Origin: Eledone cirrhosa | Lineage: Eukaryota | Assembly: GCA_964016885.1 (NCBI GenBank) | Contig: OZ024741.1 | Span: 164,548,001-164,612,000 of the forward strand | Length of the DNA: 64,000 nt | Direction of reading: 5' to 3' | Part shown: in pieces, positions 1-64,000 of the stretch | Layout: each line of letters starts with the position of its first letter | Position numbering within the stretch: position 1 is the first letter of the stretch | Program-made: the position numbers and the translations under genes | The notes under the pieces: generated by a model | What the model saw: only the letters and a program-made list of their open reading frames with translations | What the model was told of the DNA's origin: nothing | Databases searched by the model: none

Positions 1-182
1 TACACAAACAACTAGTTTGTTAAAACACTAATAAACTATAGGGTTTATCTTACACAAACAACTAGTTTGTTAAAACACTAATAAACTATAGGGTTTATCT
101 TACACAAACAACTAGTTTGTTAAAACACTAATAAACTATAGGGTTTATCTTATGCAAACTACTAATTTGTCAAAACACTAAT
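1..182. repeat. 50-bp tandem repeat, about 3.6 copies visible
   Basis: tacacaaacaactagtttgttaaaacactaataaactatagggtttatct repeated. Confidence 0.95.
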
Positions 183-659
183 ATCCCAGTTTCTATGATT
201 GTTCATGTTCTCAGTGCATTACTGGTGCTTTATTTTATCAACCTCACAAGGATGAAAGGCAAAGCTAACCTCGGTGGGATTTGAACTCAGACTGTAAAGA
301 GGTGTAACTGTATGCTGCAAAGCATGGCGTCTGACCCGCTATCGATAACCAATAATAATAATCACATTTTCTCTGTAATATTACAACAGGAAGTGTAGGT
401 ATATGTATCTACTCCATTGAACTCTCTATTTCCATCACTTGAAAACACACACCCTATACATATACTGTATACAACCTCTACAAACTCTATATAGCTTCTA
501 TACACAACCTCTAACCAACACAGATTTAATCTTTCCTGACCATATTTTCAATGAATTACACTCTATTTCAATTATTTAATGAAGAATTTGGAAGGGTTTA
601 CAAAAGATCATTGGTTATTTCATTACTAAGATGATAACTTAACATATGGGTCTTATATA

Positions 660-890
660 AAACTATGCTGGAAGAGGCCCGATACTATAGGCATGTGGTT
701 AGAATGCCTCAGGAAAGAATCGCTGGACATATTTTCCCGGCAAAACCAACAGGTAGGAGACCCAGGTGTAGACCTCGAGCAAGATAGATAACATCCATGA
801 GTTTGGTTGGTCTCGTTTGGGGATCCAGCCAGATCAGTTAGACATGGTTGCTTCTGACAAGACCCTCTCAGGAATAAGTGGGTGAAGAAG
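660..890 (+). mobile_element. Decayed LINE 3' fragment (RTE-like)
   Basis: RYYRHVVRMPQERIAGHIFPAKPTGRRPRCRPRAR. Related pieces at about 14580-14790 and 31700-31800. Confidence 0.6.
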
Positions 891-1225
891 AAGGGTAGTT
901 TTGTTACATGGAACCTGAGCCACTTTTGCCTAGGTTGGTATTAAAAGAGTTAAAACTTTTCTCCAATCCTTCCTTTCCAGATTTGCATTCTATCATTGCT
1001 TTCCTTCCAATTCCTAATCTGATTGACTGGTAACTCCCACTTGCCCATCACACTGTTATCTGATGATTGAAGAAGAATCTGATGCAGCAACCCACCTTAT
1101 AGAGAAACAATACTATCGCTGTCACTTGTACTGGAGTATGACTTCGTGGCATGCATGTAATAACATGGCTGCAGTCTAATGACTGAAACTAGTAAAACAA
1201 TGTATACACACACACACACACACAC

Positions 1226-1540
1226 ATCATCATCATTTTACGTCCGCTTTTTCCCTGCTTGCAAGGGTGGGATGGGAACTGATTCTGGCTTGATTTCTAC
1301 AGCTGGATGCCCTTCCTAACATCAACCTCATTTACAGTGAGTGCTGGGTGCTTTTTTTCTGTGGCGCCTACACGTCCACCTTACCAGTCCCTATCATCTC
1401 ATTTCTACAGCTGAGTAAACTGGAGCAATGTGAAATAAAGTGTCTTGCTCAAGGAAACAACACATCACCCGGTCTGAGAATTGAACTCACAACTTTTCGA
1501 TTACAAGCCCAATGCTCTAACCACTAAGCTGTGTGCCTCC
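1226..1540 (-). mobile_element. tRNA-derived SINE family 1 (tRNA head, CORE-like and Meta-like segments, RTE-like tail, (TGA)n end)
   Basis: A box (c/t)ggcttagtgg-like, B box gttcaattc, ccttgagcaagacacttt, gaagggcatccagc, 3' cggacgtaaaatgatgatg. About 10 near-identical copies in the window. Confidence 0.85.
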
Positions 1541-1554
1541 ATATATATATATAT

Positions 1555-1644
1555 TTATTATTAGTATTAAAAGTTTCAGAAGATCCCACTTAGGGTGAAA
1601 GCAGAAACTCTTTGCTTAAAGTTATAATCTGTACTAATAATAAA
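1555..1644 (+). ncRNA. Decayed hammerhead motif in a TA-flanked element
   Basis: aaagttt-CAGAAGA (one change from CTGAAGA)-tccc actta gggt-GAAA-gcagaaactctttgc-TT^aaag. Outer stem ttattattagta/tactaataataa. A related 3' half lies at 34983-35030. Confidence 0.55.
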
Positions 1645-1780
1645 TATGTCTATGGGTTTATATATACTTTATATATATATATATATATACAATCCTTATA
1701 AGGTCCTCTTTGGATTTTGGTCTTTGCATGTATTATTACTATATATATCTATATCTCTCTCTCTATATATATATATATAT

Positions 1781-2174
1781 ATCATCATTTTCATCATCAT
1801 TTTACGTCCGCTTTTCCATGTTTGCAAGGGTGGGATGGGAACTGATTCTGGCTTGATTTCTACAGCTGGATGCCCTTCCTAACACTAACCTCATTTACAG
1901 TGAGTGCTGGGTGCTTTTTTGCCGTGGCACCTCCACGACCACTTTGCAGTGGAATGATAGGGAACCCAGTCCCTATCATCTCATTTCTACAGCTGAGTAA
2001 ACTGGAGCAATGTGAAATAAAGTGTCTTGCTCAAGGAAACAACACATCACCCGGTCTGAGAATTGAACTCACAACCTTTCGATTGCAAGGCCGAAAGGTT
2101 GTGAGTTCAATTCTCAGACCGGGTGATGTGTTGCTTCCTTGAGCAAGACACTTTATTTCACATTGCTCCAGTTT
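1781..2174 (-). mobile_element. SINE family 1 copy with 5' fold-back inversion
   Basis: 2093-2174 is the reverse complement of about 1999-2081 and ends in a TA array. Confidence 0.85.
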
Positions 2175-2465
2175 ATATATATATGGTATCAAAGATATGA
2201 CAACCTCCCTAGACACCCCACCCCCCAAAATGCCTAAAATTATGCAAGCATAAAGAAGCACACACACACACACATTATATATACAGATGCATATTATGAA
2301 ATGGAAAGGACTATCCAATATCTATGTTGTAGGATTAGAAAGAAAGAGATGTGTTTAAGATATAAAAATAAAAAGAAGAAGAAGAAGGAGGAGGAGAGGA
2401 AAAAGAGGGAGATGAGGGGAGAGATAGACCAAATGTGAGAGTGTTTCAGTTTAAAGATGACGTAC

Positions 2466-2544
2466 CTTGCCGGTGAATCATGCCTCCATGCATGATCCGT
2501 GCTACTAAGCAACGGCCTTCTTCATTTACTTTCAAAGTAATACC
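2466..2544 (-). CDS. CASK: CASK/LIN-2 coding exon, N-terminal part of the PDZ domain (79 nt)
   Basis: Minus strand: ttattccag acceptor, [26 protein letters not shown]+G, gtacgt donor. Matches recalled CASK PDZ sequence ([27 protein letters not shown]) and continues in frame from the 8259-8450 exon. Too short to appear in the ORF track. Confidence 0.95.
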
Positions 2545-3427
2545 CTGGAATAACAACAACAGCAATAATAACTTATTTTAATATAGGCAAAAGGACAGCA
2601 ATTTGTGGGAAGGGGAAGGTCAATTGTATTGACTCCAGTACATTATGGTTAATTTATCAATGCTCCCTCTCCCCAGAAAGATGAAAGGTAAAAGGGGCAT
2701 AACTAATACTGCAAATCATTTTGTCTGGCACTCTAATAATTCTGCCAATACATTGCCCCTTAAGAATAATGTTAATTGTTTCTTACTTAGGCACAAGGCC
2801 AGAATTATTCAGGGGCTGTAGTGGGGGTATTAATCTATTAAATTGATCCCAGTACTTGTCATTAATTAAAATAGAATAATCACTCACTCTGATCGATCAA
2901 CAAGATCCCAGACCTCATCCACTTACCAAGTGAGGTGGACTTATCAAATTGGACCAAGGAAACAATGTTTCGATTGGCCTTTCCAATGCTGATACTATCT
3001 ACTGGTCGCAACTCCTGGTAGAAGGAGCAACATGAAATAAAATGTCTTTCTCAAGAACACAACTCATCACCTGGTCTGAGAATTGAACTAGCAACCTCAT
3101 GATGTGAATTTATTCTGTGGAAACTCCAGCTAAATATTTAAGTATATTGAAGTCTTAAGCCTTTTGATACCATATTACCATAAAATGTCCTTGGTTCTAG
3201 GATAAAAATTCTGTTTATTTTAAAATGTTTGTTTATCTAAAAATATTCCATCATAATTTTATATAAGAACCTTTATTATGTTATGTTCTAAACACCAATA
3301 TAATAATGAGAAAGTAGGTTATATTACTAAATCTCACTAAATTCTTGATGACTTTCAAAATTATTTGAAAATCATAAACACTGCTTTTCGTTAAAAATAT
3401 GGTAACAAAGGGTTAACATGATCAGTC

Positions 3428-3812
3428 CTAGCTCACCATATGACCTAGACTAGTTTGCTACATGACCTGACCTAGCCTAGCTCACCACATGACTTGATCC
3501 AATTTACCATATGAGTTAGCCTAGTTTGCTACATGAACTGACCTAGCTTACCACTTGACCTGTCCTAGTTTGCTACATGGCCTGACCTAGCTTACCACTT
3601 AACCTGACCTAGTTTGCTACATGACCTGACCTAGCTTACCACTTGACCTGTCCTAGTTTTCTACATGACCTGACCTAGCTTACTACTTAACCTGACCTAG
3701 TTTGCTACATGACCTGACCTAGCTTACCACTTGACCTGATCTAGCTTACCATTTGCCCTAGTCTAGTTTGCTACATGACCTGATCTAGCTTACCCCTTGA
3801 CCAGACCTGCCT
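3428..3812. repeat. Minisatellite of about 19-21 bp units
   Basis: tgacctgacctagcttaccact and tgacctagtttgctaca units alternate. Confidence 0.9.
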
Positions 3813-4133
3813 TATTTCAGCTGAACTAGAATGTTTTCTACTCTAGAATAGCATATACAGAAACCACATCATACGATGGCTGTAGCCCGGTTATATCCAT
3901 TACCTCCATATTATTAATTGGTGTAGGTTTGCTTGTTAATATACTGGAAGTGTTTTGGGTATAGTTCTGAAGGGCGTAATTTATTTTAATTTATGTCAAG
4001 TGTAGTATGTATCAGGTGGAGTTTATGTTTATGGATTATATTTGCTTGAGTACATTAATAGCATTGCTTGGGAGTTGCTTTGTTTGCATTGGTGTTAAGG
4101 TTATCATTATCCTCAATCCTGCCATTTAATGGT

Positions 4134-4166
<33 letters not shown>

Positions 4167-4600
4167 GAAAGATTTGAATGGATACAGTTTAGTTGAAAGG
4201 AATTTATTGACACGTGTTTCTATAACAGTTACATAACCTAAAACAGCTATCTACAAACTTTTAGTTATGCAGACATTCAATATTTCAATGTTATTATTTA
4301 CTGTCATTTCATCAGAATAATATTACTGGGGACCTATTTAGTTTTTATAGAGAATATTAGGAGGGAGGGGTGAAGTTGTTGGAAGAATAGTTGAAGGAGT
4401 GGTTTTTCGATAGCAGTGAGAATTCTTGGTGGCAGTGAGTAATTAGATTCCCATCTGTTGTTTTGACATTTTTTATAGAATATATTATTGGTTATTTTTC
4501 TAAATCTATAGAAGGATTAGAGATAGTAAAGATATGCGTGGTTGGTTTTGTGTTTGCACTTAATTAACATTCAGACTTAAATTTTTCTTTCAAGTGTACG
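4167..4600 (-). mobile_element. 3' remnant of a Penelope-like retroelement (decayed ORF end, HHR, tail, TA array)
   Basis: Frameshifted minus-strand translation near 4400-4500 (LEK*PIIY...NNR...LITHCHQEFSLLS) loosely resembles PLE GIY-YIG C-termini (EK..I...LNKRSELISKCRH.NKFLL). It lies directly upstream of the HHR. Confidence 0.45.
4204..4320 (-). ncRNA. Type I hammerhead ribozyme motif, PLE type, with 88-nt helix II
   Basis: Minus strand: UUAUU-CUGAUGA-[aAUGACAGU...ACUGUUAUa long hairpin]-GAAA-CACGUG-UC^AAUAA. Intact core, palindromic helix III, GUC triplet, 5-bp helix I. First helix II pair is an A.A mismatch. Confidence 0.75.
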
Positions 4601-4884
4601 TATCCTTTCACCCACGCATTCACACACAAATATATTTGCACACCTCTACAAAATACATATACTCACAATTCACATATTCATACTTACATATATATACACA
4701 TGCATACACATATATATACACACATGTATTCATGTACATACATACGCGCTCATGTGTATACATTTTCATACTCAACTTATCTTTATATACACACGTATAG
4801 ACACACTCATATATACATACATACTTTAGTCCATGTGTACACACATACACATACTTACACATCCATATACACATATATACATAC

Positions 4885-4941
<57 letters not shown>

Positions 4942-5203
4942 CATATATACATACACATACATATACACATATATACATACATATATATATATAAGCACTT
5001 TAATACATGAATACACTTACATCTAACTATACACATCAAACATATATATATATTTACTTATTTATATACATTTTCACATATATATACATACTTATGGACG
5101 TTTTTAGACACATTCATTATCGCATATTTGTACCTATTCTCATCAGCATATCTTTTGATAATCTACTGTGTGTAATATTTATATTACAACACAACGGAAA
5201 ATA

Positions 5204-5239
<36 letters not shown>

Positions 5240-5241
<2 letters not shown>

Positions 5242-5425
5242 GAAAAAGTATGACCCCGACAGCAGAGCCCAAGCCGTTTCGACGGCTATTTCTGAGAAAT
5301 AGCCATCGAAACGGCTTGAGCTCTGCCGTCGGGGTCATACTTTTTCCTATTACCCACTCTACTACCCTAAGTATTGAGTACTCTGGTGCGTTATGGTCCA
5401 TCTGATTCCTTACCACAATTCCTTC
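5240..5425 (+). mobile_element. TA-inserted palindromic half-hammerhead element, family A copy 1
   Basis: 109-bp palindrome 5240-5348 (axis 5294), GAAA-CGGC..GCCG-TC^GGGGTC at 5308-5336, shared tail tacccactctactaccctaagtattgagtactctggtg, TA arrays on both sides. Confidence 0.8.
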
Positions 5426-5848
5426 TATATATATATATTAATATCAATGTTTCTATTTAATTTATATATACGAAACACAAACATTAAATGAATAAAGAAC
5501 TCAGTATGCAAAATAGATTTAAATATTTTTTTTACAAAGTGACAGTTGCATTGAAATATCCCCAAATTTGGTTTTTTAAACTGTCAGTTTGAAATATTGT
5601 ATTTGATGAAAGTTTTAAGTAACTGTCACATTGTAAATGTGTGTTTGAGTGCATGTGTGTGTGGCTATTACTACTTCATATACATGTGTTCTTCAGTGGT
5701 GGTGGTGTGTATATGAGAATAACTACTATTTATAGATGGATGGCCTTTCAAATATTAACCACCTCTTTACTTGATGTTATCAGGATGGAGTTGGCCACCA
5801 GCAAGAGTGAAAGCACTTAAGTTGGAATTACTATTTCAATGCTTATAT

Positions 5849-6188
5849 GGAGGCACACGGCTTAGTGGTTAGAGCCTTGCAATCGAAAGATTGGGAGTTC
5901 AATTCTCAGACCAGGTGATGTGTTGTTTCCTTGAGCAAGACACTTTATTTCACATTGCTCCAGTTTACTCAGCTGTAGAAATGAGATGATAGGAGTGGGG
6001 TCCCTATCATTCCACTGCAACGTGGTCGTGGAGGTGCCATGGCAAAAAAGCACCCAGCCCTCACTGTAAATGAGGTTGGTGTTAGGAAGGGCATCCAGCT
6101 GTAGAAATCAAACCAGAATCAGTTCCCGTCCCACCCTTGCAAGCAGGGAAAAGTGGACGTAAAATGATGATGATGATGAAGATGATGA
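5849..6188 (+). mobile_element. SINE family 1 copy, the only full plus-strand copy seen
   Basis: ggaggcacacggcttagtggttagagc...ggacgtaaaatgatgatg. Confidence 0.85.
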
Positions 6189-6261
6189 TACTTCGCTATC
6201 CTCCGGGATAATGCTTTCTCTATTCTGCCTGCTGGGGCCATGCATGGAAGATGGACCTTAA

Positions 6262-6482
6262 CCCTTTAGCATTTACATTACTCTATATTTACTATTATAT
6301 TTTCATGGTAAAGGCTTTACCTCACATAATTATCTCACATAATATCAAATCTATGAGATTTTGATATTATTTATTTTGAGAACAATACCTTAAAGTCAGT
6401 ATGAGGAGCCAGTTACGCCCGGTTTGAACGGAAAGAGATAAGAGAATTCTGGCTGGATATGACTGGTTTCAATGCTAAAGGG
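6262..6482. mobile_element. piggyBac-like MITE
   Basis: TTAA-ccctttagcatt...aatgctaaaggg-TTAA. Further copies at about 6718-6930 and inverted at 32853-33096. Confidence 0.75.
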
Positions 6483-7719
6483 TTAATTGATGATGATGGT
6501 GGTGATGATGAAGATGATGTTAATTGCATGCCTAAGCTTGTTAGATGAGTTACTATTAACTTCCTCTTCTATAGTTTCATTTATTAAACATCTCAATCAG
6601 TTCTATCTCTATCATCAAGTATCATATTTCTGTATATGTATATGACCCTACTTTTCATTTGAACTTGGAACATTTATTTTCAATTAAGAGGTATTAATGT
6701 TTTAATCCACTAAGTTACCCTTTACCATTTATATTACTCTATATTTACTATTGTATTTTCACAGTAAAGGCTTTATCTCACGTAATAATCTCACATAATA
6801 TCGAATCTATGAGATATTACTTATTTTGAGAACAAAACCTGAACATCAGTATGAGCAACCAGCAGCCGGTTTGAACAGAAAGAAGTGAGAGAATTCTGGC
6901 CGGATATGGCAGGTTTAAATGCTAAAGTGTTAAACATTTTATTACCAAATTTCGAATAAAATACACCATTTATGTGTTTACAATTTATTCTGAAGATAAA
7001 AAATTTGGAGGAATTTAGTAAAATAACTACTTTTTTAATTAGTAAGATGATGTTTGGAACATTAAGTAACAGATGGTTTTATTAGAAGTACAAACATTTA
7101 AAAATGGGTAGTTCTATATTATAGAACTAGGGTGGTTTGGGCCAGATTGGTATCAAAAGAGTTAACTGTAGTTTGAATGCCTCCACCAGATAAAACTAAA
7201 ATCTAATGTTGCCTTACTTAATAATAAACAACTTTCTGAGTAATTCCCATTTCAGACACTACTGCAGAGTTAATAATAAATGTTAGATGGAAGACTGTAG
7301 AATATACTCCACAGTATGGCAATGAACAAATTCAATATTTGTTAATATTCCTTTCATTATGAGAGAGAAGTTATGAAAGATTTTGGAGCTGTACTTGTTT
7401 GACAAGTGACTTGATTTCAGGCTATGTTGAAACTGAAGTAATTACACTTTGTTTGCGCTATAGAATTGTTAGTGACCAGGTCATAAAATGTGTGACAAAA
7501 ATCTTTTAACACCATCAAATAAATAAAAATGGATATTTGAATGGGTAAAATGACCCTTCTATGATGTAATTATTGGTTTTCTAAGAATCTTTTAATAAAA
7601 TAATTTTCTTATACAAGAAAACTAAAATGATTATGGAAAGGATTGGTTGACTTATAAAGCATTGGGAAATTAGAAATTTGAAAAAGTAGTTGCCACTTTA
7701 CAGACAAATGTAATAATAG

Positions 7720-7885
7720 TTGATAGAGCCTGTAGCAGTGGAGACTTCTGGTGTTCTTGGGCCCTGGACCACATTCCTACTCACTGCTATCGGAGCAGAG
7801 TTTGCTGCCCGCATGTGTGAAGTGGCTGTTCCAACGCATCTCCCTCGCCTCCTCCATGGCAATGTATTTTCCAGCCTGTCAGCCA
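7720..7885 (+). mobile_element. CRE/NeSL-like retrotransposon C-terminal endonuclease fragment
   Basis: PVAVETSGVLGP...FL..IG...WLFQRISLA.LHGNVFS, read across a frameshift. Confidence 0.6.
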
Positions 7886-8258
7886 GGACCCAGAGGCAGA
7901 GAGTAAGTTAGTTGGTAGTGGAGGATACTTGTTCAAACGTCACTTTCACACATGTATTGAATACTTGATTTATAATAATAATCATATTTCTAAGTCATTG
8001 ACAGCTATAAATAGTAGTTGAATAAATTGAGTAAAGTAATCCTGGAGATGGAAAAAGGTGGACAGAGATACCTGAGGGGAATCAAACTACACATCTCTTC
8101 TATGCTGATTTATCTGATCTATTCAACTATCATTTGTAGTTATAACTATTACTATAGTTATCTGCATTAAAAATTTTAAATGTTCATATTAAAAAACAAC
8201 AATTTAAACCAAAAAAATAGTTAAGAATGAAAAAGTCTGAAATGATTTGTCAACTTAC

Positions 8259-8450
8259 CATTGGTTCGTCTGCATTTTTTTGAAACTGAACAAGTCGAAC
8301 CCTGGTGACATTCTCCATGTCTATGTCCCCATCGGAACTATCGACATCAGCATCGCCATTCATGTATGGTTGTTCTGGGGGAGGTGTCACTCGAATAGCT
8401 TCTTCACCATATACTTCATGAGCAACAACATCATGGGCTTGTAACAAACC
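8259..8450 (-). CDS. CASK: CASK/LIN-2 coding exon, end of second L27 domain, linker and start of PDZ (192 nt, phase 0/0)
   Basis: tttttctcttttgattag acceptor, [64 protein letters not shown], gtaagt donor. Closely matches recalled CASK (HDVVAHEVY...RVTPPP...[21 protein letters not shown]). Confidence 0.96.
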
Positions 8451-9829
8451 CTAATCAAAAGAGAAAAATTAAAATGTTAGACAAAGGAATTACCATATAT
8501 ATTTGAATATAAGCCGACCACCTATTTTATGTCCGAGAAATGGGCAAAAATCCAAACCCTGTTTATAAGCTGAGGTGACTAATAAACACATTATGTTTAG
8601 ATGGTTTGGTTTTGAAATTCTCATGTTTATAAAATACATTTACAAAGTTTTAATATTTTGATATTTAAAATGTTTTAAGAATTGTTTAGAATATAGTTTT
8701 TGTTTCACAACTCTATTACATAATGAGTTTCCATTGCGTTAAGTTTCAACAAGTTTCTCAAATTTTTGTTTATTTCTGATCACTCTCATACTAGAAGTAC
8801 TTTGAAAGTAAAAGATTGAATAAGAGAACTTTGTATAGGGAGTAGAAAAGGGAGGAGAGATAGAGCAAAAAAAGAAAAAAAAAGAGTGCAAAAGCAAGGA
8901 GAGAGCAGGAGAGTGAGAACAATAAAACATAAATCTGAAATATGATTAAAAGAAAAAAATATTGTCAGAGAAAAACATGTATGTGTGTGTGTGTGCACGT
9001 GATGCATATATGTGTGTGTGAATGTGTATTAAAAGGTTTAAGTTATAAAAATTTGTTGGAAGTATTTTCAAAGGAATGCATAAATAACACCAACGACAAT
9101 GTAGTAAAGGTAGAAAAACAGTGTTTCAATGTAAAATAATCACTCCAGATATTTTAACAACTTATTTATGTAGAATTTCACCCGGAATATAAGCCGATTC
9201 CTCTAAAACTTTCCATTATTAACACCTTAAAAAATTGTTTAACCTTTTACCAGATTTCTAATAAAATACACTATATTTGAACAAATTTTTTTTTTATTAA
9301 TATACAATAAAATTTATGTTTATAATAGTAAAAACAATTTAATAGAAAGAGAAGAAAATAATTTTAGATTGGGAAGAAAGAATTGAATGTAAAATAAGAA
9401 AATAGAATTAATGAGGATTTTCTAAAGTTATTTCTTTATTAAGATGATATTTGTAATATAACAAAAGGTTCTTGCATATAATTATGATAGAAGATTTTAA
9501 CTTGAATAGGAACCAGAAGTAGTTTTTAGCCTGTTAGTATCAAATGGGATAATTTTCTACACAAGCAAGAGTGGTTATGTACTAGGATGGATATAGAGGC
9601 TTAACTCAGTAAATATAATTGTTTCTACTTTAGGCACAAGGCCAGCAATTTGAAGGGGAGGGGAAAGAAAATTAAATCAACACCAATGCATTACTGGTGC
9701 TTTATTTCATCGACCCCGCAAGGATGAAAGACAAAGCTAACCTCAGCGTGATTTGAACACAGATCAAAAAGGAGGCATAATAAATGGTGCATAATAAATA
9801 AAAGAAGCAATGTTTTATTTTAAAACATA

Positions 9830-9998
9830 CTGTAATTCCCAGCGTTGAAGACGCTACTTTTTTCCTAAAATACGTCTCAAAAATCTACCATGCTTCCTGA
9901 AGGCCGAAGGTTGTTTATTATTTTTTATTCAAATTTTTGGTTGTCAAAATTAGGGTGTGTCCTTGAGGACGAAGTGTCTTCGGCGCCGGGAAATACGG
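9830..9998. mobile_element. pogo/Tigger-like MITE
   Basis: TIRs ctgtaattcccagcgttgaagacgc/gtgtcttcggcgccgggaaatacgg with TA flanks. Confidence 0.7.
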
Positions 9999-10466
9999 TA
10001 CTGAATGTGGCAGGATATTTTCTAGACCAACGGTGGCTTACTTTTCTAAGTGTATCAATTTGAAGCAATATAAATATGAGAAATGAAAAAACTGATATAT
10101 TTAGGAAAGATTAGGAATTCATCATTTTTTTTTATTTGTTTGTTTATTTTCTCAAAAAGATTAGTTCTGCAAGAGAAAGACAATTTTCAACCAAGATGCA
10201 AAACTGTTGTCATGACAATAATAAAACCACTAGAGAAAGATTTGAGGATTTCCAGCAATAGTAATAGTAGCTGCACCATTAATAGCAGTAGTAACAGCAG
10301 CAGCAGCATCATTATTAGGTCACCAACTATTAAGACCATATATACAAACACCATAAACTACTGGCAATATTCCACGTCTCCATTTCAGACAGCATTATTA
10401 AACTTTCACTGAACCAAAGAAATGAATCATTGAATATGTAAATCGCAGAATACCAGAATAGTTTTG

Positions 10467-10716
10467 GAATATCAGAATAGAGATGATACTAACTTGAAAT
10501 ATAGAATCTTAGAACAACAGAATAATTTCGGAATATCAGAATAGAGATGATACTAACTTGAAATATAGAATCTTAGAACAACAGAATAATTTCAGAATAT
10601 CAGAATAGAGATGATACTAACTTGAAATATAGAATCTTAGAACAACAGAATAATTTCAGAATATCAGAATAGAGATGATACTAACTTGAAATATAGAATC
10701 TTAGAACAACAGAATA
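10467..10716. repeat. 59-bp tandem repeat, about 4 copies
   Basis: gaatatcagaatagagatgatactaacttgaaatatagaatcttagaacaacagaataatttc repeated. Confidence 0.95.
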
Positions 10717-11219
10717 CAACCTCTGGGCTTTGGACAGATTTTAGCCTATTTTTATTTTAAACTTACAAACCTTTTCCATTTCTGTTATATTATACCACAC
10801 TCTTCTACACAATAACACTTTGGGCTAGGCTTAGGAATTGCAAAGCCTAATTTATTGTTACATATATATTACAATGCATTTTTGAGTGTACTTGACGAGC
10901 CAAGAGTAGGTTGATTTAACATGGGGACCTTTAGGCACCGAGCCTAATTAGGAGTAATTTTTTCCAATTGGTTTAAGTCCAGCTTTGTTTACACTCTATA
11001 CATCTTTGCACTTTTGCTCGAGTATATCACATTGCAAGTATTAGTACACTACACTCAATATACTGTAGCACTTTTGTTACATTATACCACACTTAAAATA
11101 CTTTTACACCAACACTATATTATACTACACTTCAATTTCGATCTTTAAGTCAATATATTTTGTTAATTTTTTCAATTACTTTCTGGGCTGTGTTATTGTC
11201 TCCAAGGATGGTAACATCA

Positions 11220-11372
11220 ACAATCTGGCATTCAACCTATTTCTGTGTATAACGAAAAATATTAGGTCTATTGTGGTCAAGCCAGCAATCTGTTTGGGTG
11301 ATGAAGTCCCAGAGTATCATGTGTTGTCTCTTATCAAGGACACTTTCTGGGACATGCTGGCACCACTTAATA
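11220..11372 (-). mobile_element. Decayed RLE-type non-LTR retrotransposon fragment (R4/Dong-like)
   Basis: WCQHVPESVLDKRQHMILWDFITQTDCWLDHNRPNI resembles the H.P..V.....ILWDF.IQTD.....NRPDI motif. Confidence 0.65.
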
Positions 11373-11989
11373 TTGTTTTTATTGTTACCATTGTCATCGC
11401 TGTCATTGTTATCATCACCATCATTATTATTATTATTATTATTATTTGGTAGCAGAATAGCTAAGACATGAAAACAATGGACTAAATATTTCATAGCTAA
11501 AATCTCGCTATAGTCAACTTAGCTTCATTTCTATCCATTTGTAGAGGGGGAGTTAAACAACAGAGTACATACACACGGTATAATATAATTTGATTGAATC
11601 AAATATTATCATAGTTATTATTTATATTAATTAAGTCAATTTCTGACACCAACAATGGGTTCAAATTTGGAAAGTATTCAGTTAATAAAATAAACTTATG
11701 GATAAACCAATAAACCTATTATAGAAGGAAAGCGATATATGTCATGTTAAACTGCTAATATCGACACATCAATAACAGCTACACACATACAGAGTTTATC
11801 CAATAGCGCAGTTGTTTGATAACAATAATCTATATTCTGACAAAGAAAATAAAACCAAAATCCATTAGCTTAATAAATGTGTCCATATATGATTGATGAG
11901 GTGGTTGCTTTGCTTAGTCCCTCTACACAAACATCATCACAGACACAATAGACTTTGAGTAAATCTCCACAGAGAAACAGAAAATGAAG

Positions 11990-12490
11990 ATGGGGTGGGG
12001 GATATGACTGGCCCAAGTGGTGGTTTATTTACTTTGTGGTATCTAGGAATAGGTGGTGGGGGTATAATTGGCCCAAGAGCTGGTTTAGTTAGTTCAAAGT
12101 ATCTGGGTATGGGGAGGGGGAGGGGAGTTATAATTGGCTTAAGAGGTGGTTTAGTTACTTTCTAGTATCTGGGTACGGTGGTGGTGGTGGGTCTAATTGG
12201 TTCAAGAGCTGGTTTAGTTACTTTCTGGTATCTAGGTATGAGGGGGGGTTTATAATTGGCTTGAGAGCTGGTTTAGTTACTTTCTGCTTTCTGGTATCTG
12301 GGTATGGGGGTGGGGTGGGGGTATGACTGGCCCAAGAGCTGGTTTAGTTACTTCATGGCATCTAGGTATGGGAGGGGGGGGGGTACAACTGGCTCAAATC
12401 TGGTTTATTTACTTTGTGATGTATAGGTATGGGTGAAGGGTATGATTGTCCAAGCAGTGTTTTAGTAACTTTGAAATGTCTAGACATGAG
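11990..12490. repeat. Degenerate G-rich tandem repeat, about 58-bp unit
   Basis: aattggcccaagagctggtttagttacttt...tatctgggtatggggg recurs about 8 times. Confidence 0.85.
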
Positions 12491-12833
12491 TTGGTAAATT
12501 GGTAGAATCATTCAAACATCAGATAAATGCATAGTGATGTATTCATTCCTGCTTTCTGCACCCAGGGTTCAAATTCTGGTGGAGCCAATTTAACCTGTCA
12601 TCTGTTCAAGGTTTATAAATAAAATACCAGTCAAGTACTGGTGTCAATTCTTCCTCTATATATCTTTTTCATTTCCTCTTTATCATTTTCTCTCCTTCTC
12701 TGGAAGAAATTGGTTATGTTCTGAATTGGAGAAGGGATGGGCTCTGCCAGGTTTAAAATGCCTAAGACATGCCGTATACTACTACAGTGCCCCCAAAACT
12801 CCATCAGGAGTTACAGGTGCGTAGTACACACTC

Positions 12834-12868
<35 letters not shown>

Positions 12869-14943
12869 TGTATCTTGTTGAAGGGTATAATAGGCCTATA
12901 TAAGTTGGTTTTATGCTATATGGAGTTCAAATTCCACTTGAGTCACTTTAATCTTTCAGACTTCTAAGATCAGTACAACAGATACCAGTAATATATTGAC
13001 CGAATTCATTTGACATCATTTTCTCCTTGCATAAATTAACCATGTACTGAGGTAAAAATAAATTGTGATTTAAATTACACATTAAGTAACATGGTTAAAA
13101 TCTTATCTATAGTTGCCTTCTTTATTGATTTTTAATATTCTTGTTGGATTTTTTTTTTTTTTTGTAGGATTTAGTTTCTAAATAACTGGAATGAATTAAC
13201 ATGATTAATGCAAAAAACAACAACAATAAATTAATATTTTTAAGATAGTGAGTCTCATAGTCTCAGTTTGGATTTGAATTTTGAATTTATTAATTCTAAA
13301 TTAATAACCAAACAATCTTTCTGAACTCATTTGATATTAAAACTAAAATGTAAATAAATGACTGAAAAATCTGTGTTTGGTTCCAAGAAAGAATTGATGT
13401 CTGAAAGTATTCCATCAATAATTCCATACTGATAGAAACTATAAATTTATCAACTAGACGATCTATTGATATAGTAATTCCTGAATATATATTAACCCTT
13501 TCCTAACTATATTTGTAATGAAAGATACATCATCATCATCATCATCATCACTGTTTAATGTCCAGTTTTCAATGCTGGCATATGATTATCAAATAATTTA
13601 ACTCACTTTCTTGTTATTAAACTGGTATTTGGAACATATCATAAAGATTATTATATGAAATTATGATGGAAGGTTAACTCTTTAATTACCATATTTCTAA
13701 TGAAAGGCTTGCTAGGATTTTCAAATAAGTTTTGAAAATAATCAAGAATTTGGATGGATTTAATAATATAACTAACTTTCTCATTATTAAGCTGGTATTT
13801 GGAATATAACTTAACAAAGGTTCTTAGGTAAAATTATGATGGAAGATGTTTAGATAAATATAAACATTTTATGCAAAACAGTTTTGTATTGTATAACCAT
13901 GGATGGACTGGCAGAATTGGTAGAACATCGGAAAAAATCTTTGCTGCATTTATCCTGGCTCTTGTCATACTGAGTTCAAATGCCACTAAAGTTAACTTTG
14001 CTTTTCAACTTTCCAGAACCAATAATATAAAGTACCAGTCATGTACTGATGCCAACATAATTGACTTTCACCTTCCCTAAAATTGTTGACTTTGTGCCTA
14101 AATCCGAAGCATTACAAGATATATTGTACTCAAATATTACAGATGGTGTTTATTCTACTTTGTTCAGAGTCCTGCTTGTTGTCTCTGCAATTGAGATGTT
14201 TCAATTAACATCTTGCTTAATATAACATTGGGCTCCTATTATAATTAGCTGAGTCCTCAAAGTCATGTTTCCTGCCGGTGACAAGAGGTAGAATTTGAAC
14301 TCGAAATGTAATAATCTGTAACAAACACTGCAATTCCACCAAACCCCCACACTATATGTTTCGATTCCAAAAGGGGAGATAGGTGCAATTTATCTTAATG
14401 TGATTTGAACTCAAAGTACACAGTGTCAGAGTAATATTATAAGGTATTCTACCTGACACTTTGATGACTGTCAATTCCCTCACCTGTTAATGTAATCAAA
14501 AACAAATTGATTTTTTACTACTTTGATTAATTTCTAAGTTTACTGAATGCATTGAATTCATCATCATAGCTTGGAGATGAGAGAGTCACTCCAGGTAGAG
14601 TCGCTATTTCTCTGAATTGAGAGATCACAGCTCCGATACTATAGGCATGTGGTTAGAATGTCTCAATAAAGAAGCACTGGACAGATTTTACGGGCAAAAC
14701 CAACCGGCAGGAGACCCAGGGGTAGACCCCGAGCAAGAAGAAGAAGAAGAAGAAGAAGAAGAAGAAGGAGAAGAAGAAGAAAAAGAAGAAAGTCGTTTTT
14801 ATGTCCACTTCCTACGCTGGCCTGATGAGGTCACTCTAACTAGACTTGTTAGAGTGACCTCATCTTTCTCATACATTCCATGTTACATGGTTTCTATGAC
14901 AGGGTGCCCTTTCTACCACTAGCAGCCTTATTGGATGTAGTGG

Positions 14944-16092
14944 GTGTGTTTTGTCATGGCACTAGAACTACCATTTTATAGAGTGGACCGGATGTATTTT
15001 ATTGTGGCATTAACACTAGAACTTTACAGGGATTATAGGATTACAGGGAAGACTCGGTGCATTCTATTGTGGCATCAGCACTACCTCATTCCAAGGATTA
15101 CAGTGGACAGGGTGCATTCTAGTGTGGCACCAGAACTACCACTTTATAGAGTGGAGTGGATGTATTTTATTGTGGAATCAGCACTACTTCTTTACAAGGA
15201 TTACAGGGTGGACTGGGTGCATTCTATTGTGGCACCAGAACTACCATTTTATAGAGTGGAGCGGATGTATTTTATTGTGGCATCAGCACTACCTCTTTAC
15301 AAAGATTACAGGGTGGACTGGGTGCATTCTATTGTGGCACCAGAACTACCTCTTTACAAGGATTACAGGGTGGACAGGGTGCATTTTATTGTGGCACCAG
15401 AACTACCACTTTATAGAGTGGAGCAGATGTATTTTATTGTGGCATCAGCACTACTTCTTTACAAGGATTACAGGGTGGACAGGGTGCATTCTATTGTGGC
15501 ACCAGAACTACCACTTTATAGAGTGGAGCGGATGTATTTTATTGTGGCATCAGCACTACCTCTTTACAAAGATTACAGGGTGGACAGGGTGCATTCTATT
15601 GTGGCACCAGAACTACCTCTTTATAGAGTGGAGCAGATGTATTTTATTGTGGCATCAGCACTACTTCTTTACAAAGATTACAGGGTGGACTGGGTGCATT
15701 CTATTGTGGCACCAGAACTACCACTTTACAAGGATTACAGGGTGGACTGGGTGCATTCTATTGTGGCACCAACACTACCATTTTATAGAGTGGAGCAGAT
15801 GTATTTTATTGTGGCATCAGCACTACCTCTTTACAAGGATTACAGGGTGGACAGGGTGCATTCTATTGTGGCACCAGAACTACCACTTTATAGAGTGGAG
15901 TGGATGTATTTTATTGTGGAATCAGCACTACTTCTTTACAAGGATTACAGGGTGGACAGGGTGCATTCTATTGTGGCACCAGAACTACCACTTTATAGAG
16001 TGGAGTGGATGTATTTTATTGTGGAATCAGCACTACTTCTTTACAAGGATTACAGGGTGGACAGGGTGCATTCTATTGTGGCACCAGCACTA
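14944..16092. repeat. SINE-derived minisatellite with alternating 39- and 45-bp units
   Basis: attgtggcaccagaactaccactttatagagtgga.. and ..tttacaaggattacagggtggacagggtgcattct units. Confidence 0.95.
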
Positions 16093-16528
16093 GAACCATC
16101 ATCACATGATCATGCAGACTAAAGAGTTTGTTCAAAACCTATATTCTTTTTACTAAGTAGCCAAACACTGTAACTTTTCGTCTCTCACCACATTTACTTT
16201 TAGTGTCACAGTGCAGATCTTTTGTATCATGGCATTAAAGATAAATGGGTTGAGGAATTAATTGCTGAAGACATGATGTGATAATTACCACAACACATTA
16301 TCTATTAAGTAGTAGTAAGTTGTAAGTAGTCTAGTCTATCAGTTTCATCTTGTTAAGAATGTACAACTAGTGTTCCAGTACGGTAAATAATTATAACTTC
16401 ACACATACACACACAACCACCAACTTCCACAAGCACATACACACATGCACACACACACACACACACAGTCATATACACGCACAGTCAGAAGCACACACAC
16501 ACAGTGTTATACACACAATCACACACAC

Positions 16529-16561
<33 letters not shown>

Positions 16562-16961
16562 TTGTACTACAACAGTATAGCGACCACCTTCAGAGACACA
16601 TCAATTAATCAATGAAGTCAACATTCACCTTTCGTCTCATTAGCGTCCATTCTGTTAATCTTTAACTGATATATATTTCTGATCTGGTTAGAAAAGTGAC
16701 GTTTTGTCTGGTTAGTTGATTGGATAGAGTTTAATTAGTGATGTAACCCCTACTATATAGCAGTAATATTATTGCAGTGATTTGAGGGGAATTTATTATC
16801 AAAGTTACCTGCACAACTTTCTGCTTATTGCCCCACTATGGGATAAACCCTGCTTCCTCAGCAAATAAGATGTAGCTTACCTCCCTATGACTTACACAAT
16901 AACCCCTGTCATTTACATCATTGTCTTCCCAGCTTGGTCGAGGAGACAACAAGCACCTCAG

Positions 16962-18982
16962 TGTTGTAAAGTAGTAGTGCTGGTGCCATGATAAAACACA
17001 TCTAGTCCATTTGTAAAGTAGTAGTGCTGGTGCCATGGTAAAAGGCACTTAGTCCACTTGTAAAGTAGTAGTGCTGGTGCACTGGTAAAACACATCCAGT
17101 CCAGTTGTAAAGTAGTAGTGTTGGTGCCATGGTAAAAAGCATTCAGTCCACTTGTAAAATAGTAGTGTTGGTGCATTGGTAAAACACATCCAACCCAGTT
17201 GTAAAGTAGAAGTGTTGATGTCATGGTAAAAAGCACTCAGTCCACACTATAAAATAGTAGTGTTGGTGCATTGGTAAAACACATCCAACCCAGTTGTAAA
17301 GTAGAAGTGTTGATGCCATGGTAAAAAGCACTCAGTCCACACTATAAAATAGTAGTACTGGCACCACAATAAAATGCTCTCAATACACACTATAAAATAG
17401 TAGTACTGGCACCACAATAAAATGCTCTCAATACACACTATAAAATAGTAGTACTGGCAACACAATAAAATGCTCTCAATACACACTGTAAAATAGTAGT
17501 ACTGGCACCACAATAAAATGCTCTCAATACATACTGTAAAATAGTAGTACTGGCACCACAATAAAATGCTCTCAATACATATTGTAAACTAGTAGTACTG
17601 GCACCACAATAAAATGTTCTCAATACATACTGTAAAATAGTAGTACTGGCACCACAATAAAATGTTCTCAATACATACTGTAAAATAGTAGTACTGGCAC
17701 CACAATAAAATGTTCTCAATACATACTGTAAAATAGTAGTACTGGCACCACAATAAAATGTTCTCAATACATACTGTAAAATAGTAGTACTGGCACCACA
17801 ATAAAATGTTCTCAATACATACTGTAAAATATTAGTACTGGCACCACAATAAAATGTTCTCAATACATACTGTAAAATATTAGTACTGACACCACAATAA
17901 AATGTTCTCAATACATACTGTAAAATATTAGTACTGGCACCACAATAAAATGCTCTCAATACATATTGTAAAATAGTAGTACTGGCACCACAATAAAATG
18001 CTCTCAATACATACTGTAAAATAGTAGTACTGGCACCACAATAAAATGCTCTCAATACATACTGTAAAATAGTAGTACTGGCACCACAATAAAATGTTCT
18101 CAATACATACTGTAAAATATTAGTACTGGCACCACAATAAAATGCTCTCAATACATACTGTAAAATAGTAGTACTGGCACCACAATAAAATGTTCTCAAT
18201 ACATACTGTAAAATATTAGTACTGGCACCACAATAAAATGCTCTCAATACATACTGTAAAATAGTAGTACTGGCACCACAATAAAATGTTCTCAATACAT
18301 ACTGTAAAATATTAGTACTGGCACCACAATAAAATGCTCTCAATACATACTGTAAAATAGTAGTACTGGCACCACAATAAAATGTTCTCAATACATACTG
18401 TAAAATATTAGTACTGGCACCACAATAAAATGTTCTCAATACATACTGTAAAATAGTAGTACTGGCACCACAATAAAATGTTCTCAATACATACTGTAAA
18501 ATATTAGTACTGGCACCACAATAAAATGCTCTCAATACATACTGTAAAATAGTAGTACTGGCACCACAATAAAATGTTCTCAATACATACTGTAAAATAT
18601 TAGTACTGGCACCACAATAAAATGCTCTCAATACATACTGTAAAATAGTAGTACTGGCACCACAATAAAATGTTCTCAATACATACTGTAAAATATTAGT
18701 ACTGGCACCACAATAAAATGCTCTCAATACATACTGTAAAATAGTAGTACTGGCACCACAATAAAATGTTCTCAATACATACTGTAAAATATTAGTACTG
18801 GCACCACAATAAAATGTTCTCAATACATACTGTAAAATAGTAGTACTGGCACCACAATAAAATGTTCTCAATACATACTGTAAAATATTAGTACTGGCAC
18901 CACAATAAAATGCTCTCAATACATACTGTAAAATAGTAGTACTGGCACCACAATAAAATGCTCTCAATACATACTGTAAAGT
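16962..18982. repeat. SINE-derived 39-bp minisatellite, opposite orientation
   Basis: ctgtaaaatagtagtactggcaccacaataaaatgttctcaatacata repeated about 50 times; degenerate at the left edge. Confidence 0.95.
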
Positions 18983-20705
18983 GGTTGGGATTCTCCAAGT
19001 GATTGATTACACTTAGATATTTGAAGCACAAAGGATGAATGAAGTTAATACTGCTGACAGACTTTGCTCACCAGGAGTCTTCCAGCAGTCTACAATAGTC
19101 AATCAATAAGACTAAGAAAAAAACACCACTACATCTAGTAGATACAATTGAGTATGACTCAGTACCATGTTTTTGCTAAGGATTTTAGGTGCCATTTTAG
19201 TTGTGAGCATATACAAGCAGCTTCTTGACCCCCCCCCCCTTTGATCCAGAATGTGATGGCTGGAAGGAGAGAGAACTGCACCAATAATGGGCTGGAAATT
19301 CTTTTTCGACCTTAAAAGGATGAAAGACAAAGTAGACCATGTCATGCTTTGAACTCAGAATGCAGAAGCCCAGAACAAATATCCAATACTCTAATGATTC
19401 TGCCAAATCAATAATAATTACATAAAAGAAAGAAATGAAATAGATGCGATGTGTTATGAATTTCAAGATTAAATTATTAACTGATTTTTAATTAGAAAGT
19501 TCAAAATGTGTTACATTGCAATTTTTGTCAAACTCAATGAAAATTTAATAAGCATTAATTATTGAGCAAGTTCTAAAGATGTTAGAAATCTTGAAACAAA
19601 ACAAAACAAAAATAAAATGAATTACATTTTGAGATTGATTTAGTTCAACAATGAGGGAATAATTTTGATAAATCTAAGTTTCTTGTCATAAATTTTTAAT
19701 TTTTAATTTTTTTATACACAATTGTAATAATTTGGTCAAAGCATTGCATGGGAAAATAAAGTGGAGCTCCTATTATCAATAACTTATTTTGGAGGATAAC
19801 AGTAAACCTTACATTTTTAGAGGTAAGAAACTCTCTGGAGAGCTGGACAGCAGGTCTTTAGAGAAGAAACCTCCCTCAAGCGAGTGTTTCAGCCCTTAAC
19901 TTTTTTATTTTAAATCATGTCGGGGTCACATTTGTTTTTTTGTCTTTTCGGGGTCCACAAAATAAAGTACCAGTCCAGTTTTGAGGGAAGAATTGTTCGA
20001 GTGTCAGACAAGATGACTTCTGGTATTTGATCCAGCTCTTTGAACTCAAAAGAATTCAAATCTTGATGTAGTTTGCTTTGGTGGTAGACATAATGTTTTG
20101 TCTGGTTTAAGCCTACCTTCTGATCCTGGAAGAGAGTAAGGGTGGGTGGTGGGGTGGGCATGCTATAGTGACATCAATTTTGTTGCATGTATTCAGACCT
20201 GGTCTCCACTTTGAGGATACCAACTTTCTTTTTCTTATCTACCAGACATGAGGTCCTGAAATGGACCCTCCTTACTAAAAGAGTCTAAATAAAAATGTAT
20301 TTAACATAGATGCCACTTGTCTCCCTCTCTTCTACCAATCATCATGCTCTGAAATGGGCTCTCCTGACTAAAAGAGTCTAAATAAAAATGTAGGTAACAT
20401 AGTTACAACTGGGAATAAAACAATCTGGTCAGTAAATTTGGTTTGATTGAGCACCAGTTGAAAGGAGTTTAACATATTAAGTCTATGGTAGTGACTCTTT
20501 AACAACAGATCAATACTTATACATAACAGTTAATCATCCTCATCACTATTACCATCATCAGTTTATGCCCACTTTCCACGCTGGTATGGGTTGGATGGGT
20601 TGTCTTGGTAAAGAGCCAGATGAGACAGACAAACTTCATCTTGCTCTTTATGTTCCATATTTGGCACAGTTTCTATGGCTGGATGCTCTTCTGAATGCCA
20701 ACCTC

Positions 20706-22313
20706 CTTACAGGGTATACTGGGTGCATTTTATCATGGCACTAACACTTTGCAGGGTGTACTAAGTACATTTTATCATGGCACCAACACTAACACTTTGC
20801 AGGGTGTACTGAGTACATTTTATCATGGCACCAACACTAACACTTTGCAGGATGTACTGAGTACATTTTATCATGGCACCAACACTAACACTTTGCAGGA
20901 TGTACTGAGTACATTTTATCATGGCACCAACAATAACACTTTGCAGGGTGTACTGAGTACATTTTATCATGGCACCAACAATAACACTTTGCAGGGTGTA
21001 CTGAGTACATTTTATCATGGCACCAACAATAACACTTTGCAGGGTGTACTGAGTACATTTTATCATGGCACCAACAATAACACTTTGCAGGGTGTACTAA
21101 GTACATTTTATCATGGCACCAACACTAACACTTTGCAGGGTGTACTGAGTACATTTTATCATGGCACCAACAATAACACTTTGCAGGGTGTACTGAGAAC
21201 ATTTTATCATGGCACCAACAATAACACTTTGCAGGGTGTACTGAGTACATTTTATCATGGCACCAACACTAACACTTTGCAGGGTGTACTGAGAACATTT
21301 TATCATGGCACCAACAATAACACTTTGCAGGGTGTACTGAGTACATTTTATCATGGCACCAACACTAACACTTTGCAGGGTGTACTAAGTACATTTTATC
21401 ATGGCACCAACACTAACACTTTGCAGGGTGTACTGAGTGCATTTTATCATGGCACCAACACTAACACTTTGCAGGGTGTACTGAGTACATTTTATCATGG
21501 CACCAACACAAGCACATTTTATCATGGCACCAACACTAACACTTTGAAGGGTGTACTGAGTACATTTTATCATGGCACCAACAATAACACTTTGCAGGAT
21601 GTACTGAGTACATTTTATCATGGCACCAACACTAACACTTTGCAGGGTGTACTGAGTACATTTTATCATGGCACCAACACAAGCACATTTTATCATGGCA
21701 CCAACACTAACACTTTGCAGGGTGTACTGAGTACATTTTATCATGGCACCAACAATAACACTTTGCAGGATGTACTGAGTGCATTTTATCATGGCACCAA
21801 CACTAACACTTTGCAGGGTGTACTGAGTACATTTTATCATGGCACCAACACAAGCACATTTTATCATGGCACCAACACAAGCACTTTGCAGGGTGTACTG
21901 AGTACATTTTATCATGGCACCAACACTAACACTTTGCAGGGTGTACTGAGTACATTTTATCATGGCACCAACACTAACACTTTGCAGGGTGTACTGAGTA
22001 CATTTTATCATGGCACCAACACTAACACTTTGCAGGGTGTACTGAGTACATTTTATCATGGCACCAACACTAACACTTTGCAGGGTGTACTGAGTACATT
22101 TTATCATGGCACCAACACTAACACTTTGCAGGGTGTACTGAGTACATTTTATCATGGCACCAACACTAACACTTTGCAGGGTGTACTGAGTACATTTTAT
22201 CATGGCACCAACACTAACACTTTGCAGGGTGTACTGAGTACATTTTATCATGGCACCAACACTAACACTTTGCAGGGTGTACTGAGTACATTTTATCATG
22301 GCACCAACAATAA
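20706..22313. repeat. SINE-derived 39-bp minisatellite
   Basis: aacactttgcagggtgtactgagtacattttatcatggcaccaacact repeated about 40 times, with occasional 24-bp units. Confidence 0.95.
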
Positions 22314-23582
22314 GGAGGTTGTCCCATGCATGTCTAATCTGAAGAGTCTTCTCAAACCCTATATTATCTGTGTTTGATTGCCAAACAGTATTGATTTGAT
22401 CAATGATATATCAATTAATAATTGTTATAAAGATATAACAATTGGAGATGGAAGAGTAGGAGATGGTACTTGACCCAGGGCTAAACAACTGATTAGTTTA
22501 ATTTGATATAGATGGTAACAGATATATTGTAATATGTGTTGTTTTGTTTTGTGTGTGTGTGAGTGTGTGTGATATAATCATCACCATCCTCATGGTCGTC
22601 ATCTTTTAGTCCACTTTTCCATCATCGCCACTACAACCTATACCATCACTACAAGCAACATTATCATCATCAGCACCATCAACATCATCACTACCATCAT
22701 TATTATTACAAAATTGGCAGTATTGGTAGAGAGTTGGACGCCATGCTTTCCGGCATAGTTACGTCCCTTTACGATCTGAGTTCAAATCCCGCTGAGGTTA
22801 GCTTTGCCTTTCATCCTTACGGAGTCGATAAAATAAAGTACCAGTAATGTACTGGATAATTGATGGCCTTGTGCCAAATGTAGAATCAATTATTACAAAT
22901 AAGACCCTACTAAACATTGTATAATGTAGTCCTAGCTAGACAATGCCCAAGAAAAGGCCAGGATGGTAACAGAAAGAACACCTTCAGTAATATATGGTTA
23001 CAGTCAGTGTTGATAAGGAAGAGGCGGTAGTAAACAATAACAACAATAACATCAAAAATCACCATCGTTACAATATACACATATTAATTAATTAATGAAA
23101 AATATAATGAATTGAAAAAAAATAAAGTATAATAGAAAAAAAACAAATCAAAACCAGTACAGAAACAATAACATAAAAACAGATAACAAATGAAAATGTT
23201 TTTAATCTGATATTCTAAATTATGATTGAGAATTACTGTTTCTAAATTAGATTTTTTGATAATGGAGATTGAATAATCCAATCAAATCAATAGATATATA
23301 AATCATAAAGAAAAAAAAATTGCGGCCAAATTTAGCTGGTTTTGTTGGTGAAAGCAGACACTTAGAGGAAAACAGACCAATAATCCTGGTGTAATCACAG
23401 CAGGAAGGGAGGGGTGAGAAAAGAGATGAAACCCACACCATACCACACTGAAATTCATAGTAGTCTTCCTGTATTTTTAATTAGCTGCCTAAAAGCTTAT
23501 CAAGTAAATCAATATAAAATAGATACTTTAACTCTGTTAGTGTTTGTATATATACATATATACATATATATATGTATATATG

Positions 23583-23651
<69 letters not shown>

Positions 23652-23678
23652 GTGTGTGTGTGTGTGTGTATATATGTG

Positions 23679-23726
<48 letters not shown>

Positions 23727-23878
23727 CACACATGTATATGTGTATGCATATATATATGAATACATACAAACACACACATACATATAACCCTCTGTGTGTG
23801 GTGAGTTAGTGACCTGAAATTATCCTATCCAATAAAACGATAATAATAATACCAACAACAACAACAACAATAATTATT

Positions 23879-23910
<32 letters not shown>

Positions 23911-23953
23911 GTGTCAGTGTGTGTGTGTGTGTACATATATATATATATATATA

Positions 23954-24290
23954 TCATCATCATCATCATTTTACGTCCGCTTTTCCCTGCTTGCAAGTGT
24001 GGGACGGGAACTGATTCTGGCTTGATTTCTACAGCTGGATGCCCTTCCTAAAACCAACCTCATTTACAGTGAGTGGTGGGTGCTTTTTTGCTGTGGCACC
24101 TCCACGACCACTTTGCAGTGGAATGATAGGGACCCCACTCCTATCATCTCATTTCTACAGCTGAGTAAACTGGAGCAATGTGAAATAAAGTGTCTTGCTC
24201 AAGGAAACAACACATCACCCGGTCCGAGAAATGAACTCACAACCTTTCGATTGCAAGGCCAATGCTCTAACCACTAAGCCATGTGCCTCC
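23954..24290 (-). mobile_element. SINE family 1 copy
   Basis: Same consensus; TA arrays on both sides. Confidence 0.85.
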
Positions 24291-24471
24291 ATATATATAT
24301 ATATATGTGTGTGTGTATACATATATATATATATATGTGTGTGTATACATATATATATATATATGTGTGTGTATACATATATATATATATGTGTGTGTAT
24401 ATATATATGCTAGCGTGGAAAATGGACGTTAAACGATGATGATGATATATATAAATAAATATATATATATA

Positions 24472-24538
<67 letters not shown>

Positions 24539-26757
24539 GTATGTGTGTGTGTGTATATATATATTAAGAAACTGATAGAAGCAAAGGTTAACACATGCAA
24601 CAACATCCGCCAACAGTGATGTCTATAAGAGGCTACTTGACCTGATCTATATAACAAGTTAAATCTCTCTCTTTCCACTACTAAGCAAAAGATAAGAGAT
24701 GTAATCCCAGCTAAGCTACTCTGAATTTTAGCTGTTCTGCTAGTATGCTGCTGCTGTTGGTGTTGTTGTTATGCTTCTGTAAGTTTAGATGGCATCCTAT
24801 GAGTGGACCTCACTGGGTGTTAGCTGGTGGTGGTGGTGGTGGTGTCCACTCTGTTGCAAGTATCTAGGACAAGTCATCCAAGCTGGAGGACCATTGACTT
24901 GGGATACTTAGACTTGGAGGCAACGGAGAGGATCATGGATGGAAGTTATGAGCAATGCATTGCCTTCACTAATAAAACAGTAATGTGTGTGTGTGTGTGT
25001 GTGTTTGTGCGATGTGGTGTGTGCTTGTATGATGTGTGTGTATATGTGTATGTGTGATGTGGCGTGTGTGTGTGTTTGTGTGATGTGGTGTGTGTTTGTG
25101 TGATGTGTGCATGTGTATGTGTGATGTGGCGTGTGTGTGATGTGGCGTGTGTGTGATGTGGTGTGTATGTGATGTGGTGTGTGTGCATGTGCATGCGTAT
25201 ATGTGTATGTGTGAAATTCCTTGTTGTAATCACTGCCCAAATACAATACAAGCAGAAAAATTTGGAATTGCCCGATCAACACTTGATGATAGAGACAGAA
25301 TTAATCTGATCTCTTAGAGTGACAACTAAAGATTCAATTTTGAAAGGGTTTTCTTTGTACATGAGACATAGGCAATGTGGAGACATAGGCAATGTGCTGA
25401 AATCAGACAGACAGTAACAACAACAAATACCCAGAGAAAATTCTGCCTAGATATCTCTTGTTAACAAACAGTCAGAAACGAATTAACTAAAGTCTGATGT
25501 ATTGAAATGAACAAGAAAACCTGATTAGAGCTGTATATATATGTTAAAGTGTCTAAAAAGGACATATAAGTCAAAGTGAGAAAAGGAAAGGTGTAACTAT
25601 TTCCTATTAAACATCAGGAATAATATGAAAACATCATTAAACAACCAACATGAGATATTTGGTTATATCGTGATTTTGACAGAAAGCTCTCAACAATCAT
25701 GTATACGAGCAATTAAGCCAGTTCAGCTAAACTTCACATTCAAATATTTTGCTCAATAGTTATTGATTGTAGCTATGAAACAAGTCTATCATTATCATTA
25801 TCCTGTATATGAGGTAATCACACATACAGTCCAACATTTATAGGTCACCTTATACACCTAATTACACTTCCTATACTCCGGCTATTAACCTGGTTAACAA
25901 CATACCAGCACCAGCGCCACCACCACCACCACGGCTAGTAAAGAAGACTTCTGGGTATTTATGAGCTACCTCCCTGCTAAATCTAGTGGACAAATCACTG
26001 GGAATAAAATCTGGCTTGTCTTTTAAAACAATGACCAAATATTCAACTCTTATTGTCCTGTACCACATGAAACCACATTAAAAAGATATTCTTGAAAAGT
26101 GCAAAACACCATTATGACTGAATTATATTAAAAATCACTCTAAAAAGCAAAATTTCACAATGATCTGTCCAGTGTTAAAGATACTATAAACATTTGAATC
26201 AACAAACCGCATAACATCCCATTAGTCACACATTCTAGAAAAAACACTGACTGCATCATATTAAATATCTATGTCTTATTTTAACAGTGCAACATTTCAT
26301 AATGATCTGTCCATCAGTAAAGATACAACAAATATTTGAATTAACAAACATACAGAAAATAGCACCACTCGGTACTGTACACATATGTATTGGATCTCTC
26401 GTGTATTGGACAATGAATCTTTCATTTGTTTGAACGGTGATGGAACAGCATGCTGATGAAATTAAGATGCAAGTGGCTGAGCATTTCCTGTGCACCCATA
26501 ATGTAGTCCTCACAGAGATTCAGTGTACCACAGTATGACAATTTTGGCCCTTTGAAATATAGACGCAACCCATTTTTGCCAACTAGAGTAACATGAAATA
26601 AAGTGTCTTGCTCAAGGACACAATGTGCCACTGGGATATACACAACATAAAGAAAATAGTACTACAGGTGAGATTTGAATATAGAATGTAAAGGGCTGTG
26701 TGTAAATATTGTAAGATCATTAGTCTACTGCTAAACTAGTTAAGTTAATATACAGCA

Positions 26758-27520
26758 ATAATTATTTCTACTATTGACACAAGGTCAGCAATTATCCCAG
26801 TGCATTACTGGTACTTTATTTTATCAACCCCGTAAGGATGAAAGGCAAAGTTAACCTCGGTGGGATTTGAACTCAGAATGGAAAGGGCCGTAACTCTATG
26901 CGCCAAAGCATGGCGTCTGATCCTCTACCAATACTGCCAAATAATAATTGTTTCTACTTTTGGCACAAGGCCAGCAATTTTCCAGTACATTACTGGTACT
27001 TTATTTTATCGACCTCGTAAGGATGAAAGGCAAAGTTAACCTCGGCGGGATTTGAACTCAGTCCGTAAAGGGGCGTAACTCTGCTGCAAAGCATGGTGTC
27101 CGACCCTCTACCGATATTGCCAATCAATCACTCTTTATAATGATTAATAATAATTATTTCTACTTTAGGCACAAGGCCAGCAATTATCCAGTGCATTACT
27201 GGTACTTTATTTTATCGACCACGTAAGGATGAAAGGCAAAGTCAACCTCGGCGGGATTTGAACTCAGATCGTAAAGGGATGTAACTATGCTGGAAAACAT
27301 GGCGTTCGACCCTCTACCGATACTGCCAATCCACCGCCCTTATAATGATTAATAATAATGGTTTCTCATTTAGGCACAAGGCCAGCAATTTGAGGGGGAG
27401 AAATGTTCATTAAATTAACCCAATACTTGACAAGATTGTAACTCTGAATGCAAAGAGCCTTAACTAAATGCCACAAAGCATTTTGTCTGATGTTTTAATG
27501 ATTCTGCTAATCCACTGCCC
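26758..27520 (-). mobile_element. Tandem array of about 4 tRNA-derived SINE family 2 copies (Nin/Deu-like domain)
   Basis: Sense reads tggcagtatcggtagag...gagttcaaatcccgccgaggttaactttgcctttcatccttacggggtcgataaaataaagtacc...tagaaacaattattat. Further copies near 210-350, 9620-9770, 22715-22895, 32645-32765, 38235-38425 and 60270-60450. Confidence 0.8.
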
Positions 27521-27927
27521 TTATGACCAGATATTAGAGGAGCGGTGAATAATTGTTGATATCAACCTCAGTAGATAACTGGTATGTTATCTTATTAACA
27601 TCAGAAAGATGCTTTGTGAATCATAACTCCCCATCCCCCCCAATATGATTCTACGTGAGCTGCAAAGGCTCTTCCAATGTGTCTCCTTCACCATCCACTG
27701 GGGAAACCCCTTCTCTATTCTGTCTGCAGGGACCATGGGGTGGCCAACACATGGACCCCCATTTGCTCACAATAATGACAGATGGGTAGAGCGGGAGAGA
27801 CGGAGGCAGTGACAGTGGGAGTTTGGTTCCTTTGTGTTCAGAGTTGGTGTATATATGTGTATATAAGAGAGAATGAACCTATTAAGCAGTTCTAGTTGTG
27901 TAGAAGTCATTTCTATAGTAAAACCTA

Positions 27928-28022
27928 CATACACACAGACACACACACACATACAAATATACACACACACACACACACACACAGAGACACACACACACAC
28001 ACACACACAAATATACACACAG

Positions 28023-28053
<31 letters not shown>

Positions 28054-28104
28054 TATACACACACAGACATACACACACACATACAAATATACACACACAC
28101 ACAG

Positions 28105-28135
<31 letters not shown>

Positions 28136-29068
28136 GACACACAAATATACACACAGACATACACACACACAAATATACACACACAGACATACACACACAG
28201 ACACACACACAATCATAAAAATTAAGACAAAGTTGTATACACACACACACACACAGACACACACAAATATACACAGACACACACAAATATACACACACAG
28301 ACACACACACAGACACACACACAAATATACACACAGACATAGACACACACACAAATACACACACACAGACATACACACACACACATAAATATACACACAC
28401 AAATATACACAGACACACACACAACCATAAAAATTAAGACAAAGTTGTATACACACACACACACACAGACATACACACACACACAAATATACACACAGAC
28501 ATACACACACACACACACACACACAAATATACACACACAGACATACACACACACACACACACAGACATACACACACACACAGATACACACACACAATCAT
28601 AAAAATTAAGACAAAGTTGTATACACACACACACACAGACACACAAATATACACACAGACACACACAAATATACACACACAGACACACACACAAATATAC
28701 ACACACAGACACACAATCATAAAAATTAAGATAAAGTTGTATACACACATACACACACACAGAAATATACACACAGACACACACAAATATACACTCACAG
28801 ACACACACACAAATATACACACACAGACACACACACACACAAATATACACACAGACACACACACAAATATATACACACAGACACACACAAACACGAATAT
28901 ACACACACGGACACACACACACAAATATACACAGACACACACACACATATACACACACAGACACACACACACAAATATACACACAGACATACACACACAC
29001 AGACACACACAAAAACACACACACACACACAGACACACACACAATCATAAAAATGAAGACAAAGTTGT
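27928..29068. repeat. CA-rich compound satellite with periodic 28-bp motif
   Basis: aatcataaaaattaagacaaagttgtat recurs 5 times between (CA)n/aaatat/gac tracts. Confidence 0.9.
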
Positions 29069-30891
29069 TGTCTGTGATAATTATATCTCATTCTCTTGCT
29101 TCTCCTGTCAACCAATCCTGGCTCCAGTCAACTAGACTGTTATGTATTTTATCAAATCCAGCAGAATGAAAGGCAAAGTTGATTTTGGTAGGATTTGAAC
29201 TCAAAACATCATGGATGAACATAACACAGCAGATACATTGTCTGATGTTCCACTATTCTGACATTATATTTAAAAAAAAAGCCCTTGCTATTCTGAGTTC
29301 AAATCCTGCCAAGGTTAACTTTGCCTTTCAATAAAATAAAGTACCAGTAATGTACTGGATCATTGCTGGCCTTGTGCCTAACGTAGAAACAATTATATTT
29401 AAAAAAAAAATGATTTGATGATGATAGTGGTGATGGGGATGTTGATGATAATGTTGTTAGTGATGATGATAATGATGATATTTATGGTGGTGTTGATGGT
29501 GATGTTAATGATGATGATATTGATGGTGATGTTAATGATGATAATAGTGATGGCGGTGATGATGATATTGATGGTGATGTTAATGATGATAATAGTGATG
29601 ATGATGATGGTGGTGAGAATGATGACAGCAAGATCTTCACACAGCCAAGAGTCTCAATGGAGTTACTGGATATAATTGTTGTTGTTCTTAACACAGTATA
29701 ATATCTTTAAAAATCCAATCAACTTTGACATGTAAGTATGATTGCACAGAAAAGTGAAACAAACAACAACTATTTCTGTATTATCTGTCATTTCAAGATT
29801 TCCCTCTTCAAGAGAAGAGACATTTTTTTTCATTTCAAACAACATAAAAGATAAATTGTAAAACAAACACAAAAACAAAAAGGACTTACACAAAAAATTA
29901 GAGTTAAATGAAATGAAATATAAATTAAGAACCAAGATAAAAAAAAGTACAAAGTATAAAAAAGTAAATAAGCCTATGTATAGAAGAAAACAATAGTGAT
30001 GCCCCAGCATGACTACAACCCATCAGTTGGAGTGAGTAAGAGCTAATGATTAAAAGTAAAATGAAAAATGAGAAAATTGCAAGATTGTCTTCGATGTCTC
30101 CAGCTTGGTGAAAAAGGTGAAATATAATATAGTAAGCAACAATAACAACAAGAACTGTAACAACAAGTGAAATTGTTAAAGTGGTTGATAAGTCATTGAC
30201 ATAAGTCATTGACATATGTGAAAATAATATTTGGAATATTAGATTGTGAACATTGATTCTGTGTAAGGTAGGAATTGTTATAATGGTGAGAGAATAGCTA
30301 AAATATAGTCAAGTGGAGGGAAGATTCTGTAACAATATTTGAGATATAAAATGTTAAAATGATAAAGTGGATTGTTAAAATAGGAAATATAAAGAATAGA
30401 TTGTTAATCTGGAGGGAGATACTGTAAGAAGTGGATTGTTAAAATAGGAGATATAAAAAATGGTTTGTTAAAATTACAGAAGATATGGATTATTAAAATG
30501 AAGGGAATTAATGTAAAGACTGGATTGTTAAAATTACAGGAGATACCGTAAGAAGTGGATTGTTAAAATAGGAGATATTATAAAAAATGCATTGTTAAAA
30601 TGAAAGGAAAATATTTAAAGTATGGGTGACTAATATAGAAGGAAAGTATCTCATTCTTTCATCACCATATTTCTAATGAAAGATGCTGCCTATGAGTTTC
30701 AACTAATTTCGAAAATAATCAAGAACCTGGAGGGGTTTAGTCATAAAACAAACTCTCACATTATTAAGCTGGTGATTGGTAATAGAATTATGATGTAAGG
30801 TTTTAATATACATATATATGTGTGTGTGTGTTTATCCTAGGTTTAATCAGGGGTAAACACAGTAAGGTACTCAATACATATCAGAGTGTAA

Positions 30892-30969
30892 ATATTTAAT
30901 AGAGAAATTGATGATTTCTTCCGAATGAAACAGTTCTAGTCCTGTAGAAGCCATTTCTATATTAAATAT
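30892..30969 (+). ncRNA. Decayed hammerhead motif
   Basis: atatttaatagagaaat-TGATGA-tttcttccgaat-GAAA-cag..ctg-TA^gaagcc-atttctatattaaatat. The long outer stem is intact; a short deletion removes inner helix I and the first core C. Confidence 0.5.
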
Positions 30970-31410
30970 ATCATCATCATCACTGTTTTATGTCCGTTAT
31001 TCCACGCTAGCATGGGTTAGATGGGTTGTCCTGTTGTGTGCAGTGTCCGGTCGGCTGACCTTGTCTTGCTAATACGGGAACTGATTCTGGCTTGATTTCT
31101 ACAGCTGGATGCCCTTCCTAACACCAACCTCATTTACAGTGAGTACTGGGTGCTTTTTTTTTCTGTGGTGCCTACATGTCCACTTTACAGTGTGGGCTGG
31201 GTGCTTTTTTGCTGTGGTACCTCCACGACCACTTTGCAGTGGAATGATAGGGACCCCACTCCTATCATCTCATTTCTACAACTGAGTAAACTGGAGCAAT
31301 GTGAAATAAAGTGTCTTGCTCAAGGAAACAACACATCACCCGGTCCGAGAATTGAACTCACAACCTTTCAATTGCAAGCCCAATGCTCTAACCACTAAGC
31401 CATGCACCTT
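30970..31410 (-). mobile_element. SINE family 1 copy, longer variant
   Basis: Extra 40-nt internal unit and an alternative tail (ccacgctagcatgggttag). Confidence 0.85.
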
Positions 31411-32285
31411 ATATATATATATTATATATTTATATTAGTGTAAGTATGTATGTGTATATCTTTTGGCAAATTATATAAACATCAGCAAGAAAACTAAAAA
31501 AACAGTGCTTTACAAACAAAGACCATTCAGATATTTGTTCTGCATCAAGTTACAGACACTCTCAATGTTACTCTCATTGTCAGAAATATAGTGAACTGCT
31601 AATTGGTTCTTTGGAAACCACTTGCATCACCTAACTGATGGAGTCCTGTCACAGAGATGAAATAATGTAAAGTCAAGTGTCTTTGGAGTAACATTACTTG
31701 ATAGAGTACGTAGCTCGGATATCAGGGAGTCACTCCAAGTAGAGCGGATTCTACTCCAAATTGAGAGATCACAGCTCTGATACTATGGCATGTGGTGAGG
31801 AGGAGGAGGAGAAGGAGGAGGAGGAGGAGGAGCAGGAGGAGAAAGAGTAGGAGGGAGAATGAGGAGCAAGAGGAAGAAGGAGGAGGAGGAAAGAAGAAGA
31901 AAAAGACTTTATTTTATCGAACCTGGAAGGATGAAAGGCTAAGATGACCTCGGCAGGAGTTAAACTCATAACATAGAAAGCCGTACCTACATTCTGAGTT
32001 CAAATCCAACCAAGGCCAACTTTGCCTTTCACCCTACCAGGGTCAATAAAATAAAGTACCAGTTAAATACTGAGATCAATATAACTGACTTTCCCCTTTC
32101 CCCCAAAATACTTCCTTGAATAGTTCTGTTCACTTGAAAAAAACTTCAATTAAAGTTGATTTTTTTTTTAATAGAGTGTTTTTACTATAGCAGTGGCATA
32201 ATGGTTGACATGGGTTAGTAATGGGTGAGCAGTTCTTTTATAAAGGTAATTATAAAGGTGATGGTGGTGAGGGTGATGATGGTGA

Positions 32286-32485
32286 NNNNNNNNNNNNNNN
32301 NNNNNNNNNNNNNNNNNNNNNNNNNNNNNNNNNNNNNNNNNNNNNNNNNNNNNNNNNNNNNNNNNNNNNNNNNNNNNNNNNNNNNNNNNNNNNNNNNNNN
32401 NNNNNNNNNNNNNNNNNNNNNNNNNNNNNNNNNNNNNNNNNNNNNNNNNNNNNNNNNNNNNNNNNNNNNNNNNNNNNNNNNNNNN
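32286..32485. other. Assembly gap (200 N)
   Basis: Run of N. Confidence 1.
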
Positions 32486-33964
32486 TAATTCTCTCATGAC
32501 CATATTTCTAACCGAAATATGGTCAATGTGATTTATCATCAGAGTAATCAAGAATATAAGAGGTTTAGTGAGATAACTAATTTTCAACTCAATAGTAAAA
32601 GACAAATATTTAACAACTGAATCTAATATTTATCTATCATGAAATAATTGTTTCTACTTTTGGCACAAGGCCAGCAATTATTCCAGTGTATTACTGGTAC
32701 TTTATTTTACCGACCCCGTAAGGATGAAAGGCAAAGTAAACATCGGCAGGATTTGAACTCAGATCTATCATGTAATAATGAAATTCTAGTCCAAGGTTTC
32801 AATGTAAGTTTGAACACTTGAATAGAGGTGGTTTTTGGTGGGTTGGTTTTAACCCTTTATCATTTAAACTGGCTGTATCTGGTCAGAATTCTCTCACCTC
32901 TTTTTGTTCAAACTGGCAACCCATACTGATGTTAAGGTATTGTTCTCAAAATAAATAATATCAAGATTTCATAGATTTGATATTAAGTAAGATATTATGT
33001 AAGATATTACGTGAGATATGAAAGATAATTATGTAAGATAAAGCCTTTACCATGAAAAAACAATAGTATATATAGAGTAATGTAAATGCTAAAGGGTTAA
33101 ATAATTGTTTGTCATATCAGCATGTAAATTTCTTATTTTTTACTGTTTAGTCAGTGTGTGTGTGTGTGTGTGGTGGTGGTGGTGGTTAGGGGAGGAATAT
33201 ATCTTTAAATTGGCATTAATGCTTAGGAATATGAAGATAAGAGTAGCTTATTTTAGCATTTAACTGTTGAGAAAACTAAATTCCAGCATGTAAAAGAGTT
33301 AAGATCCGAACAAAACATATCCACACAAGCCAATGAGAAGTCTCTTTACATGGTTGTCTGACATGCTAGAAATAGCAGCTCAATCTACTTTAAATTGCCT
33401 AATACTATCTAAAAAACAAAACAAAAAAAAAAAACAGAAGAGGAAATACGGATAATGCAGTCATATACCATTATATACATATATATATGTATATGAATGC
33501 ATATCTATATATATGTGTGTGTGTATGTATGTATATACATCTATACATATCTATATATATGTGTGTGTATGTATATACATCTATACATATCTATATATAT
33601 GTGTGTGTATGTATATACATCTATACATATATATATATATATGTGTGTGTATGTATATACATCTATACATATATATATATGTGTGTGTATGTATATACAT
33701 CTATACATATATATATATATATGTGTGTGTATGTATATACATCTATACATATATACATATACATATGTGTGTAAATATATATATATATTTTAAAAAATGA
33801 TGAAGTTTTGTTTACATCTGTTTAGTCTTTTATTGTATATTGACCTGTTACAGACGTATTGTAGAGGTTTGGCTCAGGGTCACCCATAGAAGTTATAGAC
33901 CTGACTCTGTTATTGATCTGCCCTTCAGACTGGCGATCCAACAAAAAATATAGTGTTTTCACAT

Positions 33965-34301
33965 ATCATCATCATCATTTTACGTCCACTTTTTCCCTGC
34001 TTGCAAGGGTGGGACGGGAACTGATTCTGGCTTGATTTCTACAGCTGGATGCCCTTCCTAACACCAACCTCATTTACAGTGAGTGCCGGGTGCTTTTTTG
34101 CCGTGGCACCTCCACGACCACTTTGCAGTGGAATGATAGGGACACCTGCCCCTATCATCTCATTTCTACAGCTGAGTAAACTGGAGCAATGTGAAATAAA
34201 GTGTCTTGCTCAAGGAAACAACACATCACCCAGCCCGAGAATTGAACTCACAACCTTTCAATTGCAACTCCAATGCTCTAACCACTAAGCCATATGCCTT
34301 C
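33965..34301 (-). mobile_element. SINE family 1 copy
   Basis: Same consensus. Confidence 0.85.
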
Positions 34302-34489
34302 ATATATATACATGTATGTGTATATATATATGTATATATGTTTGTATTACATCAATACTCATCTTTTTTTCCATTTCTTAGAGGGTTCTAAACCCCACTA
34401 TCAGGCTAAAAAAATTTCTTTAGTCAAAAAAATACGGCGAAAGCTTCTATTTCTAATTTCAACATCACTCATTGTTTCAAAACATACTT

Positions 34490-34540
<51 letters not shown>

Positions 34541-34609
34541 TAACCCATGCTAGTGTGGAAGATAGACGTTAAATGATGATGATGATGAATGATGATATAT
34601 ATATATACA

Positions 34610-34771
34610 TATATATCATAAAACATGTCTATAGAATCACAAGATAAAATATATACCATTTCCTCTCCCAATTAGCATAATTAACTATATATATAGTTAA
34701 TTATGCTAATTGGGAGAGGAAATGGTATATATTTTATCTTGTGATTCTATAGACATGTTTTATGATATATA
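34610..34771. repeat. 162-bp palindrome centred on (TA)5
   Basis: Arms are reverse complements about 34690/34691; no mismatch seen by eye. The left arm ends in a TA tract. Confidence 0.9.
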
Positions 34772-34911
34772 GCTCTGATTATTTAATTTATTAATTTTTC
34801 ATTGAGCCACAAAGTGACCCATTGCAAAACACGTATATGTATGTATATATATATGTAAACCTTTATATATATATATATGTAAACCTTTATATATATATAT
34901 ATGTAAACCTT

Positions 34912-34942
<31 letters not shown>

Positions 34943-35058
34943 ATATTTATATTTAACGTCCATCTTCCACGCTAGCATGGGTGAAAGCAGCAATTCTTTG
35001 CTTAAACTTTAATCTGTTATTTTAATAAATATATATATATATATATACATATCTAGTC

Positions 35059-35354
35059 CAGTGTTTCTCAACCTTTTTGACCCCCGGGCCCACTTTTAGC
35101 TCCCGAAAAATGTCAGGGCCCACTTACTTTACAAGCACAAACTAGTGCTCAAAAACCATACTGGACTATAACCCCCACATGATATATATACTAGTGCTTC
35201 TCAATCTTTTTGTTCCCAGAACATTCAGACTTAAAAAAAGTTTGTCATTTTGTATGATCTTAAGTTCTAAGAAAGTCTGAAAAAATTTCCAGGCCCACTG
35301 AAATTTCTCCGGGCCCACTCAAAATTGTCCCGAGCCCACTGTTGAGAACCACTG
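35059..35354. mobile_element. hAT (Charlie-like) MITE
   Basis: TIRs cagtgtttctcaac/gttgagaaccactg and subterminal gggcccact repeats. TSD not preserved. Confidence 0.7.
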
Positions 35355-35433
35355 ATATATATATACACACACATATGCAAGCGTGGAACATGGACGTTAA
35401 ACGATGATGATGATGATGATGATGATATATATA

Positions 35434-35615
35434 AAAAGATTCAGGACCCCGCCGGCTGAGCTGCAGCTGTTTTGACAGCTAGATCCGAATGTTCAGATCT
35501 AGCTGTCGAAACAGCCAGAGCTCAGCCGTCGGGGTCCTGAATCTTTTCATATATTACCCACTCTACTAACCCAAGTATTGAGTACTCTGGTGGGTATTTT
35601 ACCACACCCTATCTG
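35434..35615 (+). mobile_element. Family A copy 2
   Basis: Palindrome 35434-35547, GAAA-cagc..gccg-TC^ggggtc, same tail, TA-flanked. Confidence 0.8.
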
Positions 35616-35683
35616 ATATATATATATATATATATATATATGAATGAGAGTATTGAAGTTTGCTTGAAGCATTGTGGAATAAT

Positions 35684-35734
<51 letters not shown>

Positions 35735-35812
35735 ATATATATGTAAAAAGTAAACAAATAACAAAAGAAATGACACAGCACAATGAAGAAATATGTACAT
35801 ATATACATATAC

Positions 35813-36420
35813 ATGGTGGCTGCCAACTCGTTTTCGAGTACGGCCACTACTTTATATCCATGTAGGAGAACCCCTACTGATGCGCTGAACGAGTGTGACT
35901 TTTTAGTCCAGCCAGCGACTTGAAAACTCTGGTACAAACACTACACTTGTGACAATTATTGATACATAGTGCTGGGCCCATGGTACCATGTGACGACAAG
36001 TGCAGAGAGATCTCCAGATATAAAGCAATGCCAGTTGGTGCTACTGGTAACATGTATCCCAGTACAACCTGTCCCATGGTCGGGTCGTTGGCGACTAAAC
36101 TGGCAACCCCACCAAGGTTTCTTGGTGAGGAGGGTGACTTTGGACTTCCTGCAGGACTAAAAACAAAACCTGTCAAAGGGCAAAGGAGCTCTTAAGAGTC
36201 AATGGCCATCCAAAATCACCGGGAGACATGACCCCTTAGCCTTTGTCAAGGCAGAATTCTAGGAGAAGGAAAACTCTGATATAACACCTGCAACTCTGAT
36301 GGTATCCAATGATGTTGACCTGTTCTTCTTTTTGGTAAATATAATCTTGGTTAAGAGAGTGGGACTGGCTTTGTGCAGTGCCTTTGCTCACTATAAAAGC
36401 TTCACGGCACAGGCATTGCT
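35813..36420. mobile_element. Rearranged RTE-like LINE insertion
   Basis: Minus-strand 3' end (CSVCTRVFKSLAGLKSHTRSAH* zinc finger plus stem-loop 3' UTR) joined to GC-richer sequence resembling an RTE 5' region on the plus strand. Flanked by a roughly 71-bp direct repeat. Confidence 0.6.
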
Positions 36421-36445
36421 TTATACATATACATACATACATACA

Positions 36446-36503
<58 letters not shown>

Positions 36504-36562
36504 GTAAACAAATAACAAAAGAAATGACACAGCACCATGAAGAAATATGTACATATTTACAT

Positions 36563-36619
<57 letters not shown>

Positions 36620-37026
36620 CGCGCGCATGTGTATGTATAAGACACTAACTAGACTCATTACTTCACTACTACTCTGAACATTTCAAATTCTCCTGATTAC
36701 TGGATTGGATAAACAGCTAAGTACAATACTCTCTTTGAAATCACAAATACAGATATCTATCATATCCCCCACCATAACAACAAAATCATTATCTAATAGG
36801 TATCGGTCATTTTTTTTTCCTTTCTTTACAACTGTCTTGTTTTTTTGGTTTTCCAGTTCAATAGAGTTAGTTATAGAAGAAATCTTGTATTGTTAATGTT
36901 TGTCTGTCGGTTTGGTTGGTTGTTTGTTTAAGATTTGCAATGGTTGAGTGTTTTGTCTATGGCAACTGTGTAACAAAGTGATGGAAAGGAACTGGCATGG
37001 TGGGTGAGTAGGGAGGAGGTATGTGT

Positions 37027-37094
<68 letters not shown>

Positions 37095-37204
37095 ATGTAT
37101 GTGTGTAAATGGAAGGGCGGGAGTTGTATTGTAGGTGGGGAAGAAGGAAGAGAAATATATGCTGTTTGTTTGATAACATCAGAAGGTCATATTCTTGTTT
37201 TGAA

Positions 37205-37239
<35 letters not shown>

Positions 37240-37498
37240 GCCTCTGTGTGTGTGTATGTGTGTGTGTATATATATACATGCACTCACTCACACACACACA
37301 CACACATATATTCCAATTCAATTGTGGATGCACATATACTATAATTTTATTGACAGTGACTTTGAAGTTTTAGTGGTAGTGGCTAGCCTAATAAACATCA
37401 GCCGATTCAACAGATGTATCTAGTTCTTTTAGCTATCTGCTGTTTTCATGAATATAAAAACACTTAGTCTTAACTGACTCTCTCTCTCCCTTTACATA

Positions 37499-37578
37499 CA
37501 GGGTGTCCCACAAAAATGTATACACACTTCAACAGCATTCTAATAAATATGTGTATACATGTTTTGGGGGACACCTTG
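37499..37578. mobile_element. 80-bp Tc1/mariner MITE
   Basis: TIR cagggtgtccc..aaaaatgtatacaca, TA target duplication. A second copy lies at 58543-58629. Confidence 0.75.
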
Positions 37579-37582
37579 TATT

Positions 37583-37620
<38 letters not shown>

Positions 37621-37622
<2 letters not shown>

Positions 37623-37730
37623 GGAACAAGTAAGACCCCGACGGCTGAGCTCAAGCCGTTTCGACGACTAATTCTGGACTGAATTAGCCGTCGAAATGGC
37701 TTGAGCTCAGCCGTCGGGGTCTTACTGGTT

Positions 37731-37734
<4 letters not shown>
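37621..37734. mobile_element. Family A copy 3, tail-less palindrome
   Basis: 114-bp palindrome with a 6-nt unpaired loop (tggact). Both arms end at cctat inside a TA array. Confidence 0.8.
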
Positions 37735-37788
<54 letters not shown>

Positions 37789-37789
<1 letters not shown>

Positions 37790-37933
37790 CAAAGAAGGTG
37801 TGGTAAGATACCAGTTGGACCATAATGCATGCACCAGAGTACTCGATACTTAGGGTAGTAGAGTGGGTAATAGGAAAAGTTTGGATCTAGCTGTCGAAAC
37901 GGCTCTGCCGTCGGGGTCCTGACTATTTTCCTA
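37789..37933 (-). mobile_element. Family A copy 4, tail-proximal arm largely missing
   Basis: Reverse-complemented tail, then taggaaaa joined to gtttggatctagctgtcGAAAcggctctgccgTCggggtc...ttttccta. Confidence 0.75.
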
Positions 37934-39101
37934 TATATATGACAGAGAGGGAGAGAGAGATTTTCAGTTCGAGTCCTGGCATGCATTGTGTCCTTGAGCA
38001 ACCACAGTATTTCACATTGCTCCAGTCCATTCAGTTTGCAAAAATTCAAAAAGCCATCATTGTCACACTAAGAACGTTAAGGGTACACATGCCTGTGGAA
38101 TATTCAGCCATCTATCTGCATATGAGCACATTGTTCAGTTAGTTGATGAAATCAACTGGAATACTCCTCGTTGGAACCAATGGTGGTCCAAAATGTGTGT
38201 GTGTTTGTCTGAGTGTATAATAATAATAATAATAATTGTTTCTACTTTTGGCACAAGGCCAAAAGTATCTCAGCGCATTACTGGTACTTTATTTTATCGA
38301 CCCTGTTTGGATGAAAGGCAAAGTTAATCTCTGCAGGATTTGAACTCAGACCATAAGGGCCGTAACTCCTTGCTGCAAAGCATGGCGTCTGACCTTCTAC
38401 CGATACAGTCAATCCACCGCCCTATTATAATAATAATAATAATAAAAATAATGATAATTATTGTGTACAGTGCCCAGGTGCACTACAAATCATCAAAGGT
38501 TCATGTATAGTACATAGAATAATGTACAAATGTCAGAAAAGTGGACAGTGTATGTGTCATGATATACACACAGATACAAATAGCATTATTTTATTTATGT
38601 CTGCTTTCCTTATCAGCATAGGTTGGATGAGTTGTCAAGATCTGAATCAGTTCTTATTTGTTGTTTGGAGAAGCCTCTCCTCCCATTTTGATGGGCTGCA
38701 GGATCATGTTCCATTTTCAACATGGTTTCTACAGCATGATATTCTTCCAAACACAAACCACTTTACATCATATACTTAGTGCATTTTATTGTGGCAGCAG
38801 CACTAGAGCCATAGTCATATCCTTGGCAAGACTATCAAGTTCTTTCAACTATGTATATGTGTGTGTATATGTATGTATATGTATGTATATATATCATCAT
38901 CACTGTTTAGCGTCCAGTTTTCCATACTTGTGTGGGAAAGACGGGTTGTCTACGTCGAGAGACAAGTATGGCTAGAGTTGGCCACGTAGTACCTTGCTCT
39001 GATGAGGACTGTGAATTTGGCTGGGTATTTTACAGTCGGATGCCCTTCCTAACACCAACTACATTTCCAGTATGGAACATATATATATATATATATATAT
39101 A

Positions 39102-39521
39102 CAGGGTGCGGACGATATTTGTTCGCAAGATTACTGTCTAGGAAAAAATAACACAGGAGTTTTATTTTTTAAGATTTATTTATCAAACTTGGGTCAGTTT
39201 GTCTTCATGACTTGTTCTTTCGATCTCACTCGATAAACCCGCCATTGGCTTTGATGACGGCCTCAAGGCCGCCTCGGAACCGGCTACAGGCCTTCGTCAC
39301 TGTCCCCCGACTTAGGCCCCTAAAGGCACTTGTGATCCTGGCCTTTGGATCGTCTTTCGTATTGCAGCTAGATCTGTTGGTGTCTCGTTCCACTGTGCAC
39401 CACACAAAGAAGTCAAGGGGGTTGCAGTCAGGCGAGCTGGGAGGCCAGATGTCAGGTGAAGTGTGGTCGACGAAGTTCTCTGACAGCTTGAAAATTGCGA
39501 ACAAATATCGTTCACACCCTG
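39102..39521 (-). mobile_element. Internally deleted Tc1/mariner-superfamily transposon (maT/DD37D-like)
   Basis: TIRs cagggtgcggacgatatttgttcgca/tgcgaacaaatatcgttcacaccctg, TA flanks, transposase C-terminus WPPSSPDCNPLDFFVW...ACSRFRGGLEAVIKANGGFIE. Confidence 0.9.
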
Positions 39522-39587
39522 TATATATATATATATATATATATAATAGTAATAAAAGAAAGATATATATTTTATATCATCTCTATT

Positions 39588-39665
39588 TACTTCATTATAT
39601 ATATTTCAAAGATGCAAACTCTTATGTATAACATAAACCAGAACATGTCCTCTTCAGACAAAATA
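39588..39665 (-). ncRNA. Type I hammerhead ribozyme motif, PLE type
   Basis: UAUUUUGU-CUGAAGA-[ggacaug...uuaugu uau acauaa...caucuuu]-GAAA-UAUAUA-UA^AUGAAGUA. Helix I pairs over 8 bp with GU pairs and extends with catctc/gagatg. Sits between TA-rich tracts. Confidence 0.75.
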
Positions 39666-42543
39666 TGAGATGTATAATTTTTATATATATTTTTATAATA
39701 TATATATTACATATGTGTGTGTATATATATTGATAAATGTATGAATTGATGTATGTATTCTTGTGCAGATGTGTGTGAGTCTGTATGTGTCTCTGTCTAT
39801 ACCAGTCATGGGAAAACTGTAGCCCATTTGGTTTTCTGAATAGTACACCTAATTTCAAAATTGCCTTCAACTTTTTAGTAGTGCAGCCCACTTTATGAAA
39901 AGTCACATCTTATGTGGTCCACTGCTCGAAAATGGCTGCCCATAGCTAGCCTATACAGACAGGAATTCTTCAACTAGAACATTGTATAGTTGGTCAAAAA
40001 ATAATTTAATTAGACAGCTAACAGGAAGTTAACAGTGAATGTTAGTCATTAGTATAATAAAAATCAAAAGTCAAATTGAAGTAAAAGCTGGAGAAGATGT
40101 TAGTGAATGATTTCTAGTTGGTTTAGAATGATGTGTTAAGAAGCCATAAAATATTTGCCAAGTTTTTTATTGGTTAAAACACAACATTATTGATCACCAG
40201 CTAATGGTCTTATAATAATAATAATGAAAATTATTGTGTACAGTGCTCAGATGCACTACACCTTATCAAAGGTGTAGGTATAGTACATAGAATAATGTAC
40301 AAGCGTTAGGAAAGTGAACAGCATATGAGTCATGATACACACACACACATGTGTTTGTGTATATGGAGGTGGAATATCAGATGTTGTGTTGGTGTATTTC
40401 GGGAAGCATGGAAGTTTTGAAGGATGCAGTGTCCCGACAGCTAACAGTTGATGCAGGTAGATTGTTTCATGCTTCAGCAACTCTGCTTGTGCATGATTGT
40501 TAATTAACTCTTAACAACTTGTAATGATTTAGCAGAAAATAGCTAAAAACAGGCCTCTTAATTCAAATGTTTATATTTCCATTACTAGTGGTCAGATTGT
40601 GAACATTTTCAGTTAACTAAAGACTTTTATTTTTAATGTGATGCATTCAGTGTTGATTTGTTTTATATGCTTCAAAATATCTTGCTAATGCAGTTTCATG
40701 TAGTCCAGAACTTTATTAGTTAAAATGTCAAACTTTTCCTTACATATCTGAAAACTGATCACTGACAATTCCACTGCAACTCTATAACCAGGTTACATAT
40801 GTGTGACAAACATTTCAACACCACAAGGAATAAAGAAAAAGTGCATTTAACTTTTTGGTGGGTGTTTAACTGTCTAAAATGATTCTTCCATGGTGTAATG
40901 ACTTCAGTTTCAACAAATAGTCTCAGATCAAGACATTTGCAAAACACTAATATAACTTTAAAAAAAAAGAAAAAAAAAAAAACTATTCTAGCATCTTTAT
41001 AATCTATGCATATACACCTTTTAAACATCAGCATCATAAGAGTTGGGGGAGAAAAAATATAAAATGTGCTATCACTTCAGCACATTGAGAATAAAAATAA
41101 CATTTATTGATTCTATTTCACGTCAAAGTATATCGCATTTTTATTGACAATACCATCAAAGTTACCAAGACTAAGTTTATATGTATTCTTGTAAGCTTTC
41201 GATATTGTGAGTATATATATATATGTGTGTGTGTGTTTGTGTCTGTGTGTTTGTGTCTGTGTGTTTGTATGTTTGTGTTTGTGTGTGTGTGTTTGTGTGT
41301 GTTTGTGTGTGTGTATGTATTTGTGTGTGTGTCAACGGAAGTGTTTTATGTATAATCATGCATAAAAACAACGGAACATTGATTGAATGGGAATTCAAAA
41401 TATATATTGCCTTGAATAAAAAAGAACATATACCATCACCTTTTATCATCATCATCACTGTTTAACATTCTTTTTTCCCACCCTAGTATGGGTTAGACAA
41501 GCCAGGTATGATGATCATGTTTTGCTCTTACAGAACAGCTTGGTTTCTATGGCTGGATGCACCTCCTAACCCCAACCATATTTACACATACACAAAATTA
41601 GGTTAAATTCACAACATTTTCATCTGTCATGGTTTCAGTTGAGAATCATGGAACTTGTAGTTTCATAGATTGCCATGTTAATGGTACGTAAGTTCCTTAT
41701 ATATTTTACATATAAACAAAGTTGTGTAACCAAGTGGCCAAACTAATCATAAGCCATATTGATTTCAATGATCATTCTCTAAACATCCAGAATAGCAATT
41801 ATTTCCAGTATTGGATGTTTCAAAATATAAAGCCTGACTTAAGGGAGGTATATCTTTATGACTAGAGGAGGCAGTTATATCCTTTCCCTAAAAGGTCTGC
41901 ATGATACAATTAGAGATCATTTTCTGGCAGGTTAATGTACATAGGTTAATAAGGGAGGTTACATGAGAGTGGAGACAGGAATTATAAAATGATATATGAT
42001 AAACATAAATATATTTAACCTAAGGTCTAGCAAGTGAGGGGGAATAAAATACAGCTGTATTCTTGAAAGTGACTGTGTGATGGAGCAGAAAATATAGTAA
42101 AATTAAATTCTATTTAAAATTTAAATTAATGGAGACTAGGGTAGTCAAAGAGTTAAATACTAGTGGGCAGGGTGGAGCCATATACAAATGTTAATTGAGG
42201 AATAGAAAGAAACATAAAAATTTCAAATCAATAAATTAGTGAAATAATCAATAATTAACATAAGCCTAAAGCAAGTAGTATAGCTGGAGGCCTAGTTGAT
42301 TACATTGACTGAGTATATTGCCAGAACTTATTACATTACATGCACCCCCAGAAGGCTGATACGCAATCGATGTCAGTGAGATTTGAACTCAGCCATTACT
42401 AAGTATATATAACTGGTATAAAATTCTAAGATGGTGGTGATTGTGTTGTTTGCAATAATATTATTAGTAGTGGTGGTACTGGTGGTGTTTGAAATAGTAG
42501 TATTAACAGAGGTGGTGGTGGTGGAAGTAACAACAACAACAAC

Positions 42544-42577
<34 letters not shown>

Positions 42578-43498
42578 TAATCCTACCGTGAATATCTTCA
42601 AAAGAATAATTACAACTCACCTATAAAAAAAAAAAGAAAGAATGGTTAATTTTGTTTTGCATACATAGAACAAGCCTTTCATCCATTCCCTGCTATATTT
42701 CTAAAGAAAGACACTGTGTATGGTTATCAAAAAACTTTGAAAATAAAGAATTTGGAGGGATTTAGTAATATAGCTAACTTTCTCATTGTTAATTTGGAGT
42801 TTGGAACATAACAAAAGTTCTTACATAAAATTATGATGGAAAATTTTTATATAAAAATTAAAATTTTAAACCTTTCGTTTCCATATTTCTTAGAAATAAC
42901 ACCACCTGTGATTTTCAAATAATTTTGAAAATAATCAATAATTGTCTTATTAAGCTGGTGTTTCGAACAAAGGATCTTACATAAAATTGTGATGGGCGGC
43001 TTTTAGGTAAATATAACACTTTAAAATAAATGGTTTTGCATCAGAAAACCAGAGGTGGTTTCAAATGGTCTGGTATCAAAGGGTTAAAGAGTTAATGACT
43101 CCGTAGATTATGAGACAAAATTGCTTTGTGCTGTTTACCCGCCCACCCCACATAGATATATACACCCACACATATCTATATAGAGATATACACCCTCACA
43201 CTAAAAGGAGGTGGATTGGCAAAGTCATTGAGGCATCAGATTCAATATGTCTTGGTATTTGTACTGGCTTACTCTGTTCTGAGTTCAAAACTTGTTGATG
43301 TCAACTTTCCATTCACCCTTTCAAGGTTGATTAAATAAAGTGCCAGTCTTGTACTGGCATCAGTTCCCCCCCCCCCCTCCTCTCTCTCTCTCTCTCTACT
43401 GGGAGAAATCAACTGCACTCTGAGATGAGAGAGATGATCACTGCCAGGTTTAAAATTCCCAAGACAAATGTAAAAACATACACACACACACACACACA

Positions 43499-43549
<51 letters not shown>

Positions 43550-43642
43550 GTATGTAAAAGGTAAACAGAAATAACAACGCAATCGGTACAGTATATGGAA
43601 GGAATATATTAGGTTAACGCTTGAAATAGCAGGAAGAGAGGG

Positions 43643-43678
43643 TCTTAGCATTTCGGATGCTAGTCCTTCATCAGAAGA
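43643..43678 (-). ncRNA. Decayed minimal hammerhead motif, short helix II type
   Basis: tctt-CTGATGA-aGGActagcaTCC-GAAA-tgct-aaga. Resembles the CTGATGAAGG...CCGAAACGT pseudo-LTR motif of PLEs. The cleavage triplet is mutated. The tail runs into a TA/CA array. Confidence 0.5.
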
Positions 43679-44002
43679 AAGAATGAGAAATAAGATAGAT
43701 TGAAGGGATGGGCAGGGTGGTGATGAGTTTCTCCAATTTTCATCTACCAAATTCCTATCACAAGAGCATAGGTTAACTTGAGGCTATAGTAAAAGGAACT
43801 TGCCTAAGGTGGCACACAGCAGAATTGAACCCAGAATCACATGGTTGTGAATCTAAATCCTTAACCACACAGCAATGGCTCTGACAGAATATTGTGAAAT
43901 ATTTTGCAATGTATTATGTTTCTTTGAATAATATATCAAAACTCAGGATGGCTTTATATAGTTTTATTTTTATTTATATTTTCAATAAACATCCTTGTTC
44001 TC

Positions 44003-44548
44003 ACCATCACGACCATCTAGTCATCATCATCATCATCATCATCACCATCTATTCATCATCATCATCATCACCATCACCATCTATTCATCATCATCATCAT
44101 CATTACCATGACCATCTATTCATCATCATCATCATCACCATCACCATCTATTCATCATCATCATCACCATCACCATCTATTCATCATCATCATCATCATT
44201 ACCATGACCATCTATTCATTATCATCATCATCACCATCACCATCTATTCATCATCATCATCACCATCACCATCTATTCATCATCATCATCATCATCACGA
44301 CCATCTATTCATCATCATCATCACCATGACCATCTATTCATCATCATCATCATCATCATCATGACCATCTATTCATCATCATCATCACCATCACCATCTA
44401 TTCATCATCATCATCATTACCACGACCATCTATTCATCATCATCATCACCATCACCATCTATTCATCATCATCATCATCATGACCATCTATTCATCATCA
44501 TCATCATCACCATCACCATCTATTCATCATCATCATCACCACTATCTA
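44003..44548. repeat. (CAT)n compound minisatellite
   Basis: accatctatt(cat)n units. Confidence 0.9.
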
Positions 44549-44800
44549 ATTGTTGTCGTTATCATTGTCACCCCCCCCCCCTACCCCCCACCACCACCAA
44601 TGCTACATTCTCTTTCTCCATGTATAATAGAGTATAATAGATTTAGTTGAAATGAAAATAATTACTTTCCTGTCAGTGAAAGTCATTTCAAAATAACACA
44701 CACACTTACTTATGCATGTGTACATATTTCATACATACAAATATATTTATAAATAAATATGTATATAGCAGGGAAAGTGGATGTTGAATGGTGATGATGT

Positions 44801-44837
<37 letters not shown>

Positions 44838-44871
44838 CATATATACATACATATATATATATATATATATA

Positions 44872-45171
44872 TGCAGAGGTTATATTTAATTTGTTGGGAT
44901 TCAACAAGCTTAAAAAATGTATAACTGGTATAAAGCACTCAACAAGTTAGTGGAGTAAATACACAATATATTAATAAATGGAAACTATATTTATAAAACC
45001 ATATTTATTTTATTATACATATTTCAAGGGCAACAGAGGCAAATTATGGTGCGCTTTCATCAGATAAAATACAGATTTGGTTTATAAATAAATATTGACA
45101 TACCCAGAAATAAAAAGACAACCTTAACGGTTGGAGCTTCCTGGATAGTGGAAGTTTCCATTTATTAATAT

Positions 45172-45176
<5 letters not shown>
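44872..45176 (-). mobile_element. TA-inserted HHR element with 5' inverted segment
   Basis: Contains the 45006-45071 HHR. acaatatattaataaatggaaact (44963-44986) is inverted at 45153-45176, where it meets the TA array. Confidence 0.7.
45006..45071 (-). ncRNA. Type I hammerhead ribozyme motif, PLE type
   Basis: UAUUUUAU-CUGAUGA-[aagcgcacca...uguugcccuu]-GAAA-UAUGUA-UA^AUAAAAUA. Perfect 8-bp helix I, near-palindromic helix III. Confidence 0.8.
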
Positions 45177-45260
<84 letters not shown>

Positions 45261-45286
45261 ATACATATATATATATATACATGTAT

Positions 45287-45409
<123 letters not shown>

Positions 45410-45459
45410 TATGTATATATATATGTATATATATATATATGTATATATATATGTATATA

Positions 45460-45532
<73 letters not shown>

Positions 45533-45562
45533 ATATATATATATATATATACATATACATAC

Positions 45563-45660
<98 letters not shown>

Positions 45661-45678
45661 ATATACATATATATATAT

Positions 45679-45840
45679 ATGTAGGAGGTGTGTTTTATTG
45701 TAATACAATAAAGCAATGCAAATATCGGATAAGTAGCACTCAACAGTTTATAGGACTGGAGTATAAATAATATAAAATCAAAAGATGGTTAAAAGAGTTC
45801 CATGTATTTTATTATGTGCATTTAAAAAACAAATATCATC

Positions 45841-45841
<1 letters not shown>
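45679..45841 (-). mobile_element. 5'-truncated copy of the 46759-47143 element
   Basis: Near-identical tail and 3' ribozyme half (GAAA mutated to TAAA). Stops at aaatatcatca, near the helix II loop, inside a TA array. Confidence 0.75.
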
Positions 45842-45871
<30 letters not shown>

Positions 45872-45956
45872 CATATATACTTATGTACATATATATATAT
45901 ATACATATATACATATATATACAAATATACATATATATATATATACATATATATAC

Positions 45957-45989
<33 letters not shown>

Positions 45990-46107
45990 CACATATATAT
46001 ACATACATATATATATACATATATATATACACATATATATACATACATATATATATACACATATATATACATACATATATATATATACATACATATATAT
46101 ATACATA

Positions 46108-46409
46108 TCATTTTCATCATTTCATCATTTCATTTTACGTCCGGTGGGACGGGAACTGATTCTGGCTTGATTTCTACAGCTGGATGCTGAGTGCTGGGTG
46201 CTTTTTTGCCGTGGCACCTACACGACCACTATGCAGTGGAATGATAGGGACCCCAGTCCCTATCATCTCATTTCTACAGCTGAGTAAACTGGAGCAATGT
46301 GAAATAAAGTGTCTTGCTCAAAGAAACAACACATCACCCGGTCTGAGAATTGAACTCACAACCTTTCGATTGCAAGGCCAATGCTCTAACCACTAAGCCA
46401 TGTGCCTCC
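46108..46409 (-). mobile_element. SINE family 1 copy with internal deletions
   Basis: Same consensus, inside a TA-rich array. Confidence 0.8.
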
Positions 46410-46447
46410 ATATATATATATATATATATATACATACATATATATAC

Positions 46448-46478
<31 letters not shown>

Positions 46479-46646
46479 CATACATATATATATACACATA
46501 TATATATATACACATATATATGCATATATATATATATGTATGTGTATATATACACACACACATATATACACTCACACACACATATTTGTATATATATCTA
46601 TCTAGGGCGGGTAAAATACCCGAGATTGTATGTGTATATATATATT

Positions 46647-46734
<88 letters not shown>

Positions 46735-46885
46735 TATACATATATATATATATACATATGTAGGAGGTGAGTTTTATTGTAGTACAATAAAGCAATGCAG
46801 ATATCGGATAAGAAGCACTCTACAGTTTGTAGGACTGGAGTATAAATAATATATAAGATCAAAAGATGGTTAAAAGAGTTCCATG

Positions 46886-46956
46886 TATTTTATTATGCGC
46901 ATTTCAAAAACAAATATCATCATGCAATAACATTTGCGTTTTCGTCAGATAAAATA
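46886..46956 (-). ncRNA. Type I hammerhead ribozyme motif, PLE type (element-sense copy)
   Basis: Exact reverse complement of 47033-47103. Followed on the minus strand by a roughly 125-nt tail that ends in a TA array near 46759. Confidence 0.85.
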
Positions 46957-47032
46957 GGGAGACATGATATGAAGGTTAAAATACACTTGTGAATAGTGCA
47001 GTTTTAAATCAACATGTTGATTTAAAACTCCC

Positions 47033-47103
47033 TATTTTATCTGACGAAAACGCAAATGTTATTGCATGATGATATTTGTTTTTGAAATGCGCATAATAAA
47101 ATA
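47033..47103 (+). ncRNA. Type I hammerhead ribozyme motif, PLE type (inverted duplicate)
   Basis: UAUUUUAU-CUGACGA-[aaacGCAAAUGUUAUUG ca UGAUGAUAUUUGUuuuu]-GAAA-UGCGCA-UA^AUAAAAUA. Intact core, palindromic helix III, perfect helix I. Confidence 0.85.
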
Positions 47104-47356
47104 CATGGAACTCTTTTAACCATCTTTTGATCTTATATATTATATATACATATATATATAAATGATATCATCTGGGTTCAAAAACTAACATAACAATAGA
47201 CTCAAGTGTGTAAATCTAATGCTGTCCACAAGAAGTTAGTAATGACATTGGTGGTTAACTGCCAAAAATGGTAGACTGAAATCTGTTGTGGGTTTAGTTA
47301 CATCCTGTTTTAATTTCATTTCAAATCCTGTTATTGCTCACTTCCAGCCAATCATC

Positions 47357-47748
47357 CATCATCATCATTTCATTTTACGTCCACTTGCAAGCAGGGAAAA
47401 AGCAGATGTAAAATGAAATGATGATGATGATGATGATTTTCCCTGCTTGCAAGGGTGGGATGGGAACTGATTCTGGCTCGATTTCTACAGCTGGATGCCC
47501 TTCCTAACACCAACCTCATTTACAGTGAGTGCTGGGTGCTTTTTTGCCGTGGCACCTCCACAATCACTTTGCAGTGGAATGATAGGGACCCCAGTCCCTA
47601 TCATCTCATTTCTACAGCTGAGTAAACTGGAGCAATGTGAAATAAAGTGTCTTGCTCAAGGAAACAACACATCACCCGGTCTGAGAATTGAACTCACAAC
47701 CTTTCGATTGCAAGGCCAATGCTCTAACCACTAAGCCATGTGCCTCCA
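47357..47748 (-). mobile_element. SINE family 1 copy with rearranged 3' end
   Basis: The tail is duplicated in inverted orientation at about 47385-47435. Confidence 0.8.
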
Positions 47749-50639
47749 TCAAGCGTTAATAATGATTTCTGATTTAGGTACAAGGCCAGCAATTTTGGAG
47801 GTGGGGGGAAAGTTGACTAAATCGACCCCAGTGTGTGTCTGCTATTTTATTTTATCGACCCCGTAAGGGTGAAAGGTAAAGCTAGCCTGAACTCAGAATA
47901 TAAAGGGACGTAACTCTATGTTGTGATGCATGGTGTCCGACACTCTACCTATACTGCCAAACCACCGCCCTATCTAGTGTTAATGATATGTATACATATC
48001 AGAGGCTCTCTTGTTAATGTGGTTTCAGGTGGTTTGTTAATTCAAATGTTCATAGTATCTTTATTAGTGGACAGAATGTTGTGAAAATTTACAGTAAACT
48101 AAAGACTATAATTTTGAATGTGATGCAGCTCTAGTGCTGTTTTGTACTTTTGAAGAATGTCTTGTTAATTCCAAGTGGTTTGTTAATTCAAATGTTTATA
48201 GCATCTTTATTAGTCGACAGATTGTTTTGAAAATTTGCAATAAACTAAAGTAAAGACTTTAATTTTAAGCCTTTTATTATTAAATCACCTGAAGCCAATG
48301 CTGGTTCCATGAAAAATGACCACCCATTTTAAAAGCTTCCTATTTAAATTTAAATTTTCCAACATAATTTTAGAGAAGAACCATGTTAAGTTACTATTCT
48401 AGTAATGAAATACTTAATTTTAATAAATCCTTCAAAATTGTTAATAAATTTATTGAAATAGAGTGTATTTCATTTGAAATAAGATAATGCAAGAGTTAAA
48501 CACTTTGCTTAGTTCTTTTCTCCCCAAACAGTTACCCATTAGAACTCCTCATGTTTTTCAAGCTGGCGATGTTCCAGACTAAATAGCAATTGTATTAAAC
48601 TCATTATTCTGAGAAGGGTTAGAGTAGTCTTGGGCCACTGAAAATCTTCCTATTCAGGCCATAATAAATGAGGATGATGTTCATGATGATAGTTGTTTTG
48701 GTGATGATGATGATGATGATGACACATCTCCCCATGGGCCACAGACTAACTTTTTTTTAAAAATTACAATAATTAGACATTAATTAATGATGATGACAAT
48801 TACAGTGGTGGTGGTGTTGATGATGATGTTGATGATGAGGGTGATAATGGTGGTATTGGAGGTGATGATGATAATGTTTATGATAATAATGATGATAATG
48901 ATGATGATGGTGATAGATCTTCCTCATAAATGACATTTATAACAACAAATCAACAAAGACACTGAAATAATATTGAAATAGTTTATAGAAAAGATCAATA
49001 AATTTGTTGTGATTAAAAATGTAATTTGACACAACTTTTTCTGTCTACTATATCAACATTATTGAAAATTTAATGTTTGTTTTTCAATGTCTGCATGGGT
49101 CAGATAATGTGTGTATGTGTAAGTTTCCATGTTAGTACATATGTATGTATGTCTATGTTTGTGTGTGCATGTGTGTATGTATGTGGGCTATCTGTTTTTA
49201 TGTTTGTTCTGTGTGTGTCTATGAGTTTCCATGTTAGCACATGTGTGTGTATTTCTATGTTTGTGTGTGCATACATGTATGTGTGCATAAGTGTGTGCGT
49301 GTGGGGTGGGGGGTGGGGAGATCTGTTTTTATGTTTGTGTGTGCATGTTAGTTCTATGTGTGTGTATGTATGAGTTTCCATGCTATCGTATGCGTGTACA
49401 AACCTGTTTCTATGTGAGTCTGTGTGTATTTCTATATGCAAGTGTATGTTTCTGTGTTTCTATATACATTGTCCAATATGTTCTCCCTTTCTTTAAAATG
49501 GCAGAGAATTTATCTTCTATGTCTATCAGATTAGGTAACTGCATAGAGATTCCATCCTTATGGGGGTTGCTAGAAACCAGTCATATCCTGGGGCTCATTT
49601 AAGTAGACCATAATGTACTCAATACACCCTGTAAAGTGGTTGGTGGCAGGAAGGGCATTCAGCCATAAAAATAAACATGTGAAACAAAGGGATGGTATGA
49701 ATCTTTAGATGTGTCAAAGATATGACAATCTCTCTAGTATTGGTGATCAACATGATAATCACCTTCAGAAGAGCATCCAACCATAGTAAACCTGCCAAAT
49801 GAAGTGTTGGGAGGTCTCTTTAGCTCTGTCAAAGATATGACAACTTCCTTAATGCTGGTACCTTAATAAAATACACCTACTAGAGCATGGGAATGTATGT
49901 AAGTGAGAGGCAGCGGCCATGCACATCTGAGAGGCCTGTAGCTTTAAGTACTGACTTGGACTGTGACAATCCATCCAATTCTTGCTAGTAGAGAGAATAG
50001 ACATTAAATGATGATAAAATTGTTTCTACTGCCACAAGTAGAAACAATTATTATTGAAGCACCCCAGGGTCGTACACCCCTATCGGGGAATTTATTTTGT
50101 TATATTTATGCATAGTTTATTTTATATTTTTATATTTTCATTGTTAAATTAGTCTTGCCATTGTGCACTTTTACTCGACCTTATTGTAAACCCCCACTGT
50201 TCCTGTCTTTGTATTGTCCCCTACATGTCGGCCCTGGTGGCTAATAAATGAAATCATTATTATTATTATTAAAGGAAAATCTGGGTGGAGAGGGAAGTGC
50301 TCTCTTCCCAGCAATTTGTTGAAAGATGGGTGAGAGAGGCGAGCATGGCCTGAGTGAATGGGCTTGCTCTGAATATACACCTGTAGATTAGAGGTGGAAA
50401 ACTGGAAGAGGGCACTAGCCCTGGTGATCAGGGTCAGTGTAGCATTTTTAATGAGCTTTCTCCATGAGTGAGCCTCGGAGGTCTCCTCACTTATTGGGGA
50501 ATTTTCATTTGTTTCATTTTTTTTTGTTACATCCTTTGTATTTGTTTTTACACATAGAAACACCCATTTGTACTGTCCTGTGCTGTCCTTAATGTTATAC
50601 TTTGTGTCAACCCTTCTGGTTGATAAAGAAATTATTATT

Positions 50640-51040
50640 ATTAAAATAAAGTACCAGTAATGCACTGGAATAATTGCTAGCCTTGTGCCAAAAGTAGAAA
50701 CAATTATTATTATTATTATTCGCCGAGGTTGACTTTGCCTTTCATCCTTACGGGGTCGATAAAATAAAGTACCAGTAATGCACTGGGTAATTGCTGGCCT
50801 TGTGCCTAAAGTAGAAACAATTATTATTATTATTATAGGGTGGTAGATTGGCAGTATCGGTAGAGGGTCGGACGCCATGCTTTGCAGCATAGACGTACGT
50901 CCCTTTACGGTCTGAGTTTAAATCCCGCCGACGTTAACTTTGCCTTTCATCCTTAAGGGGTCAATAAAATTAAGTACCAGTAATGCACTGGGATAATTGC
51001 TGGCCTTGTGCCAAAAAGTAGAAACAATTATTATTATTAG
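50640..51040 (+). mobile_element. Tandem SINE family 2 copies of increasing length
   Basis: Two 5'-truncated copies and one full copy, each ending in (att)n. Confidence 0.8.
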
Positions 51041-51544
51041 GCTATTGGGTCGACTAAACAAATTATCATTTACTATTTCACATTTTTTTACACAGTGTAA
51101 CACTGTATAGTAGTCACATGTACACACACAAACACACACACATTCATGGATAAGAGTGATGTAAAGACACACATGTATAAGTCTGAAGCAGGTACAGACA
51201 TACACACATGTATAACAGTTATCTACATAAACACAGACACACACACACATGTCTAAAAGTGAGGTAGGCTCAAACATACACACATACACAGATACACACA
51301 TACACAGATACACATGGGTATAAGAATATGGTAAAATAGAGAAAATAATTTCCACAATCAACATGGTAATTACATATACATTATTGAGTTCCAAATTATA
51401 TGACATTGTGGTAATGGGAAAATATGTTCTAATTAGCTGGGGACACTGTTAACTCTTGAATAGGCCAACAATTTTGGGACTTTTCAATTAGGATATTCAC
51501 CAGAAAGAAACAAGAAAAAGTATATTTGCATACAATCATGTGTG

Positions 51545-51573
<29 letters not shown>

Positions 51574-51581
<8 letters not shown>

Positions 51582-51991
51582 GAAAACGAAAAAAATCAGT
51601 GTTGCATCTGAACTCAATTTATTGTGTGTTACAATTGTTTCGCTGGCGGAGAGGTCGAGACGCGATCATTGTGTGGATCTGTCTGATTCTGGACCCGCAG
51701 GTTTGACAGACACGTCTAATGATTTCGGAGCATATTCTCTCACTGTGAGAGAATATGCTCCGAAATCATTAGACGTGTCTGTCAAACCTGCGGGTCCAGA
51801 ATCAGACAGATCCACACAATGATCGCGTCTCGAGCTGTCCGCCAGCGAAACAATTGTAACACACAATAAATTGAGTTCAGATGCAACACTGATTTTTTTC
51901 GTTTTCTATTATATCATACTCTGCTCTGTAAGAGCATAGAGTGCTCAACCGGCATACCGCCTATGGAAGCATCTTAGCTACCATCAGACAG
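51574..51991 (+). mobile_element. TA-inserted element: 341-bp palindrome with half-hammerhead and 77-nt tail
   Basis: Palindrome 51574-51914 (axis 51744, two G.G mismatches seen). GAAA-CAATTG-TA^acacacaataaa at 51847-51870. Confidence 0.8.
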
Positions 51992-52013
51992 ATATATATA
52001 TATCCGCATATAT

Positions 52014-52650
52014 ATCATCATTCATCATCATCATTTCATTTTACGTCCGCTTTTTCCCTGCTTGCAAGGGTGGGACGGGAACTGATTCTGGCTTGATTTC
52101 TACAGCTGGATGCCCTTCCAAACACCAACCTCATTTACAGTGAGTACTGGGTGCTTTTTTGCCGTGGCACCTCCACGACCACTTTGCAGTGGAATGATAG
52201 GGACCCCAGTCCCTATCATCTCATTTCTACAGCTGAGTAAACTGGAGCAATGTGAAATAAAGTGACTTGCTCAAGGAAACAACACATCACCCGGTCTGAG
52301 AATTGAACTCACAACCTTTCGATTGCAAGGCCAATGCTCTAACCACTAAGCCATGTGCCTCCATATATATATATATCATCATCATCATCACCGTTTTACG
52401 TCTGTTCTTCCACGCTAGCATGGGTTAGACGGGTTGTCCTGTTGTGGGCAGTGTCTGGTCGGCTGACCATGCCTTGCTCATACAGGAACTGATTTGGCTT
52501 GATTTCTACAGCTGGATGCCCTTCCTAACACCAACCACATTTACAGTGAGTGCTGGGTGCTTTTTCGTGGCGCCTAAACGTCCACTTTACAGTGTGGGCT
52601 GGGTGATTTTTTGCCGTGGCACCTCCACGACCACCTTGCGGTGGGGTGTG
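52014..52650 (-). mobile_element. Two adjacent SINE family 1 copies (52014-52362 full, 52376-52650 head-less variant)
   Basis: Same consensus segments. Confidence 0.8.
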
Positions 52651-52759
52651 TGGGGGCATATTGTCTATATGCTTCAGCTTGTACCCATGGGAGGTCGGGT
52701 ACTCTGTATTACTGCGTGACGCCAGAGGTCACGGTCGTGTGTCATCGCCTTTGAGATAT

Positions 52760-52797
<38 letters not shown>

Positions 52798-52799
<2 letters not shown>

Positions 52800-52947
52800 C
52801 GAAGGAAATGTGGTAAGGAACCAGGTGGACCATAACGCACCAAAGTACTCAATACTTGAGGTAGTAGAGTGGGTAATAGGAACCAGTAAGACCCCGAGAA
52901 TTAGCCGTCGAAACGGCTTGAGCTCAGCTGTCGGGGTCTTACTGGTT

Positions 52948-52952
<5 letters not shown>
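52798..52952 (-). mobile_element. Family A copy 5, tail-proximal arm truncated
   Basis: Reverse-complemented tail, ataggaaccagtaagacccc, then gagaattagccgtcGAAAcggc..gctgTCggggtcttactggttcctat, TA-flanked. Confidence 0.8.
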
Positions 52953-52987
<35 letters not shown>

Positions 52988-54578
52988 CACACACATATAT
53001 ATATATACACATACACACACACAGGTATACATAGGTATGTATATATGTGTGTATGTACATACATATGTAGGCATGCACGTATGTATATATGTGTATATGT
53101 ATGTACGTACATACATTTATAAGCATGAATGTATGTATGTTTGTATGTATGTATGTAAAGAAGCACTTGCTGCAACTTTGAAGTCACTGCCACTTTTTTC
53201 TTCACAAATATATCTTATACTCAGTTCACATGTATTGAGTGCACATTCAGTAAATATTTGGACATTTCACTTACACTCATATATAGTAAGATCATTATTC
53301 AACTTAGTACTCCATACTTTTAAGAAAGTACAGTATAGATATTATTTAAAAACATAAGCTCTGTAGTCAAGCTTGAATAGTTTTAATGGGAGAGTGAGAA
53401 TATATACTTATTAAAAAATGCCACACGACTCAGTAGACTACCGATACGTCATAATATAAAAGTCCTATTCACTAGTACAAGAACTATGACAAAGTAAATG
53501 TAATGAGAGATCAGAGGCTACATCATTTGGCAATTGAAGGGTCACAAGACAGGGTCTAAAAGGACTCTTTAGTCTGGATGATCAAGTGATAACCTCTCTA
53601 GTGCTGCGGTTATGAAAAATTGCACCCTGTACAATCTGAAGGTGGCTGGTGGTAGGAAGGGCATTTAACATAGAAACCAAGGAAAATATGGATGATATGA
53701 GGAAGAGGTATCTTCTTGTTTCAGATCATGACGATCTGTCCAGCCCATGCCAGCAAGCTAGACAGACATAAAATGTTGATGACATGTATGTGTTTATGCA
53801 AGTGAGTGTGTGTGTAATATAAACATACACACACATATATATGCATGTACATGTATATCACCTTGGTATATTTGTAGTTGATGATACATGTCAGAGCTTG
53901 CCAATATTTTCATATCATGATGATTAAATGTCTAAAAATCACTGATTTGGGCTGGCAGCTTTAGCTGTTCGCAATCAATATCCTTGTCCTCTAGCCTAAC
54001 AAAAGCTCTCTCTATGTTTGACCTGGATGACCCACTGTGGTTATGCCATGTCCACACTAGTACATGCAGGAAATCCAGGCAGTAACTGTCAGACAATTGG
54101 ACACATCTGAACAAATTTGTGAGGTTGTTGCAGCCCCTTCTCCTATGGACTATTTCCACAGAATCACATTGTGCATCTGATATACAGTATATTTATCCAG
54201 CTAATACTAAAGAATGAGACACTTCCAGGAAAGCTTCAAAATACCTGAAGACATCTGGCCATCCTACACCAGTTGTGACATAAACAACCACCAGGGCTTA
54301 TCTTCGCTACTACACATATCCAGCACTGCAAATTTACCTTCTAGGTCCAAAAAGATTGTCCTTATTTTAAAACCCAAACCTTATTGATATAACACTGCTA
54401 TCCCAATTCCTGCTTTCGACAGACCACCAGATGCAAAAATTGGTGCAAGAGCACATGTCCCAGAAATATATCAAATAAAACATACAATGTAAATAATGAT
54501 TCACAGATCGTTAAACTAAACCACAACAAATACAACACATGGAAACACATAAAACACAACACCGTAATAGTGATTTAC

Positions 54579-54669
54579 TGATGTTTAAATTCAGCATCAG
54601 CCACATCGATTTCATCAATCAATGAGACTAGTATGTTTGTAAGTAGTCGTGGACTTTGATCTTCCTCCT
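54579..54669 (-). CDS. Candidate 91-nt coding exon, possibly upstream or alternative CASK exon
   Basis: tttattctattaattag acceptor, open frame EEDQSPRLLTNILVSLIDEIDVADAEFKH, gtaaat donor. Non-repetitive, only faint resemblance to an L27 helix. Confidence 0.3.
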
Positions 54670-56260
54670 CTAATTAATAGAATAAATGTTTTCTCAAGTT
54701 CCCTGGATTGACTTGAGATAGGAGGCACTGAAATAGCTTCATACTTCAGTTTATGTCAGCAATAGATATCAAGACTATTGATGTCTTAACAATTAAACAG
54801 CTGGCTCATCTACTGGACAATCCAAAGTTTACATTCTTGGGATCAGAGTTTATATGTATCACAAATATTTTGAGACATCATAGATCCAGAATATATATAT
54901 TTTTACTAGGCTCATTCCATCTGTCTGATGGGAACAAGAAACAGATGTATATTGTTTATGTGCATGAATGGTAAAGTGTGGATGAGTTCAGAAAAGAACT
55001 GAATATAAGAGGAATTAGATGTAGTGTGCAAAAATAGAAAACTGCACTGGAATGGCCATGTTGCATATGGATGATGATCATTGGGTGAAGTGCCAGTGGA
55101 AGGTAGCTACAGCAGAGGAAGACAAAGCCTTGGTAGAAGCAGTGAAAGTGGACCTCAAAATATGGAACCTCACAAAGGTGATGACATAGGACACAACAGG
55201 TGGAGGGAAGCTATGCTGGAAAAGAGCCATTCAACCCATGGAAGCATGGAACAGCAGATGTAAAAAAGACTGATATCCTAGCCAAGATAAAGAGACTCCA
55301 CTTTTACTAAATAGTTTCCAATGTCCAGATCTAAGGACTAACAATTATATAACTCCCTTGATGTTACTAGAGATATTTACAATTGCTTATTTCACAAACA
55401 CTTTCTCTTTCTCTTGAATTCTCAAGAGATTTTGAAAATATTAATAAGTTAAATGCCATATCTTTTAGAAGACAGAATATACAATAAATGAAAGACAAAA
55501 TTTCTATTGTGTTAAATGTTTAAATGAGTGTATTAATATACAATAGCTGAAGATAATAACTTCATCAAAGATTTCATTTTTCAGGTTATGGTTTAAAATT
55601 TAATGTTAATTAGAAAACTTCCCATTTTTGGATTACCATAAAAATGCCTATTGCAGTGAAAATACAGAGAATACAACAAAAATATTAGAGGCAAACAGAC
55701 AGTCGGAGAGAGAGAGAGAGAGTGTGAGAGAGAGAGAGAGATGTGAGCGGGAGAAAGAAAGATGAGAGAGAGAAAAATAAGAGAAAGAAAAGTAGAAATA
55801 AAGAGCAGAAAGAAAAAGTAAAAAAAACTATTTTTAATAGAAAAAATAAAATGCCAATAAAAGATAAAGAAAAAAGAATCATGTGTATTTGAAAAGTTTG
55901 AGTTGAGATAATGAATTCAGTGAGTTATTGTTAAGAGTTCATTATCTTTAAAAGATAACGAACAAAAACCATTTCAGTTCTTTTGTCTTTGATCAATTGA
56001 ATTAAAACAACAACACCAACAACATGGGAGCCAGGAGTTAATACTGAACCATGTTATTTAGTTTATTAGAAAGAAGTTGTGCTTAATATGTTCATGGAGG
56101 AAAAGAAAATACAATCACTATTTTTTAACTACTACTACTACTACTACTACTGCTGCTGCTATTACTACTACTGCTGCTGCTACTACTATTACTGCAACTG
56201 CCTGCTGCTGCTGCTACTACTGCTGCTGCTGCTACTACTACTACTACTGCTGCTGCTCTG

Positions 56261-56291
<31 letters not shown>

Positions 56292-57014
56292 TGCTGCTGC
56301 TGTTACTACTACCACTGCTGCTGCTGCTACTATTACCACTGCTGCTGCTACTGATACTACTACTACTACTACTACTTTTATTATTATCATTATTATTTAC
56401 TTCTTTTTACTCAGTATTTGGTTGTTCCTCTACCAACATTTGGATGTCTAAATAACGAGCTGTCTCCAACAGCCAGAGGTATATTTAACATCTGTCGTCA
56501 AGCAAACAAGTTTTCTGTAGAGTCAAGAAATTCACCTCTATCCAACATCTTTAACCAACAATACAAACTTCTAGCCACTAGGAAATGGATGATAGCAACT
56601 ATGAAATAGGCCCCTATCAAGGCTTACAGACACACCACTACCACCACTTCAAAATGCTAGGTTACTTTTTGGCCTGTGTTGAGAACAAAATTGAGTGCAA
56701 GGTTAGAAAACCTTACTTATATTAATCAAAATTTCTACAGAAACAATGTGCAAAATCTTGGCATGGGAGGTGGCCAATAGAAAACGCATGCAACCATGCA
56801 AAATGAAGATCTCTCATCATCCAATTCTCTATGGGGAACAAAAGGAACCAAAGAAGTAGTAGTTGTAAATAGAGTCAATAACAGTGAATATAATGGTTGG
56901 CTATGGATAAAGTGTGCTAATATACCTGCTGGTTCTAAGTTCAATCCCTAGATTAATGTATTTAGTACTCTAGCTGAAGCAGAAAAAGCAAGTAACATTA
57001 CAAGTAACTTCTGG

Positions 57015-57315
57015 TGTCCTTGGCCCTAAGACCACCTCCCTGCTCACCACCATCGGTACAGAGTTGGCTACCTTCAAGTGTGAGCCTCACGAGCTGGAAT
57101 GGCTCTTCCAGTGTGACTCCCTCACCATCCTCAGGAGAAACACCTTATCTATTCTGTCTGCTGGAGCTGCAGGGCAGTCTTTGCATGAGCCCCTGTTTGC
57201 TCACAATACTGAGAGATGGGGAGAGTGGGAGAGATGGAGGCAGTGACAGTGGGAGTTTGGTTCTTTTGTGTTTGGACCTGATGTATATGTATATAAGAGA
57301 GAATGAGACTTATTA
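57015..57315 (+). mobile_element. CRE-like 3'-end repeat family
   Basis: CEPHELEWLFQCDSLTILRRNTLSILSAG plus a shared 3' UTR. Other copies at about 27655-27885 (+), 57785-57975 (-) and 62640-62885 (+). Confidence 0.65.
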
Positions 57316-58891
57316 ATTTAGACATCACCACGGGCTCCAGGAATATGGCTATCACTTTTGAGTAACTAATTAACTATTATGAAGATATCTTTGGATCCCA
57401 GGCATGGACAATGGAATAAAAGAAATCCACTCCTGTTGTTTGAATAAAGAGTTTGGTTCAATATAAGAGAACGTTACTAAAAACAAAATGTCTTTAAAGA
57501 AAGTCAAAAGGTAAACAGCCAAAATGTGAGTATAATAGCCAAGGTGAGGACACTAGTATGAATAAATCAGTATAGACACACATACATATGAACATTCACT
57601 CACATATATGATGAACTTCTGTACAGTTTCAATTTACCAAATTCCATCACACAATCTAAGTAAACCCGAGGTTATAGTAGGAGATACTTGAGTAATGAGC
57701 AGTGGAATTTAAACTGAAGCAATATACTTAACCATACAGTGATGTATTGTTCAGTTAATATTAGTGTGGGGTGCGTCTGCAAAACATATACATATACACT
57801 AGGTCTGAACATAAAAGAACCAAACTCCCACTGCCACCATCTCTTCCCATCTCTAACTATTATGAACAAATGGGGGGGGGGGGGGGGGCACGGACTGGCC
57901 AACCTGTAGCCCTGGCAGACAGAATAGAGAAAGCATTTCTTCAGAGAATGGTGAGAGAGACATACTGGAAGAAACATTCGAGGTGTCTGATATTGTTGAA
58001 AATTCAGTTCCATGTGTTTGTTATTTCTAATTTATTGTATATTAATCTCTCATTTTTAGAATTGCACAAATCTAAGAGGCAAGTACCGTGACCCAGTGTT
58101 TGATATATGAGTCTGAGAAGTATTTATAATGGTTATTTTAAACATTTTTTTTTAGTTTTTTAAGCCTGTCAACCATAATTTACTATGTAAGTACATGAGT
58201 ATTTGACACAAAATGTAAACTTACTGCACAAAAATAGATATTCATCTACACAAACAGAGGTAAACTACATGTTAAAATAATCACTGTTATTCCTCTCATT
58301 CTGGTGGTATATTGTTAAGAATTGCAACAATTCTACTATGGTACTTACAGAAATATTAATAAATCATCAAGGAGAGTTGAGATATTGGATATGTGGTGGA
58401 TTAACTTCAACTAATTAACTAATTACATTTCCATATATTCTCTTCAGAAAACCACCATTTTTTTTCCTGACCACTGGAGTATTGCTTCTATGAAATATGA
58501 ATCCAGAGAAGTTTACACACCATATATATGTATATATATTTACAGTGTTTCCCAAAAATGTATACACACTTCAACAGCATTCTAATTAAAATGTGTATAC
58601 ATTTTTTTTTGGGGGGGGGGGGCATCCTATATATATATATATACACCCATATATATATATATCATCATATACAAGTATGTGTGTGCATGCATGCATGTCA
58701 CTCACTCTCTAAGGTCACCTCCCTCACACTTCCTTCCCTTGACAAGCAGCCTGTATCTTGTCCCCTCCCTCTCAACTTCCCCACTCCCATCACTGCTTTC
58801 CCAGCCTGTTGATAAGTGGAAGTGCTGCTACCACAATGAAAAGCACACAGTACACCTTGTTGTGGTAGTGGCAATGCCATATGCCTTATAT

Positions 58892-59207
58892 TAGGGGCGT
58901 GCAACAGGCGGCCCATGGGCCACAATCCGGTCCACCAGACCAGTCAGAGTGGCCTGCGATGACCGTTTTTAATTTTTACCTTGTAGGCTTATTTAGAATT
59001 TTTTTCCTAACAGTAATACAATTTTCTGTTAGTTGACCTATACTAAAGGGCTTCACTGATAGGGTTTTGTGTGTTATAATTTCCCAGTTCCATATTATGG
59101 AAAGAAGTTGTGAATCTTTAGAATAGTGCTTAATAATTATTAATGGCCCTAATAGTTGCTCCAATGTTCAAAAGTGGTCCGCCAATGGAATATGTTGCAC
59201 ACCCCTG
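58892..59207. mobile_element. hAT MITE with 8-bp target duplication
   Basis: TIRs taggggcgtgcaac/gttgcacacccctg, TSD ccttatat at 58884-58891 and 59208-59215. Inserted in a decayed SINE. Confidence 0.9.
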
Positions 59208-60699
59208 CCTTATATGCTATGAAATGGCTGGCATTAGGAAGGGTATCCATTGGTACAAATCATGGCAAAACGGAACAAGACAGTTATCTAATCTGTTTAG
59301 CTGCACAACGTGACAACCCATGCAAGCATGTATATGAAATATTGGCCATAATGTAAGAGAATATGTGTACACGGACATATACTGCATACACATACATTTA
59401 CACAACACACACCCATACTACACACATACACACATTACTTAGATACTTTCCATACACATACACTACACACACATGTACACATACACCAACATGCATATAT
59501 TTGCAATGTTATTCAATCCATGTTTGATTTTCCAGCATCCAATGTCTTCAGGGTGTATATATTTCAATATAGCATGACATTTGTGTATGTGTCACAGAAA
59601 TTTGTGCTGACCACTCTTTCCCACCTCTCCTTTATCACTACCTGACCACATCTTGTTGGTCAGCTTACTGTCAAAAGAGTCCACACCCATCTCTTCCCAC
59701 ACCTCTACTTCCTCTTAATTGATAGTTTCTATTTAAAATGGGAGAGGAGGGGAGGAAGTGGAGGATATCACTGATTTATTTCTCTTTCTCTTCTTACCCA
59801 CTGTTGCCATGACAACAGATGTCTCTTTATTTTAAGTGCCAAGTGTCTTGTTTTAATTATGGTTTTGGAGAATTTTTTTGTTTTTTTTTGTTTAAGGCAA
59901 AAATAAAAAAAAGAACAGAGACAATTTGGTGAGTTTGCAAAAAATATGTATTGACAGATAACTTACATTACATATATATATATATATACAATAAAGAGAG
60001 ACAAAGACAGATATATACATATATGCGTTCAAATCACAAGGGACATAAACAGCCAAGGTGAAGAAAATACTGACTAAAGATAATATGGTTCACAAGACTC
60101 AAAAGATTTACAAACTGATTTCAACGCATATATGTATATATCTGTGTTTCTCTCTCTTTATTATATTATAAGGTTCGGAAACATTTTTTCCTTGAGCTTC
60201 TTTGATTTTAAGGGACTACTGTGAGTTTTTAACTCAAAATATACTTTTGATATATATATATATATATATAATTGTTTCTACTTTTGGCACAAGGCCAGCA
60301 ATTATCCCAGTATATTACTGGTACTTTATTTTATCAACCCCGTAAGGATGAAAGGCAAAGTTAACCTTGGCGGGATTTGAACTCAGATCATAAAGGGAGG
60401 TAACTCTATGCTTCAAAGCATGCTGCTCAACCCTCTACCGATACTGCCAATATAATGTAAGTTAATATGAAGCATTGTGAGATATGTAATAAAGTTTTAA
60501 AAAGCCAGTACAATGCTGTGGAAATATATAAAGGACAAAGGATGACAAATAAAACGAAACAAAGTAATGTTTTACCCAGGATATTTCAAGATGATATTTA
60601 AGGCCAAGACCATGTTTTCAAATGTAAAACAAAAACAGTTCAAAACAAAACAAATGATCCATCCTATCTTTAATTAACCTATTATGCTCTATGGGAACC

Positions 60700-61508
60700 C
60701 TTTTCTGTTGCTAATCAAATCAACTAGATAGCAACTAGAACACATTTATGGACACTTTCTGTGACTGGAAAAGTTTTATATAATTGATGCTCTTCCCCTC
60801 AATTACCCCTGCGCATCTTCTACATACAAAGTCTTCCCTTCCTTATAGTCTATCTGTTATTCCACTACAAGATTTATATTGTGTACGTCATATAGAGTTT
60901 CTGCCTCCTCCTTTTCTGCATATCAGGCAGGGCTATTTTTCTGATGGGATCAGGGTCCTGTCTTCTTTCCTGCTTATCAACACTTTAGTTTTTCTAAGTT
61001 TACTCTCAGCCCTTCTGATAGTAAATTTTGCTTCTGTAGTCAGAACTTATTCTCTAGTTCTTTTATGGATTCAGCTATAAGAACCAGATCATCCACATAG
61101 AGAAGTGTCCATGGACAGCCAATCTTAAACTCCTCTGTTATTGCCTGGAGAACTATGATGAACAGCAGTGGATAAGAACTGAACCTTATGAACGCCTGCC
61201 TGTACATTGCATTCCCCACTAAATTCACTTCCTACTCTCATTTTACTGACAGCTCTTCTGTACATGGCTTGCAGTACTCTCACAAGCCATTCTTCTACAC
61301 CTAATTTCCTTAAGGTCCACTTGATAACAGATCAAGGTACTCTGTCAAAGGCCTTTTCTAGATCAACAAAAACTAAATATAACCGCTTATTTTTGGCTAG
61401 GAACATCTCTTGTAGTTGTCTCACTAAGAAGAAGGCATCTGTTGTACTTTTCCCAGGCACAAAGTTAAACTGCATCTCATCTAATTTGACTCTTTCCTTA
61501 ATTAGATG

Positions 61509-61509
<1 letters not shown>
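60700..61509 (-). mobile_element. Decayed RTE-clade LINE reverse transcriptase fragment
   Basis: Minus-strand translation MQFNFVPGKSTTDAFFLVRQLQE...VFVDLEKAFDRVP...LLFIIVLQAITEEFKIGCPWTLLYVDDLVLIAES, with stops and frameshifts. Confidence 0.9.
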
Positions 61510-61597
<88 letters not shown>

Positions 61598-63618
61598 AGA
61601 CATCTAATTAAGGAAAGAGTCAAATTAGATGAGATGCAGTTGAGAGAGAGAGCTTTTGTGTGTGTGTGCATGTTAGCATTACTGGAATCCAAAGAAATCT
61701 TTTATTCAGCATAAAGCATCAGATGTAAATTTCTATTTTGCAAATGGCATATATAATTTGCATTGAAGTTTTTAGAGAGAAAACTGGGAGTAGGATTATG
61801 GATGTTAGGAATTATTAAGCATATATACTTTAAAGATATTTAACATTAAATGACAGTAATAATGAAATCATTCTGATAGTATTGCTTTAAAGAATTATCC
61901 CATTAATTGGCAGAGGAATCACTAGTAGAAATAGTTCAAATGAGAATTAGCTATCCATTGTTAGATCAGATTATTTGAAGAAATTAATAGTAGCATTAAC
62001 ACAATGTGGTTCATAATAGAGGCATATATGGAAGCATATACAATATGTTTATGTATAATATACACACATAAGCCTCGTTGTAGGTATTTTAAATAGAGAT
62101 TATGTCACAGTTACCTCATAGCTACCGAGGAAGCTCTGATGATTACAACTTGAAATAGCCACAGCAAGACTTATATATGTTTATTATACATAATGTATAT
62201 GCTTTCATATGTGCCTATATCTGAAGAAAGTGTAAGAAGTGTAATGCTGTTTTATAGAAACTTGGTTATTAATAAAGCTATAATAGTGCTACAGAACTCG
62301 AGTGAGTGGAATATAGAGAACGGAACTGAGGAATAAAGTCTGTGTTGTTGGCTGTTTAATATTGATTTCTGATATTAGAAGGCCATAAAGGCATATAAGA
62401 AGAGGAGATACGCAATCAATCTAATCAATTCCATTGTATTATTGGTGCTTATAATATAGACCCTGGAGAGATGCAAGACTAAATAAACTTGAACAGACTG
62501 TAAAAGTTTGGTACTCTACCATTGTTCCTATTTAGCCCGAGATATGCCAGCTATTTAACATGGAACCCTAACATTGCTCCTGCTATTTAACCTGGTACTC
62601 TACCATTCCTCCTACTTCAACAACCTACTATTCCTCCTAGCATTCCAGTGTTAGCTACCCGCAGGTGTGAGCCTCGCAAGCTGGAATGGCTCTTCCAGCG
62701 TGTCTCCCTCACCATCTTCTGGGGAAATGCCTTCTCTATTCTGTCTGCAGGGGCCACGGGGTGGCCATCATATGGGCCCACATTTGCTTATAATAGTGAG
62801 AGATGGGGAGAGCAGGAAAGATGTAGGCAAGTGACAGTTGGGGCTTGGTTCCATTGTGTTCGGAGCTGATGTATATGTATATATTTATTTACCACTTCAC
62901 CATTCCAACTGGCACCAACCACTAATAATGATGTGAGTAGGTATCAAGTTTGGTGATATAACTTGACGACTCCTACTAAGAGTAGAGCTAGTTTTACTTC
63001 TTTAAAAGAAGAAAACAAATATAATCAATTCAATTTACCGTTGTATATGACTGGTATTTGTTTGGTTTACTATCAACTACTTTGATAACTTTCAATGAGG
63101 CAGTAATAGTTTTATTAATGTAGACAGAATCTAACTAACAACTATCAGAAAACTACCAATAAGAGATATGAAGATACTTCAATGCTAAAAGAACACAATA
63201 TAATTGTCTTAGGCTTTCTTCTCCACACAAAGGCGAGACCAAGTTTTAAAGAATTTATCTCCTTATTAACACATCTGACTGAATAGTTATTGTTTAAATG
63301 TCTTACTTAGAGATATCATATGAATGATGAATTCATCATATAGAAATGGACACAGCATGATTCCTGTGTATTCCTGTGTATTCTGTGTTTATAAACATTT
63401 TAGTAGACTTGTTGATATACATACAATTGAATAAATTTCTGAATACAACTACTAATTTACTTAGTCAATTATTTGTTTCTCACTTCACTTACAGTTTCCT
63501 AGTTTTCAAGAACCTACTAAAGACAACAATGCTATGTTAATTCTATCAAATTCTATCAATGTGCAGTGACAAAATATTATATATGGTTCTGTCTGAAATT
63601 CTAGAAGTAATACAACAA

Positions 63619-64000
63619 TAATTGTTTCTACTTTTGGCACAAGGTCAGCAATTACCCCAGTGTATTACAGGTACTTTATTTTATCGACCCCGTAAGGATG
63701 AAAGGCAAAGCTAACCTCGGTGGGATTTGAACTCAGAACGTAAAGGGCAATAACTCCATGCTTCAAAGCATGGTGTCTGCTGCTCTACTGATACTGACAA
63801 TCCACCATCCTTTTATTCGCAATAATTGTTTCTACTTTTGACACAAGGCCAGCAATTACCCCAGTGCATTACTGGTACTTTATTTTATCGACCCCCGTAA
63901 GGATGAAAGGCAAAGTTAACCTCGGCGGGATTTGAACTCAGAATGGCAAGGGCCGTAACTCTATGCGTCAAAGCGTGGCGTCCGACCCTCTACCGATACT
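63619..64000 (-). mobile_element. Tandem SINE family 2 copies
   Basis: Two head-to-tail copies of the consensus. Confidence 0.8.

Follow-up and report, generated by a model that had tools for sequence, protein, structure and literature searches.

The window analysed here, a stretch of 64,000 nucleotides of the Eledone cirrhosa assembly GCA_964016885.1 (contig OZ024741.1, positions 164,548,001 to 164,612,000 of the forward strand), holds five copies of a short sequence, Family A, in which the 3' half of a hammerhead ribozyme stands next to inverted sequence. An initial annotation, made from the letters alone, had placed these copies at positions 5240, 35434, 37621, 37789 and 52798, each with the block GAAA-helix III-GUC^GGGGUC, and had noted that the catalytic 5' half is absent from all of them. 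Both observations are borne out. The locus thus raises the question of what kind of element leaves behind half a ribozyme together with an inverted copy. We consider it likely that an intact Penelope-like element (PLE) with Hydra-type motifs gave rise to the hairpins as short two-armed insertions, in which one RNA was probably copied twice at a nicked (TA)n target and the copies were probably cut short by run-off at a predicted transcription start in loop II of the hammerhead.

Family A copies in the window

The positions of the five copies and their parts are given in Table 1. Inverted sequence upstream of helix II had been reported for every copy; a full hairpin is present in three of the five, but the copies at 37789 and 52798 retain just ~10 and 21 nt of the tailed arm. 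The arms were also said to match within each copy, which holds for ggaaaaagtat, aaaagattcag and ggaaccagtaa in the copies at 5240, 35434 and 52798, whereas the copy at 37621 has one mismatch. Arm types do differ between copies as described, but they are subfamily marks common to many unlinked copies: one type occurs in all 30 top loci of a genome search, and one type was found 42 times among 114 arms elsewhere.

Table 1. Family A copies in the window and their parts (sites A and B are the two outer ends described under Layout of the insertions; +1 is defined under The common inner stop)
Feature	Position	Strand	Remarks
(TA)16 target microsatellite	5207..5238		left flank of copy 1
Copy 1, tail-less arm	5240..5294	-	starts at site A (parent unit position 3542, CCTAT); ends ~+5 from the putative transcription start
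Copy 1, tailed arm	5295..5349	+	helix II 3' strand, GAAA (5308), helix III, helix I 3' strand
Copy 1, GUC	5328-5330	+	predicted cut site of the parent ribozyme, within the tailed arm
Copy 1, tail	5350..5426	+	~77 nt from the beginning of the parent unit, where the 5' UTR starts; ends at site B, adjoins (TA)n
Copy 2	35434..35616	+	older subfamily 2 (helix II CAGCTA/TAGCTG type); arm junction 35490-35491; degenerate tail from 35554
Copy 3	37621..37734	none	two arms (to ~-4 and +7), without tail; exception to the one-tail rule
Copy 4	37787..37935	-	subfamily 2; tail at left, 37787-37870; ~10-nt tailed arm
Copy 4, tail-less arm	37882-37935		helix III shortened
Copy 5	52797..52951	-	youngest subfamily; tail at left, 52797-52876; 21-nt tailed arm 52877-52897; tail-less arm 52897-52951

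Copy 5 is 98.8-100% identical to the intact parent unit described below. No part of the PLE open reading frame (ORF) was found within the 64,000-nt window, an Rfam scan of the same 64 kb at the gathering threshold gave no hammerhead match, and a search for the empty site of copy 5 among DNA contigs returned no contig spanning the site.

Copies often lie back to back with (TA)n alone between them, at window positions 37621-37935 as well as at loci L286, L339, L363 and L367, and look as if earlier insertion sites had been re-targeted. The window also contains a weak tRNA-like Rfam match (1474-1530, minus strand, 30.2 bits) that is probably the head of a SINE, several related 47-48-bp minisatellite arrays of at most 34 copies (14957-22313), and 200 N.

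The parent element and its abundance

The route to the parent led through 30 tail-anchored loci, two of which extend upstream into the 5' half of the hammerhead; one contained a GIY-YIG C-terminus. The parent is an intact 3,542-bp PLE unit, read from a tandem array. Its ORF begins at nt 172 and encodes 717 aa with a reverse transcriptase (RT) and a GIY-YIG domain. The first ~80 nt of the unit are the tail of Family A, and a 1.2-kb 3' UTR ends with the hammerhead. Motifs in the ORF are RWR (residue 37), DKT (117), YRDD, CNCPDRSIC (572, CxCx5C), YIGLT, CNLC (670, CxxC) and CKH (698, CxH). A protein search found many intact reading frames. A Pfam scan of the 717-aa ORF returned no families; there are 2,063 homologues, the top ones being 38-54% identical and nearly all unnamed.

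The element combines the single RT and GIY-YIG ORF of an EN+ PLE with partial tandems (pLTR), an inverted 5'-truncated copy and a one-sided tail. The Hydra-clade DKT, the CxCx5C linker, and the CxxC and CxH around conserved E and N are all present, and the position of the clade's RWK is taken by RWR, a conservative variant whose place corresponds to that of the motif in Hydra-1_Obim. TA-type flanks occur at nearly all outer ends, matching the (TA)n insertion of that clade, while the 3,542-bp unit exceeds the usual <3 kb, a descriptive trait. The parent is best matched to a PLE with Hydra-clade motifs, a placement made from motifs and comparison by eye.

Family A consists of stubs of an autonomous PLE, a point absent from the initial annotation. 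That annotation had correctly read the 3' half as a hammerhead remnant, and a hammerhead-complete relative exists; its own counter-scenario, a hairpin MITE lacking any such relative, falls with this relative and with the RT-encoding parent. The search it had proposed for GACCCC-CTGANGA parents misses the true one, since the parent core reads UUGANAA (in full ACCCC-UUGANAA): the pattern gave 115 matches versus 138 in the control, and none of 30 inspected matches was a parent. Neither is the missing 5' half a special trait of these copies. Its loss is the genome-wide norm (~8,400 core versus ~69,000 3'-half matches), and five core-less copies out of five are to be expected because genome-wide the core is present in only about one in eight arms.

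Exact patterns detected at least 44,700 tails in the 3.0-Gb genome (reversed control 0) and 63,186 and 6,128 3' halves for two subfamily groups (reversed controls 0). For the family overall, controls with reversed patterns gave 0-4 matches, so that the counts are far above chance. Mirror-image insertions of the parent number at least 44,000, and the window hairpins are the shortest of them, ~110-190 bp. Short copies bear the same subfamily marks as long copies.

Several other repeats were seen. A GIY-YIG fragment of a different PLE type lies beside a Family A insertion (L134, 117-638, minus strand), and L326 carries ~43-bp units, arranged in tandem, that stem from the tail. In L171 (9171-10000; G000:C1, ~91.489 Mb), where a multi-unit tandem array has its inner end, some ~55 bp of the ORF (unit 1695-1752) recur at least 15 times in head-to-tail order, which looks like repeated realignment of the RT on one template stretch. 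A separate repeat family with GACCCCCTGATGACG (L034, L044, L049, L050, L054) is unrelated to Family A.

The hammerhead of the parent

The parent hammerhead reads ACCCC-UUGANAA-G..helix II..C-GAAA-helix III-UC^GGGGU. Genome-wide, 8,248 cores have A8 and 114 have G8, N7 being free; the idea that TTGACAA is a decayed CTGACGA was dropped, as A8 proved the rule. The first 100 of the 8,248 cores comprise 76 with a U3-A8 pair and 24 with a C3-A8 mismatch. When 16 long copies were fitted to helices I-III of a type I hammerhead, 96.9% of the cells were paired versus 24-53% in slid controls, in a test that leans favourable because the structure was drawn from the same sequences; two helix pairs show compensatory change. 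Rfam hammerhead models gave no match in two long copies at E values up to 10. Folding of three long copies, one of them slightly short, against shuffles gave z-scores of -2.6, 0.56 and -0.03, one of the three being MFE-like. From its sequence, the parent ribozyme is predicted to cleave itself at GUC. Members of the C3-A8 subfamily (L106, L115, L202 and others) still gave long two-armed copies, and cleavage may thus not be needed for insertion.

Layout of the insertions

Insertions consist of two head-to-head arms. Palindromes that start at 318 bp and grow continuously into arrays of several units all share their two outer ends. One end lies after CCTAT (site A) and the other after CGTTAT (site B), ~80 nt downstream of site A. 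At each of them TAT stands against (TA)n, as the initial annotation had anticipated when it proposed microhomology of the outer ends to (TA)n.

One arm, and only one, carries the tail. Exactly one tail was counted in 93 of 93 parsed short copies and in 18 of 18 long two-armed insertions drawn from 20 loci. The short-copy count is made up of 14 out of 14 copies found via the ribozyme half and 79 out of 79 others with both ends parsed, the latter being blind to zero tails because they are mostly tail-anchored. Exceptions seen elsewhere are the tail-less copy at window position 37621 and two loci with two tails (L134 and L213). Among 97 tail matches taken in order of position, 67 belong to short two-armed copies, 11 to copies joined inside the tail, 9 to copies with one arm only and 5 to copies with a long tailed arm, while 5 were unparsed.

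An unusual arrangement occurs at L193 (496-1314), where a long inverted arm without the ribozyme 3' half has its outer end near +1, abutting (TA)n, and is partnered by a tailed arm that starts at +1.

The common inner stop

Short arms share an inner stop. If the A of TT(A)GTCC in hammerhead loop II is numbered +1, 51 of the 67 short copies have their furthest arm end in the interval from -4 to +5, and in only 3 of the 67 does it go beyond -4; these positions were taken from local alignment and overshoot slightly. The diverged subfamily 2 has the same stop at TTAGTTC, as judged by eye. The bases at this wall, TTAGT or TCAGT, fit what we take to be the initiator (Inr) consensus. Where arms pass +1 a second time, none of 33 (13 and 20 from two locus sets) stops within 5 nt, and none of 38 inner ends of long arms lies at the wall.

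These counts bear on an unlikely variant of our reading, in which both strands are primed but the wall is a polymerase stop, caused by ribozyme structure or a protein footprint, or the result of later palindrome collapse, and not an RNA 5' end. A structural stop would suit a wall that lies inside the hammerhead and is several bases wide, and the many arms that end short of it. It would be expected to act on second passes and on long arms too, where no stop was found; moreover, arms of ~60 and ~140 nt end at one coordinate, which lies past the helix II 3' strand and not at the base of the helix. Long inverted repeats are unstable, which would lend itself to collapse, but the product of deletion between the helix II repeats, with the whole of loop II kept, is unseen among the short copies examined.

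Under the reading that we favour, run-off at the end of an RNA, the bases next to +1 might preserve traces of that end. In the first 50 of 3,660 both-arm loci (100 arms, counted by hand), the base before +1 is T in 61, C in 13, G in 21 and A in 5; the arm pairs of these loci include 27 T/T, 6 G/G and 1 T/G. Since the 61 arms run on into T, often to -3 or -4 or with extra A's, the wall is a few bases wide. The corresponding base in 91 long arms, from overlapping loci that were partly de-duplicated, is T in 82 and C in 9 (p 0.0025 for the contrast with the 100 arms). In six loci with inserts of 1-2 nt both arms share the counted bases (16 versus 3 without them), and several junction inserts read CAG or CAGA and could be slippage copies of +5..+8. 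The extra G before +1 may be a copied cap, a suggestion made from the base counts that we regard as about evenly balanced because CAG-type slippage could explain several of the cases.

A further stop, at the ribozyme cut site (+41 to +43), was considered but is not established: of 24 tailed-arm ends that fall in the stretch from +10 to +50, ~5 form a weak cluster there, for which microhomology offers an explanation.

Kinship of the arms

The initial annotation had predicted that arms should group within copies and had suggested either that the inversion is regenerated at each insertion or that arms are homogenised; the grouping and the first of these two suggestions are supported. Of the 57 short copies in which both arms could be parsed, 47 have one and the same diagnostic 9-mer on the two arms, compared with a mean of 11.3 and a maximum of 21 after shuffling, and two different common arm types are paired in 3 of the 57. 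In the young subfamily, an arm has its partner as nearest relative in 22 of 25 long insertions when ties are included and in 16 without ties, and so the inversion is remade at each insertion. The kinship means that both arms derive from one RNA or one source element; gene conversion between arms may be partly behind it.

Which arm reaches further varies from copy to copy: it is the tail-less arm in 28 of the 67 short copies and the tailed arm in 23, with 16 ties, and at L178, L182 and L186 neither arm is wholly contained in its partner. Since the longer arm may be the tailed or the tail-less one, loops occur in both orientations. Snap-back at helix II, a candidate source of the inversion, was dropped for the same reason.

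The unequal arms also make it improbable that one cDNA folds back and primes itself, with the inverted arm arising from second-strand synthesis, as Arkhipova 2013 (PMC3846280) proposes for self-priming on an antisense template in a rotifer Penelope. Folding back would account directly for the kinship of the arms, and in many copies a short perfect palindrome such as AAATTT forms the centre. However, in the 28 short copies just mentioned the tail-less arm has bases missing from the tailed arm, which has the tail, and at L178, over hundreds of bases, neither arm includes the other. One cDNA could not template both unless later deletion were common even in young copies that are 99-100% identical.

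It is very improbable, and largely refuted, that the 186-bp hairpin and tail form a non-autonomous unit of their own (MITE- or SINE-like), replicated in its entirety from a small number of master copies, as the very high copy number and narrow modal size might suggest, since the centres vary among copies and can face either way with respect to the tail, sizes are continuous into full PLEs with subfamily marks common to short and long copies, and the parent encodes RT-GIY-YIG and not a transposase. Two class assignments were rejected as well, that of a MITE because one end has an unpaired ~80-nt tail and the parent is an RT element, and that of a non-LTR retrozyme (in which non-coding units stand in tandem and every unit contains a complete hammerhead) because short copies are dispersed and without the 5' core.

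Proposed mechanism

We return to the copying of one RNA from both strands of the target. The endonuclease would nick both (TA)n strands, and the 3' ends would anneal to the TAT of a single RNA and be extended, site A (after CCTAT) serving one nick for priming and site B (after CGTTAT) serving the other. The stretch between A and B would then appear as the one-sided tail. The two cDNA 3' ends would be joined head to head, often via microhomology. A capped RNA that starts at the A of TT(A)GTCC, inside loop II, would by construction lack the ribozyme 5' core, and its run-off cDNAs of ~60 and ~140 nt would make up Family A. Long arms (~1 in 8) and tandem arrays would stem from array read-through or from a ribozyme-made circular RNA, in which there is no end at this point.

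We advance more tentatively, as falling just short of an even chance, the general statement that this PLE always primes both (TA)n strands on one RNA at two fixed sites, that its promoter fires within the hammerhead, whereby the capped mRNA gives only ~190-bp stubs, and that full and tandem copies come from read-through or a 3.5-kb circle. If true, about nine in ten insertions would be genomic prints of a transcription start and its cap.

The family offers tens of thousands of natural insertion products together with intact parents. Its one-tail pairing, arm kinship and template-end wall turn the two-strand, two-start result obtained in vitro with another PLE (see below) into specific predictions, namely that a start can be mapped within the ribozyme, that there are two classes of RNA and that both arms have the same template. 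The mechanism would also explain a dense class of small genomic hairpins that are otherwise filed as MITEs or broken ribozymes.

Comparison with known systems

The comparisons below draw on the accessible parts of the cited papers. Craig et al. 2021 (PMC8557442) report for PLEs generally that copies may be inverted and 5'-truncated and that the tail is one-sided, and they state that the way in which PLEs make tandem, inverted and tailed insertions is unresolved. With the Hydra clade as described there, the parent shares the C-terminal GIY-YIG, DKT, CxCx5C, CxxC/CxH, (TA)n insertion and a hammerhead at the 3' end, and the N-terminal 400 aa of the present ORF look homologous to Hydra-1_Obim by eye. 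It differs in size (3,542 bp with a 1.2-kb 3' UTR, versus 2,507 bp in Hydra-1_Obim and generally <3 kb in the clade), in having RWR, a U3-A8 core and a long helix II and loop II where the clade has RWK and the canonical CTGAAGAG, and in its tail, which is ~80 nt long with at least 44,700 tails, compared with 30-40 in the clade (PMC8557442).

The closest experimental system is Poseidon of Anolis (PAc), for which Frangieh 2024 (PMC11167929) reports that in vitro both strands are nicked and extended, that two RT start sites bound the tail, and that ribozyme cleavage is dispensable for insertion. PAc belongs to another PLE clade and supplies the both-strand extension and the two start sites of the present model. 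There is a tension, in that PAc starts without target homology, whereas both starts here end in TAT and show this homology at both ends of the insertion. The accessible account of PAc does not link one start to each strand, and contains neither arms from the same RNA nor run-off at a transcription start (PMC11167929). An internal TATA-less promoter with an Inr is described for the D. virilis Penelope (Schostak 2008, PMC2377424).

As regards the ribozyme, U3-A8 is a described covariation of PLE hammerheads, and a ribozyme-made circular RNA was proposed in the same work (Cervera and de la Pena 2014, PMC4209133). The hammerheads of the Schistosoma PLE Cercyon likewise have U3-A8, a long helix II and a palindromic loop III, and their motifs occur in opposite-strand pairs 100-700 bp apart that were ascribed, as here, to truncated PLEs. 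Unlike in Cercyon, helix III has its full 5 bp here, and the opposite-strand pairs could be traced to two-armed insertions with fixed ends (PMC4209133). Metazoan non-LTR retrozymes (Li et al. 2026, 10.64898/2026.07.22.740005) resemble Family A in being small, PLE-related repeats that bear a hammerhead; in contrast to them, Family A is not tandem, has no complete ribozyme and consists of pieces of an autonomous element.

A literature search, conducted mostly without subscription papers and Repbase, found no account of the present family, of the one-tail rule or of run-off at a start site. While the element class and the inverted-plus-tail layout were already known, the present analysis contributes the autonomous parent and the probable run-off wall.

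What the first reader, a model, noticed from the sequence alone, without database searches (positions are those of the whole stretch)
46759..47143. Two intact, divergently oriented hammerheads in one young insertion
A 116-bp inverted repeat with no mismatch seen places a complete HHR on each strand (46886-46956 minus, 47033-47103 plus). They are separated by a 38-nt spacer and a 30-bp perfect palindrome, suggesting two successive template switches. In any single transcript the ribozyme is accompanied by its exact antisense, which should refold it into a long inert hairpin. That would be a built-in off switch or a kinetic race during transcription (inference).
Basis: partly seen in the sequence, partly recalled or inferred. 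Interest (0 to 1): 0.72.

Follow-up and report, generated by a model that had tools for sequence, protein, structure and literature searches.

The report
Penelope-type insertion with inverted hammerhead copy
The two back-to-back self-cutting RNA motifs are real, but they are the usual footprint of a Penelope-like jumping gene that lands as a copy plus a shorter inverted copy, so this is ordinary mobile-element debris rather than a built-in ribozyme switch.

Summary
The anatomy is confirmed: an exact 116-bp inverted repeat, a 38-nt spacer, a 30-bp palindrome and a type I hammerhead pattern on each strand. It is one ~256-nt copy of an abundant repeat inserted in (TA)n, joined head-to-head to an inverted copy that lacks 40 internal nt and the 86-nt 3' tail. 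This is the published architecture of Penelope-like elements (PLEs), including junction palindromes and hammerhead pairs on opposite strands. In other runs the family has two 3' ends, matching the two ends here, and 14 of 15 listed joints are inversions. A sibling element 1.7 kb away has its own inversion, and seven further fold-backs lie in the window. The switch reading is weak. Read-through in either direction makes the antisense arm first, so no race favours the ribozyme, and the motif looks dimer-dependent. Not shown: cleavage, expression, a parent RT/endonuclease ORF, or reads over this locus's own junction. Rfam hammerhead models give no hit. The scan noted this architecture before on other genomes.

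The parts
46760..47015 (-). Direct copy of a short, high-copy Penelope-type element (pLTR-like 3' end of a PLE, or a non-autonomous unit); sense is the minus strand; 3' end runs into (TA)n
   Evidence: Family reads and contigs cover 46756-47015 continuously and leave the window sequence behind 47015; 3' loose ends before 46758 in X21 (1218 reads) and X1 (11 contigs); second copy with the same 3' end at 45680-45842, 93.5% identical
46760..46845 (-). One-sided 3' tail (86 nt), present only on the direct copy
   Evidence: The inverted repeat stops at 46846; the family has a second 3' end into (TA)n before 46841 in 4 of 4 runs (X1 57, X4 2, X7 1, X21 258)
46846..46961 (-). Left arm of the exact 116-bp inverted repeat
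46886..46956 (-). Type I hammerhead motif; long stem II, palindromic stem III; predicted cut 46894/46893
   Evidence: cleavage not tested
46960..46999 (-).
   Evidence: prefix match 116, suffix match 15, overlap 2, deleted 40; family depth is continuous across it
47000..47029 (.). 30-bp perfect palindrome: the head-to-head junction of the two copies, centre 47014/47015, next to a native self-complementary hexamer
   Evidence: family continues with ATG behind 47015, and 10 contigs (X1 9, X4 1) carry an extra AT behind 47013
47015..47143 (+). Inverted second copy, with the 40-nt internal loss and without the tail; includes the right arm 47028-47143
   Evidence: its end matches the family's second 3' end
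47033..47103 (+). Type I hammerhead motif, identical to the left one; predicted cut 47095/47096
46750..46759 (.). Candidate 10-bp target-site duplication, left copy (weak: low complexity)
   Evidence: the same 10-mer occurs 3 times in the left TA tract
47144..47153 (.). Candidate 10-bp target-site duplication, right copy (weak)
45680..45842 (-). Second copy of the same family, cut in stem II, GAAA changed to TAAA, no inverted copy seen
44873..45176 (-). Sibling element with its own hammerhead (core at 45063) and its own 24-bp inverted copy (45153-45176 against 44963-44986) ending at the homologous site
39547..39671 (-). Older related hammerhead-bearing remnant (core at 39657)

Best explanation
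A single, recent target-primed insertion of a short Penelope-like element end (a pLTR fragment, or a non-autonomous unit moved by a PLE enzyme) into a (TA)n microsatellite. The element's RNA carries a dimer-type type I hammerhead and has two reverse-transcription start sites about 83-86 nt apart. One cDNA started at the outer site and gave the tailed copy; a second copy, ending at the inner site, was joined to it head-to-head at 47014/47015, either by priming from the opposite target nick or by fold-back self-priming. The second copy lost 40 nt at a 2-nt microhomology, during synthesis or afterwards. Two outward-facing hammerheads result only because both copies were long enough to include the motif. 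If the locus is read through, the RNA forms a 116-bp hairpin and does not cleave; that is a side effect, more likely feeding small-RNA or editing pathways than acting as a switch. Shown: anatomy, repeat family, two 3' ends, other inverted joints. Inferred: PLE parentage, order of events, dimer dependence, fate of any transcript.
For: Geometry equals a palindrome with one 40-nt loss and a one-sided tail. Family is abundant: 4215 contigs of X1, 62 of X4, 7 of X7, 4984 reads of X21 laid. Two family 3' ends into TA at 46758 and 46841 match the two ends of this insertion. 14 of the 15 joints listed are inversions with other breakpoints (7 more rows not shown). Sibling at 44873-45176 has an inverted copy ending at the homologous site. 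Seven other fold-backs in the window, at least five visibly with a one-sided tail before a TA tract. Published for PLEs: inverted 5'-truncated copy, one-sided tail, (TA)n targets (PMC8557442); palindromes at the inverted junction and an inverted pLTR 37 bp shorter with 15-bp overlap (PMC3846280); dual hammerheads 100-700 bp apart on opposite strands (PMC4209133); two RT start sites bounding the tail and extension of both target strands (PMC11167929). Dimer fold -33.3 against -22.6 kcal/mol for two monomers. Stem III stays self-complementary with different letters in 3 of 3 distinct motifs.
Against: No RT or GIY-YIG ORF was found: 14 of 32 long ORFs scanned against Pfam gave no such family, no genome is held, and two metagenome pattern scans were empty. 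The tail (86 nt) is longer than the published 30-40 bp. Stem II (36 nt) is much longer than in published minimal PLE hammerheads and Rfam models miss the motif. The inverted joints in X1 rest on 1-3 contigs each with 22-29 letters on the short side, at an 88% likeness setting, and 11 of the 15 rows either say 'between: not known' or come from one read start; the tool warns such joints can come from repeats. This locus's junction was not covered. One common X21 variant (46900, 1182 reads, 24 starts, absent in the other 3 runs) breaks the stem III palindrome. The sibling at 45063 does not fold to the dimer form in the MFE.
Confidence: 0.85

Rival explanations
1. One reading: the antisense arm is a functional, built-in off switch or a co-transcriptional race that controls hammerhead cleavage.
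For: The hairpin does abolish the hammerhead fold in read-through RNA (P about 1e-70). Arms are identical.
Against: Antisense is made first in both directions, so there is no window for the ribozyme to fold in the equilibrium prefix model. Transcripts from the centre have no antisense arm. Inverted arms in the family vary in length; in most listed joints the inverted arm starts at 47065-47105, inside or past stem II, and the sibling's is 24 bp with no ribozyme. Monomer fold is improbable even alone (2.8e-5). For the Anolis PLE, hammerhead mutants did not affect insertion in vitro (PMC11167929).
Confidence: 0.04
2. A plain single insertion later turned into a palindrome by DNA repair (fold-back at the self-complementary hexamer, or replication template switching), with the 40-nt loss stabilising it; retrotransposition did not make the inversion.
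For: Junction sits at a native self-complementary hexamer; the 40-nt loss has microhomology and breaks central symmetry, as expected of palindrome repair (general knowledge).
Against: The inverted arm ends at the family's own second 3' end, in TA, and copies no flank; the sibling's inverted arm ends at the homologous site. Repair has no reason to stop there.
Confidence: 0.06
3. Assembly or read artefact (fold-back chimera).
For: No read or contig in 4 of 4 runs spans this junction or the right flank; depth over 47016-47035 is about 1.6 in X21 against about 630 just left of it.
Against: Both sides continue into different flanks; the right arm carries a 40-nt loss and ends at a biological end; inverted joints of this family occur in a contig set and a raw-read set of different studies (X1, X21); the lack of cover extends over the whole unique flank, so those runs simply do not hold this locus.
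Confidence: 0.03
4. A non-LTR retrozyme (tandem, circular-RNA type) monomer rather than a PLE end.
For: Size about 256 nt, low GC, type I hammerhead, no ORF (PMC7229834).
Against: No head-to-tail tandem: 0 of the 4 related copies in the window is tandem; 5' truncation, tail and inversion are PLE marks. Retrozymes are themselves proposed to be PLE derivatives (bioRxiv 10.64898/2026.07.22.740005, abstract and introduction), so the two readings overlap.
Confidence: 0.05

Closest known systems
Insertions of endonuclease-bearing Penelope-like elements (Penelope/Poseidon, Neptune, Nematis, Hydra), Craig et al. 2021, PMC8557442 fig. 2 legend and text (passages read)
   Same: 5'-truncated copy with an adjacent inverted 5'-truncated copy, tail on one end only, (TA)n target, hammerhead within the repeat
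   Different: Tail 86 nt rather than 30-40 bp; no ORF seen, so the clade cannot be assigned
Adineta vaga Penelope copies, Arkhipova et al. 2013, PMC3846280 (passages read)
   Same: Head-to-head inverted pLTRs with palindromes (18 and 38 bp) at the junction; Pen2a inverted pLTR overlaps the direct one by 15 bp and is 37 bp shorter; 8-10 bp TSDs; self-priming proposed
   Different: Those flank long ORFs; here only the ends are present and the TSD is a weak candidate
PLE hammerheads of metazoans, Cervera and De la Pena 2014, PMC4209133 (parts 1-2 of 4 read)
   Same: Type I, short palindromic helix III, dimer-dependent and weakly active; dual motifs 100-700 bp apart on opposite strands already reported in Schistosoma and ascribed to truncated PLEs
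   Different: Stem II here is a 36-nt hairpin (published 6-8 bp), stem I 8 bp, and pair 10.1-11.1 is A-U instead of the conserved G-C
PAc Poseidon element of Anolis, Frangieh et al. 2024, PMC11167929 (parts 1-2 of 4 read)
   Same: Two RT start sites bounding the tail; AT-rich targets; both target strands cut and extended, which can explain head-to-head pairs
   Different: Protein and activity not shown here; distance between the two ends is longer
Animal non-LTR retrozymes, PMC7229834 (passages) and bioRxiv 10.64898/2026.07.22.740005 (part 1 of 5)
   Same: Short non-coding unit with a type I hammerhead
   Different: No tandem array seen; dispersed truncated and inverted copies instead

Membership tests
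Type I hammerhead ribozyme | Conserved core CUGANGA ... GAAA ... UH | tested here: met
   the commonest listed family variant in the core is at the free position N7 (46944); none of the 13 listed variant positions in the motif hits the 12 fixed core letters (chance 0.07; 14 variant rows not shown)
Type I hammerhead ribozyme | Stems I, II and III can form, with pair-keeping variation | tested here: met
   Stem I 8 bp, stem II 15 bp, stem III 2 bp as monomer or 8 bp as dimer; 8 of 9 listed stem variants keep the pair on their own (chance about 0.06) and the ninth does with a listed partner change, phase unknown
Type I hammerhead ribozyme | G10.1-C11.1 closing pair | tested here: not met
   A-U in this copy; family variants at 46941 and 46906 would give G-C if they occur together
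Type I hammerhead ribozyme | Match to an Rfam hammerhead model | tested here: not met
   No hammerhead family among 1, 30 and 4 matches
Type I hammerhead ribozyme | Self-cleavage | not testable with these tools
   Needs an assay; no RNA holder listed
Penelope-like element (EN+) | ORF with telomerase-like RT and GIY-YIG endonuclease | tested here: inconclusive
   None in 14 of 32 long ORFs scanned; no genome held; truncated or non-autonomous copies lack it by nature
Penelope-like element (EN+) | Inverted 5'-truncated copy adjacent to the 5' end | tested here: met
Penelope-like element (EN+) | Tail on one end only, from two alternative 3' ends | tested here: met
   Ends at 46758 and 46841; length 83-86 nt, longer than the published 30-40 bp
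Penelope-like element (EN+) | Insertion into AT-rich or (TA)n targets | tested here: met
   loose ends
Penelope-like element (EN+) | Hammerhead within the terminal repeat | tested here: met
Penelope-like element (EN+) | Target-site duplication of about 8-12 bp | tested here: inconclusive
   10-bp candidate in low-complexity flanks, 3 copies of it in the left tract
Non-LTR retrozyme | Head-to-tail tandem units each with a hammerhead | tested here: not met
   0 of 4 related copies in the window are tandem; rest of the genome not testable
Non-LTR retrozyme | Unit-length linear and circular RNA | not testable with these tools
   No RNA holder listed

The most novel reading that the evidence does not exclude
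The family is a ~260-nt non-autonomous PLE derivative whose RNA begins at a self-complementary hexamer (about 47013-47018). Two cDNAs primed from the two target nicks, one at each 3' start site, run to that RNA end and anneal through it. This would make head-to-head pairs the normal product of twin priming, and a family with thousands of copies would give a direct genomic test between twin priming and self-priming for the unexplained PLE inversions. Support: 7 of 15 listed joints lie at 47014-47016 and 10 contigs carry the palindrome form with an extra AT. Caution: the reference leaves the native sequence at 47015, which inflates counts there, and 272 X21 reads continue past it in one main sequence.
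Probability: 0.2. Interest if true: 0.45.

Novelty: new member of a known kind. Interest (0 to 1): 0.13.

Why it matters
As it stands, little: it is one more PLE-type insertion in a genome region that holds many. Its use is as a clean example. The exact arms, the two family 3' ends and the junction record how PLE head-to-head pairs form, which the papers read call unresolved (PMC8557442, PMC3846280). The long-stem-II, A-U-closed hammerhead is missed by Rfam models, so such families are probably under-counted. A selected antisense switch on a ribozyme would be new, but the evidence points away from it.

Tried and rejected
Whole genome: none held, so copy number, parent element and fraction of inverted copies could not be counted. 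Rfam at gathering score on the window and at E<=10 on 551 and 88 bases: no hammerhead family; the top hits are generic hairpin or TA-repeat matches below gathering score, rejected. Pfam on 14 of 32 ORFs of 120 aa or more: only repeat-driven hits with 0 passing stretches, no RT or GIY-YIG; stop-to-stop frames at 47800-53200 look like simple-repeat text, so no host gene or read-through direction was found. Two pattern scans of metagenome contigs: 0 matches each. Run search: no RNA holder listed. The bacterial promoter scan (7 found, 5.6 expected) does not apply to an animal genome and was ignored. The tandem repeat at about 14960-16090 shares a short word with stem I but has no hammerhead core, rejected as a retrozyme. 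Paper searches: 'octopus' + 'hammerhead ribozyme' gave nothing on such a family (the organism guess is recalled from the look of the repeats and comes from no call); hammerhead + antisense + retrotransposon + inverted repeat + self-cleavage gave 1 unrelated paper; the dimer-cleavage paper on PLE hammerhead variants appeared only as a phrase in other papers' text and was not read. Earlier-finding look-ups by sequence and by place were empty. No supplementary files were opened; those of PMC4209133 and PMC8557442 list hammerhead families and may hold this one.

Full report
Observation. There is a 116-bp inverted repeat with no mismatch (46846-46961 and 47028-47143), a 30-bp perfect palindrome (47000-47029) and 38 nt between the left arm and the palindrome. 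Each arm holds a type I hammerhead pattern: 8-bp stem I, CUGACGA, a 36-nt stem-loop II, GAAA, a palindromic stem III and UA, with predicted cuts at 47095/47096 and 46894/46893. My pattern scan finds 4 such motifs in the window, against a mean of 0.07 in 100 shuffles, none reaching 4. Rfam's hammerhead models do not match, and pair 10.1-11.1 is A-U rather than G-C.

What the insertion is. The simplest description is two copies of one element, head to head, centred on 47014/47015. The left copy (46760-47015, sense on the minus strand) is native: reads and contigs of the family cover it continuously. The right copy (47015-47143) equals the left one minus 40 nt (46960-46999, 2-nt microhomology) and minus the last 86 nt. 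So the 'spacer' is native sequence missing from one copy, and the 'palindrome' is the junction. Both ends run into (TA)n; a 10-bp duplication can be drawn but is weak because the same 10-mer occurs three times in the left tract.

The family. Laid on 46756-47350 at 88% likeness, the four runs gave 4215 contigs (X1), 62 (X4), 7 (X7) and 4984 raw reads (X21) (4 of 23 listed runs were laid). Loose ends show two 3' ends into TA: before 46758 (X21 1218 reads, X1 11 contigs) and before 46841 (X21 258, X1 57, X4 2, X7 1), with a further group before 46851 (X21 106); 142 loose-end rows were not shown. These two ends are the two ends of this insertion. Of 15 joints listed (7 not shown), 14 join a direct copy to an inverted one at other breakpoints and 1 is a plain deletion. 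These joints are individually thin (1-3 contigs, 22-29 letters on the short side in X1; 98 reads from 1 start and 79 reads from 2 starts in X21). None of the four runs covers the right flank (depth 0 over 47136-47350), so this locus itself was not tested.

In-window controls. A second copy at 45680-45842 shares the 3' end and is cut inside stem II. A diverged sibling at 44873-45176 has its own hammerhead and its own 24-bp inverted copy, which ends at the site homologous to 47143. An older remnant lies at 39547-39671. Seven further fold-backs of other families were picked from the self-comparison and examined (5240-5348, 34610-34771, 35427-35554, 37598-37757, 51574-51914, 52876-52952, 1998-2175); at least five visibly have a tail of roughly 60-90 nt on one side before a TA tract. 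The architecture is therefore common here, with or without a complete ribozyme.

The ribozyme. Listed family variants behave as expected for a selected structure on the sense strand, though the statistics are modest: 8 of 9 stem variants keep the pair (chance about 0.06), none of 13 variant positions hits the 12 fixed core letters (chance about 0.07), and the commonest core change is at free position N7 (14 variant rows were not shown). One X21-only variant breaks the stem III palindrome. As a monomer the active fold is 4.6 kcal/mol above the MFE (ensemble share 2.8e-5). Two sense strands form both stems I and an 8-bp intermolecular stem III; the active dimer scores -33.3 kcal/mol, against -35.9 for the dimer MFE and -22.6 for two monomers. 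The sibling at 45063 does not reach this form in its MFE. A dimer-type, weakly active motif fits what is reported for metazoan PLE hammerheads (PMC4209133, parts 1-2 of 4).

The switch idea. A read-through RNA does fold into the long hairpin (about -209 against -110 kcal/mol with the hammerhead enforced). But the motifs face outward, so in either direction the antisense arm is made first, and the first 15 nt of the ribozyme are 90-100% paired to it at all 12 prefixes tested (an equilibrium model, not kinetics). No race favours cleavage. An RNA starting at the centre has no antisense arm, so the arm cannot switch off the element's own transcript. Each strand has one sense motif, so the intramolecular dimer is not available either. 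The likelier fate of such a hairpin is small-RNA processing, as reported for inverted Penelope copies in transgenic Drosophila (PMC3681739, passages); this is inference, and no RNA data were available.

Comparison with what is known. Craig et al. describe PLE insertions as 5'-truncated, often with an adjacent inverted 5'-truncated copy, a 30-40 bp tail on one end and (TA)n targets (PMC8557442, passages). Arkhipova et al. report head-to-head pLTRs with palindromes at the junction, one inverted pLTR overlapping by 15 bp and 37 bp shorter, and propose self-priming (PMC3846280, passages). Cervera and De la Pena already note dual hammerheads 100-700 bp apart on opposite strands. Frangieh et al. show two RT start sites bounding the tail, cutting and extension of both target strands, and no need for hammerhead cleavage in vitro (PMC11167929, parts 1-2 of 4). 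The insertion works like these. Membership is short of proof because no RT/GIY-YIG ORF was seen. Differences are the longer tail and the long, A-U-closed stem II. Earlier notes of this scan describe the same architecture in other genomes; I treat them as leads, not support.

Verdict. Real feature, known kind. Best reading: by-product of PLE-type integration (0.85). Functional off switch 0.04, later DNA fold-back 0.06, retrozyme monomer 0.05, artefact 0.03; the retrozyme reading overlaps the best one. The one lead worth keeping is the clustering of inversion joints at the self-complementary hexamer near 47015, which could separate twin priming from self-priming if counted genome-wide. Interest 0.13.

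Noticed in passing
window 5240-5430, 35427-35600, 37598-37934, 52794-52952: A second repeat family present as fold-backs with a one-sided tail in (TA)n. By eye it carries the 3' half of a type I hammerhead with a longer stem III and a GUC site, cut within stem II; no complete copy was found by the scan.
   Followed up: partly
window 51574-51990: Near-perfect 170-bp-arm fold-back (2 mismatches) with a tail of about 77 nt into TA; it has a GAAAC plus short palindrome motif but no canonical CUGANGA upstream.
   Followed up: partly
window 34610-34835: Perfect 81-bp-arm fold-back with no spacer and a tail of about 60 nt.
   Followed up: partly
window 1998-2175: Fold-back (84-bp arms, 1 mismatch) of a tRNA-related SINE-like repeat whose other copies lie at 46188-46411 and 47526-47749 (98% alike); suggests the SINE may be moved by the same machinery.
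   Followed up: no
window 61468-61641: Inverted arms of about 45 bp enclosing a TA tract.
   Followed up: no
window 14960-16090 and 16964-18432: Two diverged minisatellite arrays in opposite orientation, about 65% alike; no hammerhead core.
   Followed up: no
window 46982: This copy differs from nearly all family members at 46982, inside the stretch missing from the inverted arm.
   Followed up: no
window 46756-47135, run X21: T>C is the commonest kind of change (12 places, against 7 A>G, 7 G>A, 5 C>T), which is A>G on the element's sense strand; could reflect A-U to G-U tolerance in stems or edited RNA templates; not tested.
   Followed up: no
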